Assembly: GCA_029855935.1 (NCBI GenBank)
Contig: JAGSHN010000020.1
Span: 64,001-128,000 of the forward strand
DNA length: 64,000 bases
Origin: Candidatus Thorarchaeota archaeon
Lineage (GTDB): Archaea > Asgardarchaeota > Thorarchaeia > Thorarchaeales > Thorarchaeaceae
Direction: 5' to 3'
In this document: piece by piece, positions 1 to 64,000 of the stretch
Position numbering within the stretch: the stretch's first letter is position 1
Layout: every line of letters begins with the position of its first letter
Position numbers and translations under genes: made by a program
Notes under the pieces: model-generated
Told to the model about the DNA's origin: nothing
The model's input: the letters and a program-made list of their open reading frames with translations, nothing else
Database searches by the model: none

Positions 1-443
1 TCCACGGTCACACCGCTGTAGACGACCAGAGCGGCCACGACAACAATTATCCCACCAACGTACAATATGCTTGGATACTGCGACTCAAGCAAGAGGCCAA
101 GCTTCTTTGAAGCGCGTGCCTGAATCAGAAGTCCAATTCCGAGCAGCCCGAGGAATACTGCACTATAGTAGATGCTGAGCGGTGACTGGTACACAAAGTA
201 CGCGGCCTCGTATGGTAGCTCAATCAGACCACCAGCAGGAAAGGCGGCACCGCCAGTGATGTACGACAGGACAAGGCTTGCAAGGCCTATGAACCCGGCA
301 ACGACCCCAAGCAGACCGCCAAGAGCAGCCCGCTTGCTGATCGGCTCGAATTCTCCTGAGAGGTCTTTCTCTAGCTCCGCTGTCTCATCAGATTTAGAGT
401 ACAGCTTTCGTCCGAATGACGCAAGCGATCCTTTGGAACCCAT
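1..443 (-). CDS. Multi-pass membrane protein, runs off the left edge (partial)
   Basis: Not in the ORF track. My translation from ATG 443 is MGSKGSLASFGRKLYSKSDETAELEKDLSGEFEPISKRAALGGLLGVVAGFIGLASLVLYITGG..., open to position 1, with at least 3 hydrophobic segments and a GAGG RBS upstream. Confidence 0.8.
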   Translation of the reverse strand, partial: MGSKGSLASFGRKLYSKSDETAELEKDLSGEFEPISKRAALGGLLGVVAGFIGLASLVLSYITGGAAFPAGGLIELPYEAAYFVYQSPLSIYYSAVFLGLLGIGLLIQARASKKLGLLLESQYPSILYVGGIIVVVAALVVYSGVTV

Positions 444-632
444 CTGTCAGTCCTCACGGGATAGTCTCTGAACGCGTCCTGAACGACTTCGGGGGGTATA
501 AATGCGTATCGGACTGCGTCTAGGTCACTCACATCTTCCTATGGCACGGACCAAAAGGGCCAGCAACGGTTGCCGCCAGCAAGTAGAAAAGAGGGACCGC
601 CCAGTGGTCACCAGAGAAAGAAGGTGAGTGCA

Positions 633-779
633 GTGCCAGAGATAGAACTCTATGTCAACGGAGAGAGGATTGCTCTCAACAGGTTCACAGCCAACGTCCT
701 ACGAGACGTTCTGATGGCGTTCCTCCGAAACCTCCACGGTGTCGAGGTGGACGAGATCAAGAAGATTGAAGTGTCGTGA
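633..779 (+). CDS. Small protein (48 aa) resembling the MobB C-terminal extension, upstream of AOR
   Basis: GTG after an AAGGTGAG RBS; PEIELYVNGERIALNRFTANVLRDVLMAFLRNLHGVEVDEIKKIEV resembles the 'L.VNG..I.LN.FV...I...L..LKG...I..IEI' family. Confidence 0.65.
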   Translation: MPEIELYVNGERIALNRFTANVLRDVLMAFLRNLHGVEVDEIKKIEVS

Positions 780-800
780 CTCGCATTCGGGGCGATTCCT

Positions 801-2633
801 TTGGAAAAGGGTTGCAGAAGCGGCAAGATGGCGTGGGTCGACCTCTCTACAGGTCGCGTGCAGGAGAAGAGACTCGAGGACTGGGTATACAAGACGTTCA
901 TAGGCGGCAAGGGGCTCGGTGCCTACCTCCTGTACAGACACGTGATGGCAGGAACTGAACCGTTCTCTGCCAGCAACACGCTGTTCTTCCTCACAGGCCC
1001 TCTACAGGCCGTCGGCGGTCCCAGCATCGGCCGATGGAGCATCGTGACAAAGTCGCCTCTCACGGGGCTCTTTCTGGACAGCCACTGTGGCGGCCCACTG
1101 GGACGTGAGATCAAACGGGCAGGATACGACGTGCTCGCTGTGAGAGGCAAGGCAGCTGAACCAGTGGTCCTGCACGTGACTGATGACAGTATCGACATCG
1201 AGCCAGCGGAGGATGTCTGGGGCGCGGGCATATACAGGGCGACGGAGACACTACACGAGAGGTACGGCAGAGAGGCCGCTGTGTACACTATCGGTCCAGC
1301 CGGAGAGAGAGGTATTCTCTTTGCCACGGGAGCGTGCGAGATTGCACATCAGACTGGTCGCGGTGGTGTTGGTGCAGTGATGGGCTGGAAGAACCTGAAG
1401 GCCGTTGTCGCACAGGGAACTCACGTCTATCTCGCCGCGGACCCCGACGATATACGCGAGGTCAACAGAGAGGTGGCCAAGACGTGGAGGGAGAACAAGA
1501 CCGGGTTCCCAGAGATTGGGACTGCCTTCCTTGTGGAGGTGGCCAACGGGCTCGGCCAGTTCCCGACACGAAACTGGGAGGCGGGGTACTTCGAACGACA
1601 CGAAGAGCTGGATATGCGCAGCCTCCACAAAACAAGGTGGGCGGGACAGTTCTATTCGTGTCCTCACTGCATCATGCGCTGCACCCACGCCTACAAGACA
1701 CCTGACCCCGACGACCCAACGAGGGATGTCGACTCAACCGTTGAGTACGAGACTCTTGGCCTGATGGGGGGAAACCTGGGCATCTCAGACCCGATTGATG
1801 TACTTCAACTCAACTATCTGAGCGACAATTATGGCCTAGACACAATCAGTACTGGATCAGTGATTGGCTTTGCCATCGAGTGCTACAAGAGGGGCATCAT
1901 CACGTCATCCGAGCTGGGAATAGAACCGGAATTCGGCGACGTGGCATCTGCCATTCATATCCTCAAGAGCATTGTCAATAGAGTGGGAATCGGAGATACC
2001 CTGGCTCTCGGCGTCCGGAGGGCAGCGAAGAGGCTCGGGAGAGGCGCGGAGGAGTATGCGGTCCACGTAAAGGGCCTTGAGGTCGCAGCTTGGGACCCGC
2101 GTGGTAGAAGGGGGATGGGCCTCTCGTACGCCACGGCCGATGTCGGGGGAAGCCATCTGAGGGGATGGCCCGCCACGACAGATCCGCCAGATGCATCAGC
2201 GCTTGATCTCGTAGAGTCGATGGTACGGGCGAGGGACGAGAAGGTCCTCACAGACTCTCTTGTAGTCTGCCATTTCACGTACCACCTTCCTCTGAGGCTG
2301 GAGCAGAAGATTCGGCTCCTGAACGCTGCAACAGGGGAGAACTACACTGAGGAAGACATCTTTCTCTTCGCCAAGAGAGTCGCGGCTGTCACGCGGATGT
2401 TCAATGTCAGAGAGGGCATATGCAGAGAGTACGACGACCTGCCACCGAGGCTATGGCAACCCCAGAGCCAGGGGCCACGCGCTGGCCTCAGCTCCTTCGT
2501 CAGCAGGCAGGACTTCGAGGACTGTCTAGATCGGTTCTACGAGCTGAGAGGTTGGGACGCCACGGGGTGTCCCACAAGAGAGACGCTCAGGGAGCTAGGG
2601 CTTCTGGAACTCGGTATAGAGCCGATCGACTGA
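801..2633 (+). CDS. aor: Tungsten-containing aldehyde:ferredoxin oxidoreductase family protein
   Basis: FIGGKGLGA, KSPLTG...SHCGG, GRGGVGAVMGWKNLKAV, CPHCIMRC Fe-S motif, EYET, DNYGLDTIS, DPRG, FYELRGWD. Confidence 0.95.
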   Translation: MEKGCRSGKMAWVDLSTGRVQEKRLEDWVYKTFIGGKGLGAYLLYRHVMAGTEPFSASNTLFFLTGPLQAVGGPSIGRWSIVTKSPLTGLFLDSHCGGPLGREIKRAGYDVLAVRGKAAEPVVLHVTDDSIDIEPAEDVWGAGIYRATETLHERYGREAAVYTIGPAGERGILFATGACEIAHQTGRGGVGAVMGWKNLKAVVAQGTHVYLAADPDDIREVNREVAKTWRENKTGFPEIGTAFLVEVANGLGQFPTRNWEAGYFERHEELDMRSLHKTRWAGQFYSCPHCIMRCTHAYKTPDPDDPTRDVDSTVEYETLGLMGGNLGISDPIDVLQLNYLSDNYGLDTISTGSVIGFAIECYKRGIITSSELGIEPEFGDVASAIHILKSIVNRVGIGDTLALGVRRAAKRLGRGAEEYAVHVKGLEVAAWDPRGRRGMGLSYATADVGGSHLRGWPATTDPPDASALDLVESMVRARDEKVLTDSLVVCHFTYHLPLRLEQKIRLLNAATGENYTEEDIFLFAKRVAAVTRMFNVREGICREYDDLPPRLWQPQSQGPRAGLSSFVSRQDFEDCLDRFYELRGWDATGCPTRETLRELGLLELGIEPID

Positions 2634-2685
2634 GCGCATCATCGTGATAAATGACTGGCCATCTGACAGACAGCAGCTGAGGCCC

Positions 2686-3438
2686 TCACTTGATGATCTT
2701 GTAGAGCTCTTCCATCTTCGCAGTGAACTCGCTGTCCGGATGACGGAGAACGACAACATATCTGCTTCCAGCCTCGATGAGCAGTGGGAGAAGCGGGATG
2801 ATGGTGGCCACCTTTGCCTTGAACTTTCCCTCCACCTGTCGCACGATATCCGCGTCCTCGTATATGCGGGGCTTCTTGTTGATCACTATCTTGATCTCCG
2901 GCACCTGAAGTTTGCGTGCCACACTCAGTGTCGCGGCAGTGCCAAGAAGGTCCTGTTCATCGACACGCGCCACCACAAAGAGAAAGTCGGCCGTCGCCAT
3001 CGAGAGGAGGGTCTCACGGTCGAGTCCGGGGTGGGTGTCAATTATCAGGTAGTCAAGTTGTTTCTCGCGTATCACGTCATTGAATCCATTCCGCAGGTCG
3101 CTCACCTCGTATCCCTCCCTGAGAATCCGGGTTATGTCCGCCGCATTCATCGACGATGGGACAAGGTATAGCCTTCCTCTCCTGATCCCCAACTCCTCGG
3201 TCAGATCCAGACATACATCAGTGATATCACAAGCCCCGCGTAGGTAGTCATTGAGTGTGTGGGGAAGACGTTCGCGTCCCTTGCCAAAGATGATGTGAAT
3301 ACCGGGGGATGCCATATCAGTGTCCATCACAGCCACACGCTTGCCATCAAGTGCCGCCACTGCAGCAAGATTGGCAGCGATATTCGACTTGCCAGTCCCA
3401 CCGCGAAACGAGTGAATGCTAACGATCTCTCCCGCCAT
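2686..3438 (-). CDS. MinD/ParA-family ATPase
   Basis: Deviant Walker A HSFRGGTGKSN, DTD switch I, IIDTHPG Walker B, INK. Its start overlaps the upstream stop (TGATG at 3438). Confidence 0.92.
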   Translation of the reverse strand: MAGEIVSIHSFRGGTGKSNIAANLAAVAALDGKRVAVMDTDMASPGIHIIFGKGRERLPHTLNDYLRGACDITDVCLDLTEELGIRRGRLYLVPSSMNAADITRILREGYEVSDLRNGFNDVIREKQLDYLIIDTHPGLDRETLLSMATADFLFVVARVDEQDLLGTAATLSVARKLQVPEIKIVINKKPRIYEDADIVRQVEGKFKAKVATIIPLLPLLIEAGSRYVVVLRHPDSEFTAKMEELYKIIK

Positions 3439-4757
3439 CAGTCCGACCTCGCATCTTCCAGTATTGGTTCGGTGGCCCAGGTCACATTGTTTCCCAGGGC
3501 CCTCAGGACCTCCAGAATACGTGACGGAGGAATGTGCGTCCGAGCAGAGATAACTCGGACCGGCGTCTTGCCGTCACAGTATTCCCATATTGCGTCTAGT
3601 ATTTCGTAATCCCTCTTAGGCATTCCGATGACCTCCAGATATGCAAGGAACCTCTCGTCCCTGTCGCAGACCTTTGCATACAGCGGTCGGATGCGTACCA
3701 CCCCTCGTGCCACGAGCAGCGCGAGGAGCTCTGACAACTCTGACATCCGTAGCCCAGCGTCACGTGCGAGCTCGCCCACGGTGATCAGCCCGCGGTGTCG
3801 ACCGAGCAGGCCCACTAGTTTCCTGTGCACACTATCGGGAAACCGCTCTGCGAGAAGAGTTTCCACTGCCCCGGCTGTGATCTCTCCGCCAACGGGCACA
3901 ACAACATCCTCCTCGTTGAGGGCAACTGGCCCCTCCTCATCTACAGGGGCCACACGCGGCACATCACTCAGGTCCAGCTGGCACACAAGATTGAGAAACG
4001 CTCTCGCCTTGTTCTCAACAGACTCAGGCGAAACGGATCCCGTGACCACGAACACCACAATCTTCTCATCACACCTGCTTGCAACAAAGGAGGTTCCCAT
4101 ATCGAGCGACGGATGAACAATAGTTATTGGAAGGCGCTCGGCAGCGGTCTGCCCCGCGATGGAGACGAGCATATCGAGCAATGCCTCAAGTTCGTACATT
4201 CTCAAGTTCGACACTATTATGTGACCGTCATCGGTGAGCGCTGCGCCACGCAGTACCTCCTCTCTCTCGACCGATGAGAGAACACTCTTCAGGTCGTGGA
4301 GGACCGAGGGAGGCAGCAGGATTGTGTGATACCTGCGCGCTATTCCCGGAATCCCGTCAAATCTCCTCAGCACGAGCTCGACAGTGTCAGCAAACGACTG
4401 GAACCTTGAGTACTGTGCCCTCGAACTGTCATCATCAGTGTTTCTCAGAACCTCGTAGTACTTGCCGACGAACCGTTCGGCCAGCTCCTTGAGAATGGCG
4501 CGGTAGATCTCGACACTATCGTCTTTTCTCACAAGGGCAATGAAGTACAGGTCTCCCTTCTCTACCCAGACGAACTTGCTGTCAGCAAACGCTATCGCCT
4601 GAATCTCCTGTTCAGTAGTGCTCTCCACAAAGGACCCCACAGCCGAGAGGAATGCGGCAATCACCTCGTCAATCTTGTGAGGCCCTCCTGTGGAGTAGCG
4701 GAACAAGGGGATGCCCGTATTTCTGATAATGACAATCTCCTGCGCCAATCTTCGCAC
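3438..4757 (-). CDS. Longin + roadblock-like + tandem winged-helix protein
   Basis: N-terminal IVIIRNTGIPLFRY...IAAFLSAVGSF...LKELAERFVGKY (Asgard longin pattern); middle LRGAALTDDGHIIVSNL (roadblock/MglB-like); two C-terminal wHTH units (TVGELARDAGL...LVARGVV; CDGKTPVRVISART). Confidence 0.7.
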   Translation of the reverse strand: MRRLAQEIVIIRNTGIPLFRYSTGGPHKIDEVIAAFLSAVGSFVESTTEQEIQAIAFADSKFVWVEKGDLYFIALVRKDDSVEIYRAILKELAERFVGKYYEVLRNTDDDSSRAQYSRFQSFADTVELVLRRFDGIPGIARRYHTILLPPSVLHDLKSVLSSVEREEVLRGAALTDDGHIIVSNLRMYELEALLDMLVSIAGQTAAERLPITIVHPSLDMGTSFVASRCDEKIVVFVVTGSVSPESVENKARAFLNLVCQLDLSDVPRVAPVDEEGPVALNEEDVVVPVGGEITAGAVETLLAERFPDSVHRKLVGLLGRHRGLITVGELARDAGLRMSELSELLALLVARGVVRIRPLYAKVCDRDERFLAYLEVIGMPKRDYEILDAIWEYCDGKTPVRVISARTHIPPSRILEVLRALGNNVTWATEPILEDARSD

Positions 4758-5030
4758 CTCTGACTCGGCCGAAAACGGCCCAATGACACTCGTCGAGCCG
4801 ATGCGGCTACCTACCTCTTACGATACCACACCTCTAGACTTGAAGCTTTCGTGCGTCCGGCATCAACCGGGTAGACTGTCGGCCTGACAGAGAGACCTTG
4901 ATTCATAACAGCAAACCTATTAACGGTTGGCTGTGGGTATTTGTTGGGGCAGGTAGTAGAGAGGCGTACCACTTCTTGATTGGACGGCCACCCCGGTGTT
5001 CTCCCCGTGTGCGCGCGTAGGTGATAGACG

Positions 5031-6065
5031 ATGACGGAAGAGACACAGACGCAGACAAACATCGTGGCAGTTGTCGTCACAGACGCTGAGGGGAAGGTCA
5101 TCGCCACTGATGAGGTCCTTCGGACAAGGCTTGGTAGTGGGGCTACGGTCTTCAACCTGCTGAGAACATCGGATCACCAAGTGCTGCAAGATGCTCTGGC
5201 ACAGGCCATAGCGAATCAGCGGAAGACCAGTGCCCAGCTGTCCATCCCGGGGCCGGGGGACAAGTGGACGGCAGGTCAGGCCGATATAGTTCCTATTGCC
5301 GTCGAGGGAAAGGCCTTGGTGCTCGTAGTCTTCTCAACGCCGCGTCCGTGCACCGGCTCGCCTGCGTATCAGCACAAGCTCAGCCTTCTTGATGCGATGA
5401 CATACGAGATCAGGTCACTTCTTCAGGAGCTCGTCACCACTCAAGAATACGTGAGGTCGCTCGCGGCCGACAACAGCGAACTCTCAGAGATTGTTGACGG
5501 CCTCCTGACAGAGGTCGGCCGCGCAGTCAGGTTGGCCAATTCCGTGAGGACCATCCTGAAACTCGAGTCCGAGCCCGTAGAGGTTCGAGTGATGGACCTT
5601 GCAACCACTGTGGAACGGTCGTTCGAGATGACAAGCGAGTTGTATCCAGATCGAAATCTTGGGCTCGTCGCAACATTCGACGAGGGTCAGTTCAAGGTGA
5701 TGTGCTCGGACCTCTTGGTGGATGCCCTCTCGGCACTGCTCAGCGTATCAGTTGAGATGTGCCATCCAGAGGAGTCCCGAATTGTTGTGGACGCCAAAAT
5801 GCAGGACGGCGACCGGGTTCTGCTCACGATCAGTGACAACGGCGAGCGAATCCCGGAGGAGAATCATGAGAAGATATTCGACATAATATGTGCGGGCCTC
5901 AGCAGATCCATTGGTCAGGGCCTCAATATGGCTGAGGAGGTACTGACTCGATGCGATGCTTCAGTCAGGCTTGTTGAAGAGCCTGCTGACGAGGGGCTTC
6001 TTCTCAGGTTCGCAATAACACTCTCCCGCGCAGGGAGCGGAACTTCATCGGTGGTGAGCAGGTAG
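5031..6065 (+). CDS. PAS + histidine-kinase-like protein lacking catalytic residues (pseudokinase)
   Basis: PAS-like N-terminus; H-box reads MTYEIRSLL (His->Tyr); N-box has no Asn; G1 SDNGERIP and G2 IGQGL remnants. Confidence 0.75.
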   Translation: MTEETQTQTNIVAVVVTDAEGKVIATDEVLRTRLGSGATVFNLLRTSDHQVLQDALAQAIANQRKTSAQLSIPGPGDKWTAGQADIVPIAVEGKALVLVVFSTPRPCTGSPAYQHKLSLLDAMTYEIRSLLQELVTTQEYVRSLAADNSELSEIVDGLLTEVGRAVRLANSVRTILKLESEPVEVRVMDLATTVERSFEMTSELYPDRNLGLVATFDEGQFKVMCSDLLVDALSALLSVSVEMCHPEESRIVVDAKMQDGDRVLLTISDNGERIPEENHEKIFDIICAGLSRSIGQGLNMAEEVLTRCDASVRLVEEPADEGLLLRFAITLSRAGSGTSSVVSR

Positions 6066-6427
6066 TGGCAAAGATAATGATAGCCGATGACGACGTCTTC
6101 TTACACAGGGTTATGGCGAGGGTCCTTGGTCTCGGTGGCCATCAGGTCGTGGCACACGCGTACAACGGCCTAGAGGCCTTCAAGAAATATGCGAACCTCA
6201 ACGACAAGCCAGACGTTATCTTGATGGATCACCGAATGCCGGTTATGGATGGCGTCCACGCTACAAAGGAGATTCTCCGGGTTGACCCCCACGCGAAGAT
6301 TCTATTCATCAGCGCAGACGAGTCTGCAAAGGAGGAGGCGCTGAAGGCAGGGGCGGCCGGCTTTCTAGTCAAGCCAGTGAGAAGCACCATGCTCTTCAAG
6401 GAGATTGACGAGGTCCTGTCCAAGTAG
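6065..6427 (+). CDS. Stand-alone response regulator receiver (CheY-like)
   Basis: IADDD, LMDHRMPVMDG (phospho-Asp), FISA, GAAGFLVKP. Start overlaps the upstream TAG. Confidence 0.95.
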   Translation: MAKIMIADDDVFLHRVMARVLGLGGHQVVAHAYNGLEAFKKYANLNDKPDVILMDHRMPVMDGVHATKEILRVDPHAKILFISADESAKEEALKAGAAGFLVKPVRSTMLFKEIDEVLSK

Positions 6428-6441
6428 GCAGGTGCGTACGT

Positions 6442-8226
6442 CTAGTATCCCGGACGCAGAACAGGCAACGTAATGCGGAAATGAGCGCCCTCACCGGGTG
6501 CCGTGTCAATCAACTCTAGGTCACCACCGAGGGAACGCAGTATCTCTCGGCTGAGGTAGAGTCCGAAGCCGCCTGACGACCTCGTTGAAACACCACGTGC
6601 GAACAGCCTGTCACGAATCGACGGGTCCACACCGGGGCCGTTGTCCTCAACGTCGATATAGACCACATCGTTGCTCTCAAGCCGAGCAGTAACAGTCACC
6701 TCGGGTCGGCTTGTACCGTGCATTACACTGTTTCGTATAAGGTTCTGGAGGACCATAGGCAAAAGCGAACTCCCCGCCACCATCACGTCCTTCACCTCAG
6801 ACACGTTGACCCGAAGGACAAGCCCCGGATAGGTTGAACGAGCCCAGCGTACGACATCGCACACAAGATCGAGGAGGTTCTTGATCCCCTTCTCAGACGG
6901 CTTTCCGAAGGCCTTTATCACCTCCAAGGAGCGCTCGAGCACGGTGTCGCAGGTATTGATGAGCTCCTCAATGGCGGCGATATCACCACGAGCAATGAGC
7001 TGTCGGCCCAGGTCCAGGTTTGACAGAAGTAGTGCTATGTCATTTGTCAAATCGTGGCGTAGGACGGAGGCATAGAGCTTCAGCTCCCGATGAGCCTGCT
7101 CGCGTTCCAGCTGTGCCATCTTCTTCTCAGTGACATCACGGCAGACGAAGACTATACTCACCTCGGTGTCACTGACGGCGACACCAGTGCTGACCTCCGC
7201 GAGGAATCTCGAACCATCTTTCCGCATCAGCTCAATCTCCCTTGGCTGCTTGCCTCCCGCCTGGTTTCCACGAATGAGTGGCGCCAACAGACGCCGAATC
7301 TCACCCCGACTCTCGGTGGGCACCACCAGTTCAACTATCGACTTTCCGCTGGCATCGTCGACAGAGTATCCAAATAGTCTCTCTGCGGCAGAGCTCCAGA
7401 ACTGGATTCTGAGACTCGCGTCAACTATCGCGATCGCATCGCTAGACGCTATGGCTATGGCCATGAGCCGCATACGTTCGCGACGCAGTTCCGCGGTCAC
7501 TCTCTCTCTATCGGTGACGTCAATCACTGCGGCAGAGGCGAAAGACAATGTCTCGTCCGTTGCACGCGGTACCGCGTGAATCTCCAAATGCCGGATGGTT
7601 CCCTGCCGTGTGCGTACCCGAAGCGTGTAGGTAGATGAGCGTCCTTTCTTGCGGAGGGCGGTCTGCTCGTGAAGAAGTGTCCGATCCTCGGGAAGCACAA
7701 ACTCCGTGAGGGGTCTGCCAATCAGCTCCTCAAGATCGCGTTCGACCATCTTGCAGAATGTGGAGTTCGCGTATAGGATGTGCTCTTCAAAGTCTGCTAT
7801 GAGAAATCCAATCGGAAGGTGCTCCATCTCCTTCAAGAAGTCAACATATACCGGGCGACCATCCGGACCCACTATTGTGCCCGTCTTTGGAACTCCTACA
7901 GCAGCAACAAGGCCGCTCTCTCTGTCAATCGCCCATACACTCCACGCCAGCCCAAGCCGCGACTTACCCAAATGTAGAGTGGTCTGCACGTGACCAACAT
8001 CTGACTCTCCATCAGCAATCGGGCGGATAGCCTCACCAAGAGAGCCACTCTCCCAGATTCCATCAATGTCCTCTAGTGTCTTGAGAGAACGCCCCCGTCG
8101 AGCGCGTCGGATGAGCTTCGCGAGCGGCTCGCTCACAAAGCCTAGGTCCCCCCCACGAGAGACCACCAGCATCATCGGGGCTCCCGTTGGCAGGTCCTTT
8201 GCACAATCAGCAGACCTTGATTTCAT
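6442..8226 (-). CDS. Multi-PAS sensor histidine kinase
   Basis: Two clear PAS/PAC domains, H-box LRHDLTND, N-box QNLIRNSVMH, DNGPG, GFGLYLS; no TM segment. Confidence 0.93.
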   Translation of the reverse strand: MKSRSADCAKDLPTGAPMMLVVSRGGDLGFVSEPLAKLIRRARRGRSLKTLEDIDGIWESGSLGEAIRPIADGESDVGHVQTTLHLGKSRLGLAWSVWAIDRESGLVAAVGVPKTGTIVGPDGRPVYVDFLKEMEHLPIGFLIADFEEHILYANSTFCKMVERDLEELIGRPLTEFVLPEDRTLLHEQTALRKKGRSSTYTLRVRTRQGTIRHLEIHAVPRATDETLSFASAAVIDVTDRERVTAELRRERMRLMAIAIASSDAIAIVDASLRIQFWSSAAERLFGYSVDDASGKSIVELVVPTESRGEIRRLLAPLIRGNQAGGKQPREIELMRKDGSRFLAEVSTGVAVSDTEVSIVFVCRDVTEKKMAQLEREQAHRELKLYASVLRHDLTNDIALLLSNLDLGRQLIARGDIAAIEELINTCDTVLERSLEVIKAFGKPSEKGIKNLLDLVCDVVRWARSTYPGLVLRVNVSEVKDVMVAGSSLLPMVLQNLIRNSVMHGTSRPEVTVTARLESNDVVYIDVEDNGPGVDPSIRDRLFARGVSTRSSGGFGLYLSREILRSLGGDLELIDTAPGEGAHFRITLPVLRPGY

Positions 8227-8409
8227 AGTCTTGCCCCCAGCGCGAACGTCGTCCTTGTAGACGACAATCCAGGGTACCTCCTACCCGTATCCAGTGTAGT
8301 GCCCACAGCAGGCCTTCGCCGAATCCAGTCGGTGGATACTGAAGGCGACCCACTTGGGAGAGGTTGTCGGCCAACTAATAACAATTCCTCTGCCGCGCGA
8401 GCAGCAGAC

Positions 8410-9336
8410 TCACACAGGACGGGTAGGACGGCTCATCCCCCCTATCTCCATCTTCTTCCACTCAACCTCGTCTCCGAGCTTCAATAAGACAGAGTACAGC
8501 TCCTCGGGCTGGACGCCCAGTTTGTTGCTCACCGCCTCCAGGGACCGGGAGCCATTGCATAGCATCCGTGCACGTTTGAGAAGCCTATACTCTCGTTCCC
8601 TAAGCCCAATCAGGTCGAGAAAGGCATCGAATCTCTCGTCGCCCTGTCGGATTGATGGACACAACCTGTAGACATCCACAACACCCCATATTGCGAGGAA
8701 CTCGACCACCTTCATGATAGTGTCGACATCCATCCCGACATGCGAGGCGATGTCCTTCAGAGTTCGTTCTCCATCAATGGCGTCGATTACGCGTCCGCCG
8801 CCGGGAAATGTCCTGTGGAACTCGTCGATCAGCTCGGCCGATTCCTGAAAGAGTGTGAGTGCCTCCCTGTTGACAACAGGCACAACAAAGGGCCCCAAGT
8901 TCGATGTGACAAGAAGCAGCCCCTCGTAGTAGTTGACGGCCCGGTGGATCTCGGTCTCAAAGTCTGAGAAGGCCTCCTCAATCATCACCGGAGAATCGAG
9001 AACATCCTCGTACCGCATCAGGAACTTCCTTCCCAAGTCGCGGAGGATGGCACGCAAGATGTGAACAGGAGCACCAGAGTCGACTAACAGAACGAAAAGA
9101 ACATTCTTCCCAGCCTGTTCGTAGAGTATCTCCGATCCCTTGAAGGAGAGGCTCTGAACCGACCGCTCACCAAACTCCGATGCGAAACTCGTTATGGCGC
9201 TGAGAAAGCCCGAGAGTAGCTCATTCAGCCGGCGGGCACCTGTGAATGAGTAGTGGAATACTGGCACACCACCGCCGGCAATGACCATGAACTCTTGGAC
9301 CTTCAGTCGACCTGACAAGGCTACTGTCTCCATCAT
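8410..9336 (-). CDS. Longin + tandem winged-helix protein (NPRL2-like architecture), paralogue of 3438..4757
   Basis: VIAGGGVPVFHY...LLSGFLSAITSFASEFG longin; VPV...IDGERTLKDIA...FLAIWGVV wHTH; C-terminal DERF...IG...C.G...LG..V.W shared with the paralogue. Confidence 0.75.
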   Translation of the reverse strand: MMETVALSGRLKVQEFMVIAGGGVPVFHYSFTGARRLNELLSGFLSAITSFASEFGERSVQSLSFKGSEILYEQAGKNVLFVLLVDSGAPVHILRAILRDLGRKFLMRYEDVLDSPVMIEEAFSDFETEIHRAVNYYEGLLLVTSNLGPFVVPVVNREALTLFQESAELIDEFHRTFPGGGRVIDAIDGERTLKDIASHVGMDVDTIMKVVEFLAIWGVVDVYRLCPSIRQGDERFDAFLDLIGLREREYRLLKRARMLCNGSRSLEAVSNKLGVQPEELYSVLLKLGDEVEWKKMEIGGMSRPTRPV

Positions 9337-9496
9337 TGCTCGGAGAAATCATCCAATAAAAGATATCTGCACGGACTTTGAACGGCGACAGGTCAGATAT
9401 CCGGCTCTGCTGTGTGGGAGAGGCAGTTCAGCCGAGAAACTGTCATATTGGTCAAGCGTCAAGGTTGCATCGCTTCCAAGACAGACGGTGAAAGAA

Positions 9497-11125
9497 GTGC
9501 TTGAGTATAGAGAGTTCCCGACAAGAAAGGCAATCAGTCACATCGCATTTGCACCGCTGTACGCACTTCTCATCAGGGTCATCTCGCTGGTCACTCAGGG
9601 CCGGCTCTTTCCCGGCCTCTCCTTGCAGCAACATCTGGTATTCTTGGCTCTGGGGATTGCGGCCGCTGCACTGACACTGGCAGTGACACCGCTATTGATC
9701 CCCAGGCTCCGATCTCTCTACGTGATGATGGCCGCTGTGGGCCTGTTCGTATCCGTGAGTCATGCCGTCCTTCATCTGATCACATTGCCGCCCGACCTCA
9801 CTTGGTACTACCGTGCGTATGTTGTCGTCTCGGCCTTCGGCGGACTCGTTCTCGTGATGAACGCCCAGACCGTGGGACTCAATGAGACAGTTGTGATCAG
9901 ATATCGCGGCAGAATTGTCGGCCTGCTCTTCGCTCTGACACTCACGCTACTCTTCGTCTACTCTGCTCTCGACCAGCTCGGACCCGACGGACTGCTCGAC
10001 GGCATCAGCATTCGAGAGGCCGTGGCAATGGTCGGGATCATCGTGAGCGCTGTGGGGGCACCTTGGCGCTGGAAACGACACCCGCTAACGGTTGCCGAGG
10101 ACGTGCAGAGCTACGTCCTTCCGACTCTCTTCATTCTCGTCTCGTATTTCTTGTGGTATCAGGCGACAATGCTCAACATAAGGGACATCTTCGAGCTCGC
10201 GGGGGAGACCTTCATCTCGCTCGGTGAGTTCTCGGGCCTTGCGATGTACGAGCCTCTGTTTCTCGCCCTTGGTGTTGTAGTCGCAGGGCTTCTCGCCGAC
10301 CTAAAGGGAAGAAAGAGAGCCTTTGACCTGCTCGTCTTGATGATGGGGATGATGGCAATCTTCAGCACGACCCTCTATGGTATCGAGAGCGTCGAGATCA
10401 CACCCGGGACGTATGAGATTCGCGTCATCCTCAACGCGCCAGCGCTGCTCGTCATTGAGAGATTCATAGAGGGCTACATGCTGTGCCTGTTCGTCATGCT
10501 CATCTGGTCCGAGGTAGGATCACCAAAGACGAGATCGAAGAGAATCGCGATGGTCTGGTCCTTCCTTCTGGCGTATATGACAGCCTTCTGGGTGCTAGGC
10601 ATAGGAGCGTTCGGCATCCAACCACCCTTTGCGATAGCGCTGTACGGACGCGAGTTCGCCATCCTCACGGCGCTCGTGGGTCTGTATCTGAGTGCCAATG
10701 TACCAGAGGTGCTGGGAAGGGAGGTGGAACTGGAGTCCCTCTCCCTCGACTTTGACGAAGAACTGGTGGAGGACACTGTCGAGGCACTGGTGGGCTCTGA
10801 CGAGTTCGAGTCAATTCTCAGCCAGCTTGAGGTGATGAACGGAACAATCGAGACCCCTGACGGACCTGTCAACGTTATGGGTGAGGAGTTCGACAAGTAC
10901 CTCCCGCTCCGCGCGATTCCCGGCATAGGCGTCAGGATGGAAGAACGCCTCAAGAGAGCCGGGTATGCCAGTGCCGTGCAACTAGCAGGTGAAACTCCGG
11001 CTCGGCTTGCAGCCAAGATTGACGGCCTGACCAGACAGAGAGCGTCGAAGATTCTGGCGGCCACTCGGAAGGCAGTCAAGGAGACGCTTCAGCGCCTTGA
11101 GAGGGGGGACGGGTCGCAAGTCTAG
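9497..11125 (+). CDS. MFS-like polytopic membrane protein with C-terminal helix-hairpin-helix domain
   Basis: About 12 TM; GLLADLKGRKR resembles MFS motif A; acidic linker; LRAIPGIGVRMEERLKRAGY HhH. The probable start is GTG 9497 after GGTGA; the ORF track start at 9281 overlaps the divergent gene. Confidence 0.7.
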   Translation: MLEYREFPTRKAISHIAFAPLYALLIRVISLVTQGRLFPGLSLQQHLVFLALGIAAAALTLAVTPLLIPRLRSLYVMMAAVGLFVSVSHAVLHLITLPPDLTWYYRAYVVVSAFGGLVLVMNAQTVGLNETVVIRYRGRIVGLLFALTLTLLFVYSALDQLGPDGLLDGISIREAVAMVGIIVSAVGAPWRWKRHPLTVAEDVQSYVLPTLFILVSYFLWYQATMLNIRDIFELAGETFISLGEFSGLAMYEPLFLALGVVVAGLLADLKGRKRAFDLLVLMMGMMAIFSTTLYGIESVEITPGTYEIRVILNAPALLVIERFIEGYMLCLFVMLIWSEVGSPKTRSKRIAMVWSFLLAYMTAFWVLGIGAFGIQPPFAIALYGREFAILTALVGLYLSANVPEVLGREVELESLSLDFDEELVEDTVEALVGSDEFESILSQLEVMNGTIETPDGPVNVMGEEFDKYLPLRAIPGIGVRMEERLKRAGYASAVQLAGETPARLAAKIDGLTRQRASKILAATRKAVKETLQRLERGDGSQV

Positions 11126-11997
11126 TCATTCGGGCCGCCGCTGAACAGTGTTCTACGCTCCGAGATCTCGCCAGTCTTGCGATGGGGAGTCCTTGCAACA
11201 GTACCATGTGCCTTCTCCATCTCTCTGGCGGCGTCGGCCAACAGTGCGGCCGTGCGAAGCATCTCGTGAGCCCCAGCCACCATCAAGAGATACCTGTGAC
11301 GTTCCGCGACCTTGAAGCATGCCTGACTGGTGATAGGCGCAATCGCCTCGCAGATCTTGATTGCTGCATACGCCTTGGCCGCTGCGTATGGGTTCGTGAA
11401 GCCACCTGCCTTGACAACACGCTCGGCAGACACTTTCTCTGCGGGGAGGGAGATGTCCTGTCTTGCCCGCACCACGGAGATAGCCTCGTCAATCACACGC
11501 TGGAGGAACCTGACCAGTCCACAGGCGGAGAAGACCTTCAGCACGTCGGCGTTGAACAGTGTCATCTCGGTCGCGTCTAGGAACTCGGGCTTTGCTCCTA
11601 TCATCGGGTCCATAGGTAGCACGACGTACCCCTGCTTGTCAAGAACAGTACTGACTCTCTTGCCATCGGCATTCTTTCTCACGAAAGCCCTCAACCCGGG
11701 GCCGTCCGTTATGTTCAGGGCAGGAACGCCACTATCGTGCAGACGCGTCCGCACCAGGGTTGGTCCAGGAAGGGCAGCATTGGGACTCACCACCACGCAC
11801 AGGTCAGGTCCCCAGCCTATGGCAGTCTCGACGACGCCCTCGCAGTGCTCGGGCTCCATATGCGCCCCGGTGGAGAGGGACCTCACCTCTATGTCAGTGC
11901 GCGTTGCCCGTTCGTCCACTATGAGGTCTATGAGAGGAAGTGAGCCGATACAGCCCAGCTTCAGGAATGCAACTCTAGTCGGGAGTCCTGTCGTCAA
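11122..11997 (-). CDS. mtd: F420-dependent methylene-tetrahydromethanopterin dehydrogenase
   Basis: KLGCIG...DERATR, GAHMEP, SPNAALPGP, DPMIGAKPEFLDATEMTLFNAD, FTNPYAAAKA, CF, AHEMLR.AA.LA..ARE.EK. Confidence 0.92.
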   Translation of the reverse strand: MTTGLPTRVAFLKLGCIGSLPLIDLIVDERATRTDIEVRSLSTGAHMEPEHCEGVVETAIGWGPDLCVVVSPNAALPGPTLVRTRLHDSGVPALNITDGPGLRAFVRKNADGKRVSTVLDKQGYVVLPMDPMIGAKPEFLDATEMTLFNADVLKVFSACGLVRFLQRVIDEAISVVRARQDISLPAEKVSAERVVKAGGFTNPYAAAKAYAAIKICEAIAPITSQACFKVAERHRYLLMVAGAHEMLRTAALLADAAREMEKAHGTVARTPHRKTGEISERRTLFSGGPND

Positions 11998-12081
11998 TGC
12001 TCAGACCTGTAGTCTCGTCAGGAGGGATTATTGAAAACGCTTGTGGTCGACAGGCCACCGCACTGTGAGACCAAGCCAATC

Positions 12082-13023
12082 CTACTGCGTCTTCTCGGGC
12101 TTGCGCCACGAGGGGTTGAGGTGGTACGCAAGACCCGTCCCTGAGAGGAGGTCAAGAGCCGACAGCTCGCGAGCACAGGAGGCACAACGGAGGGTCACCC
12201 TGGGCTCGGGGGTCGCGGTGGAGCAGTCGTTGCAGAGCACCTCAATATCCAGTACTCTGATGCTGTCCACCGGGATAGGCCTTCTGCAGCCGGGGCAGGA
12301 TATCTCCTCGGTCTCGTCAACAATGACGCTCTTGAATGTCTTCCCACAGTGGGGGCAGTGAACGCCATAGACAACATATAGATTGAAGGAGCCGCACGAG
12401 GGACATCTCAGGTCGAGAATCATCTCGGTACTAGAGCACCTTGTGCACACAAACCTACGTCCCCGGCTCCGCGCAACGAGAATTCCTGCCGCAACAAGGT
12501 CCTGAAGCGTACGGTTGACCTCCTCGTCATCGCCAGGGAGGTAGCCCGCTGCGTCGGGATACTTATCAACTCCCTTGAACACGTGGTTCGGGCTCAACAG
12601 TGGGACTAGTCCGTCTTCCATTGCCTCAATGAGCCGCCGCACGCCCTTGCGTGCCAAGAGTTCGGCACGATCTGTCTGCCTCATCAGTTCTTGCAGCCGC
12701 TCGAAGGCCCTGGCAATCTCAGTGTCCCACTGTGTACTCTCAAGGTCCATCTCGTGGACGAGACGTAGCAGGTTTCTCTCAACGCGAGCCGGGTCGTCGT
12801 TGTCATCGAGAAGAACAGCGAGACAGTTGGGCTTGATCAGAACAGAGACCACAAGACCCCTGCACAGATTCGTATACCCAATCCGTGACTCCTGATGAAT
12901 GCCGTGGCCCATGAAGATTCTGAGGGCCTCCTCGCTCGTGATAGATGCACCCTCTGGCCATGACCGCCCAATCAAAGGGCCAAGGTTATCGTCCCACCAG
13001 ATGGAGTGCATCTCCCGAGGCAT
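12082..13023 (-). CDS. Longin/uDENN-like N-terminus fused to wHTH and a multi-Zn-ribbon (TackOD1-like) domain
   Basis: WDDNLGPLIGRSWP opening motif; YP...LQDLVAAGIL wHTH; six CxxC pairs (CTRC, CPSC, CPHC, CPGC, CNDC, CASC). Confidence 0.6.
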   Translation of the reverse strand: MPREMHSIWWDDNLGPLIGRSWPEGASITSEEALRIFMGHGIHQESRIGYTNLCRGLVVSVLIKPNCLAVLLDDNDDPARVERNLLRLVHEMDLESTQWDTEIARAFERLQELMRQTDRAELLARKGVRRLIEAMEDGLVPLLSPNHVFKGVDKYPDAAGYLPGDDEEVNRTLQDLVAAGILVARSRGRRFVCTRCSSTEMILDLRCPSCGSFNLYVVYGVHCPHCGKTFKSVIVDETEEISCPGCRRPIPVDSIRVLDIEVLCNDCSTATPEPRVTLRCASCARELSALDLLSGTGLAYHLNPSWRKPEKTQ

Positions 13024-13206
13024 GCGTTTGACCTCCTACAGACATGTGACGTGCATAGAAGCGATGGGACTTAAGACCATATTGTGCACGTATCACGTGG
13101 TGAGGACTGTCATATCACAGTCCCTTCGCTACTCTGACCGCAGAGTTTATCTTTGTTCGGACGGAGCGGGGCCAAACGCACGCCTACTAGTTGTGGTGGA
13201 GAGGTC

Positions 13207-13902
13207 TTGAACGGAGAAACAGTGGTAGACCTACGTTCTGTGACAAAGACCTACACGATGGGAGATGTCGAGGTACACGCGCTCAGAGGGGTCGACCTCA
13301 GGGTAGACCGAGGCGACAGGCTCGCGATAATGGGACCATCGGGCTCGGGGAAGACCACACTTCTGAACCTGATCGGGGCACTCGACAGGCCCACCTCAGG
13401 GAAGGTAATCATTGGAGGGACTGACATCACCACCCTCGATGAAAGGGCCCTGACGCAGATCAGGAGAGAGAAGATCAGTTTCATCTTCCAGTTCTTTAAT
13501 CTGATCCCGGTCCTCACTGCCTACGAGAATATCGAGGTGCCACTCATCATCGCCAATGTCGAGGAAGACAGACGCAGGGAGATTGTAAATGACCTGCTAT
13601 TGCTACTTGGCCTTGAAGACAGGGCGGACCACCTCCCCGACGAGCTCTCGGGGGGTGAACAGCAGCGCGTTGCCATTGCACGTGCGCTCGCAAAGGCTAG
13701 ATGGAGTCAGCATCCCGTGATCATCTTGGCTGACGAGCCGACGGGTGATCTTGACACAACCACCGGCGAGGAGGTCGTAAGGGCGCTTCTGGATGCCGTG
13801 GAGCACGAACACAGCACTCTGATACTCGTCACGCACGATCCCGAGGTGGCGGCCAAGATGGATCACACACTTGAGATTCGTGACGGCCGTGTGACCACCT
13901 AG
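13207..13902 (+). CDS. ABC transporter ATP-binding subunit (LolD/MacB type)
   Basis: GPSGSGKT, FQFFNL, LSGGEQQRVAIARAL, ADEPTGDLD, VTHD. Probable start TTG 13207. Confidence 0.95.
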   Translation: MNGETVVDLRSVTKTYTMGDVEVHALRGVDLRVDRGDRLAIMGPSGSGKTTLLNLIGALDRPTSGKVIIGGTDITTLDERALTQIRREKISFIFQFFNLIPVLTAYENIEVPLIIANVEEDRRREIVNDLLLLLGLEDRADHLPDELSGGEQQRVAIARALAKARWSQHPVIILADEPTGDLDTTTGEEVVRALLDAVEHEHSTLILVTHDPEVAAKMDHTLEIRDGRVTT

Positions 13903-13918
13903 GGGAGGGAGTGAGGGG

Positions 13919-16840
13919 TTGAGCATCGTCACCGGGGAGTATGAGGCGTTCCACAACCTACGCAGAAAGGGCATCACGTTGCTATGCTTGGCTCTTGCTG
14001 CATCGCTCACAACTGGGATAGCAGTCTTCGTCGACTCGGCAGGATACTACAGATGGTCTGAGTTCATCGATAGTCGACCGGTTGCGATTCATCTCTACGG
14101 AATAGGCTTGGCCGAGCACGTCACGGACATCAGACAGGTCGATCACGTCGAGCGCGTGGCTGTGGCCTACTACGGTTGGGTCACAACGTACGTGAACAGT
14201 TCGACCCTCCATCCTGTGGAACCGAGCAGCGTGCGCCTGCAGCGTACGTGGCTAGCAAGACCCGGCCACAAGGCGCAGCAGATCAACTTCACAGAATGGC
14301 ACGGGGTCGATCTCGACGCTATGTCTGTTGGCCCGGACTTCTATCAGGCCTTCCCTCAGTTGTTCAAGAGAATCACGGGCCGGTTGCCTGCCAATGAAAC
14401 AGAGGTGGCGGTCAGTGAGGATGTCTCCTCGTGGCTCAATGTGAGTATCGGCGAGAGAGTTGGGATTGCCCCCTTCGGTACAGCCTACTCGTCTCAGTCC
14501 TCTGGCGCCTCAGCCAGCAGTGTCGCCAACGACTCTGCAGGAGGTCTTCAGGCAGACGGAGAAGACATAGCTCTTGCTACTATCGTCGGAATCTACACAC
14601 CCGTCTCGGCAGACAACTTCTTGTTCGCCCCGCTGACGACGCAGATGATTATTGGGCTTCCCGCGTTGGCGAACCACGGAGACGAGATGCTGTACATAGA
14701 GATAGACCGCAGACCTCTGACTCCAGCCAACGTCCCCGCCTCACTAGAATATCTGACCTCTGTCGAGACCGACATACTCAGGACGATCGATCCATATTAT
14801 GTCCCAGGCTCTTCGTACGAGCCCTGTTCTGTTGACAACCTGCTCGCGGATGGCGTGATTGAGTACAAACACTGGCTCGACTCGACGAGACTCACACAGG
14901 TCTTCAACTCTGGTGGGGAGCTCCTGATGGTCATCTTGGTAGTGGTGATGGCTGTCAGATACAACATCAATGATCGCCGTCCGGAGATAGAGGTCCTCCG
15001 TGCCAGAGGCGCGTCGCAGAGGACAATCAACCTGAGGATATTCAAAGAGTTCGTCGCCCTATCAGTGCTGGCCACCGTATTGGGCCTCATCGGCGGAATT
15101 GGTGCCAGCAGGATATCGATGGCAAGCCGCGGCTACCTTGTCGTCGACCCCTCAAGACTGCTCACCGAGCCTCTGATAGTGAGCATTGACTCGCTCCTGT
15201 TCAGCATTGTCATGAGCTCCCTCATGCTCTTCGCGTCAGGCATAGTCTATCAACGGGCCTTTGCACGACCTAGGCGTCAGACGAGGAAGGGACTTGTCGT
15301 CCGAATAGGCAAGCTCCTCACGATGATCAGATGGGAGTTCGTGACAATCATTCTCTCGGTCCTGTTGTTGTGGAGCCTCTATTCCAGCGGGGGCACTGTG
15401 ATGGCCTCTTCCGTTGTCGGGGTCTTCGCGAGGATGGCCCTCACTTTCGCTCCTCTGGCCATCTTCCTCGCAGTGGGCAGCCTGTTCAGCAAATGGCTCC
15501 GGAGAGGGGCAATGACGTTCTCTCGTCGCGGGACACGAGTCTTCGGACCACTTCCGGCACGTGTCGGCATCCGCAGGCCCGGCCGAAGGACGTCATCGGC
15601 CGCGCTGGTGACAATTGTCATTGTCTTCGCTATTGGTCTCACTTGGACAAACCTGACCGTCGCAGCATCACTCCCCGCGACGAAGGAGGCTCAGGCGCGC
15701 TACACCTTCTGCTCGGATATCCTGTTTCACCTAGAGTACGGTCAGTCCGAATTCTGGCCTCGGTTGATGGAGAACCTGAGTGCAATTGACAGTGTCCGGG
15801 CGTGGAGCCTCTCGTCGCACCTCTATCTCGAACTCTCAAACTACGAGATATACCGATTCGTTGGTCTCAACGCGTCGGAGATGATGCAGATTGGATATGA
15901 CTACCTTGGGCGACCGATACGCGAGAGCCCCGTTGCTCAGGCGCTCCAGCAACTTCAAGCAAGGCAGGCTGGCGCAATCATCACCAAGTCCATAGCAGAG
16001 ACATACGGCTTGTCGGAGGGAGATGCGATAAGAGCCTTCATACGGAGAGGTGGTGACAACGCCACGATCGTGACGTTTGTCGTGGTCGGCATCATGGAGG
16101 CCCTCTCACCCATTGGGATGGTGGACACTGGCACGACTGGCATGGGCTACTACTACTGGCTGGGAGAGGTCGGCTACGATGTGGTCTGGGTCAATGAGGC
16201 CTATCTCGACCTGTTCTTCGCACCCGAGGAGAGATCTTGGTCGCTGACGGTCGGCCTCGCGCCGCGCACAAACTCCACACAAGTCGGCGAGAGCATACTG
16301 GAACAAGGCGGAGGTGCCGCTCTGTCAGATCCGCCCTACTCCGATGTCACATCTGAGGTGGCCGGCTTTCTCCATCAGGAGGCCTATGAGATCACGCAGT
16401 CCGTCGACACCCTGCTAACAGTGATGTCGATTCTGACCGTCCCTGTTGTGTTTGTCCTGTACGCATCTGAGAACATAGGACACCGCCGGAGGGAGATTGC
16501 TCTGCTCCGAGCTGCAGGGGTGACGAGAGGTGAAGTGCTGAAGATCGAGGCGACGGAGATGGCCTTTCTGACGTTGATGGCCACACTGTTGCTTCTGGTC
16601 ATAGGGCCGATCATAGTCTCCAACGCGCTTCTCACCGTGCACACAACGAGCTACTCGTACCATTTTGTGGTCATTCCTGTCTTTCCGGTCGTCCTTCTTG
16701 CAGCCGTCTATCTCCTCTTCTTGGTAGCGGCATTCTTCTTTGCCTTCTTGGTCGCCTGCTTCAGCACACGAATCAGACTTGCGGAGGCACTGAACGCGAG
16801 CTGGACCGAGTCCGGTCCGTTTGGAAGAGGTGAAGAGTGA
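13919..16840 (+). CDS. FtsX/MacB-like ABC permease (duplicated architecture)
   Basis: Two extracytoplasmic domains, each followed by TMs; RRPEIEVLRARGAS and RRREIALLRAAG motifs. Confidence 0.9.
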   Translation: MSIVTGEYEAFHNLRRKGITLLCLALAASLTTGIAVFVDSAGYYRWSEFIDSRPVAIHLYGIGLAEHVTDIRQVDHVERVAVAYYGWVTTYVNSSTLHPVEPSSVRLQRTWLARPGHKAQQINFTEWHGVDLDAMSVGPDFYQAFPQLFKRITGRLPANETEVAVSEDVSSWLNVSIGERVGIAPFGTAYSSQSSGASASSVANDSAGGLQADGEDIALATIVGIYTPVSADNFLFAPLTTQMIIGLPALANHGDEMLYIEIDRRPLTPANVPASLEYLTSVETDILRTIDPYYVPGSSYEPCSVDNLLADGVIEYKHWLDSTRLTQVFNSGGELLMVILVVVMAVRYNINDRRPEIEVLRARGASQRTINLRIFKEFVALSVLATVLGLIGGIGASRISMASRGYLVVDPSRLLTEPLIVSIDSLLFSIVMSSLMLFASGIVYQRAFARPRRQTRKGLVVRIGKLLTMIRWEFVTIILSVLLLWSLYSSGGTVMASSVVGVFARMALTFAPLAIFLAVGSLFSKWLRRGAMTFSRRGTRVFGPLPARVGIRRPGRRTSSAALVTIVIVFAIGLTWTNLTVAASLPATKEAQARYTFCSDILFHLEYGQSEFWPRLMENLSAIDSVRAWSLSSHLYLELSNYEIYRFVGLNASEMMQIGYDYLGRPIRESPVAQALQQLQARQAGAIITKSIAETYGLSEGDAIRAFIRRGGDNATIVTFVVVGIMEALSPIGMVDTGTTGMGYYYWLGEVGYDVVWVNEAYLDLFFAPEERSWSLTVGLAPRTNSTQVGESILEQGGGAALSDPPYSDVTSEVAGFLHQEAYEITQSVDTLLTVMSILTVPVVFVLYASENIGHRRREIALLRAAGVTRGEVLKIEATEMAFLTLMATLLLLVIGPIIVSNALLTVHTTSYSYHFVVIPVFPVVLLAAVYLLFLVAAFFFAFLVACFSTRIRLAEALNASWTESGPFGRGEE

Positions 16841-19647
16841 TGTTCCTATTCTCTCAGCTCAGGCACGCCCCTGCCTATCTCGTCCTGACAATCGTTGTGT
16901 TCTCCATGTCGACGGGCATACTCGGCGCCGTGATGTTCTACAGCGAGTCGGCTGCGCCCCACGTTCTTGACGAGTTTCTCGACTCGGTACCGGTTGATAT
17001 GATGGCCTCCGTGACTCCTCTATTCTACGCTCAGCACAACATCTCCAGACAGGATGTTGTTGACACGTTGCTGGCACAGGATCTCATCACGAACGTCACA
17101 CAGATCTGCGACATCTACAGACTCGACTGGGAGAGCACTGACCCGCGATTCGTAGAGCTCTACTACGTCGGCGTCACACAGGAGTTTCTGGAGATGTTCC
17201 CGAGGGCGGTCACCCCAGATTCGACCAGTCTACCGCTTGACTCCAACTCGTGCTGGGTGAACCCCGAGTACCTCGAGTACTTGGGTCTCAGAATAGGCGA
17301 CAACCTCACAATCTCCGCAGGTGTGTGGCAGGAGGGCCTGCCAATCATCATCAACAAGACCTTGACGATTGTCGGGACCTTCAGCTCACAACTCTTCACT
17401 CTTCAGAGGCTTGGAATGCCTTGGGGCTCGGAGCCCGTGAAGGTCTTGACAACGTATGATGCTCTCAACAGCACGTTCGGGGCATACAAGGGACTCTTTC
17501 ACTCTGGAGGAGATTTCAACGAGCACTTTGTCGCTTCAGTGAGCCATGACGCTCTCCGAGGGAGAGACCCGTATGAGAGCTTGGAGGCACTTTCTGACCT
17601 CTCGAAACGGGTTGAGCAGGCCTTGAGTCCGTACATAATAATCACCGGTCTCGGATATCAGCTGATGGTGGCCCTTGACAACTATGCGCAGTGGCTCGCG
17701 GCAATGCGTCTCATCGCCATTGCCTTCTCTGTCCCAACGGTGATAATGGGCCTGATGCTGATCTACTATGACTCCGAACTCAGAATCGACCTCATCAGAA
17801 GGGACTCAGCCGTACTGAGGACACGAGGGGCCTCCACAGGACAGGTCATCCGATGGGTACTGGGACGCGCCCTTCTGACGGCGATATTGGGGAGCGCAGG
17901 TGCCGTGTTCGTGGGCATTGCTGGCTCCCTCGTTGGCAGTTCCACAAGGACTTTCCTCTCTCTCGACCTCTCCGCACTTGGTGTGATGCCGGTGCTGGTC
18001 ACACCGAACATCGTGTCATTCGTATTCGTATTCACGCTCATCGTGGGCCTAGTAGTATCGTTCAGTACAATCTATCGCGTCCTTGTGATCAGTGTTGCCG
18101 AGGCACATCAGACGGTGATTGCGGAGATCACGAACGAACGTGAGAAGCAGACCAATTGGCATAGTGACTTTGCTCTGTTCGTGTGCGCCTCCTACGTGCT
18201 CATCCCACTTCTCTTCATATCAGCCTACATTGTCGGTGCAGCAACTTCAACAATGCTGATAGTGGTCTTGGCTCTTGCAATATGGTCACTCGCAAGGCTG
18301 CTGGGGCGGGTGACCTCACGTGTCAAGCGGGGTCTCCTCTCAAGGCTGGCCAGAGCAAAGGCATGGATCCCCCTGCGGGTGCTGTCCGGTCACGCGCGTC
18401 TCGCGCCCCGAAGAGAGCTGATTGCATTCATATTTGGGGTAATGGTCTTTGCGGCTGGAACGTTGTCAGCGGTGGCAGCAACCACTGGGCACGAGCACGT
18501 CAACCAGCTTCATCGCTTCAATGTCGGAGCAGACATCGTAGTCACAATCTCGCCTCTGGCTCAGAATGTCACAACGTCCTTTGCCGACAATCTGACGGCA
18601 ATCGAGGGCGTGGCTGGCGCGACACCTTTCCTCTCGGCATCCGGCAGGGTCTCCTACATTGAGAAGTCGATCTCTGGCCTCACGATACGCAGCGAGAGAA
18701 ACGTACAGATCTTCGGGATTGATCCGACCACGTGGAAACAGAACGTCTTCTGGCTGCCCTATTTCTCGTACCGAGGCACCGTCGATGAGGTCCTGAATAT
18801 GATGGCCCACGACAACTCCACTGTGATGGCCTCGTTCCTACCCATCGTTGATTGGCAGCAGGGACTTCTGTCATCGATCCCAATCTACGGAGAGGACATC
18901 TCTGTGACAATCAGAGCGAATGCCTGGGACAACTCGTCATCCTGTAAGGCGCGTGATGCTCTCGCGGACCTGAGCACGTACCGTCCGTACTTTCCGGGCG
19001 AGCCCCTCGCCGAGGACTTCGTCGTGATGAATATCGTCTACGTTCAAGCGTGTCTGCGTTCGGACACTGTGACAAAGTTCTATGTCCGCACAGAGGAGGG
19101 CGCAAATGCCACCCGGGTGGTCGAGAGGATACGCAATGCTGCGCCGGAGGTGATTGCCTCAATCGAGTCGAGCGATGTGGAGATTGCGCGGACAACGAGC
19201 TCAACATCAGGCAGAGTGATGTATGGTGTCTATACGTTGAATGTCCTCTTTGCAATTCTATTTCTGACAGCTGGTTCCGCAATAGTGGCGGTGGCCAACG
19301 GTGCACGAATGCGGCGTTCATTCACAATTCTCCGAGCCGAGGGGATGAACCCCGGCCCAATAGCCCGTGACACTGCCATTGACGCGGCTGTGACAACGAT
19401 GTTGTCAGCAGTCACTGGTTCTCTGATCGGGTTGCTATTTGGATACATCGCGGCACGAATACCGTTGCTATATACTGGGTCATCGGCGATAGACTGGCTA
19501 CGTCTGCCAGTCATCCTAGAGGTGCCAGTGGGGTTGCTGAGTGCTATCTTCGCTCTCGCGCTTTCTGTGGTGATTGTCAGCACCGTGGCCGTGACCCTGC
19601 GTGGCCTGAGGAGGAACATCGCGGCTGAGATTCAATATACGGAGTGA
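16837..19647 (+). CDS. FtsX/MacB-like ABC permease (second subunit)
   Basis: RRDSAVLRTRGAS, VGADIVV, RRSFTILRAEG; 4-bp overlap with the upstream permease. Confidence 0.9.
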   Translation: MMFLFSQLRHAPAYLVLTIVVFSMSTGILGAVMFYSESAAPHVLDEFLDSVPVDMMASVTPLFYAQHNISRQDVVDTLLAQDLITNVTQICDIYRLDWESTDPRFVELYYVGVTQEFLEMFPRAVTPDSTSLPLDSNSCWVNPEYLEYLGLRIGDNLTISAGVWQEGLPIIINKTLTIVGTFSSQLFTLQRLGMPWGSEPVKVLTTYDALNSTFGAYKGLFHSGGDFNEHFVASVSHDALRGRDPYESLEALSDLSKRVEQALSPYIIITGLGYQLMVALDNYAQWLAAMRLIAIAFSVPTVIMGLMLIYYDSELRIDLIRRDSAVLRTRGASTGQVIRWVLGRALLTAILGSAGAVFVGIAGSLVGSSTRTFLSLDLSALGVMPVLVTPNIVSFVFVFTLIVGLVVSFSTIYRVLVISVAEAHQTVIAEITNEREKQTNWHSDFALFVCASYVLIPLLFISAYIVGAATSTMLIVVLALAIWSLARLLGRVTSRVKRGLLSRLARAKAWIPLRVLSGHARLAPRRELIAFIFGVMVFAAGTLSAVAATTGHEHVNQLHRFNVGADIVVTISPLAQNVTTSFADNLTAIEGVAGATPFLSASGRVSYIEKSISGLTIRSERNVQIFGIDPTTWKQNVFWLPYFSYRGTVDEVLNMMAHDNSTVMASFLPIVDWQQGLLSSIPIYGEDISVTIRANAWDNSSSCKARDALADLSTYRPYFPGEPLAEDFVVMNIVYVQACLRSDTVTKFYVRTEEGANATRVVERIRNAAPEVIASIESSDVEIARTTSSTSGRVMYGVYTLNVLFAILFLTAGSAIVAVANGARMRRSFTILRAEGMNPGPIARDTAIDAAVTTMLSAVTGSLIGLLFGYIAARIPLLYTGSSAIDWLRLPVILEVPVGLLSAIFALALSVVIVSTVAVTLRGLRRNIAAEIQYTE

Positions 19648-19653
19648 GATGAG

Positions 19654-20559
19654 ATGAGTGAGGATCTTGAGAGTCTTGCACGAGAATACAAGGTTGTCGT
19701 GCGTGATCTGATGAAGGTCTATAGAAGGGGCACACAGGAGGTCATCGCCCTCCGAGGAGTCGACTTCGAGGTCGAGCGCGGAGAGCTGCTCTCCATAGTC
19801 GGTCCATCAGGATCGGGAAAGACGACGCTCCTGAGGATGATAGGAGCGCTCGACAGACCGACAGCGGGAGTGGTCATCTTCGAGGGCGCGAACATCACGC
19901 AACTCAGCGAAGAACAGAGTATGGACTACCGAAGGCGGAGGGTCGGCTTCGTCTGGCAGACAGGAAACCTCGTCCCGGGCCTCACCGCCCTGGAGAATGT
20001 GATGCTGCCAATGCGCCTAGCTGGAAAGAAGAGAGGCGAGGCCAAGAGACGGGCGAGAGACCTTCTCACTGATTTCGGTCTCGAGGCCAGACTACGCCAC
20101 AGACCGCATCAGATGAGCGGAGGCGAGAATCAACGTGTCGCAATCTGTGTTGCACTGGCAAACAGTCCCGACCTACTACTTGCCGACGAGATCACTGGCG
20201 AGCTCGACACCGAGACAGCAGATATGGTGATGGAGACCCTCAAGCGTGCCAACAAAGAGTATGGCCTGACCATCATCAACGTGACGCACAACCCGCGCGT
20301 GGCAAGGTACGCGAGCAGGGTGCTTCGCATAAGGGACGGCCTGATCGAGGGTCAGAGACACGTTCTCTACGGCGACATCTCTGAGATAGACGCAAAGGGT
20401 AGAATCGTCATTCCGGAGGCCGTGAGGCGTCTCGCAGGTCTTCAAAAGAGGGTCGTGCTCCAAGTGACGAGTGAGGGACTGCTAGTGAAGCCCCTCCGTG
20501 TTGCCGAGGCCGAGCGCGTCAGCGAAGACCAGCCCGGAGAGGAAACAGAGAACAACTGA
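19654..20559 (+). CDS. ABC ATP-binding subunit with C-terminal AbrB/MraZ-like domain
   Basis: GPSGSGKT, MSGGENQRV, ADEITGELD; tail SEIDAKGRIVIPEAVRRLAGL...EGLLVKP. Confidence 0.92.
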   Translation: MSEDLESLAREYKVVVRDLMKVYRRGTQEVIALRGVDFEVERGELLSIVGPSGSGKTTLLRMIGALDRPTAGVVIFEGANITQLSEEQSMDYRRRRVGFVWQTGNLVPGLTALENVMLPMRLAGKKRGEAKRRARDLLTDFGLEARLRHRPHQMSGGENQRVAICVALANSPDLLLADEITGELDTETADMVMETLKRANKEYGLTIINVTHNPRVARYASRVLRIRDGLIEGQRHVLYGDISEIDAKGRIVIPEAVRRLAGLQKRVVLQVTSEGLLVKPLRVAEAERVSEDQPGEETENN

Positions 20560-20644
20560 GCGCTGGGCTCTCCTCAGCAATCTCCCGGTCGACATAGAAT
20601 CGAAAGTTCTATAGTGGGCCGTCCAGAGGTCTTTCGAGAGAACT

Positions 20645-20905
20645 ATGAGCAAGGTATCTTTGCCCTGGTCATTCTACGCCGTACTGATATCCTTCGGGGT
20701 CTTTTTCTTTAGTCTCAATGTCTACATTCTGACGAAACTCCTGTCACACCCGTGGACAAGTGACCTATGGATAGTCGGCATTGTGGGTGGATTTGTGGCG
20801 CTCATCTTCTCGGTGAGGATGGTACGAGTCCATCAGAGAAGGCTCATCGAGATGAAACGCCTCAGAGACGCTGAGATACAGCGTGCGCGGGAGAGAGAGG
20901 ACTGA
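20645..20905 (+). CDS. Small 2-TM membrane protein
   Basis: Two hydrophobic helices and a charged C-terminal tail; own intergenic region with a TTCTATA element upstream. Confidence 0.7.
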   Translation: MSKVSLPWSFYAVLISFGVFFFSLNVYILTKLLSHPWTSDLWIVGIVGGFVALIFSVRMVRVHQRRLIEMKRLRDAEIQRARERED

Positions 20906-20981
20906 GCGCCGTAGTGTCTTTTCTGAACGTTCAACCTGATCGATGGAAAGAGAAGGAGGGCCACCCACCTCCTCCAGCCCA

Positions 20982-22871
20982 CTATCTTGTCTTCAGGTAG
21001 TAGCGAACGCCGACGACTACGAACGCCGCGATAATCACGCCAGTCAGTACTACCCCAAACATCAAGACCGTCGGTGGACCCACAACGACGTGGACGGCCG
21101 ACGTAGCGCTGTTGCCACCTATGTCGTAGACCGTGAGCACCACCCAGTGTTCGCCCTCCGCAAGACCGGAGAAGTCGAACCAGATGTTCTCATCCGTCCA
21201 GTCCTGCTGAACGACAACGAAGCCGTCCACCTCTATGGTATAGTTGGCCTTGAACTCGTCGCGAGCTGTCCAGTTGTAGAGGACGTTCTCGTCACCACGA
21301 TTGTAGTAGATCTCTGACGGAGAGAAGACTATGACGGGTGGAACGTCATCCGTCTTGACTGTCACAGTGACGGAATCAGAGGCGGTGTTGCCGCTCGTGT
21401 CATTGACGGTCAGCACGTACTCGTACACGCCAGCCCTGAGGCCGCTGAGGGAGACTGTCACGACCGGATAGTCGGGATTGATGGTGCCGTTGGCAGTCTC
21501 GGTCCCGTTGCGGGTCACAACATAGACATCAGGATGCTCCTCTGTGATGTTCCACGTCAGAGTGTGGCCGCTCTCTGCGAAGTAGAAGGTCACATCGGGC
21601 GGGCCCTCTATCACTGGGGAGACGTTCTCGTAGACTCGGAGCGTGATAGTGTCCGTGGCGATATTGCCATTCTGGTCCTCAGCCTCAAAGCGGAGATCGT
21701 ACACTCCCAAGTCGTAGCCTGTGACATTGAAGACCAGCGTATATGTGCTGTTCACCCACTGCTCCGTCAGGCTGAGATCATCATCAACATAGACTCGCAG
21801 CTCCTTCGGATGCTCGTCGTACACCTGCCAAGACACGGTCACGTTGTGTGTTCCGTAGAGATAAGAGACGTCACCGGGACTCACTATCACGGGGTCACGA
21901 ACATCGGTGGACACCGTGGTGAGATTGTAGTGGTACTCGCCCTTGTCAACGGGCTGTCCTCCAAAGGTGACCGTCCAGTTGATGAAGGCGGCAGGAAGAT
22001 CCTCGAACAGGACTGTCCCGTTCAGCGGGGTGTACTTCGCATCGATGACGGTGCCGTTCTTGTATGTCACATTAACGAGTGCTCCAGCAACGGGGTCAAT
22101 CGACATCTCGTAGTAGACGAAGACCTCCAGATCGTAGTAGTCAGCATCGCCGACAAACGGGGCAATCGTCTGATGGACGTACATCGCAGTGCCATTAGAC
22201 TCGAAGGCCTGAGATGCAAGCAGTTCCCCGGCATAGGGTCCCGATACCACCGTGACGTTCCATGTGTAGTTGCCAATTGGGATGTCAGTGACATTGGCAA
22301 CCCCATCAGAACCGAGCACGAGGGTGCTGTATATGGTCCCGTTGTCAAGGTACACCGTGAAGTTGAGGCCCTGCCCTGGGTCGCCCCCGACGTCGTAGAC
22401 ATTCGCCAACAGGTCGTCGTCATCGTTCTGAAGGTCGAGATTACCCAGCTGCATGTCGACGGTCGCCTCTGGACCGTTGGAGACTATCTGGCCCTCCTTC
22501 ACAGTACCTGGAGCTCCATTCCAGGTCACATTCCACTTGTACGTCCCCTGGGGGAGGTTATAGAATACAGCGTAGCCCGTGCCGTCGGTGAGTTTCGAGT
22601 CGTACAACTCTCCAGAGGTGACGTTGTACAGTGACACGTTCGCACCCATCACTTCGTAGGTATAGTTCCAGACCCTGAACTCAAAATCATCATCATCGTA
22701 CGCGTGGAGATAGTTGAACTCGCGGACATCAACTCTGAGATCCGTGGCCGCAGGCACCGAGCGGCCCATCACGGTGACGTTCCTGACAAGGTGCACTGAG
22801 GGTGGAACCAGAGCCGTACTCAAGAATACGCCAATCAATGCCACGACAAACACGCTGCGTCTCATCATCAT
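20982..22871 (-). CDS. Cell-surface glycoprotein: signal peptide, 3 CnaB/transthyretin-like repeats, 3 Ig-like repeats, C-terminal TM anchor
   Basis: Signal RRSVFVVALIGVF; repeats 'GA.V......G......T...G...F..LP.G.Y.W.VT' x3 and 'P.I..P.D..Y....G...L.W...D.....Y...' x3; TM plus RYYLKTR tail; many N-x-S/T sequons. Confidence 0.85.
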   Translation of the reverse strand: MMMRRSVFVVALIGVFLSTALVPPSVHLVRNVTVMGRSVPAATDLRVDVREFNYLHAYDDDDFEFRVWNYTYEVMGANVSLYNVTSGELYDSKLTDGTGYAVFYNLPQGTYKWNVTWNGAPGTVKEGQIVSNGPEATVDMQLGNLDLQNDDDDLLANVYDVGGDPGQGLNFTVYLDNGTIYSTLVLGSDGVANVTDIPIGNYTWNVTVVSGPYAGELLASQAFESNGTAMYVHQTIAPFVGDADYYDLEVFVYYEMSIDPVAGALVNVTYKNGTVIDAKYTPLNGTVLFEDLPAAFINWTVTFGGQPVDKGEYHYNLTTVSTDVRDPVIVSPGDVSYLYGTHNVTVSWQVYDEHPKELRVYVDDDLSLTEQWVNSTYTLVFNVTGYDLGVYDLRFEAEDQNGNIATDTITLRVYENVSPVIEGPPDVTFYFAESGHTLTWNITEEHPDVYVVTRNGTETANGTINPDYPVVTVSLSGLRAGVYEYVLTVNDTSGNTASDSVTVTVKTDDVPPVIVFSPSEIYYNRGDENVLYNWTARDEFKANYTIEVDGFVVVQQDWTDENIWFDFSGLAEGEHWVVLTVYDIGGNSATSAVHVVVGPPTVLMFGVVLTGVIIAAFVVVGVRYYLKTR

Positions 22872-23413
22872 TCGTTGTCACTCTCTGATCGTCAGGCCTC
22901 ACCTTGGCCGGTGCTTAACGGCTCGAACCTTTGAGGCCAATAAAAGCGTTTCTCAGGGCGGAAGATTGTACAAGGGCTGTATTTGGGCCCACTCCACTCG
23001 CGGGTCGCCGCGGTAGAAAGAGGACTGCACTGCGCTCTCAAACCACACAGGCTCATACCGAACAGAAGCTTGGCAAATTCCAAAGACCAGAACAGGCCGC
23101 ATCCAAGTCGCGGTAGCGCCACACCCCGTGGCCCGGAGCAGAAGGGCTACGAACAAACCGCTGCTGCTCTACGCAGACATATGCAGAGGATGCTAGTATT
23201 GTTCCCTCGCGTGCTCGCTGTTCGACGATGGCCTCACCAGCGTTCTCCGCCCAAAGACGAGAATCGCTAACAACAAGGCGCCGCGCATAGCAAGGGTCCA
23301 CAGGGGGCTGCCTGGGAGGGAGGCCCTTGCTATCGTTTCCACGGCTCTGCCGTCGCGGCGGACGGAACAGCGACAGCACCCGAAAACTTGGTGGTACTCA
23401 AGTCACCTGCCGT

Positions 23414-24216
23414 CTATGCGAATACGGCAGACCGAGTGAAGCATACCAAGTCAGTCGCCAAGCTATCGAAGAAACCGCGGTCGACCAGGTAGACCTCGAC
23501 ATTACGGACAACAACTCCGCTTCGACTTCCAAACAATATGTCAAGCAGGATGTCGCGGTCAATCAGATTCACTGGAGGCACCGATGCGTAGCCCGGGCCT
23601 CGTGCCTCTTGGATGGCCTCTTGTGTGACGACTCCGTTCGTGAGAAGAACTCCCTGATTGGCCGCGTATTTCGGAAGTAGACCCCATATCCGAAGGATAG
23701 TGTCCTTTCCAACGGGCTCGTCCATCTCACACTTCTTGACGTAGGCGACCACCAGCGAGTGACCGCCGTCGTATAGCCACGTCGTCGTCATGACAACAAT
23801 GCAATCGTATCTCTCGCGTTCAACCGTGTCCTCGGTCGTAGCACGCAGGTTGAACAGGACTGTCTTCATCAGGAGGGTGAACTCGTCACCGAGAGTTCCG
23901 CGATAGCTCGGTTGAGCTCGTTTCGAGTGACGAGATTGAACTCGCGCACTCTCGCTCTCACCTGAGCAATGGAGTGCTCATCCATAGCGCCTTCACAGAG
24001 ATCGTTGTACCTGTACGGGCCGGGTCCCAGACGAACAAAGTAGGGCGGACGACCCTCCCGACGGGCCTGTCTCTGCTCAATGGACAACGAGACCGAGACT
24101 GATGCTGGGTCTCGCCCCAAGGCCTCGGCTATGTCCGTATGGTGGACAGGCTTGTCACGGGCGTGCAGCGCTAGCCATTTCCTGATTGTGAGGCGTTCGG
24201 ATTTCTCGGTCGTCAA
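23414..24216 (-). pseudogene. HARE-HTH + Mrr-like restriction-endonuclease-fold protein, frameshifted
   Basis: N-part ...FVRLGPGPYRY (HARE-HTH-like); C-part YVKK...VG...GVLLTNG...A..EA...PVNLID...L...GV...D..FF (Mrr C-terminus). The frames join near 23885 (LSV|DEFTLLMKT) if one base is added. Confidence 0.7.
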
Positions 24217-24763
24217 TTCGGGTAGCTCCTCTGAGACGATGATATCCCCGACGGGGTACGTGCTGTCGCCCTAAGGCTGGCAGATCTAACAAACTGTTTC
24301 TAGAATGGATGTGAAAATGTGCGACTTTTAGCATTTGCATGCCTAGTACGCGCGTAGCGACCACGCGAGGACAAGAATATCTTCTGGGTCGAGTGCCTTT
24401 CTCAGGAGCCAAACACATCGGCAGACAGGACGCGCGCTCTAGAGCGGCCAAGCCCCAGGCAGAGACCAAAGACCTAGAGGCAACTCTGCGCCCAGACTCC
24501 TGTCAACTAGGGTATCTGAACTCGGCAACGGCATATGGAGAGAGTACCGTTGCAGCCAATCAAATCCTGCGGTTGCTGGCTAGCCCCATCCTCAGACTGA
24601 GCCTCTTCGAAACGCACAGTAAGCCTTCCAAGCCGATGAACGTGCCAGCCAAGTGCAGTCCGTACCCACCCATCCAAGCACTCCGTTTCAAGAATAGAAC
24701 CCTTCTCTTAATCCTCTCTAGACCATAGAAACAATCGACTCAAAGTATCAAGAAACAGTCCAC

Positions 24764-24771
24764 TTTATATA
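24764..24771 (+). promoter_or_regulatory. Putative TATA box (TTTATATA) for the aminotransferase
   Basis: Canonical archaeal TATA sequence just upstream of the CDS. Confidence 0.5.
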
Positions 24772-24780
24772 ACTCCCGGA

Positions 24781-25965
24781 GTGCCAATGGATTGGTGCCG
24801 GAACTTGTTGGCAACGAGGAACATGGATATCCCGGTCAGTCAAATACGGCTGATCTTCAACAAGACAATTGGCAGAAGGGACATCATCAACCTCACGGCG
24901 GGAATACCGGACTTTGACACACCGGACCACATCAAGAGAGCGGCGAAACGGGCAATAGAAGAGGGCTTCACACGCTACACGCACAATGCAGGCTACATCG
25001 AGACGCGAGAGGCAGTGGCGGAAAAACTGAGGCGCGACAACGGCATCGGTGCCAATCCCGAAACCGAGATAATGATGGTCGCTGGTGGGATGGGCGGCCT
25101 TCTCCTCGCCAACATGGTCTTGGTCAACCCTGGCGACGAGGTGATTGTACCAGACCCGGGCTTCGTGAGCCACCCCGCCCACGCTGCCATTGCAGGTGCC
25201 AAGTCTGTCCCTGTGCGCCTCCGCAAGGAGAACAACTTTGGCCTTCTGGCCAGGGATGTGGAGGCCGCTGTGACAAGAAAGACCAAGCTACTCATTCTCA
25301 ACAGCCCAAACAACCCGACTGGCGGGATCACATCGGACAGGGAGACACGGAAGATTGTCGATCTTGCCCTTCAGCACGACTTTTACATAGTCTCCGATGA
25401 GGCGTACGAACAGTTCTACTATACCGACCACAAGCCGCTCCTTCCGGGTAGCATCGAGGAGGCGCGGGACCACGTCGTCTCAATCTTCTCGTTGTCCAAG
25501 ACCTATGCAATGACCGGGTGGCGTATCGGAGCGGTTGTCGGACCTGCCGACATCATCCGTGCGATGGTCAAGCTCCAAGAACACTTCATAGCAATGCCAA
25601 CCTCAATATCGCAGAAGGCAGCGGAGGCCGCTCTCACGGGTCCGCAGGACTGCGTCGAGATGATGCGACGTTCGTTCAGAGAGCGCAGGAGCCTGATAGT
25701 GGAAGGCCTTCAGAAGATAGAGGGAATGGAGGTCGCGGCACCCTCTGGTGCCTTCTATGTGTTCCCTGACGTCTCGGCCTACGGGATGAGATCATACGAC
25801 CTTGTGATGAAGATGCTCAATGAGATTGGAGTGGCCACTGTTCACGGCTCGGCTTTTGGAGCTGGTGGGGAGGGGTTCATCAGGATATGCTACGCTGTGT
25901 CCAAGCGACGAATACTGAGAGCACTCAAGCTCATGTCAGACTACCTGCCACAGCTCCTCAGATGA
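24781..25965 (+). CDS. PLP-dependent aminotransferase class I/II (aspartate aminotransferase-like)
   Basis: GIPDFDTP, NSPNNPTG, SDEAYE, SLSKTYAMTGWRIG (PLP Lys), GAFYVFP. Confidence 0.95.
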   Translation: MPMDWCRNLLATRNMDIPVSQIRLIFNKTIGRRDIINLTAGIPDFDTPDHIKRAAKRAIEEGFTRYTHNAGYIETREAVAEKLRRDNGIGANPETEIMMVAGGMGGLLLANMVLVNPGDEVIVPDPGFVSHPAHAAIAGAKSVPVRLRKENNFGLLARDVEAAVTRKTKLLILNSPNNPTGGITSDRETRKIVDLALQHDFYIVSDEAYEQFYYTDHKPLLPGSIEEARDHVVSIFSLSKTYAMTGWRIGAVVGPADIIRAMVKLQEHFIAMPTSISQKAAEAALTGPQDCVEMMRRSFRERRSLIVEGLQKIEGMEVAAPSGAFYVFPDVSAYGMRSYDLVMKMLNEIGVATVHGSAFGAGGEGFIRICYAVSKRRILRALKLMSDYLPQLLR

Positions 25966-26044
25966 CGCGGGACCCGGCTATGCGGCAGATCTGACATAGG
26001 CGCAGTCATCAGCTCTCGACAGTCTAGGATTCAGAGCGTGATGG

Positions 26045-27040
26045 ATGGGACAAGACATAGTGAGATTCGGAGAGGTCGTGCTGTGACTGTCACCGCCGAA
26101 CTTTGTGCGTATCTCACAGACATACTCCTTCGATGCCCACGCCGGCGGCGCGGACATGGGTGCTACCATCGCCTGCGCCCGCCTAGGACTGAGTGTGGCC
26201 CGTGTCACTAAAGTGGACGACAACTCGATAGGACATTTTCTGAGGAATCAGGCGCGACTGCTCGGCGTGGACACGTCTCACATTATGTGGGATTGCGATA
26301 GCAGATGCGGAGTCTACTTCTTTGAGTTTGGAGCGGCTCCAAGGACTAACCGCGTCATCTATGGCAGGAAGGACTCAGCGATCAGCAAGCTAAGGCCAGG
26401 CGAGATACTTTGGCGGGAGTTCCTCAAGGAGACAAAGGTGTTCCACACAAGCGGGATCACGCCCGCACTGAGTCCCAACTGCGCCGAGGCGACCATGGAG
26501 GCTCTCAAGACTGCCAAGGAAATGGGCTGCAAGGTCTCATGTGACGTGAACTACAGGGGCAAGCTCTGGAGTCCTGAGGAGGCAAGAGCATTCACGGAAC
26601 CAGCCTCTGAGTATATCGACATCCTGATCACGACAGAGGAAGACACCAAGGTCATCTACGGTATCGAGGGTGAGAGCTACGAGGATGTGGCGAGGTAACT
26701 AACCGACAAGTTCGGATTCGAAATCGTTGTGATCACCCTTCGCGAAACACCCTCGGTGTGGCACAACAGATGGTCCGTCTTCGCCTATAGCGACGGAGAG
26801 GTGTACCGGAGCCCTGGCTATGACACCGAGTTCGTGGACCGCCTCGGTGGGGATGACTCTTGCAGTGCGGGGTTCCTGTACGGCTATCTCAAGTATGGCG
26901 ACCTGCAGAAGGCTGTCGAGTTTGGTGCTGCCTTCTCGGCATTGAAACACTCGATACCGGGCGACCTCGCCTTCATCTACAAGTCCGAGGCAGAGAAGCT
27001 GATGAAGGGCCGCGAACGCGGGCTCCGGATAGAGTGGTGA
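26045..27040 (+). pseudogene. kdgK: 2-keto-3-deoxygluconate kinase (PfkB family) with two in-frame stops
   Basis: One continuous frame: MGQDIVRFGEVVL*LSPP (TGA 26084-26086) ... EDVAR*LTDKFG (TAA 26696-26698). SGITPALS and DVNYRGKLW are present; the PfkB motif is degraded to DRLGGDDSC. Confidence 0.85.
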
Positions 27041-27045
27041 TCACA

Positions 27046-27704
27046 ATGAGTGGCTGGAAGAAATCGGATGCTATGGACCTGATCGACAGGACCGCACTGA
27101 TACCAATCATACGCGTCGACGACCCTGAGACTGCGGTCAAGGTTGCTGAGGCCTTTGTGGAGGGAGGCGTGAACATTGTCGAGGTGACCTTCAGCGTCCC
27201 TGGTGCAATTGGGGTGGTGAAGACGCTGACTGAGCGACTGGGCGAAGACGTCCTCATTGGAACTGGCACCGTTCTCGATGATGCTACGGCGCGACAGGCA
27301 ATACTGGCAGGCGCCCAGTTCATCGTGAGCCCAGTCTACTCTCGCGGACTCATTGAGATGTGCAGAAGATATGACCGGCCGTGCTTCCCGGGCGCTATGA
27401 CACCCACCGATATCCTTGAGGCCTATACTATGGGCGCCGACGCGGTGAAGGTGTTTCCCTGCGGCAGCCTCGGGGGCGCCGCGTACATCAAGGCCGTGAG
27501 AGCACCCCTGCCTCAGAATGACCTAGTCCCCACTGGGGGCGTGAACCTCAAGACCGCTGGACCGCTGCTCAAGGCCTGTGCTTTCGCTCTTGGCGCGGGA
27601 GCGCAATCACCGATAGGAAGGCCATCTCAGAGGGTCGTTTCGAAGTCATCACTGAGAGTGTGCGAAAGTTTATGGAAGTGGCTCGAAGGTATCGCGGCAG
27701 GTAG
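27046..27704 (+). pseudogene. eda: KDPG/KHG aldolase, frameshifted near 27601
   Basis: IPIIR, EVTF, IGTGTVL, GAQFIVSP, PGAMTPT, VKVFP, VPTGGV. The natural C-terminus AITDRKAISEGRFEVITESVRKFMEVARRYRGR* is in another frame and ends at TAG 27704. Confidence 0.85.
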
Positions 27705-27705
27705 A

Positions 27706-28539
27706 CTACAGCCTCTCCGTTATCCAGTTGACGGCATCCTGCATCACAACTTCGCCCCCTTCCTCGTCGAAGGGCTCGTGATAGAGGCCCTCATATGAGC
27801 GCCACGTCTTGTCCGCCGATGCGAGATTGTCGTAGAACTTCCTTGTCACCTCCGGGACGACGATGAGGTCCTCCTCCGACTGCTGAACGAGGACGGGAAT
27901 CGCGATGGTAGGCGCTGCGGCCCTAGCTCGCGACGTTGAGGCAAAGCCCTCGGCAGCAAACCGGGCAGTGACGAAGTCGTATCTCAACGGATCCTCCTGA
28001 TTGCGTCTCACCGTTTCTGGATCTTTCGAGATGAGCGAGAGGTCCAGTCCGTTGGCGATTGGCCTCTTGACATTGATTGCCGACATCAACCTGACGAGTG
28101 CCCGAAGGACCCTGCTCACCTTCAACCTCTCACTCAGGCCCGGGTTGACGACTATCATACCGTCGAGCCTGTCCTGATGTTGTTCAGCATAGAGAACGCT
28201 TAGCAATCCGCCAAAGGAATGGCCCCATAGGAAAAGCTTCATTCCCGGATGGTGCTCTCGGATCCTGTCGACAAGTGCGTCGATGTCGTAGACGAATTCT
28301 TGGATACTCTCTACGTGACCCTTTATGCCATCGTATCTACCAAACGCACGGAGGTCCGGCACATAGACAACAAGGCCAGCCTCAGCAAAAGACCTCGGCG
28401 GAGTGATCAGCAGACCGCTGTGTGCGCCAAGCCCGTGGATGCACAGCACAACACCCCGGGGCTCGCCATCGGGGTGATACAGCTTCAGAAACATCTTCTT
28501 TCCGTCGTAGCCGACGTACTCGCTCTCTTCCTCTCTCAT
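27706..28539 (-). CDS. Alpha/beta hydrolase (monoacylglycerol lipase / lysophospholipase family)
   Basis: HGLGAHSG, GHSFGG nucleophile elbow, DLIV, YHE. Probable start ATG 28539. Confidence 0.9.
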   Translation of the reverse strand: MREEESEYVGYDGKKMFLKLYHPDGEPRGVVLCIHGLGAHSGLLITPPRSFAEAGLVVYVPDLRAFGRYDGIKGHVESIQEFVYDIDALVDRIREHHPGMKLFLWGHSFGGLLSVLYAEQHQDRLDGMIVVNPGLSERLKVSRVLRALVRLMSAINVKRPIANGLDLSLISKDPETVRRNQEDPLRYDFVTARFAAEGFASTSRARAAAPTIAIPVLVQQSEEDLIVVPEVTRKFYDNLASADKTWRSYEGLYHEPFDEEGGEVVMQDAVNWITERL

Positions 28540-28747
28540 TGGAATCGGCCTCGTGACAAGGAAGACATTGATACTTGCATTCTCGTTTCCTTGGTGGGAT
28601 AAAAAGGATTGCCAGTCACATACCGAAGCTCCTAGTGGTACCAGCAGGGAGCATGTCACAACTCAGGTTTCACCACAGCCTCTTCCCAGTAGCGGGACGA
28701 AGAGTCCCACACGGTGAACCGGCAAGTCTCTCGTGCAACGGGAGTCA

Positions 28748-28792
28748 ATATTTATAAGCGCACTTATATACGACCGAGTAGTCCTATATAAA
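28748..28792 (+). promoter_or_regulatory. Cluster of TATA-like boxes upstream of tbp
   Basis: ATATTTATAA (28748-28757), TTATATA (28764-28770), TATATAAA (28785-28792), followed by an AGGAGG RBS. Confidence 0.55.
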
Positions 28793-28809
28793 GGGGCAGG
28801 AGGAGCACT

Positions 28810-29415
28810 ATGCCTCGACCAAAACCGAAGACGAAGATAGAGAATGTGGTAGCATCAGTCATTCTGAACCAGCGGCTTGACCTCGATGAGATTGCCGCAA
28901 CAATGCCCAACGTGGAGTTTGACCCCGAACAATTCCCGGGCCTGGTGTACAGGCTCAAGAAGCCGAAGACGGCCACACTGATCTTCAACAGTGGCAAGAT
29001 GGTCTGCACGGGAGCAAAATCGGAGAAAGAGGCCCGACGCGCCGTACACAAGATAGTCAAGAACATTCGTGAGGCTGGAATTGAGATCACGGGAAAGCCG
29101 ATCATAGTGGTACAGAACATAGTGGCGAGTGCCAGCCTCGGTGCAGAGCTGAACCTCGAGCTGGCCGCGATGAAGCTGGAGAACACTCTCTATGAGCCCG
29201 AGCAGTTCCCGGGTCTTATATATAGAATGCGTGACCCGAAGGTGGTCATCCTGCTCTTCGGCTCCGGCAAGCTTGTCATCACGGGAGCCAAGTTCGAGTC
29301 GCAGATCGATGAGGCCGCCGAGAAGGTCATGGACAGGCTCATAGAGCTCGGAGTGATGCGAATCCCGGAGGGCGAGGACTGGAGTATAGAAGAAGAGGAG
29401 GAAGAGGAGGAATAG
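28810..29415 (+). CDS. tbp: TATA-box binding protein
   Basis: Two repeats of NVVAS...PEQFPGLVYR...LIFNSGKMVCTGAK; acidic poly-Glu tail. Confidence 0.98.
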   Translation: MPRPKPKTKIENVVASVILNQRLDLDEIAATMPNVEFDPEQFPGLVYRLKKPKTATLIFNSGKMVCTGAKSEKEARRAVHKIVKNIREAGIEITGKPIIVVQNIVASASLGAELNLELAAMKLENTLYEPEQFPGLIYRMRDPKVVILLFGSGKLVITGAKFESQIDEAAEKVMDRLIELGVMRIPEGEDWSIEEEEEEEE

Positions 29416-29501
29416 CACAGACTCTCCTCAAAGCTGGGAGATGGCCGGCCTACAGACCGGCCACTCTCAACCCAACGCGTCAAATCTAATCTCATTCTCC
29501 C

Positions 29502-30668
29502 TCAGAATATCTCGAAACCAAGTGGTGGTATTGACAGAATCAGCACCACCATGGCCACTATGAACAGCACGACACGGAGCGGGTTAACAGGAACCGTGTC
29601 GTTCAGCGGGCCTGGATGCTCCATTCCTCGCGATAGCAGCAAGACCAGCACGGCCATCATGAAATAGCCAGCGAGAGCCATTACTATCACCGCCGCCCAG
29701 CCGATGTACTTGTGCGTCCTCGAACTGACAAGGGCTCTGAGGGCATGACCACCGTCAAGCTGGCTGGTGGGGAACAGGTTGAGCGCCGTGACAAGGCATC
29801 CCACCCATCCGGCAAATGCCACAGGGTGCAGGAATAGGGTGCCGCCAGGCGGAATCCGACCGCCGAATAGCTGTTCGTAGAGGATGAAGATGAACGGCAC
29901 TGGAAGTGAGCCAGTCATATTCGGGAATGCTGCGTCAATGGCCTCAAGCTGATCTGCAGTGACGGGGACTGACAAGAGGAACCCCACATACAGCACGACC
30001 AGGGTGACAGCAAAGCCCGCAAAGGGACCAGCCACACCGAGGTCAAACAGGTCTCTCCTGGCACGGGGAGGACTCTTCTGCTGGATGAACGCTCCGAAGG
30101 TGCCACCGATAGAGGGCAGGCCGGGGATAAAGTACGGAGGAGTGGCCTCGATATGTCGTTTCTTTGCCATCGTGTAGTGGCCCATCTCGTGCGTCGCAAT
30201 GATCCCCATCAGAGAGAGAATGAAGATCCCGGTCACAAAGATGATGTCCCAGACCGTCCAGCCACCGGGATAGAAGAGCGTTAGAAATACCGGGCTTATT
30301 GCCTGAAGGAACCCGCCCAAAGCAATGGTCGCAAGCGTTGCAACGAAGAGTGCGTAGTTTATTCGTATGTCAGACTTGCCCTCTCGCTGGATTGGAACAA
30401 AACGTACCACATACGTTCCGGCACGGCGGTCGTGCCACCGCACGATAGGCCAGACCCGAAGCTGCTCGGCCGCAGCATCGAGCTCGGAGAAGACCCACTC
30501 CTGCTCCTCTCGGCGGGGTATCACGCCGTCAGGCCATCTGAAGAGGAACACAGGCTGGCCGAACTCCAGCGCGCTGGCCAGCACCTCGAAATGACGTGAG
30601 AGAACGTTATTGAGCTCCGTGAATGTCGGGTAGCTCAGTACCCGTCCACTGTAATCATCCATAGCCAA
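29502..30668 (-). CDS. Site-2 protease (peptidase M50)
   Basis: HEMGH, GTFGAFI, AGPFAG, LNLFPTSQLDGGH; multiple TMs. Confidence 0.93.
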   Translation of the reverse strand: MAMDDYSGRVLSYPTFTELNNVLSRHFEVLASALEFGQPVFLFRWPDGVIPRREEQEWVFSELDAAAEQLRVWPIVRWHDRRAGTYVVRFVPIQREGKSDIRINYALFVATLATIALGGFLQAISPVFLTLFYPGGWTVWDIIFVTGIFILSLMGIIATHEMGHYTMAKKRHIEATPPYFIPGLPSIGGTFGAFIQQKSPPRARRDLFDLGVAGPFAGFAVTLVVLYVGFLLSVPVTADQLEAIDAAFPNMTGSLPVPFIFILYEQLFGGRIPPGGTLFLHPVAFAGWVGCLVTALNLFPTSQLDGGHALRALVSSRTHKYIGWAAVIVMALAGYFMMAVLVLLLSRGMEHPGPLNDTVPVNPLRVVLFIVAMVVLILSIPPLGFEIF

Positions 30669-30744
30669 CCGTACTTGCCTCCGCCTTGAGCGGCAGACTT
30701 GCCTGCGCGCCTCTGCCTATAAGAATAATGCAGCAGGCAGAGCC

Positions 30745-32661
30745 CTACAACTCCAGCCGAGAGACTGTACAGAACGTCTCATGGATTGTCTCCAAGAGGT
30801 CACCAGTCCCGTCGCAGCCCCCGACCAGAGTGACGGGAACACCAAGCTCCCGAAGCTGCTCCGCGAGTCTGCGGTCGGACTGGGGCGCTGTGGCCACAAC
30901 AATCACATCGGCCGGAAGTATCGTTGTCTCTCCCTCAAGTTCGACCACCACGTTATTGAAGGAAACCTGTACGACCGTGGCCTCTGTGTGCATCTTGACG
31001 CCTCGTTCGCGAAGCATCTTCAGAACAACCCATCTTGTCGAACGCCCCAGTCCAGCTCCAATCGCGCTACCTCGTTCGACGATTGTCACATCTTGAGAGA
31101 ACTGTGTGGCTCTCAGCGCGGCGTAGCACCCCAGCACCATTCCCCCGACAACGACAACGCGGTCCGCAAGTCCAACACCATATTCCATCACGTGCTGCGC
31201 AGACACAACGGTCGGGGACTCTACACCATCAACAGATGGTGCTGCGTCAATCGCTCCCATCGCACAGATGACGTGGTCGAAACCCTCATTCCTCAGCATC
31301 TCCGCTGTCGCGTGCACTCCCAGCCTGAGGTCAACACTCAGACGCCGCAGCTCTCGCATCATATACGTGACATACGAGGCGAACTCACCACGGCCGGGTG
31401 CCCGTGCTGCAAGCCTCAGTCCACCCCCCAAGATGGGTCGACGCTCGTAGAGAACAACCTCAACTCCTCTCAGAGCAAGAACTCTTGCGGCCTCCATTCC
31501 CGCGGGACCGCCGCCCACAACGGCAACCCGTCCCTCTGCCGGGGGACCGACACGTCGCTCACTCTCAAAACCAGCCAGAGGGTTGATGGCACATGTGACG
31601 GCGCCAAGTGAGAACACACGGTCGAGGCAGCCCTGATTGCAACCCACGCAATAGCGGATCTCGTCCTCACGGCCCTCTCGAATCTTGCCGACCACCTCAG
31701 GGTCTGCGATGAAGGCGCGAGCCATCCCTATGAGATGGACCCGTCCCCTATCAAGGATCCTCTGCGCCACCGTCGGGCTGTTGATTCTGTTGCACGCTAT
31801 GACCGGCACATCAACGACCTCTGAGATGCCCTCCGCCAAGTACGCGTAGTGACCGCGTGGGACATCCATCGTTATCTGCGGTACCCGGGACTCGTGCCAC
31901 CCCCCGGTGACGTCGAAGCAGTCCACACCAGCCTCTTCAAACATCGGAGCAAGGCGCTTGTTGTCCTCGAGTGTGAGCCCACCCTCGACGAAGTCCTCCC
32001 CGCTCATTCGATACAGGACGGGGAGAGAAGGACCCACCGCGCGCCTGACTGCCTCGATCACCTCAAGAGGAAACCTTGCTCTGTTCTCAATGGGACCTCC
32101 GTAGTCGTCGGTACGCCTGTTTGTGCAGGGCGCGAGGAACTGATTGATGAGGTATCCGGCCGAACCAATGATCTCAACGGCATCGAACCCGGCCCTCTTG
32201 GCGCGTGCAGCCGCGTGACCGAAGTTCTCCACCGTCCTGTGAATCTCTTCCACCGACAGAGGTCGCGGCGTCTCACGTGTCAGCCTGCTTGGGACATCGG
32301 AGGCAGATACTGGTTGCTCGCCAATCACGAGAGAGTGAGCGTATCTTCCCGCGTGATACAGCTGCGCCGCCACAGGGACCCCGTACTTGTGAATCACGTC
32401 GACTAGTCTCGCGAGGCCCTCTACGTGCTCGTCACGTGAGATTCCAATCATCGTGGGCAGACTCATCCCCAGACGCTCGGTGTAGCATCCGCCCACTATG
32501 ATGAGCCCTGGTCTGTGGGCGGCCCTGGCCCTGTAGAACTCAACAAGCTTGTCAGAGATGAACCCGTCCTCACAATAGCCCAAGTGAGTCGCGGTCATGA
32601 CTATTCTATTGTTGAGATGCAGAGCCCCTATTGACGCAGGGTCCATAAGCCTTGGCGACAC
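30745..32661 (-). CDS. NADH:flavin oxidoreductase (2,4-dienoyl-CoA reductase FadH-like)
   Basis: QLYHAGRY, GFDAVEIIGSAGYLINQF, NRRTDDYGG, CVGCNQGCLD...CAINP, VVGGGPAGMEAA. Probable start GTG 32661. Confidence 0.9.
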   Translation of the reverse strand: MSPRLMDPASIGALHLNNRIVMTATHLGYCEDGFISDKLVEFYRARAAHRPGLIIVGGCYTERLGMSLPTMIGISRDEHVEGLARLVDVIHKYGVPVAAQLYHAGRYAHSLVIGEQPVSASDVPSRLTRETPRPLSVEEIHRTVENFGHAAARAKRAGFDAVEIIGSAGYLINQFLAPCTNRRTDDYGGPIENRARFPLEVIEAVRRAVGPSLPVLYRMSGEDFVEGGLTLEDNKRLAPMFEEAGVDCFDVTGGWHESRVPQITMDVPRGHYAYLAEGISEVVDVPVIACNRINSPTVAQRILDRGRVHLIGMARAFIADPEVVGKIREGREDEIRYCVGCNQGCLDRVFSLGAVTCAINPLAGFESERRVGPPAEGRVAVVGGGPAGMEAARVLALRGVEVVLYERRPILGGGLRLAARAPGRGEFASYVTYMMRELRRLSVDLRLGVHATAEMLRNEGFDHVICAMGAIDAAPSVDGVESPTVVSAQHVMEYGVGLADRVVVVGGMVLGCYAALRATQFSQDVTIVERGSAIGAGLGRSTRWVVLKMLRERGVKMHTEATVVQVSFNNVVVELEGETTILPADVIVVATAPQSDRRLAEQLRELGVPVTLVGGCDGTGDLLETIHETFCTVSRLEL

Positions 32662-32876
32662 GGTGATCCCCTCGGTGCGGGCGAAGAACTCGTTCAAATA
32701 CCTACTGGCCAACTTGTGACTGTCAAGTCTCGGATGATTCTTATTAAGGCCAACGCGCATCGGTGTTCGCACTGGCTCGTTTGTGACCATAGATTTGCAC
32801 TCCACGCCCGTAAATTCGTCGCGTGCTCTCATACGGGCTGCTTACGGACCGGCTCGACATCTTCTACCGAGGAAAA

Positions 32877-33050
32877 ATGACCGCGATACGCAACGCATCC
32901 GACTTTCCGGACCTTCCGGACCCCCTCCCGTGGGAGGCAATGCCGGAGACCCCGGAGCCTGTGACTCCCTGGGAGGCAATGCCAGATCTTCCGGATCCTC
33001 TTCCGTGGAAGGCGATGCCGGAGACTCCAGAGCCTGTCACCCCCTGGTAG
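32877..33050 (+). CDS. Tandem Pro-rich ...PW repeat micro-protein (57 aa), putative peptide precursor
   Basis: GAGG RBS then ATG; MTAIRNASDF-PDLPDPLPW-EAM-PETPEPVTPW-EAM-PDLPDPLPW-KAM-PETPEPVTPW*; repeat copies differ almost only at synonymous sites. Confidence 0.75.
   Translation: MTAIRNASDFPDLPDPLPWEAMPETPEPVTPWEAMPDLPDPLPWKAMPETPEPVTPW
32907..33047 (+). repeat. 75-bp tandem repeat (about 1.9 copies), each copy made of two related sub-units
   Basis: 32907-32981 versus 32982-33047, aligned codon by codon. Confidence 0.9.
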
Positions 33051-33062
33051 GGTGGCGCAGAC

Positions 33063-33119
33063 GGGGGGCCTCGGACCCAAAGACCTGGCACCGGGACCCC
33101 CCGCACAACTTCTCTTCCT
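33063..33119 (+). terminator. GC-rich hairpin plus pyrimidine tract after the repeat ORF
   Basis: GGGGGGCCTCGG...CCGGGACCCCCC followed by CTTCTCTTCCT. Confidence 0.4.
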
Positions 33120-33200
33120 AGACCATTCCATGCGTCGGCCTCAGCACGCAATGGACAAGATTCTTCTACAGGGCAGCCCAAGCGAGGCCCGTGTGTGTGA

Positions 33201-33659
33201 ATGAGAGTTCTGCGTACGCCATCTGAGAGCAAGGACCTCCCCATCGTGATGCGCCTGGGCGTCACCACGTGGAGGGTGCTGCTCGCGCTACTTGGAGCCC
33301 GTCGTCCTCTCGGCCCGCGCAGCCTCGCCAGGATGCTAGACCTCAGCAGTCACAGCGTGGCCCTGTACCACCTGGAGAAGCTGATTGATGAGGGCTTGGT
33401 TGAGAAGACTTCAGATGGCGACTACAGGGTCCGACCTGATGCCCAGCTGGATTTCTTGGACGAGTTCCTGTATGTGGGATACCACGTTGTGCCGCGCGTC
33501 GTACTGTACGCCTCCTTTGTGACCGGACTGGTCCTTGCATTCGTTGTTCTTGGCTTGGCGGACTTCTCTGCTCAGACAATGTTCGTCTTCCTGATTGGAA
33601 TCTCTGCCTCTGTCTTTCTGTGGTCCGAGGTGTATCGGCAGTGGAGGAGGCTCCCGTAG
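33201..33659 (+). CDS. Membrane-tethered winged-helix (ArsR-like) transcription regulator with 2 C-terminal TMs
   Basis: PLGPRSLARMLDLSSHSVALYHLEKLIDEGLVEK...GDY; VPR then two hydrophobic helices ending in WSE. Confidence 0.85.
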   Translation: MRVLRTPSESKDLPIVMRLGVTTWRVLLALLGARRPLGPRSLARMLDLSSHSVALYHLEKLIDEGLVEKTSDGDYRVRPDAQLDFLDEFLYVGYHVVPRVVLYASFVTGLVLAFVVLGLADFSAQTMFVFLIGISASVFLWSEVYRQWRRLP

Positions 33660-33865
33660 GTCGCGCGAACAGCGGTCGAGCAACTCGGGTCACCGCCCAC
33701 GTTCGCAGGTCTATCACGGAGAGGTGGGTCGAAAGAGATCTGAAATTTGCTGGTCTAGGATGTAGACCGGTGGGGCCTCCACGGGTGTGACCAGACTGCC
33801 GGTAACCCGCGAGCTGGTCTAAAATCTAGATTGAATAGTGTTTCATCGTTGATGAGTGACGATGA

Positions 33866-35674
33866 ATGATGAGCGCACGCAGCCGAACTGAGAGAATGTG
33901 GTTGGGCAAGACCATTCGGAGGAACATCATGATTGGTTTCCTGCTGGCCTTCGTGGTTGCCGGGATGACGGTTGTCGCGCTACCACCACACTCGGCAGCG
34001 AGAATCACTGCGATCCTTGGAGATCAACTGAATGAACAGGCCACCATCTCCGCCGAGTCCTCCTCCGCGACTCCCTTGACCACGCTCACGCTGTTCAACG
34101 TCACACTCAGCACCGATTCAGAGGACCTCAGCGTGGATACCTGGCCAATCTCGTACGACCACCCTTGGGAGTCCTCTATCTCTTACAGGGCTGACGGAAT
34201 GCACATAGAGGGCGGCAACCTCAATGTCATCCTCTACCCGCTGGGATGCTCGGTGGCCTTCAGGTACTATTCCAGCATTCGCATTACGATTGTGATCTCA
34301 GGCCTGAGAGGTAGCGCAACTATCGATTCCACCGTGAGCTTTAGTCACGCCTACGGACCCGTGGCCGAGTCATCCGGTACTGCCTTCGTTAGGGCCAATG
34401 CTACGAAGACTGTGAGTCTTGAAGCACCGTTGAATGACGCCCTCGCATCGACCAACAAATCTGTCCTCGGATTGTATGCACGGTTCCGAATCGCAATGAT
34501 TGAGACCTCTGAGGTTGTCATCAGGTCCATTGTGGCTGTCGGTGAGACAAGCGAGCCGCTCTATTCCCTTCGTGTCACTCCTCTGTCTCCCACCGGAGAG
34601 TTCCTGTTCGACCTCCCCTACTTCGAGGATGTCTGGACACGCCCGTGTTTCAACCTCACCAAGGACGGTGACACTGAGTTTGGAGTCTTGTTACCCCGCC
34701 GGAGAGGGAGTGTTGTCTATCTCCCAGCCGGGGGATACGACATATCGTCGGCCTGGTCGCAATGGAGCCAGATCATTCCGCTTGCAAGCGCAAGCTTCAG
34801 CCTCGGAAACGACACTGGCGCCGAGGTTGAGGCGACATACCCGCTTCTTAAGGTGCTGCTCGACGTCAGGCCGGACATAGCAGTGCAGGTCAGTCTATAC
34901 GAATACGGCGAGCACGTGAGTTGGCCAGCGTACTACTACTCCTTCATCTTCATCGCACCGCCCTACCCAAAGACGCTGTACGTACCTGCCATAGTGGAGG
35001 TTCTCCACATTGGCGTCGCAGTCACGTATGCGAATGTCTACTACACCGAATCGGTTGAGCTCCCGAGCCAACGAGATGTGCAGTTCAGTGTCCAGCTCCC
35101 CTACTACCCATTCTTTGGTCTTGCACTTCCACCAATCCCAATGTACGTGGCGGTCTTCTCTCTGACACTCCTGGTACTCATCGCCGCTAGCATCCAACGA
35201 GCCACCCGCCCAATCGACCTGCGCGAACTCCTCCGACGACGTCATACCGTGCCCCTCCTGCTTCTCCTGCTGTCAGCCATTGTGCCCTGGTCTGCGTCTC
35301 ACGAAGCTGGCACCGATGTGTTGATAATCTACGTACTACCGCTTGCACTATTCATCAGAGCAGGATACGGTCTGGCCATCCCAATCTACCAAAACTTCGA
35401 CATTGCACTGGCCTTTTCGCTTGTCGTCTACTGGATACCCCTCTTCGTCCTCATCGGCCTGGCGCGAACCGACAGGTACGACAGGATCTTTGCAGCGGTC
35501 TTGGCGATTCCGGCCGGGCTGTCAACGGTGGCCCTTGTCACCTTTGGTGTCAACATCTTCACGCTGGGGCCAGTTGTCGTTGTCATCTCGTTTTTACTGT
35601 GGCTATCTCATATGGTCACGCAGTCTATGGGAGAACGAGAGACAAAGAGAACCACATCTGTAGAGAACTGGTAG
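33866..35674 (+). CDS. Membrane protein with a large extracellular beta-rich domain and about 6 C-terminal TMs
   Basis: N-terminal signal/TM, about 370-aa Ser/Thr/Tyr-rich region with N-x-S/T sequons, hydrophobic C-terminus. Confidence 0.8.
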   Translation: MMSARSRTERMWLGKTIRRNIMIGFLLAFVVAGMTVVALPPHSAARITAILGDQLNEQATISAESSSATPLTTLTLFNVTLSTDSEDLSVDTWPISYDHPWESSISYRADGMHIEGGNLNVILYPLGCSVAFRYYSSIRITIVISGLRGSATIDSTVSFSHAYGPVAESSGTAFVRANATKTVSLEAPLNDALASTNKSVLGLYARFRIAMIETSEVVIRSIVAVGETSEPLYSLRVTPLSPTGEFLFDLPYFEDVWTRPCFNLTKDGDTEFGVLLPRRRGSVVYLPAGGYDISSAWSQWSQIIPLASASFSLGNDTGAEVEATYPLLKVLLDVRPDIAVQVSLYEYGEHVSWPAYYYSFIFIAPPYPKTLYVPAIVEVLHIGVAVTYANVYYTESVELPSQRDVQFSVQLPYYPFFGLALPPIPMYVAVFSLTLLVLIAASIQRATRPIDLRELLRRRHTVPLLLLLLSAIVPWSASHEAGTDVLIIYVLPLALFIRAGYGLAIPIYQNFDIALAFSLVVYWIPLFVLIGLARTDRYDRIFAAVLAIPAGLSTVALVTFGVNIFTLGPVVVVISFLLWLSHMVTQSMGERETKRTTSVENW

Positions 35675-35746
35675 GAGGTTGTGAGACAGTAACTCCGGCC
35701 AGGTTACCACGTCCTAAGAGAGAGGAGGCGAACCCCCCTCTCTGTT

Positions 35747-37348
35747 CTACCCGAAGGCCCACAACATAGTCAGTATTGCCGTCGCCAACGTCATTAGAAC
35801 GGCCACCACGGCACCGTAGCGGATCACCTCGCCCTCGATACCAATCTCGTCTATCACCGCGGCCGCATTCTGTATCTTGGCCGGACTGAGCACGCTCGCA
35901 AGGCCTCCACCGATTCCGTTCGATGCCGCCACGACAACAGCGTTGGCACCGATCATCGTACTGGCCTCGTAGTGGTACCTCGTAAACATCGCGATGGCAG
36001 ACGTCTCAGACCCAGAGATGAAGCCAGCAAGAAGACCGAGAAATGCCGCAGTCAGCGGATAGGCCTGGCCAAGCGTCTGTGAGGTCATCGAGGCCAGCAG
36101 ATAGATCATATTGTTCGTCGGGTCTGCAGGAGCCACCCACTGACCGGAGACAGCAACGGTCCAGCCGCTGTAGTTCATCACCTCGGCCATTGCGAAGAAG
36201 ATTGCTGCTGCAAGGACAGGACGCGGCGCACGCTTGAGGAACTTCGAGAAGGTCGCACCCAAGACCTGCCTGTCGTGACGAAAGAAGGGGATGGACAGGA
36301 GCGTGGCGACGAACATCAGGGTGTAGGCCTGCCACAGTACCTTGGTACTGATTCCTGATGGGTAGCCGCCAACATAGACAACAACGTCGAGTGTCTGTGC
36401 CAGCAGTATCTTCAACGGGCCTATCAGCGTGGTCGCCAGACAGAGGATAACGAGTATGGTCCATGGGATGCTGGCCCTGCGAAGGCTCATCGCCCGCTCG
36501 ATCTCTAGGTCATTCTCATCAAGAATGCTCCTGTCGATTATGGGTCGTCCTCGAAGCTTTGTGTACGCATAGAGAACAAAGATGACCGCAGCGCCGGCAT
36601 ACACATTCGTGAGAATCGTCTGATCGACCAGGGGATGGTTGGCGACTATGGCCACTCCTCCGGCTGTGAAACCGCAGATCACCGCAAGGAGCAGGCTCTC
36701 TCTGTTGAGCAGCATCTCCCGGCCTCCCGCAATCCACAACATGGACACTGCGATGCCTGTGGTCACGACAGGCATGAACATCGCAAACACAGAGCCAGCC
36801 TCGGCAAGCGTCAGCTGAACTCCGGCAGCCTGGGCAAATTCCACAACAAAGACCTTGACCGGAACAGCGAGCAGTGCGAAAGTTGTGAGCGGGTCATAGC
36901 CTATCGAGGGGAGCGCGACGGCAACGAGCGGCGAGAAGCCAAGCGCCAGCATCACAGGTGGCAACATCGTGACTGGTGTGGCACCAATTCCGACAAGGAA
37001 CAGTCCCAGCCCGAGGCTGATCAACAGCACCTGCATCGGCCTGCTACCGCCTCCAAGCGTCTTGAAGAAGACGATGAGCCTTTGCAGTGATCCCGTCTCC
37101 TGCATATAGGTCATCATCAGTATCGAAGTTGCAACCATTAGCGAGATTGGGAACGACTTGACTATGCCCGCCACGCTGGCTGTCAGTGCCACAACGGCGT
37201 CCGTCTGAAACATCACTATTGCCGTGCCCAGCGTCAGCAGCCAGACGACCACACCCGTGATGTCTGCAGCACGTCTGAAGAACACGAGCAGAACAAAGGC
37301 AAGAGCTATCGGCAAGACTATCAGTATCAGTCCAAGACTCGGGTCCAA
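35747..37348 (-). CDS. L-lactate permease family transporter
   Basis: Many TMs; LALGFSPL, GFISGSETSAIAMF, GGGLASVLSPAKI. Confidence 0.85.
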   Translation of the reverse strand: MDPSLGLILIVLPIALAFVLLVFFRRAADITGVVVWLLTLGTAIVMFQTDAVVALTASVAGIVKSFPISLMVATSILMMTYMQETGSLQRLIVFFKTLGGGSRPMQVLLISLGLGLFLVGIGATPVTMLPPVMLALGFSPLVAVALPSIGYDPLTTFALLAVPVKVFVVEFAQAAGVQLTLAEAGSVFAMFMPVVTTGIAVSMLWIAGGREMLLNRESLLLAVICGFTAGGVAIVANHPLVDQTILTNVYAGAAVIFVLYAYTKLRGRPIIDRSILDENDLEIERAMSLRRASIPWTILVILCLATTLIGPLKILLAQTLDVVVYVGGYPSGISTKVLWQAYTLMFVATLLSIPFFRHDRQVLGATFSKFLKRAPRPVLAAAIFFAMAEVMNYSGWTVAVSGQWVAPADPTNNMIYLLASMTSQTLGQAYPLTAAFLGLLAGFISGSETSAIAMFTRYHYEASTMIGANAVVVAASNGIGGGLASVLSPAKIQNAAAVIDEIGIEGEVIRYGAVVAVLMTLATAILTMLWAFG

Positions 37349-37351
37349 GTA

Positions 37352-38347
37352 TCACATCCTCCTCTCTAGATGTCCTGTCTCGAAGTACCAGTCGACGGCC
37401 CGACGTATTGCCTCCTGCATAGACACCTCAGGCGCCCATCCGAGGCCACGCTTGGCCTTCTCATTGGTGTACCAACGGTCCTGTACCATGCTCTCAACTG
37501 TCTTGACGTGCCAGAGGAACGTGTTCCTCCTACGGTTCTTGAACGGGCTCATCAGTGCCACACCGAGTTTGGCGAGCAGCACAGGCACGTGCCACTTTGG
37601 AGGTTCCACTCCCAGGTACTCGCCGAGGAACTGAAAGATCTCGTTGTACGTCATCGGCTGGTCAGGACAGAGGATGAACGTCTCGTTTGCCGCGCCGCGT
37701 GCCGTCAGGGCCTTGGCGAAGCCGGCGGCGATGTCGCCGACGTAAGAATACATCAAGCGCCGCTCGCCGTCACCGGGTATCATCGGGATGGCTCCCTCGT
37801 AGACAGCCTTTATGATCTCGTATCCCGTATAGAGGTCACCCTCGCCAGTCACGCCCGTTGGGCGGAGTATCGTGTGCGTCAGGCCAGTGTCAGAGGAGAT
37901 CTCCCTGACGACCTCTTCGGCAAGCACCTTGCTCCGGCCATAGTCAAACTGCGGTCTGAGCTCGGTGTCCTCATTGCCCGGGGGGTAGCGGACAGGACCT
38001 ATGGTCTCAGTGGTTGAGCAATAGACAAAGCGCTCGATGGAGGTGCCAACGCATGCGTTCATCAGGTCGCGTGTGCCGCCGACATTGACCTTGTAGAGCA
38101 GGTCGACATCGCGCGGATAGAAGTCGAAATAGGCGGCAAGATGGATGACGGCCTCCATATCCTTGACCGCCGCCTCCATGGACTCGGGGTCAAGGAGGTC
38201 ACCAGTGTGGACCTCCACACCTTCTGGAAAGCCCTGCGTGTTGCTGGTCGTGCGTACAAAGGCGTGGACATCGTGACCGTCTGCAACCAGCGTCCTGAGC
38301 ACCCTCCGGCCTATGAACCCACTGGCACCTGTCACAAGCACTCTCAT
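37352..38347 (-). CDS. NAD-dependent epimerase/dehydratase (extended SDR)
   Basis: VTGASGFIG, HLAA, YGRSK catalytic YxxxK. Confidence 0.92.
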   Translation of the reverse strand: MRVLVTGASGFIGRRVLRTLVADGHDVHAFVRTTSNTQGFPEGVEVHTGDLLDPESMEAAVKDMEAVIHLAAYFDFYPRDVDLLYKVNVGGTRDLMNACVGTSIERFVYCSTTETIGPVRYPPGNEDTELRPQFDYGRSKVLAEEVVREISSDTGLTHTILRPTGVTGEGDLYTGYEIIKAVYEGAIPMIPGDGERRLMYSYVGDIAAGFAKALTARGAANETFILCPDQPMTYNEIFQFLGEYLGVEPPKWHVPVLLAKLGVALMSPFKNRRRNTFLWHVKTVESMVQDRWYTNEKAKRGLGWAPEVSMQEAIRRAVDWYFETGHLERRM

Positions 38348-38416
38348 CTTGGCTCACATCCTCGTCAATGAGGGCTTCAACTGGCATTTATCTGTTCCCA
38401 GATACTGTGAGAGGAC

Positions 38417-39151
38417 TCACGACCCAGATAGCACAGCGTCAATGGCGGGCAGGGCCTTGCCAGCCTGTTCCTCTATGTGGACATCCATCACGTGTGTCAG
38501 AGGAGTCTTCTCGACGTTGATCTCAATCAGCCTTCCGCCGTGCTGCTTGGCGACGAGAGGAAACGAGGCCGCAGGTTGGACCACCCCTGAGGTGCCTATC
38601 ACAAGACAGAGATCGCTCTTCTCAAGCTCCCGGTAGACGCGCGCCATCACGTCCATGTCGAGGCTCTCACCGAACCACACCACGTCAGGTCGCAATAGCG
38701 CACCGCACACGGGGCATCGCGGTGTCGATCCGACTGGCTCGTCAAGCGTGGAACGGTACTCACAGCTGACGCATCTGACACGCCAGATGTTGCCGTGTAC
38801 TTCAAGGACATTACGCGAGCCAGCCCTCATATGCAGACCATCCACGTTCTGTGTCACAACATACCGCAGCAGACCACGCCTCTCCCAGTCAGCAAGAACA
38901 AGGTGTGCCGGATTTGGCCTGCATCGCGCAATGAGACCCTGGCGCCACGCGTACCACTCCCATACGAGATCCGGGTCGCGGAAAAACGCCTCCGGCGTCG
39001 CCAGCTCCATTGGGTCATACCTCCGCCATAGGCCGTCCTCCCCCCGGAAGGTCGGCACGTTCGACTCCCTGGAGATACCGGCCCCCGTCAGGGCTATCAT
39101 ATACTGCGCATGTCCAATCAGCTCCGCCGCGTGCTCAATCTCGGACACCAT
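38417..39151 (-). CDS. cobB: NAD-dependent protein deacylase, Sir2 family
   Basis: TGAGISRES, TQNVDGLH, HG...CxxC...CxxC, RPDVVWFGE, GTSGVVQPAA; YxxR motif of class III sirtuins. Confidence 0.95.
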   Translation of the reverse strand: MVSEIEHAAELIGHAQYMIALTGAGISRESNVPTFRGEDGLWRRYDPMELATPEAFFRDPDLVWEWYAWRQGLIARCRPNPAHLVLADWERRGLLRYVVTQNVDGLHMRAGSRNVLEVHGNIWRVRCVSCEYRSTLDEPVGSTPRCPVCGALLRPDVVWFGESLDMDVMARVYRELEKSDLCLVIGTSGVVQPAASFPLVAKQHGGRLIEINVEKTPLTHVMDVHIEEQAGKALPAIDAVLSGS

Positions 39152-39245
39152 TGTCGAACCACTCCTCTGCGCAGGCAGAGTCACGACGCTATCCTTATTA
39201 GGTGTGCTAGTTCACTATAGTTAGTTAACATAGATAGGTGATGTC

Positions 39246-39692
39246 GTGCCTCGAGGAAAAAAGAGAGACGGCGGGCCAAAGAAGAGGCTCTGGATGATGC
39301 CTCAGGAGGTGGAGGTCTGGTACATCCTCCCGGCTATCAGGAGAGAACTCACCCGCATAATGATAGAGCTGGGTACGCCCCAGAAGGACATAGCCAAGAT
39401 ACTCGGGATAACAGAACCAGCAGTGTCGCAGTACAAGCTGAGGCGCGATGAAACATCCAGAGCGCGCGGCGACCAGATACAGATCCCTGAAGAGTTCAGG
39501 CCCTACCTTGAAGAGGCTGCCAAGAAACTGCTTGACGCGTGGAAGAACAGAGGGGAGGGTGAGTACGTCTTTGAAGAGATGACTAGGGAGTTCAACCACC
39601 TCATAGCCCTCCTCAGGAAGAAGGGCGTTATCTGTGAGGTTCATCGTGAACATGCCGAACACGTGAGCGATGTCTGCCACGCCTGCGACTGA
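39246..39692 (+). CDS. Archaeal HTH transcriptional regulator with C-terminal C-x2-H...C-x2-C motif
   Basis: PQEVEVWYILPAIRRELT, QKDIAKILGITEPAVSQY, RG, CEVH...CHAC. Confidence 0.88.
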   Translation: MPRGKKRDGGPKKRLWMMPQEVEVWYILPAIRRELTRIMIELGTPQKDIAKILGITEPAVSQYKLRRDETSRARGDQIQIPEEFRPYLEEAAKKLLDAWKNRGEGEYVFEEMTREFNHLIALLRKKGVICEVHREHAEHVSDVCHACD

Positions 39693-39804
39693 CTGGCGCA
39701 CCAAGAGCCGAGCCGCATCCCGCAATAGTGTCCGTAGAGAATCGGTAAGGTTTTCAGGAACGAACCATCTGCCAATCGGCGAGATTCTTCGCGAGGATAG
39801 GACT

Positions 39805-40542
39805 ATGAGCGGCGAGATCAAGGTAGATAGAGAAGACGCCATCGCAGTAGTCACAATCTCCCGACCGGACAAGCTGAACGCAGTGACCTATGAGATGCTG
39901 AGGGAGTTCGAGGACAAGGTCTCACGACTGCTCAACGACCCGGAGATATTCGTTGTCATCATAACAGGGGAGGGCGAACGCGCCTTCTGTGCGGGGTTCG
40001 ACCTTGAGACAGTGAAGAATCTCCGCAAGGAGGAATACCTTGACTTCTTCAAGCTTCTCGGGAAGGTCGTCGCCGAGGTCCGCGACAACAGGAACTGTAT
40101 CACAATTGCAGCCGTCAACGGCTATGCAGTGGGCTTCGGGGCCATCATATCGGCGGCCTGCGACTTCAGATTCTTCTCGGACAATGCCGGGTTCAAACTC
40201 CCTGAGGTCGACCTGGGGATATTCCCTGGGTCGGGTGCGTCGTCCGGGCTTCTGAGACTAGTAGGGCCATCAAAGGCGAAAGAACTACTACTGACTGGGC
40301 GAATGGTACCCGCTGATGAGGCGCGACATATCGGCATTGCAGACAAGGTCTTCAGCCAAGACGAGCTGATGAAGGAGACACTTGAGTTTGCCCGTGAACT
40401 GGTCGGCAAGGACCGCAAGCTTGTGATCAGGACAAAGACCCTCATCGACGCGATGGTCGGTCACGAGCTGCTAGACGCAGCCGACATTGAGTCTGCATTC
40501 ACAGAGGAGTGGCTGAGAGAGAAGGTCGAGGAACGCGACTGA
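39805..40542 (+). CDS. Enoyl-CoA hydratase/isomerase family protein
   Basis: RPDKLNA, AFCAGFDL, IAAVNGYAVG, PEVDLGIFPG. Start ATG 39805. Confidence 0.92.
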   Translation: MSGEIKVDREDAIAVVTISRPDKLNAVTYEMLREFEDKVSRLLNDPEIFVVIITGEGERAFCAGFDLETVKNLRKEEYLDFFKLLGKVVAEVRDNRNCITIAAVNGYAVGFGAIISAACDFRFFSDNAGFKLPEVDLGIFPGSGASSGLLRLVGPSKAKELLLTGRMVPADEARHIGIADKVFSQDELMKETLEFARELVGKDRKLVIRTKTLIDAMVGHELLDAADIESAFTEEWLREKVEERD

Positions 40543-40687
40543 GTGGAAACTCGTCCCAAATACCAAGATATACTGCGGCGCAACAGAGCAATTGGCGGCG
40601 TTGTGACACTGACCGTACGCCCACCAATGACCCAGGACTGTGGCGTGACCAGTCGTTTCCTGGGGAGCAAAGTCCGAGGTTGGACAC

Positions 40688-41740
40688 ATGCCAGCATTCG
40701 GAACAACCGATCCTGCCAGAGACCTCGTGCTGATGCTCGACACCGGAGTGGTGCTCTACACTCTTCTCTTTGCCGCAGTGTTTGTGGTTCAGTGGCTGAG
40801 AGCGCCACTGAGAAAGTGGACCGACCCGACACTCTCCTGGGCTATCTTCATGGCGGGAATGGCATTCAACAGCGTGTTCTTCATTCTGTCGGACTTCTTC
40901 CTCGCCTTTCCGCCATGGCTCGAGATCACCACGCGACTTGGATACCTGTCTATGATAGTCGCGCTCATCGCGTTCTTCTTTGTCATAGAGACAATCATTC
41001 CCTACACGCGCTACCACATTGCGTCCGGGCTGGGCGTATTCTTTGCTGTACTGACCATCGTCATTCCCTTCGACCTGATGGACGCTGTCGCACTCATCGC
41101 CAGCCTGGAGACAATGCTCATCCTGTCGCTGTTCCTCCTCTACGCAATCCGCAACACGAGCGGACGAGTTAGACGAAGTATGGAGACGATAGCGGTTGGT
41201 TTCCTCATTGGCTTTCTTGGCTACATCGGGCGCAGCGAGTTTGCATACAACAGCCTCGGGCCGAGTATCTATCTCCTCGCCGCTGTTTTTCTCGTTGCGG
41301 GGCTGCTGCTGTTGGGCGCCACCGTCCTGAGCTCACCCTCCCTTGACGAACTGAACTGGCGAGAACAGCTGCTTGAGTTGTACGTCATAGGTTCAGCAGG
41401 GCTCTTGCTCTACGACCACACATTTCAGCCCGCGACGGATATGGACAGACACCTTGCCGCGGCTGGCATCGCGGGTGTGCAGCTGCTCTTCAAGGAGATA
41501 CTCAATAGCAGGGAGGGGCTCAACTCGCTGGCCGTTGGCGACACTCACGTGATGTTCGGTCACGGAGAGGGCTTCACCGTTGTGCTCATAGCTCGGAAGC
41601 CGTACCGCATCCTTGCTGACAAGATCATCCAGTTCATCCAGATGCTCGAGCTGGTCTTCAGAAGAGAGTTGACCGAGGAGACAGTCCGGCCAATCGACCC
41701 GGAAAGAGCGGGAAGAATAGTGAGTGCGGTGTTTGCATAG
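40688..41740 (+). CDS. 7-TM membrane protein with C-terminal cytoplasmic longin domain
   Basis: Seven hydrophobic helices, then LYVIGSAGLLLY...LAAAGIAGVQLLFKEI...VVLIARK...FIQMLELVF (longin pattern). Confidence 0.75.
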   Translation: MPAFGTTDPARDLVLMLDTGVVLYTLLFAAVFVVQWLRAPLRKWTDPTLSWAIFMAGMAFNSVFFILSDFFLAFPPWLEITTRLGYLSMIVALIAFFFVIETIIPYTRYHIASGLGVFFAVLTIVIPFDLMDAVALIASLETMLILSLFLLYAIRNTSGRVRRSMETIAVGFLIGFLGYIGRSEFAYNSLGPSIYLLAAVFLVAGLLLLGATVLSSPSLDELNWREQLLELYVIGSAGLLLYDHTFQPATDMDRHLAAAGIAGVQLLFKEILNSREGLNSLAVGDTHVMFGHGEGFTVVLIARKPYRILADKIIQFIQMLELVFRRELTEETVRPIDPERAGRIVSAVFA

Positions 41741-41819
41741 TAGTCCTGATCAGCCACGCGATGACCGAGCCGCTAGACATTAATGTGACTTGACCCTCTC
41801 ATCTAGACTGTGATTGGAG

Positions 41820-42200
41820 ATGTCACGCAGCGTCGTTGCCACGAAAAAGGCGCCCGCAGCTATTGGCCCGTACTCACAGGCCATCACTGCGGGTGGGTTC
41901 GTCTTTTGCTCTGGTCAGATTCCCATAGACCCCCAGTCTGGCAATCTTGTGACGGGGCCGATAACTGAACAGACCCGACAGGTCCTAGAGAATCTGAGCG
42001 CAATCCTCGAGACGGCAGGGTCGTCGATGGAGAAGGTTGTCAAGGTCACGGTCTATCTTCGTGACATCAACGACTTTGCCGAGATGAACGCGGAGTACGC
42101 AAAGTGGTTCCCCTCCGACCCACCAGCGAGGGCCGCGGTGCAGGTCGCAAGGCTCCCCAAGGATGTCGGAATAGAGATTGAGGCCATAGCGATGCTGTAG
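41820..42200 (+). CDS. ridA: RidA/YjgF/UK114 enamine-imine deaminase
   Basis: [35 protein letters not shown]. Confidence 0.95.
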
Positions 42201-42294
42201 ACCGCGAATTGTGCCATCAGAGGAACCTTTTTCTTGGCTTCTGCGGCCGCAGCCGCAATGGGCCTCGTGGGGTCCGAGCTTGGAGAACACCACT

Positions 42295-42915
42295 ATGCAC
42301 GAACGCATCTCGCGCCGCGGAATTTCACATATTCTCGCAGAGGCGGCCACTCTCATGTCGCAGGCGAGATACCGCGAGGCAAGAGAGACTCTGCAGATAG
42401 GTGTTTCACTTGACCCGTCAAACAAACAGCTCTGGCGAGAGATTGTCACCTGTAGTATTGCAATGAGGAGACCAAAGGACGCCATCTCCGCCCTCGACCA
42501 GATCGTACGGATCGACCCGAATGCGGAGGACGCGTGGACTGACAAGGCCTACCTTCACATACTCCTCGACGAGAAAGATCGTGGCATCGAGGCCCTGGAG
42601 AGGAGTCTGAGGCTCCATCCCAGAGACCACAGGAAGTGGTATCTCCTCGCCACCATCCATATGTCCGTTGGGGACTGGCAGTCAGCCACCATTGCGCTTG
42701 AGCGCGCCCTGCAGCTCGACCCAAACTCTGCCGCTGCGTGGTACAACTACGCAGTCTGTTTCTTCTTCCAAGACGAATACGAAAATGCTCTCGCGGCAGC
42801 GGAGATGGCCTTCGCCCTCGACCCCGTCTTGGAACAGGTGGCGGACAGCTGGCTTCAGGTCATCAGGGCTGACGAAGTAGCCCACGAGTCTGATATCGTA
42901 GCGGTGGCCGGGTAG
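42295..42915 (+). CDS. Tetratricopeptide repeat protein
   Basis: About 5 TPRs (A...L..DP...AW pattern). Probable start ATG 42295. Confidence 0.88.
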   Translation: MHERISRRGISHILAEAATLMSQARYREARETLQIGVSLDPSNKQLWREIVTCSIAMRRPKDAISALDQIVRIDPNAEDAWTDKAYLHILLDEKDRGIEALERSLRLHPRDHRKWYLLATIHMSVGDWQSATIALERALQLDPNSAAAWYNYAVCFFFQDEYENALAAAEMAFALDPVLEQVADSWLQVIRADEVAHESDIVAVAG

Positions 42916-42999
42916 GAACTCGGACGTCAGATGGGAGGCAGTCTAGTCACCAACAATGTACGGAAATAACCCTCTCCGAGAGAATATCAGGCGGCTGCA

Positions 43000-44919
43000 C
43001 TACGAGTCTGTCCCCTCTGCGGTAGATGCCATCTCCGAGACCGATGAGTCTGCGGAGCCATTCAGACCACGCAGGGCCTCAAGCTCGTTGCGGAGATTCC
43101 GAATCTCCTCCTTCAGCTTGAACTGCTTCGCCGTCTCAAGGGCCTGATTCAGCGCTTGAACCAATGCCTCATATTCACGTTGTCGCTCTGTCGGGTCCTT
43201 CAGGGAGGCAATCTGATCTCGTTTACGTGGTACGAGCCGGAGAAGACCGCTGATTGCAGCAATGGCCTCATCCCTACTCTGAAGTTCGCGCTCCTCCTCC
43301 TCGTCAGCCGCACTTACGATACGTGTGATCTGGTCGCGGAGATGCTCGTACTCTTTCAGGGCGGACGTGAGAATCTCCCGGACCTCCTTGTCTTCCGCTG
43401 ATGTCTTCTCAAGCTCCCCCTTCAGCCTCTCCACCACTGACTCGAGGAACTGTCTTCGCGCGTCCAACTTCGTGCGCCTGCGCTCCATCCAGCGCCACTC
43501 GGACAGAATGTGCTTGACGAGGGCCTCTGCCTGATTTATCTTCTCCTTGTATTTCTCGGCCTTCTCCATCGCCGCCCTGAGGTCCTCCTCAAGCGTGTCC
43601 GCTATGAACGCGAGATGATAGCTCAGGATGTCCCCCGCACGTGCCTCCGCGAGGACACGGCTCTCCTTCACGGCCCTCTTGGCCTCATCCCACAGGGCCT
43701 CCAGCTCCGAGTCCTCAAGTTCTGTGCGGCCCCTCATCTCGAACTCGTCCGAGACCTGCTCAACCCGTTTCTGGAGTTCCTGAAGCTCCGTAATCTTAGA
43801 CCGAATGAGCGCTCTACCCAGCTTCCGGTTTAGCTCGCGGGTCAGCTTCTCACGTTCGTTCGGCACCTCAAGGAGAGCGTGAGTGTTGTCGATGAGCATC
43901 TGCAGCGCCAGCTCGTACTGTGCAACCGCCTCGGCAAACTGGCCCTTCTGCACGAGCTCATCGCCGCGCTTCTTCTGAACCAGCACACTCTCAAGAACGT
44001 CGTAGGGAGAGGTCTTGAGAGGGCCCTGTGCAAAGTCAACATTGATACTCGTTTCAAGGTCGTGGCCTGCTACGCCGTACAAGACCTGGCAGACGAGCAA
44101 GGATCCGCCTGTGCCCACGTAGATCTGATCGTGGTCAACATCAACAGACTCTATTCTCTCGCCACCTGTATCCAGACGCCCAATCATCTGGCCCGTCTGC
44201 ACCACCCAGATGGTGACCAGTTCCTGAGCGGATGCGGCGACCAGATAGTAGTCGTTGGCCCAGAGAGCAGCCACGGGTTGTGACACAACGTGAGGAAGCA
44301 CCCGGGCGAGTGTCCAGTCCTCTCTCTGCCAGAGTTCGATGTCGCCGTTCCCGAGGCCGGCAATCACAAATTCTTTGTTTCCAGCGAGTGCGGTACAGCG
44401 TTCCTTTGAGTTCAACTCCTTCATTCTTGAGGGGGCTGCACCATTCCTACGTTGCCAGACAACCACATTGCCCTTCTTCTTGTCAGACGTGCAGATGATA
44501 GTGTCGTCGACCCACAGCCCGGTGAGCTCGGACTTGTACAGCTGCCAGCTTGAAGTCTCGTGTGTCTCCTTGTTTATAGAGACAATGCGCCCCTCCCGAG
44601 AGCCGACCAAGAACGTGTCGTGATACATGGTCGACACAAGGGCTTGATAGCTGAGCTCAAACCAACCGACCATCCCCCAGCTCGCCCTGCTCCAGACATA
44701 GACCCGCTTCCCGCACGTCGCGTAGACATTATCCGCGTCAACATGCACAGCAAGCGGAGGCGAACTGGTCTCTCCGAGCGTGGCCACCAGTGACCAGTCC
44801 TTCTTCGACCATACTCTGACAACGTTGTCGCGACAGGCTGCGTAGACGTGGTCCGTATCGTGTGTGATACTGACGACATCAGCCTCAAGATCCACCATCC
44901 TCTCTATGGTGAGAGGCAT
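43000..44919 (-). CDS. WD40 beta-propeller + MIT/TPR-like helical domain + coiled coil
   Basis: Repeats D..VRVW / VYVW / GDIELW / VTIW in the N-terminal 300 aa; RGDELVQKGQFAEAVAQYELALQML; charged heptads. Start ATG 44919. Confidence 0.8.
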   Translation of the reverse strand: MPLTIERMVDLEADVVSITHDTDHVYAACRDNVVRVWSKKDWSLVATLGETSSPPLAVHVDADNVYATCGKRVYVWSRASWGMVGWFELSYQALVSTMYHDTFLVGSREGRIVSINKETHETSSWQLYKSELTGLWVDDTIICTSDKKKGNVVVWQRRNGAAPSRMKELNSKERCTALAGNKEFVIAGLGNGDIELWQREDWTLARVLPHVVSQPVAALWANDYYLVAASAQELVTIWVVQTGQMIGRLDTGGERIESVDVDHDQIYVGTGGSLLVCQVLYGVAGHDLETSINVDFAQGPLKTSPYDVLESVLVQKKRGDELVQKGQFAEAVAQYELALQMLIDNTHALLEVPNEREKLTRELNRKLGRALIRSKITELQELQKRVEQVSDEFEMRGRTELEDSELEALWDEAKRAVKESRVLAEARAGDILSYHLAFIADTLEEDLRAAMEKAEKYKEKINQAEALVKHILSEWRWMERRRTKLDARRQFLESVVERLKGELEKTSAEDKEVREILTSALKEYEHLRDQITRIVSAADEEEERELQSRDEAIAAISGLLRLVPRKRDQIASLKDPTERQREYEALVQALNQALETAKQFKLKEEIRNLRNELEALRGLNGSADSSVSEMASTAEGTDS

Positions 44920-45228
44920 GGTCCCGTCTGCACCTCCCGGAGAACTCGTCATGTTACCGACCTGCGGGCAGTGATTGCTGTTTAGAAAACGGGTCCGGTC
45001 CCGTTTAAGGCGTTTTCTAGTTGCCGAAAATACGGTGCATCATTCGAAAAACACGGGGACCGGTCCGGATATGGTGAGACAGGCTGATTCTGCCAGCCAG
45101 TGCCCCTTGTTCCTGACGGTCACGACCGGATGTGGGGACTATTTCCTCAGACTGCCCGTCAACATCCAGAATACACTTAAGATAGGCATCATTTCCAGAT
45201 TCAGCCGCACTAACAGGAGGAAGACTAT

Positions 45229-47919
45229 TTGGACTCTCGAAAGTGGCGAAGAGAGCTAGACCGTCTCTCTGAGATAAAAGGGATGCTCGTCACCATAGAT
45301 CCCGCACTTGACGAACAGACTGACAGGATAATGAACCAACTCTACGACGTCTTCGCACGCCTCACGCGGGCCGAGAACGAGCTCGCAAGTGCAGGGTTTA
45401 TGAAACGGAGGAAGCTTCAGTCGGTGGTCAAGAAGGCCAATAGCGACCTTGAGGAGGACTTTATGCGTGCCGTCAGAGAACTAGGGGAACTCTTCAGGAA
45501 AGAACACAGGGAGATCTCTACTCTTCTTCCCAAGCTGACAGCCCTTCGACCTATCGAGGCAAAGGCACTCTCCACAGTCGCGTTTCCGTCGATTGGTGCA
45601 GGAGACTTCTCCGACGCCGAGAGCCTGTACGACTTCGCGGGCAAGTTCACGAAGAGGTATTCGCTTCTCCATCAGGAGATCACAAGGATGGTGAAGAACC
45701 TCCTCGACGAGAACAAGGGTATGGTAGACACCTACGAGCGTCACGTCACTATTGACAGGGGAGAGGTCTCGACCTCGGTCGCCACTGAAGATGTCACATC
45801 GCTCTCGCTTAGGGAGCTTCTCATTCTTCACGAGAAGCTGCTGAAGGAGAGAGAGTATCTCGACAGTCGAAAGGACGAGGTCAGCAGGATGCTTGCCACC
45901 TCACTGTTGTCAGAGGTAGAGGCTCTTCAGGCATCGGTGAGCACAGCCTCAAGATTCGGCCTCGACCTGCCTGTAGACTTCACCCACAAGCTGAGGCTCC
46001 TCGCGCGAGAGGCCTCGTCAGCCACCGATCTGACCACGCTGCTCACGCTTGAGGCACAGCTGCGCACAGCAGAGTCCCAGATGGCGAATATGCTCAGAGA
46101 CAGAATCATCAATGTGAAGCACGAGGTCACGACAAGGATAGTGGACGGGGGGATACCGACCAGCGCGGACATAATTCCTCCCGCGCCAGTTCTCGAACTC
46201 GAGACGGACGACATCGCCACGCTTCTCTCTGCATACCAGAGGATGATGGAGTGGCAGGGCCAAGTGCGCATCGCCCTCAAGGACAAGGTTGAAGAACTCC
46301 TTGAGGAACTCAACCGGGCCAGCGATGTCCCGAAGGACACTGGCATAACCGACGTGGTCGGTCTAAGGAAGTTCATCGCCGATTCGCGCGCAAAGCTCGA
46401 CTCGGCCCAGATAGACGAACTGGTGCGAATCTACACCACTGCCAAGGGGATTCACGAGAAGGCTGTCAAGTTCGTCACGGACAAGATACGCGAATACATC
46501 GCCAGATTCAACGAGCTTGCCACATCTGCCGACAGGGTGCTTGACTATGCACAGTTGAGCAAGAAGGCGCCCAAGGTGGAGGAACTGCAGGGTAGCATAG
46601 TGTACCTTCTAGAGTCGTTGAACCGGCTCAGGGAGGCCGTGGACAGCGGTGTGGCTACATTCAGAGACGCGTGCCTGCAGGAGATTGACGCCATAATCCA
46701 AGACCTTCAGACTATCAAGCCTGCCTACGCAGAGATCTTTGTCCCCATAACACGGGACCTTGAAGAGGGCGCAGATAGAATCAAGACGCTCAATGACTTC
46801 GCCCAGATCAGGGGTGAGATGAGGGCCATAAAAGATGGCATCCTTGTCAAGGCCAAAGAGGCCCTTGAGAACCTCAGATACAGGCTCGGTGTGAAGATCA
46901 GGCTCGCCGCAGCCAAGCTGATGGGAGCCGGTTTCGAGATACCAAAGGAGGCACAGGAGGCCATTGCCGAGCTCAACAGCATCGGTGTGGCTGCTGATAA
47001 TGTCTTCAGCCTGCCGACTATCGCACGCAAGATGGTGGAGCTGTATGAACGCAAGATCAGCAAGACGGTCATCGACACGCTGATTGAGAAGATCGAGGAG
47101 CTCATCAACAGCTTTGAGAAGGCCAAGGACATCGGTGTGGAGGTCGACTCGGAGCTTGAGACACTCTACGCAATTCGCGACAACCCACCGAGAGACCTCG
47201 AAGAGGCGGCAGAGGCCTTCGACAAGATCATGCAGATGACCACATCCGAGAGGCTGCATGAGAAGATCAAGGAACGGGCGAATCAGGCGTATGTGCAGAT
47301 AGGAGGTGCCCTGTCAATCTTTGAGAGGCTCGGGATGTCTGAGTTTGTCGGGCGACTCAAGACGCTTCTTGAGGAGGTGCCCCAGCAGCTTGAGCATCAG
47401 AGCAAACACATCAACGAGGCTCTTGAGGTGTGCCTCACTCTCGCAAGTGTACAGAATGAGATGCTCACTGTGATCAAGGGTGTTGCCGAGAAAGAGAGCC
47501 AGCGCTTCGAACAGAGGCTGAGAAACGCAAGCAATTACTACTCGACCATAGAGAGAGTCATCGAGAAATATCCAAAGGACTTCTCACGCCTCGTCTTCCC
47601 GGTTGAGCGTATCCAGCAGCTCGAGCAGCAGATGAGGGAGACAACCGACCTTGAGGAGGCACTCCAGGTCTTCGAGATGCTCCAAGAGCTCAGAGAGGAG
47701 TGGTTGCACCAGGTCGAGAAGATGGACGACTGGCACAAGAGCCTGAGAATGTATATGACAGGATTTAGTCCGACAATGAGTGCAGACGCTCGCGAGAAGT
47801 TCATTGAGGAACAGGTCAAGAAGATACGAGAGACCTTCAGTAGAGAGGACATCAGTTCCTATCTGTCGTGGGCACTCAGAGAGATTGCAGAGACAATGAC
47901 CAGGGCAAGGGAACAATGA
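45229..47919 (+). CDS. Large all-alpha helical-repeat / coiled-coil protein (896 aa)
   Basis: Long uninterrupted ORF, E/K/L/A-rich, no TM and no NTPase motif; recurrent helix-G(L/F/V)(D/E)-helix turns. Confidence 0.8.
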   Translation: MDSRKWRRELDRLSEIKGMLVTIDPALDEQTDRIMNQLYDVFARLTRAENELASAGFMKRRKLQSVVKKANSDLEEDFMRAVRELGELFRKEHREISTLLPKLTALRPIEAKALSTVAFPSIGAGDFSDAESLYDFAGKFTKRYSLLHQEITRMVKNLLDENKGMVDTYERHVTIDRGEVSTSVATEDVTSLSLRELLILHEKLLKEREYLDSRKDEVSRMLATSLLSEVEALQASVSTASRFGLDLPVDFTHKLRLLAREASSATDLTTLLTLEAQLRTAESQMANMLRDRIINVKHEVTTRIVDGGIPTSADIIPPAPVLELETDDIATLLSAYQRMMEWQGQVRIALKDKVEELLEELNRASDVPKDTGITDVVGLRKFIADSRAKLDSAQIDELVRIYTTAKGIHEKAVKFVTDKIREYIARFNELATSADRVLDYAQLSKKAPKVEELQGSIVYLLESLNRLREAVDSGVATFRDACLQEIDAIIQDLQTIKPAYAEIFVPITRDLEEGADRIKTLNDFAQIRGEMRAIKDGILVKAKEALENLRYRLGVKIRLAAAKLMGAGFEIPKEAQEAIAELNSIGVAADNVFSLPTIARKMVELYERKISKTVIDTLIEKIEELINSFEKAKDIGVEVDSELETLYAIRDNPPRDLEEAAEAFDKIMQMTTSERLHEKIKERANQAYVQIGGALSIFERLGMSEFVGRLKTLLEEVPQQLEHQSKHINEALEVCLTLASVQNEMLTVIKGVAEKESQRFEQRLRNASNYYSTIERVIEKYPKDFSRLVFPVERIQQLEQQMRETTDLEEALQVFEMLQELREEWLHQVEKMDDWHKSLRMYMTGFSPTMSADAREKFIEEQVKKIRETFSREDISSYLSWALREIAETMTRAREQ

Positions 47920-47924
47920 GGTAG

Positions 47925-49310
47925 GTGACAGGAATGCAAAGGAGAAGCGGTGAGGAAGACACCACCAAGGCAGCCGAGGTCTTTGCCATCGGCATCGGAG
48001 AGTGCGGTTCGAACATTGTGGGATCGTACCTAAAGGCCAGCCGCGACAGGAGGCTGCCACAGCGTGTGCGCGGCTACCTGTTGATGAACACTGACAGAGC
48101 AGACCTGACGAAGGTCCGCGAGAAATACGGCATTCCGAAGGAGCACACGATGCTATACGGTGCCAGCGAGATCGGTGTCGGTGGCCGCTTTATGGACGGC
48201 TACAATGCCGTGATGGAGTCAAAGGACATCATCTTTGACCAGCTGAGCAACTTGGGTTTCGAAGGCGTCTCGGGCTTCTGTATCTTCACCAGCCTCGGTG
48301 GAGGCACCGGGTGCGGCGGCACTCCTGCCCTGATAGAGCTTCTCAAGCAGCGCTTTCAGGAGGAGGAGGGAAGACGTATCTTTGTGTACGTCATCGGCGT
48401 GTTGCCCTTCGAGGGACAGTCCTCTGAGGCGCTCAACTCCATCTGGGCCGTGTCGAAGCTGCTGAGGCTGCAGCTCCAGGAACGTGGAGCAGACCTGACG
48501 ATCCTGCTGAGCAACAGAACGATGCTCAGAAGAATCCTACAATCCCGTACGGCCGACAGTGTTGACTACCTTCAGAGGGAGCTCAATATTGACATCGCGG
48601 ACATATCCCAGATAGAGAAGATGGTACCCTCGACCCTTGACTCTGCGGGCGAGCTTGAGCAGAGGACAGAGCAGGCTTTTGTCGAGCTCGTCAACCCGCT
48701 CGCGTTGGATGTCGTCGAGGCGATGCTCTCGCCGGGTGTCCACGAGCCCAACAAAGACGTCTTCCCGACGACCGACCTGGCTGACTATGCACGCAAGCTC
48801 GATCCTGTTGTGGTCCCCGCACTCTATACCGATGTCGGTCTGATTCCGGACGCGGGCAGCATGCCACAGCAGCTGAAAGCGATGATAGACTACGCTGTCA
48901 AGGAGTGCTCCTATGCCGATGTTGGTGACCAGCCCAACGCGGAGAGCGTCTACTACGTCTTCAGCGGCCCAAGACACATCTCAAAGGCCGAGTTTGGGAT
49001 GCACCTCAAGGAGGCCCTTGACAAGTTCATTGCACCAGGTGCTGCCATCACACCGTGCTACGTTCAATACGAGAACCCCGATGCACCAGTGAATCTGCTC
49101 CTATTGCTTGGTCTGCCCAAGATACCAGAGCTTATTCAGCTGATCAATGAGGCCACCCAGCTCGTCAACCTTCACAGTGGTCCTTCGCCACTGAAACAGA
49201 GCTGGTTTATGCGCTCAAAGGGCGTGCCCAGGAAGGAGCTTGTGAACGCCATCAATGACTTCAGGGAACTGTTCAGCTACTACATGGATGCAGGCACTCC
49301 AGTTCAGTGA
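47925..49310 (+). CDS. Divergent tubulin/FtsZ-superfamily GTPase
   Basis: GIGECGSNI (T1), MNTD (T2), GVGG (T3), SLGGGTGCG (T4 signature), VLPF, LSN, TTDLAD (T7-like). Confidence 0.88.
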   Translation: MTGMQRRSGEEDTTKAAEVFAIGIGECGSNIVGSYLKASRDRRLPQRVRGYLLMNTDRADLTKVREKYGIPKEHTMLYGASEIGVGGRFMDGYNAVMESKDIIFDQLSNLGFEGVSGFCIFTSLGGGTGCGGTPALIELLKQRFQEEEGRRIFVYVIGVLPFEGQSSEALNSIWAVSKLLRLQLQERGADLTILLSNRTMLRRILQSRTADSVDYLQRELNIDIADISQIEKMVPSTLDSAGELEQRTEQAFVELVNPLALDVVEAMLSPGVHEPNKDVFPTTDLADYARKLDPVVVPALYTDVGLIPDAGSMPQQLKAMIDYAVKECSYADVGDQPNAESVYYVFSGPRHISKAEFGMHLKEALDKFIAPGAAITPCYVQYENPDAPVNLLLLLGLPKIPELIQLINEATQLVNLHSGPSPLKQSWFMRSKGVPRKELVNAINDFRELFSYYMDAGTPVQ

Positions 49311-50401
49311 GCGGAGGGAACGCCGTGAGTGAAGAGTTCAAGATTGAGGACTTGATGGACAGGCTGCTCCTGATCGAGACCCTGAATGCAACACTCATTC
49401 ACTTCCTGCTGAGCTCCCAGCTGGCGGGCGAGATCGATCCTGACAGAGTCGACTCGCTGACACAGGGTATCAAGAGGACACGACGATGGCTTGATGAGAT
49501 AGTGTCCAATGAGAGCATCCCGTCATCAACGGCAAACATCCTCAGCCTCATAGTGAAAAGACTCGCCCAGCTTGAGAGCCTCCTCCCGAAGCTCTCTCAG
49601 AGGGCGATGGAGGCTGAGAAGAAGAGCGCCGCACAAGAGATACTATCCCTACTTGAGGGAGGACCGAGCGCGACGCCAGCACAGGTCCGGCCACAGGACG
49701 CTGCTGCACCTGGTGGCCAACGCGGTGGGCCCTCACTGGTCCCTCTCGTCGAGGCCTCCGAGGAAGTGGAGGAGAAGGAGCCGTATCGAAAGGTAGACAT
49801 TGAGGACGATGAGTGGGGCCTCATCTCTCAGACTCAGCGTATGATTCAGCAGTACTCCAGACGCTGTCACGTGCTTCTGCCCACATTCTGGTTTGAGGTA
49901 ATCAGAGAGCTCCACAAGTACCAGTCGGACTCGCCGTACATAGCAGACGCCATTCAGATACCGAGCGACTTTCTGATCAAGATTGTGAAGGGCCTTCTCA
50001 CAGAGGCGCCCGGGGCGCGACTGCTCCAGGATCTGATGAACCAGCGGCCGCAGGAGAGCAGCCTGTCACCTAGTGAGGCCGAGCGGATCGAACGGGCCGT
50101 CGCGAAGTACTTTGCGGGTCTTGAGGACCTGCTACGCGGTGACACCCCCAAGGTCGACGAGAAGGTCGCGGAGGCGCAGATGGCCTTCGATGGCTTCGGC
50201 TGGGGCGGTCCAGAGCTAGAGAAGCGAATCATAAAGAGAATCAATCAGAGATGTCAAGAGGCGTTGCAGAACGCAGAGGAGGACTCTGACCCGCATAGGC
50301 GTGTCATCTACGCAGAGGTGACCAAGCTCCTGTGCAAACTCCAACACGCGACGCTTGCGGAGCCGAGGCTGAGAGAGATCCTTGCCCAGATGAAGCCATA
50401 G
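49307..50401 (+). CDS. Hypothetical alpha-helical protein co-transcribed with the tubulin-like gene
   Basis: 4-bp overlap with the upstream stop; two helical regions separated by a P/A/G/E-rich linker. Confidence 0.8.
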   Translation: MSGGNAVSEEFKIEDLMDRLLLIETLNATLIHFLLSSQLAGEIDPDRVDSLTQGIKRTRRWLDEIVSNESIPSSTANILSLIVKRLAQLESLLPKLSQRAMEAEKKSAAQEILSLLEGGPSATPAQVRPQDAAAPGGQRGGPSLVPLVEASEEVEEKEPYRKVDIEDDEWGLISQTQRMIQQYSRRCHVLLPTFWFEVIRELHKYQSDSPYIADAIQIPSDFLIKIVKGLLTEAPGARLLQDLMNQRPQESSLSPSEAERIERAVAKYFAGLEDLLRGDTPKVDEKVAEAQMAFDGFGWGGPELEKRIIKRINQRCQEALQNAEEDSDPHRRVIYAEVTKLLCKLQHATLAEPRLREILAQMKP

Positions 50402-50516
50402 AAGGCCCCCGTGAGAGACTCGTCTTGAGATTGTCCGGCCAATCCGATCAGCCCGCAGGGGACACGTTGCATATATATGGCAGGCGAGTCAGGTCTGCTC
50501 TGAGAGGGAAAAGAAA

Positions 50517-51947
50517 GTGAGCAATCTGGACAAGATGTTCAACCCAAGAACGGCAGCAGTGGTCGGTGTGTCGACATCGAACCCGTTCTCACCCGGAAAC
50601 GTCATCTTCCGAAAGCTACGTTTTGAGAATGGTATCCCGACTTATCCCATCAACCCAAAGGGAGGCACTGTGGAAGGACAGAAGGTCTACAAGTCAATAT
50701 CAGAGGCCCCTGACGGCATCGACCTTGCTGTCATCTCTGTTCCTGCGAGATACGTTCCAGATGTATTGGAGGAGTGCGGCGAGAAGGGTATCAAGGCCGT
50801 CATCGTGGTCTCGGGCGGATTCAGTGAGACGGGAAAGACTGGGGCCACGCTACAAGAGGAAATAGTCGAGATTGCCAACAAGCACGGGATTACTATGGTC
50901 GGGCCGAACTGCATCGGTGTGTATGTGCCCGACACGGTCGACACGTTCTTTCTTCCGTCGGAGCGCGTCGCTCGGCCAAGGCGCGGCCACGTTGCCATCA
51001 TCTCTCAGAGCGGAGGCTGGCTCGTGGAGCGGCTTGAGGAGTTTGCTGATAGAGGTGTCGGCATCGCGGCTGCAGTCTCGATAGGCAATCAGGCTCAGAC
51101 TAAGATCCACGACTTCGTCAGATACTTCGGTCGACGCAAGGACATCCGTGCAATCCTTGCCTACATAGAGGGATTCGGCGAGGGCGAGGGTAGAGAGTTC
51201 GTCAGGGCCTGCGATGAGATCACGCCGAAGATGCCTGTCGTCGTGTTCAAGGGAGGCCAGTCAGAGGCCGGACACAGGGCAACGCAGAGTCACACATCGT
51301 CTCTCGCAGGAAACGGTGCTGTCGCATCTGCGGCCTTTAGGCAGCACGGCGTGATTGAGGCAACAGACGAGGACGAGGTGATGGCGTACTCCAAGGTCTT
51401 CTCCTTCGAGTTCAGGCCGATGCTCGGTCCCAACATCGGATGCCTGACAGTCAGTGGTGGTCACGGCGTCATTGCAACAGACGAGGCAGACCACTATGGT
51501 CTCAAGATGCCTCCGTTCAACGAGGAGGACCAAGAGGCTATGCGCGCCGTTATGACACCAGCATACCAGGGAATTGCCTCGTTCAGGAATCCGTGCGACC
51601 TGACGGGTAGTGCCTCGGATGTCGACTATGAAAGGGTCCTCGACGTCATGCTCAAGATTCACTACATTGACGCTGCACTACTCCTACTGCTACCGTACGC
51701 ACCGGGAATCTCACTCCAGATTGGCGCGCGGGTGGCCAATGTCGCGAAGCAGTACAACAAGGCCGTGGTCGCGTACGTACCGGACCTTGAGAAATACGAG
51801 GTCATCATCCGCGGGTTCGAGATCAATGGCATCCCGGTGGGCGACACCATCGAGGAGGCGGTCCAGATGCTCAACGGCATCTGGATGAGATCCCAGTATC
51901 TGATGCGAATAGGCGTCCTCAAGAAGAAGAGATCGAGCCCGACATAG
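50517..51947 (+). CDS. Acyl-CoA synthetase (ADP-forming) alpha subunit
   Basis: CoA-binding N-domain (PINPK, GPNCIG), ISQSG, SIGNQ, YIEG, SHTSSLAG phospho-His, NPCDLTG. Confidence 0.92.
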   Translation: MSNLDKMFNPRTAAVVGVSTSNPFSPGNVIFRKLRFENGIPTYPINPKGGTVEGQKVYKSISEAPDGIDLAVISVPARYVPDVLEECGEKGIKAVIVVSGGFSETGKTGATLQEEIVEIANKHGITMVGPNCIGVYVPDTVDTFFLPSERVARPRRGHVAIISQSGGWLVERLEEFADRGVGIAAAVSIGNQAQTKIHDFVRYFGRRKDIRAILAYIEGFGEGEGREFVRACDEITPKMPVVVFKGGQSEAGHRATQSHTSSLAGNGAVASAAFRQHGVIEATDEDEVMAYSKVFSFEFRPMLGPNIGCLTVSGGHGVIATDEADHYGLKMPPFNEEDQEAMRAVMTPAYQGIASFRNPCDLTGSASDVDYERVLDVMLKIHYIDAALLLLLPYAPGISLQIGARVANVAKQYNKAVVAYVPDLEKYEVIIRGFEINGIPVGDTIEEAVQMLNGIWMRSQYLMRIGVLKKKRSSPT

Positions 51948-52041
51948 GCATTGTTGTCACATCTCTCATGCCTTTGACACACAGCACGGTACCTGTCCTA
52001 CGATGAGAAGTCCTAGGGAGGGGTCAGAGGACGAGAACAGA

Positions 52042-52728
52042 TCAGTCGTTCTCACCGAGGCCCATCCGCTGCCCTATCTGCGCCAGCATCTCGTGCAACT
52101 CTCCAGGGGTCGGAAAGAGCTTGGAACGCTCCCATGCGCCTGTGCCGACGCCCATTGAGGGCAGTCCGAAGAACAGTGTGGCATTGACCTTGACATACTG
52201 ACAGTCCTTCCGTGCAAAAGTGACTTGCGCCTCAAACCCGTGAACTACCCAACCCCCGACAACGATCTCCTCAAACTCGGCCATCTCCCCTGCCTGGACC
52301 GGTTCGAAATTGATTCTTCTGACAACCGGCCCCTCATAGGGCTCTGGAGTCCCGCTCGGGATGATGAAGAAGAAGTTGTACGAACTAGGAAGCGTCAGGA
52401 AAACAATGGGACCCATATCTACGTACACGCACTTGTCGCAGAAGTATACGTCACCATCTAGACTCTGCGAGAGCAACTCGACCATCTCGACAGTTCGGCC
52501 CGGAAAGATCCAGTACCACGCCATGACGGACAGACTGATGATGATGGGAAAGAGCGTCAGCAGGAAGACCACAGGAAAGTTACCGGACACACCCAGAGGG
52601 TCATAGAACACTACGACACCCGATAACGTGATGCTGAACAGCAGCATCACCGTCCCGAGGACCTTTCCACGCTTCGCCCGCTCTCTGAGAGCCTCAAGTT
52701 TCTCACGGGTTGTTGGACTCAGGCTCAT
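52042..52728 (-). CDS. Hypothetical protein with 2 N-terminal TMs
   Basis: GAGG RBS, two hydrophobic helices, then a soluble domain. Confidence 0.7.
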   Translation of the reverse strand: MSLSPTTREKLEALRERAKRGKVLGTVMLLFSITLSGVVVFYDPLGVSGNFPVVFLLTLFPIIISLSVMAWYWIFPGRTVEMVELLSQSLDGDVYFCDKCVYVDMGPIVFLTLPSSYNFFFIIPSGTPEPYEGPVVRRINFEPVQAGEMAEFEEIVVGGWVVHGFEAQVTFARKDCQYVKVNATLFFGLPSMGVGTGAWERSKLFPTPGELHEMLAQIGQRMGLGEND

Positions 52729-52906
52729 CCAGATATCCTCTCCTCAGTAGTCCTTTGAGATGATGCAATATAGTCATTTTCATAGCAGGTGGCAGCCCGA
52801 ACGGACGCCAGCCGGAGAACAGATGATGTTCAGAGAGAGGTGTCCCTGCTCTGTGAGAGGCACACAGTCTGCGTGACAGTGGGTGATCACCCCGTGATCG
52901 GTGGGC

Positions 52907-54058
52907 CTATGGCAGAATAAGGCTTCGCCGCCACGCTCTCGTGAAGCGAGAATAGTCCAGCCCGAGAGAGTTCAATGTGGCAATGAGTTCCGCAGACAGG
53001 ATTATCGGAATCTCGGCGAGCTCCTCGACACGCTGACATCCTACGAGGTACATCGCCGTACGGGTGCCCTCTATGATCTTCTCTAGCTCTAGAATGACGT
53101 CCTGCGTGGTGCCCTTGACGGCAGCGTTCAGAAGAGGATGTGCCACTCCTGCTGCGGTGGCTCCGAGAGCTATTGACTTGGCCACATCGAGACCGGACCG
53201 TATACCACCAGTGGCGACAATCTCAAGGTCGGTGGCCTCGTTCACCATGATGACGCTCAGGGCTGTCGGGATGCCCCAGTCCCAGAAGTCCTGCCCCAGT
53301 TTGGCCTTGATCGGGTCATCCTCCCTCAGAGCACGGTAGTACTCCACGGCCGCCCAGCTTGTTCCTCCGACACCACCAACGTCCACGGCCTCGACACCAG
53401 CATCCTCCAGCATCACCGCGACCTGCGCTGAGATCCCCGCGCCGGTCTCCTTGACCATCACGGGAACATCCACAGACTCGACAATCTCGGCAATCCGGTC
53501 AAGCATTCCGACGGAGTTGCAGTCGCCCTCCGGCTGAATGGCCTCCTGAAGGGGATTGAGGTGGACGGCCAGTATGTCAGCCTCTATCATGTCCACCGCT
53601 GCTGGCGCGAACTCGACATGTGTGGCCCCAATGTTTGCGATGACAGGGACGGACGGCGCCGCCTCACGCACGACGCGAAAGGTCTCCTCCAGAGACGGGT
53701 CCTCGATTGCTGCTCGCTGACTGCCCACTCCTATCGGTATTCTCATGGCCTCGGCAGCCTCAGCCAGACGCGTATTGATCTCTATGGTGCCAGGATGACC
53801 CCCAGTCATTGCCGCAATCACCAGCGGAGCATTGGCACGGAGTCCGAGAAAGTTCGTTGTTAGGTCAATGGAATCACGGTCTATCTCAGGCAGAGCCTTG
53901 TGAATGAGATGTACGTGATCGAACATCGCACTGCGTCTCGACTGCACGTCCTCCTGCAGGCAGATCTCGATGTGCTCCATCTTCCTTCTTCTCGTCTGCT
54001 CGGCCTCTATGGTGTCGACCGCAGCGACAACATCGTCTGAGACCTCGTCGTGCGCCAA
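52907..54058 (-). CDS. fni: Type 2 isopentenyl-diphosphate delta-isomerase
   Basis: RKMEHI, HKALPE, AMTGG, GVGSQR, HLNPLQEAIQPEGD, VKETGAG, GGTSW, TGGIRSGLD. Probable start TTG 54058. Confidence 0.95.
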   Translation of the reverse strand: MAHDEVSDDVVAAVDTIEAEQTRRRKMEHIEICLQEDVQSRRSAMFDHVHLIHKALPEIDRDSIDLTTNFLGLRANAPLVIAAMTGGHPGTIEINTRLAEAAEAMRIPIGVGSQRAAIEDPSLEETFRVVREAAPSVPVIANIGATHVEFAPAAVDMIEADILAVHLNPLQEAIQPEGDCNSVGMLDRIAEIVESVDVPVMVKETGAGISAQVAVMLEDAGVEAVDVGGVGGTSWAAVEYYRALREDDPIKAKLGQDFWDWGIPTALSVIMVNEATDLEIVATGGIRSGLDVAKSIALGATAAGVAHPLLNAAVKGTTQDVILELEKIIEGTRTAMYLVGCQRVEELAEIPIILSAELIATLNSLGLDYSRFTRAWRRSLILP

Positions 54059-54251
54059 AGGACAATTCCTCCAAGCAATGAACGCAGCCATAGACAGATA
54101 GACGTTTCGATAGAGCTTGTCTGTCCCCACACAGAAGGGAGGGAACCGTACACGCTCGGAACTGCCGAGCCGAAGATAGTCTGACGACCCGACCTTGCGT
54201 CTTGCGAAGAGTCTATTAGCAGCGCAGGAGGCCGTCTGGGATGTGGACACG

Positions 54252-54785
54252 ATGGGTGAAGAAGAGAAACGCTACAGGGCAGAGGCTCCTGAGGAGGAGG
54301 AGAGCACCGAGAGAAGAGGCCTCCTCCGACCACTCCCCTCAGAGGAGGGTCCCGCTGCCAAGCCCACTCCGTACGTCACCTTCCTAGGTCGCCAGATGAC
54401 CGAGGACAGGAGGGACCGCATCCTTACAATTCTGATGCCACTCTGTGTGGGCGTGATTGACGCCACGATATACACCCTCATACTGGTCCATGTCTTTGCC
54501 AGCTCAGGGATCTACCTCTATGTCCTGCCCATGCTCGCAGCGGTGCCAATAGGCCTGGTCTCGCTTGAGATGAAGAACGGGATGTTGGGCGCAATCCTCA
54601 CGGCGGTCTTCTTTGTGATATTCTACATTGCTGTGATGCTGACGCCGGCGATGGTCGCGCCCGGGCTCGACCTCGGCGGGATAGTCGTCTTGGGGCTGGC
54701 TGTCTCGTTTGCTTACTTCATAGTAATCGTGCTGATGTCCTTCCTGGGCGTGTTGATTGGGTTCATACTGCGAGAGTTCTTCTAA
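54252..54785 (+). CDS. 4-TM membrane protein
   Basis: Charged N-terminus followed by four hydrophobic helices. Confidence 0.75.
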   Translation: MGEEEKRYRAEAPEEEESTERRGLLRPLPSEEGPAAKPTPYVTFLGRQMTEDRRDRILTILMPLCVGVIDATIYTLILVHVFASSGIYLYVLPMLAAVPIGLVSLEMKNGMLGAILTAVFFVIFYIAVMLTPAMVAPGLDLGGIVVLGLAVSFAYFIVIVLMSFLGVLIGFILREFF

Positions 54786-54811
54786 GCAAATAGAGTGACA
54801 CAACAGCCCGG

Positions 54812-55792
54812 TCACAGGCCCGTTGGGAGCCGGTTCCTCAGAGCGTAGTAAAGATAGAACACTGGTACCTGAAGAAGCACGAGCATCGGGATATAGGTGC
54901 GGACTATCTGCTCAAAGCCACCGAGCGCCTCGCCGAAAAAGGCGACAATCACGCCCGAGCCGACAATGAGAGCCATAGCAACAGACGCGACCGTCTTGAG
55001 CGCACGCACCTGACTGGCCGTTATTCCGCCAAAGGCTGGTTCGCGGGCAACATAGCGGAACCGCTCGACGGAAATGACCTTAGCCTCAAACCGAGGAATC
55101 AGCCTACCATCTCTATCAAAGAGCTCAGCAAATTCGATTGAGAGTTCTCTCTCTCCTAGCGTCACTGGGACGAGCTGGACCTCAATCTCGTCCTCCTCTC
55201 CCGGTCGTAGTGGAAGGTCGATGCTACTCGGTGAGACGTGGTCCATTGAGTGGAACCTCACCCGTATTCCTTCAGAGTCCGAGATGTTCCTGATCCTCAG
55301 TCTGATGGCCGTAGGCCGATACTGCACAAATGGCCTGTCCACCTCGATGTTCAGCACTGGCTGCTTTCCGGATGTCTCTCCGTAGTGGAACAACTCTCCC
55401 GGAGCGCTGACACCAAGGAGATGCTTGGGCTGGCCACGGTACACCATCCAGAGGGCCACAGCAAGCAGGAGAACTATGAACAGGCCTGCAGCAGCAAGCG
55501 CCACGGTGTCCCTCGCAGCACGATTCACGTCCTGAACAAAGTAGGCGTAGACAATCGCGACAGTGAGGCCCAGCATCACAAGGTCCAGTAGTATCCTGCA
55601 GAAGCGAGGAATCACGCCGCCAGCACTGATGTCGTCACGTCCCAAGCCAGCTAGCGGGCCTGGCGCTCGCTCCGACTCCGGACCTGGGGTAGTCGCGTCT
55701 GTGTCACGATGCTCCGCATCATCGTGTCGTTCATCTCCTGGATGCTCCTCGGCGATATCCGGACCAGCATCATCTTTCTCAGAGGACCTCAC
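54812..55792 (-). CDS. Membrane protein with a central Ig-like domain, paralogous to the C-terminal part of 55796..57019
   Basis: 2 TM + beta-rich domain (IRLRIRN...DHVSPS...LRPGEEDEIEVQLVP) + 2 TM. Confidence 0.75.
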   Translation of the reverse strand: MRSSEKDDAGPDIAEEHPGDERHDDAEHRDTDATTPGPESERAPGPLAGLGRDDISAGGVIPRFCRILLDLVMLGLTVAIVYAYFVQDVNRAARDTVALAAAGLFIVLLLAVALWMVYRGQPKHLLGVSAPGELFHYGETSGKQPVLNIEVDRPFVQYRPTAIRLRIRNISDSEGIRVRFHSMDHVSPSSIDLPLRPGEEDEIEVQLVPVTLGERELSIEFAELFDRDGRLIPRFEAKVISVERFRYVAREPAFGGITASQVRALKTVASVAMALIVGSGVIVAFFGEALGGFEQIVRTYIPMLVLLQVPVFYLYYALRNRLPTGL

Positions 55793-55795
55793 TGA

Positions 55796-57019
55796 TCACA
55801 CCCCCACCTGCCTCTTTCGCATCAGATACCAGATGACCACGACTAAGACCTCAGCGATGACTACACCTGCCGTCACCAAGAATGCGACAAAGCTGGATGT
55901 GGTCTGTCCCACCATTGCGGCCTGCAGGTTCCTCAATGCCTGTGCAACAGCTGCTAGCATTGCCATAATGCCGACAAGCGACACCAGGACCTTGAACCTC
56001 CTGTTCCCGGGCAGCATCACACTGTACGTGTACTCAAACGGAAAGGCCACATCCTCCTCGAAGACCCGCTTCAGCGTGGCCGCATCATCCACCCACGGAC
56101 GAAAGACGAGCTGAATCTTCCGGTCGGCATCGTCGAAGGGATATAGCTGCAGGTCGCAGACATCGCTGCCTCCGGGCGGTATAATCTCGGTGTAGAGAAC
56201 GCTCGGATCCACATGGTCTTGCGCACGGACCTCGATTCGATATCGCATAGGGAAGTCCAGCTTGTTGTGTACCTTGAGCCTCAGTCCAGACCAGCTGCGC
56301 AGGACAAAGCCGCGTCCGACACCCCGAAACTCCTGAACCTCGATGGGACTTCGAGCGGGCTTGCTGATCGGCCTCATAGTCAGAGACTGGTGCAGTTGCT
56401 GCTCGTAGGCGCGCACTCGGTGACGCTCGACGTAGAGGAAGAGTATCTGTAGGGGAATCATCGAGACGAGGAGGACAAAGCCGTTGTTCGTGATTATGGC
56501 ACCCGCAAGCCCGACGCCCCGAGTCAGATCGTAGGTGTCCATGTTCACCAGACCCAGAAGCCAGCGCCCATATCCGATGATGACCCCCGTGACGACCGCC
56601 ATACCCAGTATGGAAGCCAGCGTGTTTCTCAGCACAAGGACCAGATTCTGTCCAGAGAGTATCGGATCATCTCTCTTCACCACCAGCCGACGTGAGTATA
56701 GGCCCGTCACAGCCCCGCCGACGAGGTTGCCAAGAAAGCCGATGGCATGCCTAGGCGCGAGTCCCTCACTGGACAGGACCATCTTCTCGAATATGTCAAG
56801 GAGAAGATTGCCGAAACCGGAGCCCAGCGCACCAATCACCGGACCGAACAGGACCGATGCGAGCGCGGGCACCATGATGGTCACACGCTCTTCGTGCGGA
56901 AACAGTCTGCTGGCACTCTCAAAGAGAAAGGCGTTCATTGAGTAGATGATTGCCACGAGGACGACTATCTTCCAATCGAAGAATCTGACACGTTCCTCTT
57001 CGTATGCTGCATTCTCCAT
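55796..57019 (-). CDS. ECF S-component-like domain fused to an Ig-like domain and 2 TMs
   Basis: LFGPVIGALGSGFGNLLLD (S-component pattern); LRLKVHN...DHVDPS...IPPGGSDVCDLQLYP. Start ATG 57019. Confidence 0.72.
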   Translation of the reverse strand: MENAAYEEERVRFFDWKIVVLVAIIYSMNAFLFESASRLFPHEERVTIMVPALASVLFGPVIGALGSGFGNLLLDIFEKMVLSSEGLAPRHAIGFLGNLVGGAVTGLYSRRLVVKRDDPILSGQNLVLVLRNTLASILGMAVVTGVIIGYGRWLLGLVNMDTYDLTRGVGLAGAIITNNGFVLLVSMIPLQILFLYVERHRVRAYEQQLHQSLTMRPISKPARSPIEVQEFRGVGRGFVLRSWSGLRLKVHNKLDFPMRYRIEVRAQDHVDPSVLYTEIIPPGGSDVCDLQLYPFDDADRKIQLVFRPWVDDAATLKRVFEEDVAFPFEYTYSVMLPGNRRFKVLVSLVGIMAMLAAVAQALRNLQAAMVGQTTSSFVAFLVTAGVVIAEVLVVVIWYLMRKRQVGV

Positions 57020-57178
57020 CGCAGTCACCCGCGGGAACGACGTGAACGCGCTGTCACACATTCGTATTTAATAGATTTGTGGGCTTATTCGGGCCCCAGA
57101 GGCCGTTGCTGTCGATGAAACGAATGGCTATACGCGGTACGCAGGTTTTAAAAACGGTGATTCTCCACCACCGCGCGC

Positions 57179-57787
57179 ATGAAGCGTATTGGGGTGCTCA
57201 TCTCAGGACGAGGCACCAATCTCCAAGCGCTAATCGACGCTCAGCAGAGAGGAGAGCTTGGCGGAGAGATAGTCATCGTAGTCAGCAACAAGAGCAAGGC
57301 ACTGGGACTTGAGCGTGCACGCAGGGCCAGCATCGAGACAGCCATCGTGACGAAGAAGCAGTATCCCGTGAGAGAGGAGCACGACAGGGCCGTCGTCAAG
57401 ATCCTTGAGGATCGAGAAGTCGACCTCGTTGTCCTTGCAGGCTATATGAGGATACTCACTGAGGTGTTCATCGATGCCTTCCGCGACAGGATAATCAATG
57501 TTCATCCATCACTTCTGCCAGCGTTCAAGGGCGTCAAGGCTCAGTGGCAGGCAGTCGAGTATGGCGTCAGGGTATCCGGCTGCACTACACACTTCGTGAC
57601 ACTGGACATGGACGCAGGGCCCATCATCCTTCAGAAGGCCGTTCCCGTCCTGATGGATGACACCGGAGAAACGCTGGCTGAGAGAATCCTACCTGAGGAA
57701 CACAAGATCTTGGTGGAGAGTGTCAGGCTGTTCTGCGAGGACAGGTTGAGAATAGAGGGTCGTCGAGTACGGATACTGGACCGGTGA
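57179..57787 (+). CDS. purN: Phosphoribosylglycinamide formyltransferase
   Basis: LISGRGTNLQA, LAGYMRIL, NVHPSLLP, MDAGPII. Confidence 0.96.
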   Translation: MKRIGVLISGRGTNLQALIDAQQRGELGGEIVIVVSNKSKALGLERARRASIETAIVTKKQYPVREEHDRAVVKILEDREVDLVVLAGYMRILTEVFIDAFRDRIINVHPSLLPAFKGVKAQWQAVEYGVRVSGCTTHFVTLDMDAGPIILQKAVPVLMDDTGETLAERILPEEHKILVESVRLFCEDRLRIEGRRVRILDR

Positions 57788-57793
57788 TGAGAG

Positions 57794-59191
57794 ATGTGTG
57801 GTGTCTTGGGAATACTTGGTGAATGCTCACTTGCGACAGCACGCGAGCTTCTTCTCCTGCTTACCCATCGTGGTCAGGATGCGTCTGGCCTGCTGTGGCG
57901 GGACAATGGCGAGTTCTCCGAGTCAAAGACTATGGGCAGTCCTGCTGGTATAGACGTCCCGGACACAACATCAACACTCATTCTTGGGAGTACCCGCTAT
58001 CCGACTTCTGGTCGGAGGGTAGTCTCAAATGACGAGCTCGACAGATTCGTCGGACCATTCCGCAGAGGACAACTGGCTCTTACTCACAACGGCAACATCA
58101 CAAACATTCCTTCGATAACCAGAGATCGCTATCACTGTGACACGGAATTCATCACGGTCCTTCTTGACCAGCTGATCGACAAGAACGACGGTTCGCTCCC
58201 CGATGCCTTTCGAGAGTTCGACCAGTTTGTCGACGGTGCGTACAGTCTTGTAGGTCTGCTTGGCGACAAGATGTTTGTCTACCGCGATCCTCATGGCTTC
58301 AAGCCGCTGGTCTTCGGACGGGCGCCGGGCCGTATTGTTGTTGCCTCCGAGAGCACGGTTCTGGACATGGCGGGTGTGCCTCTTGAGCGTGATGTCTATC
58401 CCGGTGAGCTCCTCATCTTCGGGCACGGCGGCTCTATGGAGAGTCACTCAATCTCCCAGAACGAACTACACAGCCACTGCTTCTTCGAATATGTGTATTT
58501 TGCCCATCCTGCGGCAAGGATAGAGGGCCAGCTCGTCTATGATGTGAGGTTCAGACTGGGAAGAGCACTCGCTCAAGAGTTCAAGAGGAGAGGACTCGTG
58601 CCTCCCGACTATGTCGTTCCCGTGCCGGACACGAGCCGCCCCGCCGCACAGGCCCTCGCAGAGGAGCTCGGGGTACCAATGCGTGAGATCATCCTGAAGA
58701 ACAGATACCTGGGCAGGACGTTTATTGCGAAGTCCCAGAGAGAGCGGGACGCGATGGCGAAGAATAAGTACATCTATCTGGAGGACAAGATAGCGGGCAA
58801 GAACATTCTCGTCGTGGACGATAGCATAGTCAGAGGCACAACTGCAAAGATGATAGTTGCCGACCTGCGGAGGAGGGGTGCCTCCAAGGTGTACTTCACG
58901 GTGACGTGTCCGCCGCAGGACCATCCCTGCTACTACGGCATCGATATCTCCACATCGAGCGAGCTAATCGCGGCCGAGGCGGAAGAGGAACAGATAGCCG
59001 AGTTCATCGGTGCTGACGCGCTGATCTATCAGACGATGAATGGCTTGGTCAACGCAATAGGGCTGAGGGATCTCTGCCTTGCATGCCTGAACGGCGAATA
59101 TCCGACAGAACACGCGAGGAGGATACGTGCCGCAGTTGCGACCAACGCGGGTCCCCCGGAGTCCCGCGACTACGAGAGGGTAATAGAATGA
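57794..59191 (+). CDS. purF: Amidophosphoribosyltransferase
   Basis: N-terminal MCG, HRGQD, HNGN, CFFEYVYF, PVPD, VDDSIVRGTT, CYYGID, CLAC. Confidence 0.96.
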   Translation: MCGVLGILGECSLATARELLLLLTHRGQDASGLLWRDNGEFSESKTMGSPAGIDVPDTTSTLILGSTRYPTSGRRVVSNDELDRFVGPFRRGQLALTHNGNITNIPSITRDRYHCDTEFITVLLDQLIDKNDGSLPDAFREFDQFVDGAYSLVGLLGDKMFVYRDPHGFKPLVFGRAPGRIVVASESTVLDMAGVPLERDVYPGELLIFGHGGSMESHSISQNELHSHCFFEYVYFAHPAARIEGQLVYDVRFRLGRALAQEFKRRGLVPPDYVVPVPDTSRPAAQALAEELGVPMREIILKNRYLGRTFIAKSQRERDAMAKNKYIYLEDKIAGKNILVVDDSIVRGTTAKMIVADLRRRGASKVYFTVTCPPQDHPCYYGIDISTSSELIAAEAEEEQIAEFIGADALIYQTMNGLVNAIGLRDLCLACLNGEYPTEHARRIRAAVATNAGPPESRDYERVIE

Positions 59192-60144
59192 AGATAGGAA
59201 CAGTGGCAAGTCATAGTGCGCTCAACATCATCTCAGGAGCGCGTGCAGAGGGATTTGACACCGTGCTGTTCTGCACGCCTGACAGAAGAGCATTCTACGA
59301 GTCCTTCGGCCTCGGAGGTCAGATTGTCGAGGTAGGCTCGTTCGAAGACATCCTTGACACGGACATAGGTGACGACGTAGTGCTCATCCCTCACGGCTCG
59401 TTTGTGGCCTACATCGGCGCACAACGCCTCCTGGACTCAGACCTCCGACTCTTCGGCAACAAGGAGCTGCTCAGATGGGAGGAGGACCGCACGCTGAAAT
59501 CGAGACTTATGAACGAGGCTGGCCTGAGGGTCCCCCGAGAGTACCGGAGCTTCGATGATATCGAGACACCTGTCATCGTGAAGACCGACGGCGCGGCGGG
59601 CGGGGTAGGATACTTTATCGCGCGCGATGCGGAGGAGGCACGACGCAAGAGAGAGGACGGTGTCAGGTACTCAATCCAAGAGTACATAGTCGGAACGAAG
59701 GTCTTCGTCACCTACTTTCGCAGTCTCGCGCACGACAGGACAGAGGTCTTCGGCGCCGACATCAGGTACGAGACCGATGCCGATGCGAATCTGCGTTTTG
59801 TCGACACGCCGTCGTTCGTCGTCATCGGAAACCTCCCGCTCGTGCTCCGAGAGTCCACACTTGCAAAGTACTATCAGATGGGCGTTGACTTTGTGGAGGC
59901 CTTTCGCAGGCTGACGGGACAGGACCTGCCCGGCCCGTTCTGTCTTGAGACCATCATCGATAGAGAGCAGAGAATATACACGTTCGAGTTCAGTGGGCGC
60001 ATCGTCGCCGGCACAAACATCTGGATACCGACGTCGCCTTACAGCTACGTCCAGTTCGGAGAACAGATGTGGATGGGCAGAAGAATCGCCCGAGAGATTC
60101 GCGACCTGATGCAGGCTGGGAGACTTGAGGAGGCATTGTCATAA
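59188..60144 (+). CDS. purP: Formate-phosphoribosylaminoimidazolecarboxamide ligase (PurP family)
   Basis: SHSALNI, IPHGSFVAY, RYET, GNLPLVLRES, GPFCLE, FEFSGRIVAGTN, MGRRIAREI. Start ATG 59188. Confidence 0.92.
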   Translation: MKIGTVASHSALNIISGARAEGFDTVLFCTPDRRAFYESFGLGGQIVEVGSFEDILDTDIGDDVVLIPHGSFVAYIGAQRLLDSDLRLFGNKELLRWEEDRTLKSRLMNEAGLRVPREYRSFDDIETPVIVKTDGAAGGVGYFIARDAEEARRKREDGVRYSIQEYIVGTKVFVTYFRSLAHDRTEVFGADIRYETDADANLRFVDTPSFVVIGNLPLVLRESTLAKYYQMGVDFVEAFRRLTGQDLPGPFCLETIIDREQRIYTFEFSGRIVAGTNIWIPTSPYSYVQFGEQMWMGRRIAREIRDLMQAGRLEEALS

Positions 60145-61217
60145 TGGAGAGACCAACGATTGGAATGATCGGCTCTCACAGCGCAGAAGAGATTGCGGTT
60201 GCTGCCAAGGCCAACGGATTCGAGACAGTGGTCGTCTGTCAGAGGGGACGGGAGAGGCTCTATGCGGTCTACGACCGGCATCTCTTCGACCATATCATAG
60301 TCCTAGACAGGTTTGCCGATATGATCAATGACGACGTCCAGGAGCAGCTTGAAGAGCTGAACACACTATGGATACCGAACCGTTCCTTCTCAGTCTACGT
60401 CGGATACGACAACATAGAGAAGAGATTCCGCATCCCGATGTACGGCAATAGATGGTTGCTGAGGGTCGAGGAGAGAGGCACTCCCCGGGACCAGTACTGG
60501 CTGCTACGAGAGTCTGGCGTACGCATTCCCGAACCTGTGAATCCCGAGAAGATTGATAGGCTGGTCATAGTGAAGGTCCAGCAGAAGGACCGCCCACTGG
60601 AACGAGCCTTCTTCTACGCCGCGTCCACGGACGAGTACCGTGAGAAGAGCGAGCGACTGATTCGTGAGGGAGTGATATCAACAGATGACCTCGCGGCGGC
60701 GACAGTGGAGGAATTCATCCTCGCACCAAGGTTCAACGCAAACTTTCAGGCCTATGGCATGAGCGACTTCTGGGGTAGTCTCGACTTGGTGGGATTCGAC
60801 GACAGGATTCAGACCAATCTCACCGGCCTGCTCAACCTCCCCGCTCGGGACCAACTCGCCATCGATGTGCCCATAGTCAATGAGGAGGTGGGTCACAAGG
60901 GCGTTACAATGAGAGAGAGCAAGAAGCCACTGGTATACGATGCAGCGGAGAGGCTGATAGAGGGTGTGAAAAGACATTTCCCGCCGAAGATGATAGGCCT
61001 CTTCAGCCTGCAGGGCGCTCTGACTGAGGAGTCGGAGTTCGTCGTCTTTGATCTGAGTCCGCGTGTGCCTGGTGCTCCGTGCGTCGGGCCCACCAGCCCC
61101 GAGATGCGGCGGTTGTCCCTGAAGTTCGGTCGTGAGATTATCTCACCGCTCGACCTCTGTATGATAGACATAGAGACCGCTGTGCAGGAGGAGCGCCTCG
61201 ATGACGTATCCACATGA
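60144..61217 (+). CDS. PurP-like ATP-grasp protein (second paralogue)
   Basis: GSHSA, IPNRSFSVYVG, LERAFF, RIQTNL, GH...MRES, IGLFSLQG, FDLSPRVPG. Confidence 0.9.
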   Translation: MERPTIGMIGSHSAEEIAVAAKANGFETVVVCQRGRERLYAVYDRHLFDHIIVLDRFADMINDDVQEQLEELNTLWIPNRSFSVYVGYDNIEKRFRIPMYGNRWLLRVEERGTPRDQYWLLRESGVRIPEPVNPEKIDRLVIVKVQQKDRPLERAFFYAASTDEYREKSERLIREGVISTDDLAAATVEEFILAPRFNANFQAYGMSDFWGSLDLVGFDDRIQTNLTGLLNLPARDQLAIDVPIVNEEVGHKGVTMRESKKPLVYDAAERLIEGVKRHFPPKMIGLFSLQGALTEESEFVVFDLSPRVPGAPCVGPTSPEMRRLSLKFGREIISPLDLCMIDIETAVQEERLDDVST

Positions 61218-61280
61218 TTCAAAACGGGTCTTTGGCGGGTGGCAGCTCGCACAGGTCCAGCGTGATGTGAGGAGATAGAG

Positions 61281-62285
61281 TTGCGACTGATACACGAAGG
61301 CAAGGTCAAGAGGGTCTTCAGTGATCCCGAGTCTGACGACAGACTGATAGTCGAGTTCACCGACGCAATCACCGCGGGCGACGGCGAGAGGCGTGAGATC
61401 ATCGAGGGCAAGGGAGCAGTGGCCTGCGAGACAACGGCGCTGCTGTTCGGTTATCTTGAGGACAAGGGCCTCGCGACTCATTTCATTCGGCAACTCGACG
61501 AGACGAGACTCGTCTGCAGAAAGGTAAGCATATTTCCCATCGAGGCTGTCTGCAGGAACTTGGCCGCTGGCTCTTTTGCGCGGCGTTACGGCCTTGAGGA
61601 CGGACGACCACTCTCGCGTCCGCTGGTCGAGTTCTTTCTCAAGAGCGATGAGCTACACGACCCACTGATCACTGCGGATGCCATCATCCGACTTGGGCTG
61701 GCCACACGCGAGGAACTTGACTTCATCAGGCGAGTCACACTGGCGGTCAACTACTATCTTGGAACTCTCCTCAGTCAGGTGGGGCTCAGGCTAGTCGATT
61801 TCAAGCTCGAGTTCGGCAGGACTGATGATGGTGACATTCTGATAGCGGATGAGATCTCAGGTGACACGATGCGCGTCTGGGACGAGAGCGGTGGGTCGCT
61901 GGACAAGGATGTCTTCAGAAAGGACAAGGGCAATGTGCTTGAGGTGTACAACCTACTGCTGGAGAAGCTAAAGGAGACGAGGCCCAAAGAGGTCCCAGTC
62001 CGGGGCGAAGTTGTGCGGGTCCTTGTTATGCCGAAGGAGGGTATAAAGAACCCGCCGGGAGAGGTCGCAAGAAAGGCACTTCTCAGGCTCGGGTTCGAAG
62101 AGGTTGAAGAAGTAAGGGCGGGTAAGGTGTTCAGGCTGTGTCTGCGGAGAGCGGTGTCTCCGGAGATGCTCGGACGAATCGAGGAGATGAACACGAGGCT
62201 CCTTGCCAACCCGATAGCCGAGGCAACCTATGTGGGGTTTGATGATAATGGCAATTGCGGTGATTCGTTTTCCGGGGACGAATAA
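61281..62285 (+). CDS. purC: SAICAR synthase fused to PurS
   Basis: EGKVK, RNLAAGS, KSDELHDP, VDFKLEFG, ADEISGDTMRVWD; C-terminal PKEGIKNPPGE...VRAGK...LLANPI corresponds to PurS. Confidence 0.92.
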   Translation: MRLIHEGKVKRVFSDPESDDRLIVEFTDAITAGDGERREIIEGKGAVACETTALLFGYLEDKGLATHFIRQLDETRLVCRKVSIFPIEAVCRNLAAGSFARRYGLEDGRPLSRPLVEFFLKSDELHDPLITADAIIRLGLATREELDFIRRVTLAVNYYLGTLLSQVGLRLVDFKLEFGRTDDGDILIADEISGDTMRVWDESGGSLDKDVFRKDKGNVLEVYNLLLEKLKETRPKEVPVRGEVVRVLVMPKEGIKNPPGEVARKALLRLGFEEVEEVRAGKVFRLCLRRAVSPEMLGRIEEMNTRLLANPIAEATYVGFDDNGNCGDSFSGDE

Positions 62286-62943
62286 CGAGAATGACGTGAT
62301 GCGCGCACTCGGCACAATCCCCGGTGCTGAGGCCCAGCTCGTACCGAGCAGATTGGGCTCCGCTGCTCTGAAGGAGGCGGATGGTGTCATCATCCCTGGC
62401 GGCTTCTCCTACGGCGACTACATAAGGGCGGGCGCGGTCGCCGCGGCGGGGGAGATCATGGAGGGGGTGAAGGAGCTTGCAAATGACGGGAGGCCCGTTC
62501 TTGGTATCTGTAATGGTTTTCAGATACTGACCGAGTGCGGGCTGCTCCCGGGCGCACTGTTGCCTAATACGAGTGCTCGGTTCGTATGTAGATGGGTCTA
62601 TCTGAGAGTCAGTGAACAGACCACTGCATTCACAGAGGGATTGGAGGACGCTGTCCTGAAGATGCCCGTCGCACACGCTGATGGGAACTACTACTGCACC
62701 GAGAATGACCTGACGGTGTTGAACCTCCACGGACTCGTCCCGCTCAGATACAGCGATGAGAATGGGGAGACGGTCCCAGCGGTGAACCCGAACGGCTCGA
62801 TCGACAACATCGCAGCAGTCATCAACGAGGCGGGGAACGTGATGGGCATGATGCCGCATCCTGAGAGAGCGTCGCGACCCTCCTTGGGATCCGCCGACGG
62901 CCTTGCCATCCTTGAGAACTTTGTGAGGAGTACCAAATGCTGA
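62248..62943 (+). CDS. purQ: FGAM synthase glutaminase subunit
   Basis: FPGTN, PGGFSYGDYIRAG, GICNGFQIL, NPNGS, MPHPER. Confidence 0.96.
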   Translation: MAIAVIRFPGTNNENDVMRALGTIPGAEAQLVPSRLGSAALKEADGVIIPGGFSYGDYIRAGAVAAAGEIMEGVKELANDGRPVLGICNGFQILTECGLLPGALLPNTSARFVCRWVYLRVSEQTTAFTEGLEDAVLKMPVAHADGNYYCTENDLTVLNLHGLVPLRYSDENGETVPAVNPNGSIDNIAAVINEAGNVMGMMPHPERASRPSLGSADGLAILENFVRSTKC

Positions 62944-64000
62944 CACACGAAGAGATTGAGCATGCAACAAAGGTGCTCGGTCGCAGGCCGAACGACACAG
63001 AGCTGGCTATGCTCGACGTTCTATGGTCCGAGCACTGCAGCTACAAGAGCAGCAAGCGGTGGTTCCACCTGTTCAAGACGGATGGCGAGAACGTCTACCT
63101 GGGTATAGGAGAGGGGGCCGGTCTAGTCGACATTGGCGATGGCATCCTTGTCGGTGTAGCAATGGAGTCCCACAATCACCCAAGCCAGGTGGACCCGTAC
63201 AATGGCGCTGCCACAGGCGTTGGCGGTATCATCCGCGATGTGATCTCACAGGGCTGCCGTGCAGTCGGCCTGATGAACTGTCTCAGATTCGGCCATCCCT
63301 CGAAGCCGAAGAACGCGTACCTCCTTGAGCGGGTCGTGAGGGGCATCTCTGACTACGGGAACAGTGTTGGCATTCCGATGGTGGGAGGTGAGATAGAGTT
63401 TGACGACTCATACGAGGGCAACTGTCTTGTGAACGTCGTATGCATCGGCGTTGTCCGTCCGGACAAGGTCGTCAGGAGTAGTGCCAGAACACCTGGTCAT
63501 CACCTTGTCATCTTTGGCTCCACCACAGGTCGAGATGGCATCGCGGGCGTCAGCTTCGCATCAGAAACATTCTCTGATGACGAGGAGGAAGACCGCAGTG
63601 CGATCCAGATTGGCGACCCTCTTGCGAAGAAGGTGGTTGTCGACACGCTTGCTCAGCTTGTTGAGGAAGACCTGGTTGATGGTCTTCAGGACCTCGGCGG
63701 TGGGGGGCTGACATCCTGCGCAGGCGAGCTTGCCGCCAGCGGTGGCACTGGCGTCGAGATCGATGTGGCAAAGGTGCCTCTGAGAGAGCGTGATATGACA
63801 CCGAGAGAGATCATCGTCTCCGAGTCACAGGAGAGAATGCTGGCCGTCGTCGCACCTGAGAAGCTCGAACGGGTGCTGGAGATACTGATTGAGAACGACA
63901 CTCCTCACGCCGTCATAGGCTCCGTCACGGACGACGGATACTTCACCGTGAAAGAGAATGGAGATATTGAGGCAAGGCTTCCAATCAGCCTGCTCGTCGG
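62937..64000 (+). CDS. purL: FGAM synthase synthetase subunit (partial, runs off the right edge)
   Basis: Not in the ORF track. From ATG 62937: MLTHEEIEHATKVLGRRPNDTELAMLDVLWSEHCSYKSS...ESHNHPS...GAATGVGGIIRD...QDLGGGGL...SESQERM. Confidence 0.95.
   Translation, partial: MLTHEEIEHATKVLGRRPNDTELAMLDVLWSEHCSYKSSKRWFHLFKTDGENVYLGIGEGAGLVDIGDGILVGVAMESHNHPSQVDPYNGAATGVGGIIRDVISQGCRAVGLMNCLRFGHPSKPKNAYLLERVVRGISDYGNSVGIPMVGGEIEFDDSYEGNCLVNVVCIGVVRPDKVVRSSARTPGHHLVIFGSTTGRDGIAGVSFASETFSDDEEEDRSAIQIGDPLAKKVVVDTLAQLVEEDLVDGLQDLGGGGLTSCAGELAASGGTGVEIDVAKVPLRERDMTPREIIVSESQERMLAVVAPEKLERVLEILIENDTPHAVIGSVTDDGYFTVKENGDIEARLPISLLV

Follow-up and report, generated by a model that had tools for sequence, protein, structure and literature searches.

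The region under study belongs to a Candidatus Thorarchaeota archaeon (GCA_029855935.1, contig JAGSHN010000020.1). It occupies positions 2686-9336 of the window, the whole stretch of 64,000 nt that was analysed (64,001-128,000 of the contig, forward strand). Table 1 lists its genes together with a divergent neighbour and an intergenic element. We call the two longin proteins LonA and LonB.

Table 1. Genes and elements of the locus, in window coordinates.
Feature	Position	Strand	Basis
MinD/ParA-type P-loop ATPase, 250 aa	2686..3438	-	Pfam AAA_31/ParA/CbiA
LonA, 439 aa: longin ~5-108, roadblock ~146-266, two winged helices ~293-430	3438..4757	-	AlphaFold2, Foldseek
Histidine-kinase-like protein with HATPase_c, His replaced by Tyr	5031..6065	+	Pfam HATPase_c only
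Stand-alone CheY-like receiver (response regulator)	6065..6427	+	Pfam Response_reg, E 3e-23
Histidine kinase with two PAS domains, downstream of LonB	6442..8226	-	Pfam PAS (two) and HATPase_c
LonB, 308 aa: longin 12-113, helical linker, two winged helices ~151-300	8410..9336	-	AlphaFold2, Foldseek
Degenerate copy of a conserved upstream element, promoter/operator candidate	9435..9448	-	Motif comparison among Thorarchaeia loci
Polytopic MFS-like membrane protein, acidic linker, C-terminal HhH domain; divergent from LonB	9497..11125	+	Pfam HHH_5, language-model matches

The initial annotation gave correct coordinates for every ORF. It placed LonB upstream of the PAS kinase, and a kinase-like protein and a receiver between the two paralogues. 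The ORF calls agree with this layout. The PAS kinase follows LonB by 183 nt on the same strand, and the HATPase_c protein and the receiver lie on the opposite strand between LonA and LonB. Likewise, the proposed translational coupling of LonA to the ATPase is visible in the sequence, where the stop of the first overlaps the start of the second as TGATG.

The conserved divergent membrane protein had been left out of the system. Its reading frame is open from 9281; orthologues start at the GVG-coded N-terminus LEYREFP, at 9497, where we infer the start. Pfam HHH_5 covers residues 543-596. No Pfam MFS match appears at E ≤ 0.001. Of its 100 nearest protein-language-model matches, 65 are MFS_1 clusters, and the translation contains a motif-A-like LADLKGRKRAF.

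Folds and sequence families of LonA and LonB

LonA and LonB had been described as paralogues, each with a longin domain followed by two winged helices, and both points were borne out. BLASTP aligns the two proteins over the N-terminal ~130 residues (E 2e-19) and over the C-terminal ~107 residues (E 1e-13), including the DERF... stretch on which the earlier comparison had relied. The AlphaFold2 models of LonB (pLDDT 82, pTM 0.72) and LonA (pLDDT 79) show the longin fold and then two winged helices. In VIA structural alignments, the LonB longin domain superposes on VAMP7 (Z 15.3, rmsd 2.3 Å, 118 residues). That of LonA reaches Z 13.0 with solved longin domains. LonA has an additional roadblock domain at residues 146-266, absent from the earlier description. 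It matches an Asgard Roadblock3 (Z 11.8), MglB (Z 11.7) and a Streptomyces roadblock protein.

A fold match to NPRL2/NPRL3 had been expected and was found. In Foldseek against the PDB, ranks 1-13 for LonB are all NPRL2, NPRL3, Npr2 or Npr3 chains (E 3e-8 to 2e-5). Their TM values are only 0.24-0.32 because the domain orientations differ. With VIA, LonB and NPRL3 align over 274 residues (Z 11.1, rmsd 12.9). For LonA, the top matches are Mon1-Ccz1, Fuzzy-Inturned and BLOC-3, with NPRL3 after these; its longin and roadblock domains align with LD1-LD2 of Mon1, Fuzzy and Inturned over 231-259 residues (Z ~12.5). A shape search of the ESM Atlas returned NPR2 families as the sole eukaryotic clusters. 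The models support an NPRL2/NPRL3-like architecture for both proteins. As in NPRL2/NPRL3 of GATOR1 (Npr2/Npr3 of yeast SEACIT), the longin domain is N-terminal and the winged-helix module C-terminal. Moreover, one paralogue is short and the other long, with an extra domain between the longin and the C-terminus.

The sequence families give a different picture. Pfam NPR2 (PF06218) and NPR3 (PF03666) have no match at E ≤ 0.1 in LonA or LonB, nor do they appear among the 25 families that occur most often in the orthologues. HTH_NPRL3 (PF24064) is present below its cut-off in 3 of 43 LonB and 18 of 37 LonA orthologues. Fuz_longin_1, at E ≤ 0.1, matches 30 of 43 LonB and 33 of 37 LonA orthologues (best E 1e-5); LonA of the source genome scores 20.2 bits with it (cut-off 26.1). 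The identification with NPRL2/NPRL3 stands for architecture and structure and fails for sequence, where the longin domains come closer to the Mon1/Fuzzy/HPS1 family than to Pfam NPR2/NPR3. One further detail of the initial annotation proved real. The profile of LonB orthologues finds human NPRL2 with E 0.083, below threshold yet at rank 2 of 177,635 PDB sequences. This weak alignment pairs LonB residues 165-220 with residues 183-238 in the first winged helix of human NPRL2, the quoted segment IDG...KIS...LLYYGVV.

The tri-longin RabGEFs (Mon1-Ccz1, Fuzzy-Inturned and HPS1-HPS4) share with LonA and LonB these Fuz_longin_1 matches and a loop motif described below. In contrast, they have three longin/roadblock domains, where LonA has two and LonB one. 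Two winged helices replace the third domain here, and no Rab-like gene is linked.

A MinD/ParA-type ATPase with arginine for lysine

The ATPase scores above the cut-offs of Pfam AAA_31, ParA and CbiA. It shows the features of the SIMIBI (MinD/ParA) superfamily, namely the P-loop, the switch-I Asp pair D39/D41 and the Walker-B D134. Its Walker A reads RGGTGKS without exception, both in the 27 orthologues that were aligned and in the full set of 47 that were extracted. R12, K17, D39, D41, D134 and C70 are invariant in the 27. It belongs to an Asgard-specific MinD/ParA subfamily with Arg in place of the signature Lys (KGGxGK[ST]). Because the P-loop Lys, the two switch-I Asp and the Walker-B Asp are all retained, the ATPase is probably active. 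No other gene of the set is as strongly conserved (74-89% identity).

An assignment to MinD proper was rejected. The signature Lys is missing, and the scores fall far under the cut-offs of both curated MinD models (77.8 bits against 201.75 for the archaeal TIGR01969; 46.9 against 212.9 for TIGR01968). The best PDB sequence match is Archaeoglobus fulgidus MinD-1 (E 2e-13). The alignment stops 5 residues before the C-terminus of the ATPase, and the MinD-1 chain runs 35 further. Since the ATPase ends ~35 residues earlier, it seems to have no extension past the fold and no room for a terminal membrane helix.

MinD/ParA ATPases and their partners (MinE, ParB, FleN-FleQ, TadZ/CpaE) resemble this system in fold family, in the catalytic Asp and P-loop Lys, and in a partner gene placed directly upstream in one operon. 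The Asgard ATPase differs from them in its invariant Arg, its low MinD-model scores and its predicted shorter C-terminus. To our knowledge, no longin/roadblock protein is a known partner of this ATPase class.

A conserved module in two Asgard classes

LonB, LonA and the ATPase gene follow one another directly at about 40 of 50 Thorarchaeial loci. The LonA stop overlaps the ATPase start, or lies within ~17 nt of it, in about 38 of 42 loci; the LonB-LonA spacer measures 41-107 nt in 40 of 43. This operon is divergent from the gene of the MFS-like, HhH-ended membrane protein, which is adjacent and divergent in nearly all Thorarchaeial loci and in 9 of 10 from Hodarchaeota. In that other Asgard class, LonA, the ATPase and the HhH membrane protein recur in 18 of 19 genomes.

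We searched 301 Asgard genomes. The RGG-type ATPase is present in 63 of 76 genomes of one Thorarchaeial family (f1), in the one genome of a second (f2) and in 18 of 19 of a Hodarchaeota family (f12). The counts for LonA are 64 of 76, 1 of 1 and 18 of 19, a nearly identical distribution. In 25 other families, neither turned up at full strength. The initial annotation had linked the longin proteins to the ATPase at one locus and had looked to Asgard synteny for confirmation. With a gene order kept in two classes and near-identical distributions, the linkage is much stronger than a single locus could indicate. The core of the system is the LonB-LonA-MinD operon with the divergent membrane protein, not the two-component wiring.

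The composition of the core varies. Hodarchaeota have LonA only, without LonB. One Thorarchaeial genus has mostly only LonB beside the ATPase (LonB-MinD without LonA in 5 loci). For this reason, a LonA/LonB heterodimer, which had been proposed as the working unit, is not a general requirement, and as a general rule it is contradicted. In one congener, an opposite-strand gene separates LonA from the ATPase. In Helarchaeota, the neighbours of the same ATPase subfamily are a TPR protein and a 110-aa protein, and LonA is absent; a longin partner is thus not strictly required for the ATPase.

All the nearest solved structures of LonA and LonB regulate small GTPases. The two proteins could be a GAP or GEF for an unlinked Rag-, Arf- or Rab-like GTPase, with the ATPase merely placing or assembling the complex. 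Small GTPases abound in Asgard genomes (PMC12290439; 10.1101/2020.10.19.343400). The longin loop before β2 (β1-β2) carries G-x-P, invariant in LonB and with a variable Pro in LonA, and the motif G-x-P-[ILV]-F is the same in Mon1. However, this G-x-P stands in place of the GAP-type GP motif of NPRL2/NPRL3 (PMC12290439), and no invariant loop Arg was seen when the longin domains of LonB orthologues were compared. The neighbourhood also speaks against this role. Among the matched genes of the Thorarchaeial block and the ORFs of one Hodarchaeota locus, there is no small GTPase, DEPDC5-like or Rag-like gene. The only NTPase kept with LonA there is the MinD/ParA type, a further difference from NPRL2/NPRL3. 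We regard a GAP or GEF function as quite unlikely.

ParA-type positioning would account for other features of the module. The ATPase would form patterns on the nucleoid, and LonA/LonB would serve as adaptor for a cargo, either the HhH-tailed membrane protein or its complex. The superfamily of the ATPase and its apparent lack of room for a terminal membrane helix agree with this, and so does the position of the partner genes, which directly precede the ATPase gene like those of par operons. Non-specific DNA binding is common among HhH domains. Nevertheless, the module is chromosomal, in single copy and with fixed synteny, and does not belong to a mobile element. No array of centromere-like repeats was noticed, and the adaptor domains are acidic. 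Positioning seems to us a distinctly improbable function.

Winged helices and the intergenic element

LonA and LonB might instead be local transcription factors on the divergent promoter, controlling the MFS-like gene and their own operon. Their longin and roadblock domains would sense a ligand or partner. The ATPase would modulate them, acting like the MinD-like FleN, which antagonises the activator FleQ; FleN structures are among the PDB sequence matches of the ATPase. By sequence, the winged helices are best matched by TrmB, MarR, IclR and HTH_24, with TrmB found in 41 of 43 LonB and 37 of 37 LonA members and scoring better than HTH_NPRL3. Likewise, the divergent layout of regulator and transporter is classical.

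A conserved element, which reads TATGGAYNTTTCG in other Thorarchaeia, lies in the shared intergenic region, ~50 nt ahead of the membrane-protein gene. Among the fetched loci, 32 contain a perfect copy of this 13-mer, one copy each and in every case within this intergenic region; they represent 31 distinct genomes, two of the loci being one and the same place. The copy in the source genome is degenerate. The element is a candidate promoter or operator. At one locus (L052), it remains with the membrane-protein gene after an insertion, and it resembles a BRE/TATA-type promoter (CGAAA... on the membrane-protein strand). For these two reasons, it need not be an operator.

The winged helices themselves are net acidic in most orthologues. 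The mean net charge of the two domains is -4.0 and -4.0 in LonB, and -1.8 and -1.3 in LonA. Their consensus recognition helices have acidic and hydrophobic residues, without conserved basic ones. Such domains would fit protein binding better than DNA binding. In addition, the whole-chain structural matches are NPRL2/NPRL3, whose winged-helix units bind protein. A role of LonA and LonB in local transcription is, in our judgement, unlikely.

Two-component genes

The initial annotation had tentatively placed the longin heterodimer, as a possible regulator of the ATPase, under phosphorelay control. The genes for a relay are present. The PAS kinase has its H-box His, and the receiver is a clear match to its family. 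The PAS kinase, the His-less kinase and the receiver lie inside the operon only in this genus (source genome and one congener). About 40 of 50 Thorarchaeial loci and all examined Hodarchaeota loci have no two-component gene in the operon, and membership of a conserved system does not hold. The word pseudokinase fits the source genome only. In the kinase-like protein, whose N-terminal part gives no PAS domain with Pfam, ...TYEIR... aligns with ...THDL... of the congeneric orthologue and ...RHDL... of the neighbouring kinase. The phospho-accepting His is Tyr in the source genome, and the congeneric orthologue keeps the His.

Kinases recur near the operon. In two further genera, unrelated PAS kinases adjoin it at other positions, only 24-28% identical to the kinase of the source genome. 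The genome holds only 14 HATPase_c genes; still, in three genera this operon contains or adjoins unrelated PAS kinases, each time at a different position. TadZ/CpaE, which couples a receiver-like domain to a MinD/ParA-type ATPase, is a precedent for phosphorelay input. In this genus, the insertion probably adds such an input to the operon. Fusions of NPRL2-like proteins to two-component domains are already published (Liu et al. 2020 preprint, 10.1101/2020.10.19.343400). As an integral and general controller of an ATPase-regulating LonA/LonB heterodimer, however, a phosphorelay is very improbable, given the loci without it, the dissimilar kinases at different positions and a His-less state specific to the source genome.

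Proposed role of the module

The folds, the paralogy, the operon, the synteny and the co-distribution are observed features. How the products contact each other, and in which direction regulation runs, we infer as follows. Tentatively, and with a confidence that falls somewhat short of probable, we take the longin proteins as regulatory partners of the MinD-type ATPase within a conserved Asgard module. The core of this module is LonA, with its longin, roadblock and two winged helices, translationally coupled to a dedicated Arg-for-Lys ATPase. Thorarchaeia add the shorter LonB upstream in the same operon. The longin/roadblock domains may dimerise, as LonA-LonB in Thorarchaeia and as LonA-LonA in Hodarchaeota. 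These dimers would control, or read out, the ATP-dependent dimer cycle of the ATPase, by analogy with MinE/ParB on MinD/ParA and with longin/roadblock dimers on small GTPases. The acidic winged-helix pairs might be protein-binding platforms, like those of NPRL2/NPRL3. The membrane protein, with its cytoplasmic HhH tail, could provide the input or be the place where the system acts.

The best whole-chain matches of LonA and LonB (NPRL2/3, Mon1-Ccz1, Fuzzy-Inturned) are heterodimeric NTPase regulators. Longin/roadblock regulators are known to act on TRAFAC-class small GTPases, and we know of no precedent for their regulation of SIMIBI-class MinD/ParA ATPases. If the longin proteins regulate the ATPase, the reach of longin/roadblock proteins would extend to a second NTPase class, beyond small GTPases, with a bearing on the origin of GATOR1-type signalling. 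A more specific reading sees in the module a prokaryotic-style relative of the eukaryotic nutrient-sensing axis, either its forerunner or a cousin, leading from a transporter-like "transceptor" to an NPRL2/3-like longin dimer and then to a MinD-type switch. We hold this as a speculation of low probability. If LonA and LonB are instead transcription factors, they are a warning that a eukaryote-like fold need not imply a eukaryote-like function.

The same preprint (Liu et al. 2020, 10.1101/2020.10.19.343400) had already described an NPRL2-like family in most Thorarchaeota. Our literature search found no paper linking NPRL2-like longins with an ATPase and a membrane protein. Longin/roadblock proteins are among the best-known Asgard "eukaryotic signature" proteins, and almost nothing is known of their targets. 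The module supplies a concrete and testable partner set for one NPRL2/3-like family, namely a dedicated ATPase and a membrane protein.

Prokaryotic operons of roadblock and NTPase genes have other examples, the MglA/MglB module and the Streptomyces conservon. The latter (cvnA-D), reportedly described by Komatsu et al. in 2006, is said to encode a sensor kinase-like protein, a roadblock protein, a small DUF742 HTH-like protein and a P-loop NTPase. Both systems use a Ras-like GTPase and distribute the parts over separate proteins. In contrast, the Asgard module has a fused longin-roadblock-winged-helix protein and a MinD-type NTPase.

A conserved gene set in two Asgard classes

The source genome is a Thorarchaeial assembly of 2.97 Mb from a hydrothermal-vent metagenome. 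The window is positions 64001-128000 of its contig 6. ORF reading gives seven genes in the region discussed here, among them the longin/winged-helix genes LonA and LonB and a MinD/ParA-type ATPase gene. The LonA stop codon overlaps the ATPase start in TGATG, as the initial annotation had it. No RNA dataset with this stretch is listed. The only dataset listed is a hydrothermal-vent metagenome, probably the source.

Genes of the region, from ORF reading of the window
Gene product	Position	Strand
P-loop ATPase, 250 aa	2686-3438	-
LonA, 439 aa	3438-4757	-
Kinase-like protein	5031-6065	+
Receiver	6065-6427	+
PAS histidine kinase	6442-8226	-
LonB, 308 aa	8410-9336	-
Membrane protein, divergent	from about 9497	+

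We compared about 17 kb around LonB in 50 Thorarchaeial genomes from 17 genera. The canonical order has, on one strand, a TackOD1 protein, a methylene-H4MPT dehydrogenase and the membrane protein, which carries a helix-hairpin-helix (HhH) domain. LonB-LonA-ATPase come next, on the opposite strand, and an aldehyde:ferredoxin oxidoreductase follows. LonB-LonA-ATPase is uninterrupted in about 40 of the 50 loci. The LonA and ATPase genes overlap or almost touch in about 38 of 42 loci, and the LonB-LonA spacer measures 41-107 nt in 40 of 43. LonB and the ATPase occur without LonA in five loci of one genus, and a second Thorarchaeial family has LonA-ATPase only. We rejected as LonA the gene that follows MinD in the complete Thorarchaeial genome that we examined first. 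It encodes an unrelated membrane protein, and that genus mostly lacks LonA.

In Hodarchaeota, the ATPase subfamily is found in 18 of 19 genomes, and so is LonA; LonB was not seen. There, LonA adjoins the ATPase and diverges from an HhH membrane-protein homologue in 9 of 10 loci. The synteny across Asgard genomes that the initial annotation called for is thus seen in both classes, as LonA-ATPase adjacency with the divergent HhH membrane protein. Since gene order and co-occurrence are conserved across two classes, LonA, the ATPase and the membrane protein very probably form a functional module, as far as genome comparison can tell.

In 25 other Asgard families, neither LonA nor the ATPase subfamily gave matches of comparable strength. 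Helarchaeota have an ATPase orthologue among different neighbours, none of which looked LonA-like even when every HMMER filter was switched off. There, the RGG-type ATPase is preceded by a TPR protein, about 520 aa long, and by a small protein (110-137 aa) without a family match (loci L102, 4089-6756, and L097, 2411-5260). The two may be an alternative set of ATPase partners.

The methylene-H4MPT dehydrogenase and the TackOD1-domain protein (window 11122-13023) keep their position beside the module in most Thorarchaeial genera. They were not seen at the single Hodarchaeota locus scanned with Pfam.

LonA and LonB resemble NPRL2/3 in architecture

LonA and LonB are paralogues, as first proposed. 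BLASTP aligns their N-terminal ~130 residues (E 2e-19) and their C-terminal ~107 residues (E 1e-13), including the stretch originally quoted. We modelled both with AlphaFold2 from 43 LonB and 37 LonA orthologues (pLDDT 82 for LonB, 79 for LonA). The models bear out a longin followed by two winged helices (wHTH) in each. LonB consists of a longin (12-113), a helical linker and the two winged helices. Against solved longin structures, its longin scores Z 15.3 (118 residues, rmsd 2.3 A) and that of LonA Z 13.0. LonA has LonB-like ends and an additional roadblock domain at about 146-266, which resembles Asgard Roadblock3, MglB and LAMTOR subunits (Z 11.2-11.8).

Structure points to NPRL2/3. The best 13 PDB matches of LonB in Foldseek are NPRL2, NPRL3, Npr2 and Npr3 chains (E 3e-8 to 2e-5), with low TM scores because the domain orientations differ. 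NPR2 families are the sole eukaryotic clusters in the ESM Atlas shape search. When all PDB sequences are ranked by a profile of LonB orthologues, human NPRL2 comes second, although E is only 0.083. This profile aligns the first winged helix of LonB with NPRL2 183-238, the very segment to which the initial annotation had pointed.

Sequence, however, points elsewhere. Pfam NPR2 and NPR3 match neither protein at E <= 0.1, and PDB searches with the single sequences gave chance-level matches only. The longins match Fuz_longin_1, of the Mon1/Fuzzy/HPS1 type, in 30 of 43 LonB and 33 of 37 LonA orthologues. The best Pfam matches of the winged helices are TrmB-type families. Nor do NPRL2/3 chains lead the structural matches of LonA, where Mon1-Ccz1, Fuzzy-Inturned and BLOC-3 come ahead of NPRL3. 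LonA and LonB, one long and one short paralogue, are architecturally NPRL2/3-like, and membership of the NPRL2/3 family is not established.

The loop preceding strand 2 has G-x-P, as Mon1 does, where GAP-type longins have a GP motif (PMC12290439). In one rival reading, LonA and LonB would be a GAP or GEF for an unlinked small GTPase.

At least eight more weak matches to the LonB longin lie in the genome of the window (contigs C15, C16, C24, C27, C28 and C29; loci L004-L008). Some of the ORFs that contain them are very long, reaching 1771 aa, and one match, on C24, is about 2.4 kb away from another histidine kinase. Separately, the ESM Atlas holds an Asgard cluster of 308-aa proteins with Arf/Ras/Roc Pfam domains whose shape is partly LonB-like (TM 0.42 over 202 residues). 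These proteins may combine a small GTPase with winged helices like those of LonB.

The ATPase and the membrane protein

Pfam assigns the ATPase to the MinD/ParA superfamily, yet it falls far under the curated MinD models. Within the family it shows 74-89% identity, more than any other gene of the set. Its Walker A is RGGTGKS in all 47 extracted orthologues, with Arg in the position of the signature Lys, which in MinD/ParA proteins spans the ATP-bound dimer. No variation was seen at the P-loop Lys, at either switch-I Asp or at the Walker-B Asp. A solved archaeal MinD aligned with the ATPase extends 35 residues further. The ATPase lacks a C-terminal extension of the type that, in bacterial MinD, bears the membrane-targeting helix. 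A rival reading of the whole set is a ParA-type positioning system.

Between switch I and the following strand, the ATPase has a Cys-x5-Cys pair (C70 in 27 of 27 orthologues, C76 in 26 of 27). They could conceivably form a metal or cluster site at a dimer interface.

The membrane protein probably starts at the GTG at 9497. It has many transmembrane helices, a loop resembling MFS motif A, and an acidic linker leading to the C-terminal HhH domain. Its nearest neighbours in a protein-language-model search include MFS transporters. Of the loci fetched, 32 (31 distinct genomes) each contain a single copy of the 13-mer TATGGAYNTTTCG. This copy is always in the interval that separates LonB from the membrane-protein gene, and about 40 nt upstream of the latter (L013-L060; a degenerate copy in the window at 9435-9448, -). 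The Hodarchaeota loci fetched hold no exact match.

In the preferred mechanism, the ATPase would have LonA, with LonB where present, as its dedicated partner, and the membrane protein would either supply the input or be the place where the system acts. Translational coupling and co-distribution argue for this partnership, as do the longin/roadblock dimers that regulate NTPases elsewhere. Direct regulation of the ATPase by LonA and LonB nevertheless stays a tentative proposal, to which we give somewhat less than even chances. In the main rival, the two are transcription factors and the ATPase a FleN-like modulator. The TrmB-type matches, the divergent gene layout and the conserved TATGGAYNTTTCG agree with it. 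However, the wHTH domains are net acidic, which speaks against DNA binding and for an ATPase partner. In L052, moreover, a 2.4-kb insertion splits the region, and the element stays beside the membrane-protein gene; it may simply be the promoter of that gene. On the strand of that gene it looks BRE/TATA-like, which would suit a promoter; an operator is the other candidate.

A three-chain prediction of LonB, LonA and the ATPase (997 residues, own alignments, without controls) scored 0.00, which is evidence neither way. A Rosetta-stone search gave ten long relatives of the longin/wHTH profile (554-917 aa), without a ParA/MinD or kinase domain.

The two-component genes as a plausible add-on

Liu et al. 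described a family with NPRL2 domain architecture in most Thorarchaeota, found two-component domains fused to NPRL2-like longins, and proposed a coupling of eukaryote-like regulators to the two-component signalling of prokaryotes (10.1101/2020.10.19.343400). Neither the protein family nor its connection with two-component signalling is new. Literature searches on Asgard longins, archaeal NPRL2-like proteins and longin/winged-helix/GATOR1 turned up nothing on the ATPase link. Nor did any publication that we found describe this conserved operon, in which the MinD-type ATPase is an Arg variant and an MFS-like/HhH membrane protein takes part, or report it from Hodarchaeota. The interest lies in Asgard cell biology and eukaryogenesis, on a basis of comparative genomics and predicted folds only.

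Phosphorelay control is not supported in the form initially proposed. The two-component genes do lie within the operon in the genus of the window, but they are an insertion limited to that genus and absent from the core. The proposed pseudokinase has Tyr at the phospho-accepting position in the window. A congener's orthologue retains His there, which makes the loss a recent one. Two other genera have PAS kinases only 24-28% identical to that of the window, one genus upstream of LonB and the other downstream of the ATPase. Just 14 HATPase_c genes were counted in the genome of the window, of which this operon contains two. Three independent kinase placements therefore exceed chance expectation, by a rough, post hoc estimate. 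The genus-limited insertion and the recurrence of unrelated PAS kinases thus make it plausible that phosphorelay input is a recurrent add-on, not core.

Even within the genus of the window, the gene content and order of the locus vary. One congener shares the layout of the two-component genes, and another has LonB and the kinase apart from rearranged LonA/ATPase genes. In locus L101 of the congener G003 (C6, 73000-82000), the receiver and kinase-like genes are missing, and an 883-aa DUF4350/PKD protein lies on the opposite strand between LonA and the ATPase. Other insertions are unrelated, namely those of a DUF362 protein and of an ADP-ribosylglycohydrolase.

Follow-up and report, generated by a model that had tools for sequence, protein, structure and literature searches.

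Introduction

Among Firmicutes and their phages, RRNPP peptide-regulator pairs (Rap-Phr, PlcR-PapR, Rgg-SHP and AimR-AimP) place a very small peptide gene beside the gene for a cytosolic regulator. The receptors are TPR proteins, and the mature peptide binds them after export, processing and re-import. Multi-core precursors, represented by the cyanobactin precursor PatE, the fungal dikaritins and yeast alpha-factor, place tandem identical units and short spacers behind a leader, which in the cyanobactin type is about 30 aa or more in length and carries a recognition sequence. Regulatory nascent peptides such as TnaC, the AZIN1 uCC and the arginine attenuator peptide are encoded by short upstream ORFs, and the PPW motif is reported to be a strong EF-P/eIF5A-dependent pause that controls AZIN1 (PMC8705083, PMC10855120). 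From the small proteomes of Methanosarcina and Haloferax come descriptions of small proteins whose binding partner is a neighbouring or metabolic protein (PMC11456600, PMC10117724).

Our literature searches on PEPW, Asgard RiPPs and Thorarchaeota small peptides found nothing on the micro-protein family that is the subject of this paper. For the Asgard archaea no peptide ligand, pheromone or regulatory nascent peptide was found described, and for the P[ED]P..PW motif no arrest peptide was found. To our knowledge, archaeal small proteins in general are barely charted, and we know of no arrest peptide that has been described in archaea. The Lrp/AsnC superfamily, to which we relate the partner protein discussed below, consists mostly of ligand-responsive regulators, with a few enzymes among its members.

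The window, by which we mean the whole 64,000-nucleotide stretch of DNA analysed here, comes from a Candidatus Thorarchaeota archaeon, and its source is probably a hydrothermal-vent metagenome. An earlier, sequence-only reading had rightly placed the host among the Asgard archaea, and had singled out a proline-rich, Trp-ended, multi-unit micro-protein. Our comparisons make a well-supported case, at the level of sequence, that this micro-protein, P0001, is a four-unit member of a new small-protein family linked to a conserved partner, whose mechanism we infer.

The micro-protein gene

P0001 lies on the + strand at 32877..33050, a strand assignment that derives from comparison with a paralogue, and its ATG at 32877 opens a frame of 57 aa followed by a stop codon. 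A Shine-Dalgarno-like GAGG (32869..32872, +) is located 4 nt 5' of the ATG. The first nine residues, MTAIRNASD (32877..32903, +), form a leader that is under weak constraint, four of its first eight residues differing from the paralogue. Four units and three spacers follow on the same strand: unit A1, FPDLPDPLPW (32904..32933), a spacer EA (32934..32939), unit B1, MPETPEPVTPW (32940..32972), a second spacer EA (32973..32978), unit A2, MPDLPDPLPW (32979..33008), a spacer KA (33009..33014), and unit B2, again MPETPEPVTPW (33015..33047). The C-terminal Trp of B2 is immediately followed by the stop codon TAG (33048..33050, +), and a stop stands in the same place in the paralogue (TGA) and in a relative from the same genus, G003 (TAA). 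This leader-A-B-A-B layout, with the stop directly after the last Trp, is as the earlier reading had described it. So too are the ribosome-binding GAGG and a downstream G/C-rich hairpin (approximately 33062..33103, +; −31 kcal/mol, with a z of only −0.96), which is without a T-run.

Tandem Repeats Finder gives the gene a 75-nt period. Over 22 alignable codons the two 75-nt halves differ at 10 third positions, all synonymous, and at one first position, the E/K change that makes the KA spacer the sole non-synonymous difference between them; this recount agrees exactly with the one made earlier. The protein is acidic and Pro-rich, has no Pfam match, and has neither a hydrophobic N-terminal segment or signal peptide nor any KR or RR in its sequence. 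A PEP-CTERM/archaeosortase signal was considered and rejected, the stop coming directly after the Trp that follows PEP, with no TM helix and basic tail.

Strand assignment

An antisense ORF of 134 aa (32864..33268, −) has its third positions in register with those of the + frame. Between the two halves of the gene this antisense ORF shows one change, and is thus conserved equally to the + frame. Since the two frames share their third positions, dN/dS within the gene cannot pick the strand, and the earlier argument for translation in the + frame, which was drawn from the two halves, is strand-ambiguous; its conclusion nevertheless holds by way of a second copy in the same genome (G000), on contig C4 (G000:C4:168603-168776).

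Residues 9-57 of P0001 and its C4 paralogue are identical, while 21 of these 49 codons differ at the third position. The 21 changes cause no amino-acid change in the + frame and four in the − frame. They fall at 19 of the 29 sites with 4-fold degeneracy in the + frame, against 2 of the 20 where degeneracy is 0- or 2-fold (Fisher p = 1.2e-4), and show no relation to minus-strand degeneracy (p = 0.22). When 21 random substitutions were simulated, all were synonymous in 0 of 100,000 trials, or in 4 of 100,000 if only third positions were allowed to change. Over the 49 codons dN is 0 and pS is 0.63 (Jukes-Cantor dS 1.37). The DNA similarity spans only 32873-33048 of the window, beginning 4 nt 5' of the ATG and ending at the stop; the flanks of the two copies do not align at all. 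The antisense ORF, with its four amino-acid changes and an extent that is not conserved, is judged non-coding.

Changes that are synonymous in the + frame and that track its degeneracy identify + as the coding strand. We therefore regard P0001 as very probably a translated small-protein gene, and the sequence comparison points to strong and long-standing purifying selection on it. The earlier description of a Pro-rich, Trp-ended, multi-unit micro-protein under purifying selection is upheld by the dN of zero.

The window copy as a dispersed duplicate

The C4 paralogue adjoins another gene, lying 107 nt upstream of that for a 663-aa protein, P0005 (G000:C4:168884-170872), which we refer to as the partner. 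The window copy is not adjacent to a partner gene. In both copies the first spacer pair has E and the second has K, implying that the internal A-B duplication is older than the duplication of the gene itself.

The neighbours of the window copy are an OYE-type flavoenzyme, divergent and 44 nt away, a MarR-like winged helix-turn-helix protein with two TM helices (wHTH-2TM), and a 602-aa membrane protein. The last two are kept as a pair in three genomes of the same genus, with no such peptide ORF upstream, implying an insertion that is G000-specific. When 40 relatives were searched at the DNA level, matches came from the window's own genome alone. The window copy is a dispersed, G000-specific duplicate of the copy next to P0005. 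The earlier reading had noted neither a maturase nor a signal peptide here, and our Pfam scan of the neighbours and inspection of the P0001 N-terminus agree, no maturase being found beside the window copy.

Relatives and the form of the family

The checks that the earlier reading had proposed included a search for homologues, and relatives do exist. G003, from the same genus, encodes MHSNNNISR followed by four copies of QFMPGRPEPDTPW and a stop; the four perfect 39-nt repeats are followed by a hairpin and T6, and this four-unit gene too is unlinked to the partner, being flanked by genes for an LRR protein and a GNAT. An HMM built from three proteins found two further members. One is a single-unit gene of G003, ending RSQ-MPGRPEPDTPW-stop, at the locus orthologous to C4; the other, in G044 from another genus, has three units, MITKT-(FDPG[DN]PDSEPW-N)x3-KYQSLF. 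A HMMER search against 1.84 billion representatives added only the metagenomic protein P0009, with three IMPFEPEPVTPWE units whose DNA differs at synonymous sites only.

Other searches for relatives gave little. Among proteins of near length, the only match was a 90% cluster of the two G000 copies, and no longer protein sharing words with P0001 was found. A back-translated B-unit pattern gave 42 single, chance-like bacterial matches and no multi-unit relative in the genome contig collection, and multiple matches on the P0009 contig only over metagenome contigs. Matches to P0001 in 593-aa proteins of the genus g5 (E 0.01-0.4) were taken for Pro-rich stretches of longer proteins, and 'PLVPWTGASGS' repeats in G373 were judged unrelated. 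No homologue proved to be part of a longer protein, the outcome that would have made P0001 a fragment. The refuting conditions that the earlier reading had set itself thus leave it standing.

Together these sequences define an undescribed Thorarchaeal family, in which the unit is of some 10-11 residues, rich in Pro and acidic residues, and ends in Pro-Trp or, rarely, Pro-Phe. Most commonly the ORF encodes a single unit within 11-17 aa, with 1-6 residues ahead of the unit. The last unit usually abuts the stop codon, although some multi-unit forms carry a tail, such as KYQSLF in G044. Forms with 2-4 units have arisen repeatedly and independently in several genera, the window gene being the four-unit extreme. 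Across the multi-unit genes the units are constant and the leaders and spacers drift; outside the window gene the spacers are QF, N, NT, SCKT, INRE and NFKS. In most members a ribosome-binding site of GGTGA or GGAGG type precedes the ATG by 6-12 nt. A hairpin and T6-T7 follow the homologous genes L002, L006 and L138.

Linkage to the partner gene

A homologous protein of about 660 aa is encoded 3' of the peptide gene, on the same strand and at a distance of 105-198 nt, for the C4 copy, the single-unit G003 copy, the G044 copy and on the P0009 contig. Of 85 genomes in the window's family, 74 encode homologues of P0005, as does one of 31 in a second family, f5, with one to three copies per genome; none was found in the other genomes of the phylum that were searched. 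We inspected the best 30 of roughly 120 partner loci. At 27 of these the partner gene is preceded, at a distance of 21-412 nt and in the same orientation, by a micro-ORF that ends in P[ED]P(..)P[W/F]-stop; at the other three there is no peptide ORF. One such micro-ORF, M[KN][ST]xHPGRPF[YS]PEPW, is found in six species of a single genus, and further examples are MRPSLEPSLPEPW, MVPKGPSRPEPW, MNGPVKPPHEPW and MIKMNEPPRPRPEPW. Two-unit and three-unit forms at partner loci include DNPFTPPPEPW x2 and FDPGDPDDEPW x2, and there are two-unit forms with a tail, LPPTKPPTEPW x2 and DPSDPLTEPF x2.

We estimate from codon frequencies, without computation, that P-E-P-W-stop would turn up in any one stretch of 500 nt with a probability on the order of 1e-4, implying that the association of peptide and partner is not accidental. 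This argument rests on position relative to the partner gene and not on enrichment of the motif; the genome-wide CCNGARCCNTGGTRR count is 106, against about 90 for the reversed pattern (a tally from control columns).

Other genomic contexts

A scan of 86 genomes of the family for P-E-P-W-stop also gave sites away from partner genes, of which 20 were fetched. Seven of these lie 45-60 nt upstream of a conserved 82-aa protein (..KPGDELPEPW, ..PVPEPW). In this context a hairpin with compensatory changes separates the micro-ORF from the gene, and an MFS transporter and an HhH-GPD protein are encoded downstream. The 82-aa protein has no Pfam match; kinship of its family to the partner was considered, and hhalign found no relation. 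G000 also has this arrangement, with MDPISPDPAPF-stop behind a perfect GGAGGTGA. Four of the 20 sites share M..PP[KE]NPPEPW. In G080 there is a second two-unit copy (L129), and in G007 MNEPSRPRPEPW (L136); both have only convergent genes downstream, as does L121. Some six of the 20 look like chance occurrences, being inside longer genes or without an ATG. All the codons available for Pro (four), Glu (two) and termination (three) occur in the P-E-P-W-stop ending. A scan for bacterial-type promoters and terminators was uninformative, the host being an archaeon.

The partner protein

P0005 has no Pfam match, neither HTH_AsnC nor AsnC_trans_reg included, and a search of PDB sequences with the partner alignment gave a best E of only 0.22. 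An AlphaFold2 model from a 27-sequence alignment has a pLDDT of 87 and a pTM of 0.84. In this model, residues 319-656 superpose on NirDL (4czc) with a VIA Z of 10.9 and an rmsd of 5.6 over 270 residues (Foldseek E 1.6e-5). NirDL is a siroheme decarboxylase made up of a fused pair of Lrp/AsnC-like HTH and RAM modules. Among ESM Atlas clusters, those closest to the partner consist of archaeal proteins bearing HTH_AsnC-type domains. By its modelled fold, the C-terminal half of P0005 is a tandem Lrp/AsnC-like module (wHTH plus RAM/ACT-like).

The N-terminal 320 residues form a beta domain and a helical domain in the model. Folded alone, this half has no convincing known fold; the best Foldseek E is 0.05 and the best VIA Z is 4.4, to gluzincin peptidases over the helical part. 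A reading of it as a peptidase was rejected, as there is no HExxH. Neither Pfam nor fold searches gave a TPR match. Across the partner family the first RAM-like domain has an invariant W391-H393-H395 (RWPHxH). On the strength of the model, we place the partner in the Lrp/AsnC superfamily, as a large member with a new architecture that is restricted to one Thorarchaeal family.

Discussion

What does the peptide do? The sequence-only reading had offered a peptide signal, a RiPP or a Pro-rich ligand; a signal or ligand is still the best reading, whereas the classical RiPP schemes fare poorly, there being no known maturase and almost no leader. We tentatively favour a trans-acting peptide, which would be the cognate effector or ligand of the Lrp-like protein and form a peptide-regulator pair with it, although we put the probability of this somewhat below even. 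The ligand-binding RAM-type domains of the partner, or its N-terminal half, would recognise the Pro-rich unit together with the aromatic residue and free carboxylate at its end. A gene with several units would increase the dose, whether each unit is cut free after its Trp or the whole serves as a multivalent ligand.

The constancy of every unit in the multi-unit genes, while leaders and spacers drift, leads us to this reading, as does the repeated amplification of the unit, which is the pattern expected of dosage selection on a product. Extra copies that are unlinked to the partner are kept under the same constraint. The stop always follows an aromatic residue, suggesting that the peptide needs a free aromatic end, and the superfamily of the linked protein has RAM domains that bind small, carboxylate-bearing ligands. 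We also count in its favour the copies that have no adjoining partner or only convergent genes downstream (the window copy, L006, L129, L136 and L121), and, over an action in cis, the hairpin and T-run that follow L002, L006 and L138. Against it, the peptide gene comes with no export signal and no linked protease or transporter, and members also precede unrelated genes (the 82-aa protein with its MFS transporter, and the wHTH-2TM gene), an observation that a generic cis-acting leader would fit equally. The RAM domains of Lrp/AsnC proteins are known to bind amino acids, not 10-mers, and the same fold has been recruited as an enzyme in NirDL/AhbAB; the invariant RWPHxH motif of the partner could be catalytic. 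Absence of the peptide ORF at 3 of the 30 partner loci also counts against it.

The main alternative, a serious rival that the earlier reading had left out of account though we think it rather unlikely, is that the peptide acts in cis as a leader or pause peptide, the nascent ...P[ED]P..PW slowing elongation or termination and so tuning read-through or translation of the downstream gene. Nearly all members are indeed upstream of another gene and co-oriented with it, at 20-400 nt, and these downstream genes are unrelated in kind, extending from the Lrp-like protein to the 82-aa protein with MFS and the wHTH-2TM gene. Conservation is focused on the last 5-10 residues beside the stop, with synonymous variation free, and a hairpin after the stop, supported by compensatory changes in the 82-aa context, together with a T-run at many loci, gives an attenuator-like layout. 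PPW, moreover, is reported to be a strong EF-P/eIF5A-dependent pause motif in the control of AZIN1 (PMC8705083, PMC10855120). The present motif, however, is without consecutive prolines. Internal units of the multi-unit genes, which are not beside a stop, are under strict purifying selection, and a unit of 10-13 aa has been amplified in tandem repeatedly and independently, for which we know of no precedent among arrest peptides. A cis role also fits poorly with L129, L136 and L121, where only convergent genes are found downstream, and with the wHTH-2TM gene, which has no such leader in genomes of the same genus.

Could the units instead be substrates? If P0001 and its relatives were RiPP or cofactor-type precursors, a modifying enzyme, either the adjacent 660-aa protein or one encoded elsewhere, would turn each unit into one modified peptide or Trp-derived product. 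The multi-unit layout, the invariant units and the invariant C-terminal aromatic residue would suit such a role, and the adjacent conserved partner carries its invariant RWPHxH on a fold that was recruited for catalysis in NirDL. There is precedent in PQQ and mycofactocin, whose tiny precursor genes sit before their processing genes. We nevertheless consider this unlikely. With 1-6 residues before the unit, the single-unit forms have no leader for an enzyme to recognise, and the units are more conserved than the leader, whereas in most RiPPs it is the leader that is more conserved than the core. No rSAM, YcaO, LanM, P450, prenyltransferase, peptidase or ABC transporter is next to any locus inspected, the peptides lack the patterns of Cys, Ser or Thr that mark known RiPP classes, and the best structural matches of the partner are regulators and ACT/RAM domains.

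Less probable again is that P0001 remains in the cytosol as an unprocessed, disordered 57-mer and docks, as a multivalent short-linear-motif ligand, on a peptide-recognition domain encoded elsewhere (SH3, WW, EVH1, profilin-like or similar). It has no signal peptide or protease site, it is acidic and Pro-rich with four evenly spaced motifs, and Asgard genomes are rich in eukaryote-like domains; but most members of the family are single-unit peptides of 11-17 aa, and the invariable position of the stop after an aromatic residue points to a free C-terminus rather than an internal motif. That there is no gene here at all, only a tandem repeat without coding function or the complement of the 134-aa ORF on the minus strand, is highly improbable, for although the antisense frame is open and matches the + frame in conservation between the halves, the paralogue comparison (zero changes against four), the fit of substitutions to + strand degeneracy, the limits of similarity at the + ATG and stop, and the recurrence of the start-units-stop layout on unrelated DNA in several genera all speak against it.

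Returning to the favoured trans-acting peptide, a wider proposal can be framed, albeit one that we hold to be doubtful: an Asgard peptide-receptor system in which Pro-rich peptides of about 10 residues with a C-terminal Trp, encoded singly or released from tandem precursors, are sensed by a dedicated receptor built on an Lrp/AsnC scaffold. If it is true, it would give Archaea their first described system for peptide-based regulation or communication, with dispersed extra precursors, such as the window copy, boosting the signal. Whether the peptide acts in trans or in cis, a lineage first would result, in the one case a receptor derived from Lrp that senses peptides, in the other an archaeal pause peptide of Pro/Trp type; the Asgard lineage has eukaryote-like translation factors. 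The family gives clean evolutionary proof of translation, in that synonymous divergence is saturated and amino-acid change is zero, and the repeated amplification of its unit amounts to a set of natural experiments. Genes of 11-17 aa are being overlooked in Asgard annotations.

Comparison with known systems

Of the systems introduced at the outset, the small proteins of Methanosarcina and Haloferax resemble the present family in being of less than 70 aa, often missed by annotation and encoded by their own SD-led ORFs (PMC11456600, PMC10117724). There is no sequence relationship, however, and as far as we have searched neither the repeat architecture nor the Trp end is reported there (PMC11456600, PMC10117724).

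The earlier reading had likened P0001 to cyanobactin, dikaritin and alpha-factor precursors. The short leader, the tandem identical units, the short spacers and the variable number of units are shared with these, but the fit is otherwise poor, with no long leader, recognition sequences, dibasic sites, protease or transporter. The leader here is of only 9-10 aa and is poorly conserved, the spacers are of 1-4 residues and lack recognition sequences or dibasic sites, and most members have a single unit. No PatA/PatG-, Kex2- or DUF3328-type genes are nearby; by Pfam, neither subtilisin-like PatA/PatG proteases nor a heterocyclase were found among the neighbours at the window, L002, L006 and further loci. 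Unlike yeast alpha-factor, P0001 has no signal peptide, pro-region or KR sites.

With the regulatory nascent peptides the family shares a short upstream ORF with conserved Pro/Trp near the stop, a position, in most members, before another gene, followed by RNA structure or a T-run, and conservation at the amino-acid rather than the nucleotide level. It differs in that P[ED]P..PW is without consecutive prolines, in that the unit is amplified and its internal copies are conserved, and in that some copies have no co-oriented gene downstream.

As for the partner, its C-terminal 340 residues match the tandem HTH and RAM modules of NirDL and so resemble Lrp/AsnC and NirDL/AhbAB proteins, from which P0005 differs in its extra 320-residue N-terminal half and its own invariant RWPHxH.

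The RRNPP pairs offer the closest parallel. In both cases a very small peptide gene adjoins that for a cytosolic, regulator-like protein, the peptide is conserved, and presumably active, at its C-terminal end, and the peptide sequences are lineage-specific, with several pairs possible per genome. The differences are that the partner here has an Lrp/AsnC-like fold in place of TPR, that the peptides have no hydrophobic export segment and no linked Opp-type importer or processing protease, and that the host is an archaeon. By analogy, then, we see the family as most like an RRNPP peptide-regulator pair in its probable working, yet not as a member of that group, since the fold of the putative receptor differs and the peptide has no export signal.

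Genomic context of the peptide genes

The four-unit peptide gene of the window (32877-33050, forward strand) lies just upstream of a pair of genes encoding a MarR-like winged helix-turn-helix protein with two transmembrane helices (window 33201-33659) and a 602-residue multi-pass membrane protein (window 33866-35674). This pair is kept in the same-genus genomes G001, G002 and G003, and upstream of it in all three the peptide ORF is absent. From this comparison of sequences, the window gene is an insertion at this site that is specific to its own genome, G000. Its ATG is separated by only 44 nt from the start of a divergent gene for a 695-residue OYE/pyridine-nucleotide-disulphide oxidoreductase (window 32832-32877), implying that a promoter serving the peptide gene would necessarily overlap the 5' end of the oxidoreductase gene.

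A candidate promoter or operator is found in genus g3 (loci L098, L101 and L103-L106), where a conserved box, CCTATCGGAAGTTAACGTTC, is located ∼35-55 nt 5' of the micro-ORF ATG and contains the palindrome GTTAAC. The peptide genes downstream of this box are single-unit forms.

A second conserved context comprises, in order, a micro-ORF ending P[ED]P..P[WF]-stop, a hairpin, a gene for an 82-residue protein, and genes for an MFS transporter and an HhH-GPD protein. It is seen on contig C2 of G000, where the micro-ORF reads MDPISPDPAPF-stop (38791-38826, reverse strand), and at loci L119, L120, L123, L124, L126, L130 and L134. The hairpin shows compensatory changes, and the 82-residue protein is conserved and has no Pfam match (alignment A4).

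The partner protein and its neighbours

Encoded next to the peptide genes, as a conserved neighbour, is a 663-residue partner protein (G000 contig C4, 168884-170872; L085:8884-10872; L088:1501-3489). Its family has zero Pfam matches, is nearly confined to the Thorarchaeal family of the window (74 of whose 85 genomes carry it) and has an invariant RWPHxH motif. Modelling predicts a tandem Lrp/AsnC-like C-terminal half and an N-terminal half, beta plus helical, of new architecture. Convergent to the partner gene are genes for very large proteins, of >2370 residues in G000 (L085:10884-17996, reverse strand) and 2627 residues in G003 (L086:646-8529, forward strand).

Upstream of the C4 peptide gene is a carbon-nitrogen hydrolase gene (L002:115-1044, forward strand), and downstream of the four-unit gene of G003 a GNAT acetyltransferase gene (L006:745-1332, reverse strand). 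Polyamine enzymes occur among both of these enzyme groups, and this would gain interest should the peptide prove to be an aIF5A- or polyamine-sensitive pause motif.
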